Source: a virus. Taken from it: DNA of 10,755 nt. The stretch is taken from IMG/VR virus record IMGVR_UViG_3300029133_000269, positions 1 through 10,755 of that record. The stretch is one strand, 5' to 3'. Positions 1 through 10,755 of this stretch are shown one piece after another (the stretch's first letter is position 1; each line of letters begins with the position of its first letter). Under the pieces are notes generated by a model. That model saw only the letters and a list, made by a program, of their open reading frames with translations. It ran no database searches and was not told the DNA's origin. A program made the position numbers and the translations under genes.

Positions 1-99
1 CGGCGTTCTTGATACGTTCATAGCACCATGCGAACACGATAAAAAACAACAATGCCAAAATGTTGTAATTCAAATCATCAATTTTTTCTTCAATGCTTC
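1..99. repeat. Terminal direct repeat; exact copy of 10657..10755 (circular-assembly overlap)
   Basis: Base-by-base comparison: 1..99 is identical to 10657..10755. The unit length is therefore 10,656 bp. Confidence 0.95.
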
Positions 100-436
100 C
101 AAGAGAAGCGGAGTAATCAATCTGATTTTCCACAGTGCCCGCTTGATAGGTTTCCAGATCTGCCAAACTGATATAAACGTGTTCAGAACCAACCACATCA
201 CCAGAAGAGACCGAAAGGGGGCTATCGCTTGTTGTAGTGTCAGATAGTACTGTATCGTCACCGGGTTGCAACGTGTCAACGTCTGCGTCAGTTCCTCCGG
301 GGAGAAGATCGCCAGACATGACAATAGTAGCATCATCATCAACGGTATAAATTCCGTTATCATCAGAGCCAGGGTTGATAGAATCGACTTGTAAATCTTC
401 TTGCATATTGTCTTGAATTGTAATGTTTTCATCCAT
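1..436 (-). CDS. N-terminal 146 codons of a 155-aa acidic protein with a C-terminal TM helix. The gene crosses the circular junction; its last 9 codons and stop lie at 10625..10656. This frame is not in the supplied ORF track because it runs off the window edge.
   Basis: ATG at 436 is preceded by AAAGGA. The open frame runs to position 2 and continues in frame at 10656..10628, with a TAG stop at 10625..10627. Translation reads MDENITIQDNMQEDLQVDSINPGSDDNGIYTVDDD...NYNILALLFFIVFAWCYERIKNAVRSFNGVGLK. The N-terminal domain is very D/E-rich and one hydrophobic helix lies near the C-terminus. Confidence 0.6.
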   Translation of the reverse strand, partial: MDENITIQDNMQEDLQVDSINPGSDDNGIYTVDDDATIVMSGDLLPGGTDADVDTLQPGDDTVLSDTTTSDSPLSVSSGDVVGSEHVYISLADLETYQAGTVENQIDYSASLGSIEEKIDDLNYNILALLFFIVFAWCYERIKNA

Positions 437-449
437 ATTTTGTCCTTTC

Positions 450-478
450 TTGTGAAAAATGATCCCATGTGTTAGAAT
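450..478 (+). promoter_or_regulatory. Candidate sigma-A promoter for 507..854: TTGTGA (450..455), 17-nt spacer, TGtTAGAAT extended -10 (470..478)
   Basis: Hexamers read directly with a 17-nt spacer and a TG extension. The AGGAGGGG RBS and ATG at 507 follow about 20 nt downstream. Confidence 0.45.
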
Positions 479-506
479 TGAGTAAAACACATAGGAGGGG
501 TTACAA

Positions 507-854
507 ATGAATATGATAATTATTTTTGGGGTTGCTTTACTTATAATTATTTGCGGTTATACTTATGCAAAATATCGTGATGAAAAAGAACACAATGCTA
601 TATATACCTATATGGAAGATACAGAGAATGACAATTCCGAACCATTACAGAAAAACGACTACATCAACCTAACACGATATAATGACGATAAAGCCGACAG
701 CAGAACGGATGCAATATTGTCCGTATTAGACAAGATCCATTTCTGGGTAATGATTATAGGGATATACGTTCTTGTAAAAATCATTGTGGCAATAATTGTT
801 TTTGTATGTAAAGGGGCAGTTATTATGGAAGTAATCAATAAATTATTCCCATAA
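507..854 (+). CDS. Two-TM membrane protein, 115 aa; the only convincing plus-strand gene
   Basis: Strong RBS AGGAGGGG lies 6 nt before the ATG and the candidate promoter is upstream. A hydrophobic N-terminal helix (IIIFGVALLIIICGY) and C-terminal helix (FWVMIIGIYVLVKIIVAIIVFV) flank an acidic middle segment. Confidence 0.5.
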   Translation: MNMIIIFGVALLIIICGYTYAKYRDEKEHNAIYTYMEDTENDNSEPLQKNDYINLTRYNDDKADSRTDAILSVLDKIHFWVMIIGIYVLVKIIVAIIVFVCKGAVIMEVINKLFP

Positions 855-995
855 CCTACGAATAAGGTACAATAGCAAACCGCCGATAATACAGTATAAG
901 AACAACGAAAAAAGCGTAAAGGCATAACCGAATAATACAATTTGAATGTTCAAAATACCGAAACATAAATCTATAAAGGCTTTAAGAATATACAT
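843..995 (-). CDS. Small hydrophobic protein, 50 aa (MYILKAFIDLCFGILNIQIVLFGYAFTLFSLFLYCIIGGLLLYLIRRLWE). It is translationally coupled to the upstream 656-aa gene. Not in the supplied ORF track.
   Basis: GGGAGG lies inside the end of the 656-aa gene and the ATG sits 2 nt after that gene's TAG stop. Stop TAA at 843..845. The 3' end overlaps plus-strand gene 507..854 by 12 nt. Confidence 0.5.
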   Translation of the reverse strand: MYILKAFIDLCFGILNIQIVLFGYAFTLFSLFLYCIIGGLLLYLIRRLWE

Positions 996-996
996 G

Positions 997-2967
997 CTAC
1001 CTCCCTAGAATACGACAAATAATAATAACGGCAAACGAAGCATAAAGCAGATTTATAATAGAACTGGGAAGAAAGCCAAAAATCGCAGTTAAAAGAGCCG
1101 GGAGTTGTTGCAATGACCCAATCAAACCATTGATAATAGAATAAAACTGATTACCTACATTTAATATAGAATCTGCATCGGATTTATTCTGATCGGTTTT
1201 ATCTACTTGTTCAGCTTTTCCGCTATCTTTATCAACTACAATGTCACTAACAGTACCCTTTAAGCAATTTATAATGACTGGCTCACCCATATAAAGGACA
1301 CCGCCTTTTTTATAACAAGGCGTGAGCCACATTTCACCATTCCATGCAAGTTCACTATTCTTATAATAATCTATAAGATAATCAACATTGACTTTCATAG
1401 AACCTTTACCGATCGTGGTTGTGCTCCACGTCTCATACGATGTATTCAAATTAGAATCATAACGTGGATAAGTGGCGGTAACCAAAGTATCAGAATCGGG
1501 AACAAAAAAAAGATCACTATTCGGCGTTGTACCAGTCCATGTAATAGTTCCGTTTTTAACAACTGGCTTATTCCAAACTACGCCGGTTAATTTGAAATCA
1601 TCAAGATGTACCGTACCATCGTCACCAGTGTCAAAGGATGATGACGCATTTCCGTTTTCGTCAAAATTTACTACGGTAGAATTACCTTTATTCCATGGGT
1701 TATTTACCCCGGTTTTAGTGTAGGGTGTAAAGTACAAACTTTTTATAGGTGAACCATTATTAAATTTGAAATCTGAAAATGGTTTATTCCATGTTAAGTT
1801 CTTTCTGTCCAACGAATAAAAATCAATATCAGATTTAGAACCGTCATAATACACAGCTTTGACACCTAAAGAAAGATATTGACTACCAGAGAGATCAAAA
1901 GCAGATTTATTTACACCATTCGACCAAACGTCAACCCATTCCGCATGAAACGAATTATCATACCTAAAACCAATAAGTGAAATGTCGTTACCGATTGTTT
2001 CAAAATCAGTAGGAATTGTAGTTTGCTCTATTTTATCAATAGTTCCGTCAGCATTATAATAGATCGTTACTGGTTGCCCTATGTAATATGCTAAGTGCGG
2101 TACACGGTAGCAAGGAAAAATCTTTACTTGCCGAATGAATTGAAAGTCCGTTTTTCCGTTTTCCATTTCAGACCATGGCAACGTTAACCGCTTGTCACTT
2201 GTGAGAAATTCTCCGTCATACGACTGTAATTCTCCGAGATTATCCGGCTCTGTGGTTGTTGCCCATGCATAAGATACTTTTACATATTCTTCTACGTCAA
2301 CATCTTTAGCGTAAGTACGTTCTGTTGTGCCAGTCCACCGGGCAGTTTTACTATTCATAGTAAAGCCGATGAAAGAATATACATCATCGCTGTTGTTAGG
2401 TAATTCCGGTTCACTAACCATGCCAGACTTATCACCGGTTAAACAGTAATTGCTAAATGATGTTAAACTATCAAAAACAGGAAAACATATTTGATCTAAG
2501 TCAAACATGCCTGAATTATAAAAGAAGTTAGAACCGCCAGTTTGCGAACTTATAACGGACCAAGTATCTTTTTCAGCGTTATAGCTATATACTTCCATAG
2601 ATATACCACCCTGGGAAACAGATTTTTTTGACAAATCAAACTTATAAGACAAAAGATGTTTCGAATCGCCGGAAACAGTACCAGTAAATACATAAGCATA
2701 AAAAAAGTTTGTATCATCAGCATAAAAACGCACTCTTCTATCTGTTTCATTTATTACATCTAAAGTTTTATCAGCTATATTTGTATTTAAAGACCATTCT
2801 GTTAATTCTTCCGCATGAACCGGGGTTACACAGAACAGCACAGCGGAAACCAGAACACCAAGCATTAAGGCTATAATGCAAAGAAGTGTCTGCAATTTGT
2901 TTTGATTGATTGTTTTTTGTTCCAACTTTTTTCCCTCCTTATGTAAAGAATTTTTGAATGGTTTCAA
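997..2967 (-). CDS. Large secreted, C-terminally membrane-anchored protein (656 aa from the ATG at 2967). It is a putative receptor-binding/adsorption protein, pIII-like by position and architecture.
   Basis: The N-terminus has a basic n-region, a hydrophobic h-region (LLCIIALMLGVLVSAVLFCV) and a VHA-EE cleavage-like site. The long W/Y/N/T/G-rich body carries no Walker motifs. The C-terminus is hydrophobic (LPALLTAIFGFLPSSIINLLYASFAVIIICRILGR). An alternative TTG start after GGAGGG about 45 nt downstream of 2967 is possible. Confidence 0.85.
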   Translation of the reverse strand: MKPFKNSLHKEGKKLEQKTINQNKLQTLLCIIALMLGVLVSAVLFCVTPVHAEELTEWSLNTNIADKTLDVINETDRRVRFYADDTNFFYAYVFTGTVSGDSKHLLSYKFDLSKKSVSQGGISMEVYSYNAEKDTWSVISSQTGGSNFFYNSGMFDLDQICFPVFDSLTSFSNYCLTGDKSGMVSEPELPNNSDDVYSFIGFTMNSKTARWTGTTERTYAKDVDVEEYVKVSYAWATTTEPDNLGELQSYDGEFLTSDKRLTLPWSEMENGKTDFQFIRQVKIFPCYRVPHLAYYIGQPVTIYYNADGTIDKIEQTTIPTDFETIGNDISLIGFRYDNSFHAEWVDVWSNGVNKSAFDLSGSQYLSLGVKAVYYDGSKSDIDFYSLDRKNLTWNKPFSDFKFNNGSPIKSLYFTPYTKTGVNNPWNKGNSTVVNFDENGNASSSFDTGDDGTVHLDDFKLTGVVWNKPVVKNGTITWTGTTPNSDLFFVPDSDTLVTATYPRYDSNLNTSYETWSTTTIGKGSMKVNVDYLIDYYKNSELAWNGEMWLTPCYKKGGVLYMGEPVIINCLKGTVSDIVVDKDSGKAEQVDKTDQNKSDADSILNVGNQFYSIINGLIGSLQQLPALLTAIFGFLPSSIINLLYASFAVIIICRILGR

Positions 2968-3112
2968 TCACAAAGATGACGGCGGCAATGTCACCTGTGT
3001 AGCAACCGATTTTTACGGCTTTCTGGCGGCTTGTTTCTTGTGGATAGAACAAGACACAGGTTGATGCCATGAAGCCGATAATTACAACTAACATGGTAAG
3101 AAATTCTTTCAT
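2939..3112 (-). CDS. Small hydrophobic protein, 57 aa (MKEFLTMLVVIIGFMASTCVLFYPQETSRQKAVKIGCYTGDIAAVIFVIETIQKFFT). Not in the supplied ORF track.
   Basis: RBS GGAGGATGAACAATG. Stop TAA at 2939..2941. The 3' end overlaps the start of the 656-aa gene. Confidence 0.5.
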   Translation of the reverse strand: MKEFLTMLVVIIGFMASTCVLFYPQETSRQKAVKIGCYTGDIAAVIFVIETIQKFFT

Positions 3113-3127
3113 TGTTCATCCTCCCTA

Positions 3128-3322
3128 TTAAAACAGTGTCGAAACTTGTTCAAAAACAACTTGTCCTATGATTGTAAACAGCTTTATGAAAGAAACTCCT
3201 GCCATGAGAAAACCGATTAAAAACCCTATGTCAAAAATAAATAGTGGGCTCTTTACGCAACAACAGGTTGAAGATAGGATCAAGCCGACAAAAAAAATAA
3301 CAGCGTAAAAAAAAATATCCAT
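3128..3322 (-). CDS. Small hydrophobic membrane protein, 64 aa
   Basis: ORF-track entry. Conserved upstream motif TTTTCACGAAAGGAGAATAAAAAATGG. Two hydrophobic segments. Confidence 0.55.
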   Translation of the reverse strand: MDIFFYAVIFFVGLILSSTCCCVKSPLFIFDIGFLIGFLMAGVSFIKLFTIIGQVVFEQVSTLF

Positions 3323-3358
3323 TTTTTATTCTCCTTTCGTGAAAATCAAGAGATTACG

Positions 3359-3535
3359 TCAACACAAGTACATAAGCATAAACTTCAAAACGAAAAGTAG
3401 AGGATACACTGTAAAAAAACATCCTATAAGTATTAAAAAAACAGATAAGAGCGGGCACTCATGCAGTGAATCACCTAGTAAGAAAGTTGCAAAACCGAAA
3501 AAACCACATATTAAATATTTGAAAATTTGCTCCAT
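3359..3535 (-). CDS. Small hydrophobic protein, 58 aa (MEQIFKYLICGFFGFATFLLGDSLHECPLLSVFLILIGCFFTVYPLLFVLKFMLMYLC). Not in the supplied ORF track.
   Basis: ATG at 3535 is preceded by TTTTTTCACGAAAAGGAGAACGCA, the same leader motif as the 64-aa gene. TGA stop at 3359..3361. Confidence 0.5.
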   Translation of the reverse strand: MEQIFKYLICGFFGFATFLLGDSLHECPLLSVFLILIGCFFTVYPLLFVLKFMLMYLC

Positions 3536-3552
3536 TGCGTTCTCCTTTTCGT

Positions 3553-3589
3553 GAAAAAAGAGGGGTGCAGATCGTTCTGCATCCCTCTT
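3553..3589 (-). terminator. Rho-independent terminator on the minus strand immediately after the coat-like gene
   Basis: 14-bp stem (AAGAGGGATGCAGA / TCTGCACCCCTCTT with one G.U pair) and 4-nt loop, followed on the minus strand by TTTTTCAC. Confidence 0.7.
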
Positions 3590-3607
3590 ATACTGCCGTG
3601 ATCCGGG

Positions 3608-3799
3608 TTATACGGAACGCTTTGCAACTCCGAACAGACCGAAGCAAGCACAAGCTACGGAAACAGCTAACAGAATGTTCAGCGGATACTCTCCGAACAG
3701 ACCCATGATGGACTTACATACGGAAATCAGAGTAGTAACGATAGCAGTATCGAAAGTAGGAGCGGCTTCTGCCGCCGCAATGATTGCTAAACCAGGCAT
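3608..3799 (-). CDS. Putative major coat protein (inovirus pVIII-like), 63 aa from the ATG at 3799 (MPGLAIIAAAEAAPTFDTAIVTTLISVCKSIMGLFGEYPLNILLAVSVACACFGLFGVAKRSV)
   Basis: RBS AAAGGAGAAACATATG. Small size with an Ala-rich acidic N-terminus, a hydrophobic core and a basic C-terminus (KRSV). A strong terminator follows directly, matching the gVIII-then-terminator arrangement of filamentous phages. Confidence 0.55.
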   Translation of the reverse strand: MPGLAIIAAAEAAPTFDTAIVTTLISVCKSIMGLFGEYPLNILLAVSVACACFGLFGVAKRSV

Positions 3800-3909
3800 A
3801 TGTTTCTCCTTTCTTATAGATAATACCGAATACATACGTCTATGCTCTGGGTTTAGTTATCTATAAATGTTTTTGTTTATAAAATCAGCTTGCTGAAATT
3901 ACCGGGGTA

Positions 3910-3931
3910 AAAGTTCGAACGTTCGAACTTT
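3910..3931. repeat. 22-bp perfect palindrome AAAGTTCGAACGTTCGAACTTT (copy of the 16-bp GTTCGAACGTTCGAAC element)
   Basis: Read directly; self-complementary over 22 bp. Lies about 110 nt upstream of the coat-like gene start. Confidence 0.9.
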
Positions 3932-4482
3932 AGAGGGTGTGACGGGAGTTGAACCCGTAAGCAAGTAGCTTTCAGATATCATTGTGCGCACTGCTCTTGT
4001 TTGCCTGGTACATTCGCACCCCATATTATTTTTTTGGTTGTTGGGTTATGTGTTGCTGTTGCATGGGTGAGGGGTGATACTTTGTGTACCATTCCGAACC
4101 CCTCCCATGAAAAACTACGAAAGCAAAATACGCTTTTCTTGTTTTTCTATTGCGTCCCCTTGCCCCCTCCCAAGGGGACGAAAGGTCAAGGGCAAAAGCG
4201 CTTGATCTGGGAACTGGTAAAAATATAATTGCTTATAGTCAGGCTGAACCTTCCGGGCTTCACCCTTGCCACAGATAACAAAGTGATGCAGTTTTTAAGG
4301 GCAAGGGCATCACCAACAAAGAAAAGCGGGTGGCGGCAGACGGTAGTTGTTTGGCTATGGTCTGCGCTGTGGCTGTCCGGGGACTTTGTAAGGGCTGTTA
4401 ACATCTTTTTGCGCCGGGAGGTGGGATAGTGCGCCCACATCCCGGCAAGATGCAAAAAGATCAAGGGCGGATTTGTTAGTGG

Positions 4483-4629
4483 TTAGTCGTCATAAACGTC
4501 ACTGAATGCCACAAGAGACAAAAAAGAGGCAAGAAACGCAAGTATTACCATCCACCAATCAATAGGATCGCCAAGTAAAAAATCAACCACTACAACCGCC
4601 ACGCCGATCAAAAAAAATATAAGTCCCAT
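4483..4629 (-). CDS. Small membrane protein, 48 aa from the ATG at 4629 (MGLIFFLIGVAVVVVDFLLGDPIDWWMVILAFLASFLSLVAFSDVYDD)
   Basis: Two hydrophobic helices and an acidic C-terminus. The GGAAGG RBS is weak. The longer track ORF 4483..4752 has an implausible N-terminal extension. Confidence 0.4.
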   Translation of the reverse strand: MGLIFFLIGVAVVVVDFLLGDPIDWWMVILAFLASFLSLVAFSDVYDD

Positions 4630-4718
4630 AGTGTTTACCTTCCTATATAGAAAAAGCCGGGAATGTATCCACGTTCGTTTCTTCTGGGTACTAGCGCACA
4701 TAAAAGGTAAAGGGGTAA

Positions 4719-4734
4719 GTTCGAACGTTCGAAC
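4719..4734. repeat. 16-bp perfect palindrome GTTCGAACGTTCGAAC, copy 2
   Basis: Read directly. Lies upstream of the 48-aa gene, in a GGGGTAAG context similar to the copy at 3913. Confidence 0.9.
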
Positions 4735-4897
4735 ACTCCCGGCGTTTTTCACTTCACACTTGCCCGGCAGTCTGTAGGGAGACTAACCGGGCATCACACC
4801 GGAGAACGTACCGGGGAGAAGATCGCAAGGGGCACACCATGAAAATGAGATGTGATCACTTCTCTTTACTCCCTAGACCCGGAACGTTCCAAGCGGC

Positions 4898-5203
4898 TTA
4901 TTTCTTATCCTTATCTTTGCCGGGATCAGCGGCGGCAGTACCGGGGGCGGTAGCAGTTCCGGGGAGATCATAGATACCAGTCACACGCAGAGTCTTTTTA
5001 CCCTCATACTCACTGATCTGCATACCGAACACGTAGTCCTTGAAAAGTTCCTTGTTCTGCTTATAGACTTCCTCTGTACAGGACAAGCTTGTTGCTTCCG
5101 ATCCCTGCAAAACAGCTAACTGGTAATACTTGCCATTGCTTCCAGTCATGCTCTTTTCTTCGATTGCTACCAAAGTACCTCTAAACTGTGTTGCTAATTT
5201 CAT
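4898..5203 (-). CDS. Hypothetical protein, 101 aa. It may be an OB-fold ssDNA-binding protein (gV-like by size and position), with a Lys-rich disordered C-terminal tail.
   Basis: RBS AGAAGAGGTAAACAATTATG. C-terminal tail PGTATAPGTAAADPGKDKDKK. A 10-bp palindrome GGAACGTTCC (4881..4890) lies 8 nt past the stop. Confidence 0.6.
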   Translation of the reverse strand: MKLATQFRGTLVAIEEKSMTGSNGKYYQLAVLQGSEATSLSCTEEVYKQNKELFKDYVFGMQISEYEGKKTLRVTGIYDLPGTATAPGTAAADPGKDKDKK

Positions 5204-5281
5204 AATTGTTTACCTCTTCTTTCTTTACACATGGAGCGGTCAGCACCATGGGAATAATGTTATTTGTTATATACTGAACGC

Positions 5282-5530
5282 CTACATACGAGAAAGGCGA
5301 TTCATGCTGTTAACGCCAAGAACCAGAAGTGTAACATTAAGGGGAACATATTCACGCTCCGTTAAAATGCCGTCACTGTGTAACTGGTTCATTTTCCGGG
5401 AAAGTGCAACCATACGATTAAGCACCAGGCGCAATGTTTCCGGGGTGTAGCCATTCCCCAGATCAGCGGCGCATGACATTATATCATCAAGCACCGCCAG
5501 ACCAACCGGGGAAAGGCTAGAAATTACCAT
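5282..5530 (-). CDS. Hypothetical protein, 82 aa (uncertain)
   Basis: The ATG overlaps the stop of the upstream 270-aa gene (AAATGGTAA). No clear SD. The protein-like composition fills the 320-nt gap between flanking genes. Confidence 0.35.
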   Translation of the reverse strand: MVISSLSPVGLAVLDDIMSCAADLGNGYTPETLRLVLNRMVALSRKMNQLHSDGILTEREYVPLNVTLLVLGVNSMNRLSRM

Positions 5531-6336
5531 TTTACTACGATCTCAATACGCTTATGGTCAGCTTCAAAGTTCTTACTTTTCAGAGCCTTTTCGATCAGAT
5601 CGTTGAGACCGTCAAGGTATTTGTTGTATTCGTCAATGTTATGGAACGTTACAAGCGTCTGGCTGTTTACCTCAGTAAAGTTGCCGTCTATGATTTCTTT
5701 ACCGTTATAGGTATCATCGCCAGAAGAATCACCGCCGGAAGCGTCACAATCGGAAGCGTCAGATTTTCCGGCTTCACCGTGAATATCTTTTACTTTTTTC
5801 TTAATGTCACGAACGGACATATCAACAGAAAATTCCGTCAACTGTGCGTCTGTCACACCTAACAATGCGATCAGCTTACTGCTCTGGTAATCTTTCAGTT
5901 CCGGGCGAATCTCTTCCAGAATGTTTCCATGTTCATCACGGCTTGCAAAACGCTCTACGATATGAATAAAATCGCTACACGTTCCACGTGCAATACCGTG
6001 TTCTTTTGCGGCGTAGTCGTAAATGTTCTTGTAACCCAACAGACCGAAAGCGGAAGCTGAATACATCCAGTAAAGATCAAATGCAATCCGGGTAAAGGAA
6101 CTCTGAACATTGTTCAAAGACTTGCTAATAGATGCATTGCGCTTTCTGGCTTCTTTCAAGGTCTCAATGTCTTTCAGTTCCTGTGCCTTTTTGGCTTCTA
6201 CATCTGCTTTGTTGGTGTCCTCCACCGCCGGGGCGGTGGGGGGATTCATAGGAGCGGCAACGGCTTTCTTTCTGGTGGTCTTTGTCTTTGCCGGGGTCTG
6301 GGTTGCGGTTTTCTTCTCTATGGTTGCTGTACTCAT
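5524..6336 (-). CDS. ParB/KorB-like HTH DNA-binding protein, 270 aa, with a Lys/Thr-rich basic N-terminal tail and an acidic Ser/Asp-rich linker
   Basis: The segment GIARGTCSDFIHIVERF...SSKLIALLGVTD resembles the ParB HTH (G-K-S-R-S-x-V-A-N-x-L-R-L) plus the LS-x-GHARALLGL region. The gene is coupled to the upstream gene (AAGGAGGACAAATAAATG). Confidence 0.75.
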   Translation of the reverse strand: MSTATIEKKTATQTPAKTKTTRKKAVAAPMNPPTAPAVEDTNKADVEAKKAQELKDIETLKEARKRNASISKSLNNVQSSFTRIAFDLYWMYSASAFGLLGYKNIYDYAAKEHGIARGTCSDFIHIVERFASRDEHGNILEEIRPELKDYQSSKLIALLGVTDAQLTEFSVDMSVRDIKKKVKDIHGEAGKSDASDCDASGGDSSGDDTYNGKEIIDGNFTEVNSQTLVTFHNIDEYNKYLDGLNDLIEKALKSKNFEADHKRIEIVVKW

Positions 6337-6783
6337 TTATTTGTCCTCCTTGTCGTTTAACTCTCTGTAAATATAATCCGCAATTTTTACGGCTTCACTG
6401 ATAGGTAAATCGGCTTCAATGCTTGCAATGTGTTCATACATATCAGCACCGCACGGACTACATAAACCATAGCGACAATGGCTTGCAACAATCTTATAGG
6501 TGTGAATGCGCATCTCTGCGGAATCAAATAATTCTTTGAAATGTATAACACGGATAAGGCATTCAACATGAGAAACAATTTCAAGCGTTTCAAAGACAGC
6601 CACAACTCCGGTAAATGAATCGACAACTTCCATGAGGTCAGCGTGCTTGAAAACTGCTGTGATACAACCAGAAAAACTATCTAACATATCGAGCGCCATT
6701 CCGTGGAAAATTTCATTTACTGGAATAACTTCTGCGGTCTCCGTGTTGATAATTACATTTGATTTTTCATCATACTTGTACAT
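6337..6783 (-). CDS. Cys/His-rich putative metal-binding protein, 148 aa (HCRYGLCSPCG = H-C-x4-C-x2-C)
   Basis: RBS CACACACAAGGAGGACAAAATATG. First gene downstream of the consensus promoter and palindrome copy 3. Confidence 0.7.
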   Translation of the reverse strand: MYKYDEKSNVIINTETAEVIPVNEIFHGMALDMLDSFSGCITAVFKHADLMEVVDSFTGVVAVFETLEIVSHVECLIRVIHFKELFDSAEMRIHTYKIVASHCRYGLCSPCGADMYEHIASIEADLPISEAVKIADYIYRELNDKEDK

Positions 6784-6806
6784 ATTTTGTCCTCCTTGTG
6801 TGTGGG

Positions 6807-6822
6807 GTTCGAACGTTCGAAC
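6807..6822. repeat. 16-bp perfect palindrome GTTCGAACGTTCGAAC, copy 3, in the 5' leader of the 148-aa gene
   Basis: Read directly. Lies 9 nt upstream of CACACACAAGGAGG. Confidence 0.9.
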
Positions 6823-6833
6823 CGATATAAAAA

Positions 6834-6881
6834 ATAGTCTTGTGATCGGATTTTCGTGTCATTTCCTTATCACAAGACTAT
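6834..6881. repeat. Perfect 13-bp inverted repeat ATAGTCTTGTGAT...ATCACAAGACTAT with a 22-nt spacer; it overlaps the -10/+1 of the consensus promoter
   Basis: Arms at 6834..6846 and 6869..6881 are exact reverse complements. T/A-rich tracts flank both sides. Confidence 0.85.

Positions 6882-10755: not shown

What the first reader, a model, noticed from the sequence alone, without database searches (positions are those of the whole stretch)
3840..4482. 640-bp GC-enriched non-coding region packed with hairpins, CAAGGGC repeats and a tRNA 3'-end-like hairpin
No credible ORF is present (three short, unsupported ORFs were rejected). A 9-bp perfect hairpin GTCCCCTTG-8nt-CAAGGGGAC sits at 4154..4179. 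An 8-bp IR CCCTTGCC/GGCAAGGG (4264..4271 and 4300..4307) nests a GTGATGC/GCATCAC IR. Three CAAGGGC(A/G) repeats are at 4187, 4296 and 4461. Next to palindrome copy 4 (3913), the minus strand reads GGGTGCG...ACGGG-TTCAACT-CCCGT-CACACCC. This resembles a tRNA T-arm plus 3' acceptor strand, but no full cloverleaf could be folded. Candidate roles are a minus-strand origin or packaging signal of an ssDNA phage, an attP core copying a tRNA 3' end, or a structured ncRNA.
Basis: seen in the sequence. Interest (0 to 1): 0.65.

Follow-up and report, generated by a model that had tools for sequence, protein, structure and literature searches.

The report
Anticodon-less tRNA mimic in gut inovirus
The large non-coding gap of this 10.7-kb filamentous gut phage holds a real, evolutionarily maintained tRNA-shaped RNA gene that has no anticodon arm, belongs to a family also found in tRNA gene arrays of larger phages, and is not the phage's integration site.

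Summary
The window is a circular 10,656-bp inovirus of human-gut Lachnospiraceae. It encodes a G2P-type Rep, a Zot/pI ATPase and an IS30-like transposase, and its genes lie on the minus strand.

The stretch 3800-4482 is truly non-coding and strongly structured. Its key part is an 89-nt tRNA-like element at 4022-3934 on the minus strand:
- an 8-bp acceptor stem abutting a 5-bp T-stem with a TTCRANY loop;
- a small D-arm with GG;
- in place of an anticodon arm, a short stem in most relatives closing a ~25-nt loop with an invariant GTGCGCAC.

About 50 relatives carry three or more sequence versions in near-identical flanks. Pairing is kept in 95% of cells, against 46-57% in slid controls. Six of 8 acceptor pairs and 3 of 5 T-stem pairs show compensatory changes.

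Homologues lie in or next to same-strand tRNA genes in other phage contigs of 35-69 kb, so it most likely acts as RNA.

The attP idea is refuted. More than 25 prophage copies open at 6895/6896 with 13-14-bp target duplications, far from this region.

The upstream 300 nt (4023-4320) is more conserved than the genes. It carries covarying hairpins and six CCCTTG repeats, and is a candidate origin or packaging region. Function is inferred, not shown.

The parts
3934..4022 (-). tRNA-like RNA gene (version 'A'). Its parts are: acceptor 5' strand 4022-4015 (GGGGTGCG); D-like arm TGT/ACA at 4012-4010 and 4000-3998 with loop ACCAGGCAA; central region with invariant GTGCGCAC at 3991-3984; T-stem 3958-3954 and 3946-3942 (ACGGG/CCCGT); T-loop TTCAACT at 3953-3947; acceptor 3' strand 3941-3934 (CACACCCT). 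No CCA is encoded.
   Evidence: Pairs defined by fixed anchors in 34 unique variants are 12.8 of 13 paired on average. On alignment A4, 95.4% of cells are paired against 46-57% when slid, and 6/8 acceptor and 3/5 T-stem pairs change on both sides. The wider family gives 94.6%. There is a local Rfam tmRNA T-arm match at 3942-3958. Model R1 scores the window copy at 81 bits. ARAGORN finds no tRNA.
3910..3931 (.). 22-bp perfect palindrome AAAGTTCGAACGTTCGAACTTT. It starts 2 nt after the tRNA-like 3' strand and is one of five copies in the genome.
   Evidence: 5 copies against 0.01 expected. It is invariant in relatives apart from a single C-to-T change in L005.
3800..3909 (-). Leader of the major-coat-protein gene. 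It is invariant at 3884-3903, has a small covarying hairpin at 3833-3844 (CATA-CGTC-TATG on the + strand) and the RBS AAGGAG. The coat start codon is at 3799-3797.
   Evidence: Alignments; conservation profile.
4023..4320 (-). Conserved non-coding core, 85-98% identical in all close relatives and more conserved than the flanking genes. It contains hairpins 4180-4153, 4147-4109 (inner 4136-4120), 4265-4241 and 4332-4311, and an A-rich tract just 5' of the tRNA-like element.
   Evidence: Conservation profile, alignment, and RNAalifold with per-pair counts. Compensatory changes occur at 4180/4153, 4132/4124, 4264/4242, 4257/4249, 4255/4251 and 4332/4311. One-sided changes are nearly all G-U on this strand.
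4321..4482 (-). Variable 5' module, present in about half of the relatives and replaced by unrelated sequence in the rest. It holds a long hairpin (core 4447-4434 with 4425-4412, outer stem out to about 4461/4403).
   Evidence: The hairpin has 13 bp, 4 variable pairs all to G-U, and 0 of 247 non-canonical cells.
4157..4467 (.). Cluster of six CCCTTG/CAAGGG motifs: 4157+, 4171-, 4187-, 4263+, 4302-, 4462-. They are candidate Rep-binding or nick-site repeats.
   Evidence: Similar clusters occur in non-coding DNA of distant relatives, and the 12-mer GCCCTTGACCTT is shared with bajarodino virus 15.

Best explanation
The gap between the replication module and the coat-protein module of this filamentous phage is a composite control region.

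**The tRNA mimic.** Its 3' part (4022-3934, minus strand) is a gene for a small tRNA-shaped RNA.
- It keeps the 'top half' of a tRNA: acceptor stem, T-arm, and a D-loop with GG for the elbow.
- The anticodon arm is replaced by a short stem closing a ~25-nt loop that carries the conserved palindrome GUGCGCAC.

**Likely processing (inferred).**
- The element is transcribed as part of the long sense transcript. No promoter-like site was found on this strand between 4900 and 3500.
- It is then cut out by the host's tRNA-maturation enzymes. RNase P would cut at the 5' G. RNase Z would cut after the discriminator, because no CCA is encoded, and CCA would then be added.

**Likely consequences (inferred).**
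- A stable tRNA-like RNA is released, with the conserved loop as its working part.
- The upstream message is separated from the coat-gene message. The coat message would then begin 2-3 nt before the palindromic hairpin.

**The upstream part.** The strongly conserved 300 nt upstream, with hairpins and CCCTTG repeats, most likely holds the replication origin and/or packaging signals of the viral strand.

**Shown versus inferred.** Shown here are the structure, its conservation by compensatory change, the strand, the family relationship and the non-att status. RNA processing, the role of the loop and the origin assignment are inferred.
For: **Structure and selection**
- The acceptor plus T-stem is 12.8 of 13 paired in 34 variants that differ by up to half of their bases, inside flanks that are 95-100% identical.
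- Formal counts give 95.4% of cells paired against 46-57% in slid controls. No shuffle of 500 reaches the covariation score, and 9 of 13 pairs in these two helices change on both sides.
- The wider family gives the same picture.

**tRNA likeness**
- The T-loop TTCRANY and GG in the D-loop are kept in almost every variant (one, L152, has lost the GG).
- MFE folds of versions B and C and of L205 give a cloverleaf unaided.
- The Rfam tRNA model scores 35.2 bits (gathering score 29) on version C with the anticodon arm unaligned. tRNA-Sec scores 22.8 bits on version B.

**RNA rather than a DNA element**
- Homologues score 62.9, 38.4, 35.9 and 33.7 bits with model R1 in 35-69-kb phage contigs. In two of these contig groups they sit in same-strand tRNA arrays, and in two others next to a single same-strand tRNA.
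- One array, for example, reads Gln-Val-Ser followed by the element.
- Two of these loci were scanned with PHROGs and carry DnaD-like loader, primase, exonuclease and HNH genes.

**Not a universal inovirus cis element**
- The element is absent from L008, L012-L015 and three GenBank bajarodino viruses.

**Context**
- There is no consensus promoter on the sense strand in 3500-4900.
- The palindrome lies 2 nt downstream of the element.

**Upstream core**
- It has the highest conservation in the region.
- It has hairpins with compensatory and G-U-only changes.
- It holds the CCCTTG cluster, and similar clusters occur in non-coding DNA of distant relatives.
Against: - There is no expression data, so transcription and RNase P/Z cleavage are untested.
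- The window's own version A has one C-A mismatch and one G-U in the acceptor stem. Its D-arm (3 bp) and central stem are weakly supported, and it does not reach any Rfam threshold.
- Covariation cannot tell RNA from the packaged ssDNA, because they are the same strand.
- The central loop has no resolved structure or known partner.
- The promoter scan is a crude consensus scan.
- In larger phages the element sits in tRNA arrays, where a 'punctuation' role is unnecessary, so that part of the mechanism may be incidental.
- The origin assignment rests on motif enrichment and a single shared 12-mer (chance about 0.07).
Confidence: 0.55

Rival explanations
1. The whole region, tRNA-like part included, works as folded single-stranded viral DNA. 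On this view it is the minus-strand origin and/or packaging signal recognised in the entering or exported ssDNA, and no functional RNA is made.
For: All supported helices fold on the gene-sense strand, which is the packaged strand in inoviruses (established knowledge). One-sided changes are G-T-type on that strand. The region is the only large non-coding stretch next to the structural genes. It folds far better than shuffles.
Against: The tRNA-like element has homologues in or beside tRNA genes of 35-69-kb phage contigs, two of which carry dsDNA-phage-type replication genes. It keeps tRNA-specific loop sequences (TTCRANY, D-loop GG) that a DNA hairpin signal would not need. It is absent from other inoviruses with related Rep and Zot. 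It is swapped as a cassette among otherwise identical genomes.
Confidence: 0.12
2. It is an attP core that copies the 3' end of a host tRNA or tmRNA gene, so that integration restores the gene.
For: The T-arm plus acceptor 3' strand resembles a tRNA/tmRNA 3' end. Different 'cassettes' could match different host tRNAs. A distant relative, L011, does sit at tRNA-Lys with a duplicated 3' part.
Against: The junction of more than 25 prophages lies at window 6894-6897, not here. There are 13-14-bp target duplications at unrelated sites, typical of DDE transposition by the encoded IS30-like enzyme. The 5' acceptor strand covaries with the 3' strand. There is no second copy of the 3' half in any flank.
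Confidence: 0.02
3. It is a true decoding tRNA with an unusual or expanded anticodon arm (for example a suppressor or His-like tRNA), or alternatively a decaying tRNA pseudogene.
For: There is an 8-bp acceptor stem with G(-1) opposite C73 in most versions, as in bacterial tRNA-His. The branch is 8/5, as in tRNA-Sec. The Rfam tRNA model is passed by version C. Homologues sit in tRNA arrays.
Against: No 5-bp stem with a 7-nt loop can be placed. ARAGORN finds nothing at default settings, and with relaxed settings it gives a different anticodon for each version. The Rfam alignment leaves 27 nt unaligned where the anticodon arm should be. A pseudogene would not keep 95% pairing through compensatory changes, nor an invariant GTGCGCAC across unrelated phages.
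Confidence: 0.08
4. The tRNA mimic is a decoy or sponge for host factors that act on the tRNA acceptor end or elbow. Examples are defence toxins that modify or cleave tRNA 3' ends, and tRNA-binding regulators. This would explain its rapid cassette turnover.
For: The acceptor and T-stem sequence is hypervariable in constant flanks. The element is retained in a 10-kb genome with little spare capacity. The family is shared between unrelated gut phages.
Against: No defence or toxin partner was identified. The most conserved part is the central loop, not the acceptor end. This rival is purely inferential.
Confidence: 0.12

Closest known systems
Phage-encoded tRNA genes (Rfam RF00005)
   Same: It has an acceptor stem, a D-arm with GG, and a T-arm with a T-psi-C-type loop. 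No CCA is encoded, as in many Firmicutes tRNA genes. Homologues lie inside phage tRNA arrays. Version C passes the Rfam gathering score under permissive filters.
   Different: There is no anticodon stem-loop. Instead most versions have a 3-4-bp stem with a ~25-nt loop carrying GUGCGCAC. The inovirus copies have an 8-bp acceptor. ARAGORN does not call it, and the window's own version reaches no Rfam threshold.
tRNA-like processing signals: mascRNA at the MALAT1 3' end (RF01684) and plant mitochondrial t-elements
   Same: These are tRNA-shaped modules embedded in a longer transcript and recognised by RNase P and RNase Z, releasing a small RNA and defining the ends of the flanking RNAs. An A-rich tract lies just 5' of the element, as in MALAT1. 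There are weak Rfam hits to mascRNA (E = 0.3-0.7).
   Different: Those are eukaryotic or organellar. No sequence homology exists, and no processing was shown here. The central loop here is conserved, which a pure processing signal would not need.
tRNA-like domains of tmRNA and of bacterial Y RNAs (YrlA; RF00023, RF01053)
   Same: The acceptor/T-arm mimicry lacks an anticodon. There is a local T-arm match to tmRNA and a weak match to the tRNA-like module of the Deinococcus Y RNA (E = 0.51).
   Different: There are no pseudoknots or tag reading frame, and ARAGORN finds no tmRNA. The ends lie at the acceptor stem rather than at a Ro-binding stem, and no Rsr gene is present.
Intergenic region of Ff filamentous phages (packaging hairpin, minus- and plus-strand origins)
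   Same: It is the single large non-coding region of an inovirus, packed with hairpins on the viral strand, with repeated short motifs that could bind Rep.
   Different: It lies between the replication and coat modules rather than between genes IV and II. There is no sequence similarity. It contains a tRNA-like gene, which Ff lacks. None of the origin functions was tested.
Non-canonical tRNAs with long acceptor branches (tRNA-Sec 8/5; tRNA-His with G-1:C73; allo-tRNAs, PMC5389517)
   Same: It has an 8-bp acceptor stem plus a 5-bp T-stem, with G(-1) paired to position 73 in most versions.
   Different: Those all have a normal anticodon arm and decode. This one does not have that arm.

Membership tests
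tRNA (RF00005) | Acceptor stem of 7 bp closed by the 5' and 3' ends | tested here: met
   An 8-bp stem (7 bp plus G-1:N73). It is 97-98% paired, and 6-7 of 8 pairs show changes on both sides.
tRNA (RF00005) | T-arm: 5-bp stem, 7-nt loop T-T-C-R-A-N-N, directly abutting the acceptor 3' strand | tested here: met
   It is 99-100% paired, with 3 of 5 pairs compensatory. The loop is TTCAACT, TTCGATC or TTCGAGT.
tRNA (RF00005) | D-arm with conserved GG in the loop | tested here: inconclusive
   There is a 3-4-bp stem (CTCA/TGAG, CTY/GAG, TGT/ACA) with GG in the loop. Only 88-91% of cells are paired, the register shifts between versions, and the window's version has just 3 bp.
tRNA (RF00005) | Anticodon arm: 5-bp stem with a 7-nt loop carrying an anticodon | tested here: not met
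   The Rfam alignment leaves 27 nt unaligned there. ARAGORN finds nothing at default settings and gives inconsistent anticodons when relaxed. The MFE fold gives a 3-4-bp stem plus a 25-nt loop.
tRNA (RF00005) | Score at or above the Rfam gathering threshold | tested here: inconclusive
   Version C (L009) scores 35.2 bits against 29, but only with permissive filters on a short stretch. No hit was found at default filters. The window's version A shows only a 17-nt T-arm match.
tmRNA (RF00023) | tRNA-like domain plus pseudoknots and a tag-peptide reading frame | tested here: not met
   ARAGORN finds no tmRNA. Only the T-arm matches (11.2 bits against 47). The element is 89 nt long.
attP site carrying a tRNA 3' end | The prophage/host junctions fall inside the tRNA-like sequence, with a direct repeat of it at the other end | tested here: not met
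   The junctions are at window 6894-6897 in more than 25 contigs. The target duplications are unrelated 13-14-mers. No second copy occurs in the flanks.
Inovirus intergenic origin/packaging region (Ff type) | Hairpins conserved on the packaged strand | tested here: met
   Hairpins 4180-4153, 4147-4109, 4265-4241, 4332-4311 and 4447-4412 keep pairing, with compensatory or G-U-only changes on the sense strand.
Inovirus intergenic origin/packaging region (Ff type) | Rep nick site and Rep-binding repeats; origin activity | not testable with these tools
   Only indirect evidence exists. There is the CCCTTG cluster. Similar clusters and a shared GCCCTTGACCTT occur in relatives with a related Rep. 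The resemblance of CTTG-A to the phiX174/pC194 nick motif is recalled from memory.
Phage 'GUGCGCAC-loop' tRNA mimics (family defined here, model R1) | Cloverleaf top half plus a central short stem closing a ~25-nt loop with GTGCGCAC ... AAACAAC ... GANAGC | tested here: met
   The window copy scores 81 bits. Relatives score 75-111 bits. Non-inovirus phages score 62-63 bits (L205, L304, L308-L312) and 34-38 bits (L224, L269, L254). The window's version A keeps GTGCGCAC but has a diverged 3' half of the loop.

The most novel reading that the evidence does not exclude
A horizontally exchanged family of anticodon-less tRNA mimics is carried both by filamentous phages and by larger phages that also encode tRNA genes, in the human gut. 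The tRNA 'top half' recruits host tRNA enzymes for processing and stability. A conserved palindromic GUGCGCAC loop does the real work. Possible roles for it include dimerisation, capture of a host or phage factor, and decoying tRNA-directed defence. This would be a new class of viral tRNA-like effector RNA, and the first RNA gene of this kind in an inovirus.
Probability: 0.2. Interest if true: 0.85.

Novelty: new variant of a known kind. Interest (0 to 1): 0.6.

Why it matters
**Why it is unexpected.** From my own knowledge, which I did not check here, inoviruses have tiny genomes and are not known for carrying tRNA-type genes. This lineage nevertheless keeps a tRNA mimic in all ~50 sampled relatives and swaps versions of it. 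That implies selection for something other than decoding.

**What the family offers.**
- The same family occurs next to tRNA genes in larger gut phage contigs.
- It matches no Rfam family other than tRNA itself.
- It is therefore a concrete, testable case of a viral tRNA-like RNA whose function lies outside translation.
- Candidate functions are mRNA punctuation, protection from or hijacking of tRNA-handling enzymes, and defence evasion.

**Practical points.**
- tRNA-like ends in phage non-coding DNA should not be read as att sites without locating the junctions.
- This phage integrates by IS30-type transposition with 13-14-bp duplications.

Tried and rejected
- **Public phage records.** Megablast and blastn of the genome and of the region against 50,697 phage records gave no DNA match.
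- **Rfam.** The whole window at E <= 1 gave nothing in the region. Ten relatives at gathering thresholds gave nothing.
- **ARAGORN.** It found no tRNA or tmRNA in the window or in close relatives.
- **Viral 15-mer scan.** The scan with CATGCAACAGCAACA returned only chance hits and wasted one scan.
- **Loose pattern GTGCGCAC..GGTTCRANYCC.** It returned, besides some ordinary tRNAs and chance matches, an abundant unrelated mini tRNA-like element. It also revealed the true homologues.
- **Relaxed ARAGORN, with and without introns.** The anticodons were inconsistent, so a decoding tRNA was rejected.
- **Coding hypothesis for the sense ORFs of 92-170 aa.** Rejected: the frames are broken between relatives, there is no conserved start, and there are no PHROG hits.
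- **GTGATGC/GCATCAC pairing, and a pseudoknot with CCCTTGCC/GGCAAGGG.** Neither is kept in relatives.
- **Helix GGGAGGGG/CCCCTCACCC.** A T-to-C change breaks it without compensation.
- **Palindrome as intrinsic terminator, and a sigma-70 promoter for the tRNA-like or coat gene.** Neither was found by the consensus scan.
- **Mini-tmRNA reading of the central loop.** There is no conserved stop or tag.
- **K-turn reading of the GA-rich 3' side of the loop.** The required G-A is not conserved.
- **Model R1 on distant inoviruses.** The search of L008, L010-L015 and three GenBank bajarodino viruses gave no convincing member.
- **Structured-RNA catalogue paper.** The supplement of PMC10690425 is not held, so I could not check whether this element is among its candidates.
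Full report
**What the window is**

Bases 1-99 repeat at 10657-10755, so the window is a circular 10,656-bp element. Nearly all genes lie on the minus strand:

| Gene | Coordinates | Evidence |
|---|---|---|
| Zot/pI-like ATPase | 10478-9567 | |
| Rolling-circle Rep of the G2P type (PF23343) | 9198-8440 | |
| IS30-like DDE transposase | 8088-7075 | |
| Several small genes | — | — |
| Non-coding gap | — | — |
| 63-aa membrane protein with a basic tail, the likely major coat protein | start 3799 | — |
| 656-aa protein | 2967-997 | — |

This is the layout of a filamentous phage (inovirus). The closest Rep relatives in GenBank are uncultured 'bajarodino' and 'Dulem' inoviruses. A 95%-identical prophage lies in a Lachnospiraceae MAG. 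About 50 further copies come from human-gut metagenomes.

**Checking the observation**

- **Non-coding status.** The ORFs in the region have no PHROG hit. Among relatives they differ in reading frame, lack a conserved start, and are cut by 1-2-nt indels.
- **GC content.** It rises to 0.47-0.50.
- **Folding.** The 647-nt sense strand folds at -194.5 kcal/mol, against -161.9 +/- 4.9 for shuffles.
- **The 9-bp hairpin.** It is at 4154-4179 as stated.
- **The CCCTTGCC/GGCAAGGG repeat.** It is at 4263-4270 and 4300-4307.
- **The GTGATGC/GCATCAC repeat.** It is interleaved with that repeat rather than nested, and relatives do not keep it.
- **CCCTTG/CAAGGG.** It occurs six times within 310 bp, out of 11 copies in the genome.

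**The tRNA-like element**

Read on the minus strand, 4022-3934 has these parts:
- an 8-nt strand GGGGTGCG;
- a small hairpin with AGG in its loop;
- a central stretch containing GTGCGCAC;
- ACGGG-TTCAACT-CCCGT;
- directly after that, CACACCCT, which pairs with the first strand.

Relatives carry at least three quite different versions in the same place, while the flanks are 95-100% identical:

| Version | Acceptor strands | T-stem |
|---|---|---|
| A | as in the window; L006 has GAGGTGTG/CACACCTC | ACGGG/CCCGT |
| B | GGGGAAGT/ACTTCCCC | GTGGG/CCCAC |
| C | GAGGAATA/TATTCCTC | CCGGG/CCCGG |

Evidence for the pairing:
- I took the pairs from fixed anchors: the conserved ATATG on the 5' side and the T-loop on the 3' side. 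On that basis, 34 unique variants have 12.8 of 13 pairs formed on average. Six of 8 acceptor pairs and 3 of 5 T-stem pairs show two or more Watson-Crick types.
- On a MAFFT alignment, the named structure has 95.4% of cells paired. When the partner is slid by 1-3 columns the figure is 46-57%. No shuffle of 500 reaches the covariation score.
- Minimum-energy folds of versions B and C give a cloverleaf without any constraint. It has an 8-bp acceptor, a 4-bp D-arm, a 3-4-bp central stem closing a 25-nt loop, and the T-arm.

Comparison with tRNA models:
- The Rfam tRNA model scores version C at 35.2 bits (gathering score 29). It leaves 27 nt unaligned where the 17-nt anticodon arm belongs.
- Version B is closest to tRNA-Sec, at 22.8 bits.
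- The window's version A gives only a T-arm match to tmRNA.
- ARAGORN finds nothing at default settings. When relaxed it assigns a different anticodon to each version.

It is therefore a tRNA mimic without an anticodon arm, not a decoding tRNA and not a pseudogene.

**RNA or DNA?**

Covariation alone cannot separate RNA from the packaged single strand, because they are the same strand. The decisive lead came from a pattern scan of viral contigs and from a covariance model (R1) built on the inovirus copies.
- Clear homologues with the same central motif (GGCGTGCGCACAGAAAACAAC...GAAAGCC) occur in phage contigs of 35-69 kb. They score 62-63 bits (L205, L304, L308-L312) and 34-38 bits (L224, L269, L254).
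- In two of these contig groups they lie in same-strand tRNA arrays. Examples are tRNA-Gln, Val, Ser and then the element, or a position among Asn, Met, Leu and Gln. In two other groups a single same-strand tRNA lies nearby.
- The two loci whose ORFs were scanned carry primase, DnaD-like loader, exonuclease and HNH genes.
- Adding them raises the number of covarying acceptor pairs to 7 of 8.
- The element is missing from more distant inoviruses with related Rep and Zot (L008, L012-L015, three bajarodino viruses).
- One such relative, L010, instead has a different tRNA-like element. It has a 7-bp acceptor and an encoded ACCA, and it follows a TTGACA-17-TATATT promoter at the head of its Rep operon.

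Together these points favour an RNA gene of the tRNA kind that moves between phages, rather than an inovirus-specific DNA signal.

**Not the attachment site**

- Homology between the window and more than 25 independent contigs stops at window 6894-6897, with foreign DNA of up to 8.7 kb beyond. Several contigs show both ends.
- The ends read ...TATAATTTTCA and TGTAAATGTCAATAAG.... They are joined in the circle with two bases between them.
- Five prophages show 13-14-bp duplications of unrelated target sequences.
- This is transposition by the IS30-like enzyme, not tRNA-directed site-specific integration.
- No second copy of the tRNA-like 3' half exists in any flank.

**The rest of the gap**

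- **Window 4023-4320.** It is 85-98% identical in all close relatives, which is higher than in the neighbouring genes.
- **Window 4321-4482.** It is replaced by unrelated sequence in about half of the relatives.
- **Hairpins.** RNAalifold on 19 sequences supports local hairpins at 4447-4412, 4332-4311, 4265-4241, 4180-4153 and 4147-4109. They show a few compensatory changes and otherwise G-U-type changes only, so the sense strand is the one that folds.
- **CCCTTG clusters.** They also occur in non-coding DNA of distant relatives. The 12-mer GCCCTTGACCTT is shared with bajarodino virus 15.

I read this part as the likely home of the origin and packaging signals. That is an inference.

**Mechanism proposed**

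- **Transcription.** No promoter-like site was found on the sense strand between 4900 and 3500. The coat gene is therefore probably read through from upstream, and the tRNA mimic would be part of that transcript.
- **Processing.** Established knowledge of tRNA maturation says that the acceptor/T-arm helix plus the elbow suffices for RNase P and RNase Z. It also says that CCA-less precursors are cut by RNase Z after the discriminator.
- **Products.** Such cuts would release the mimic. They would leave a coat mRNA that begins 2-3 nt before the 22-nt palindromic hairpin.
- **The loop.** Its conservation in unrelated phages suggests that the released RNA has a function of its own.

None of these steps has been tested.

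**Verdict**

- The attP reading is wrong.
- The 'structured RNA' reading is right for the tRNA-like part.
- The origin/packaging reading remains open for the upstream part.
- The element is a new variant of a known kind (phage tRNA-like RNAs). It has no matching curated family other than tRNA itself.

Noticed in passing
window 6850-6940 (junction at 6895/6896); transposase gene 7075-8088 (-): The phage integrates by IS30-type transposition. Prophage ends are ...TATAATTTTCA and TGTAAATGTCAATAAG..., and they are joined in the circular form with a 2-nt spacer. Five prophages (L153, L160, L161, L169, L170) show 13-14-bp target-site duplications at unrelated targets.
   Followed up: yes
window 3913, 4719, 6807, 7057, 9508 (16-bp core); 3910-3931 for the 22-bp form: The perfect palindrome (AAA)GTTCGAACGTTCGAAC(TTT) occurs five times, against 0.01 expected, always between gene modules. 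Two copies sit about 10 nt upstream of a ribosome-binding site (6807, 9508). It may be an operator for a phage regulator or an RNA hairpin at message ends.
   Followed up: partly
window 3833-3844: A small hairpin lies in the coat-gene leader: CATA-CGTC-TATG on the + strand. Its two middle pairs covary among relatives (CATA/TATG, CACA/TGTG, CGCA/TGCG, CGTA/TACG on the sense strand).
   Followed up: partly
window 3797-3835: The mechanical ORF 3608-3835 starts too early. The conserved RBS AAGGAG and the alignment place the coat-protein start at the ATG 3799-3797. That gives a 63-aa protein with a hydrophobic core and a basic C-terminus.
   Followed up: partly
L010:1-200 and 9900-10051 (Oscillospiraceae MAG, circular ~9.9 kb): A more distant inovirus, also with a G2P Rep and an IS30-like transposase, has a different tRNA-like element. 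It has a 7-bp acceptor GCAGCAG/CTGCTGC, an encoded ACCA, and a long central hairpin. It lies right after a near-consensus promoter TTGACA-17-TATATT, at the head of the Rep operon.
   Followed up: partly
L187, L189, L190 and about 40 more loci (~45-kb gut phage contigs): An abundant, different mini tRNA-like element occurs here. It is an acceptor stem GCGCACG/CGTGCGT enclosing only a small hairpin (CTTT-AATGG-AAAG) and a T-arm (ACAGG TTCGAAT CCTGT). It lies next to a gene start on the other strand. ARAGORN does not call it.
   Followed up: no
L011:3380-3440 and 14110-14183: A distant relative (Zot 53%) lies near a tRNA-Lys gene. A second copy of that tRNA's 3' part lies about 10.7 kb away, as expected for classical tRNA-targeted integration. 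Integration strategies therefore differ within this phage group.
   Followed up: partly
window 4202-4229 (+ strand): There is a promoter-like site TTGATC-16-TATAAT (10 of 12 matches) on the antisense strand of the conserved core. The TATAAT is invariant in relatives. It could drive an antisense transcript across 4236-4482. The number of such sites in the region is no more than chance.
   Followed up: partly
window 4183-4194 (-) and L305 ~4070-4085: The 12-mer GCCCTTGACCTT is shared with the 950-nt unannotated gap of bajarodino virus 15, whose Rep is 38% identical. CTTG-A resembles the nick motif of phiX174/pC194-type Reps (recalled from memory), and the Rep here has the two-tyrosine motif YITKY.
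   Followed up: partly
window 1-99 and 10657-10755: There is an exact 99-bp terminal repeat. The window is a circularly closed assembly of 10,656 bp.
   Followed up: yes
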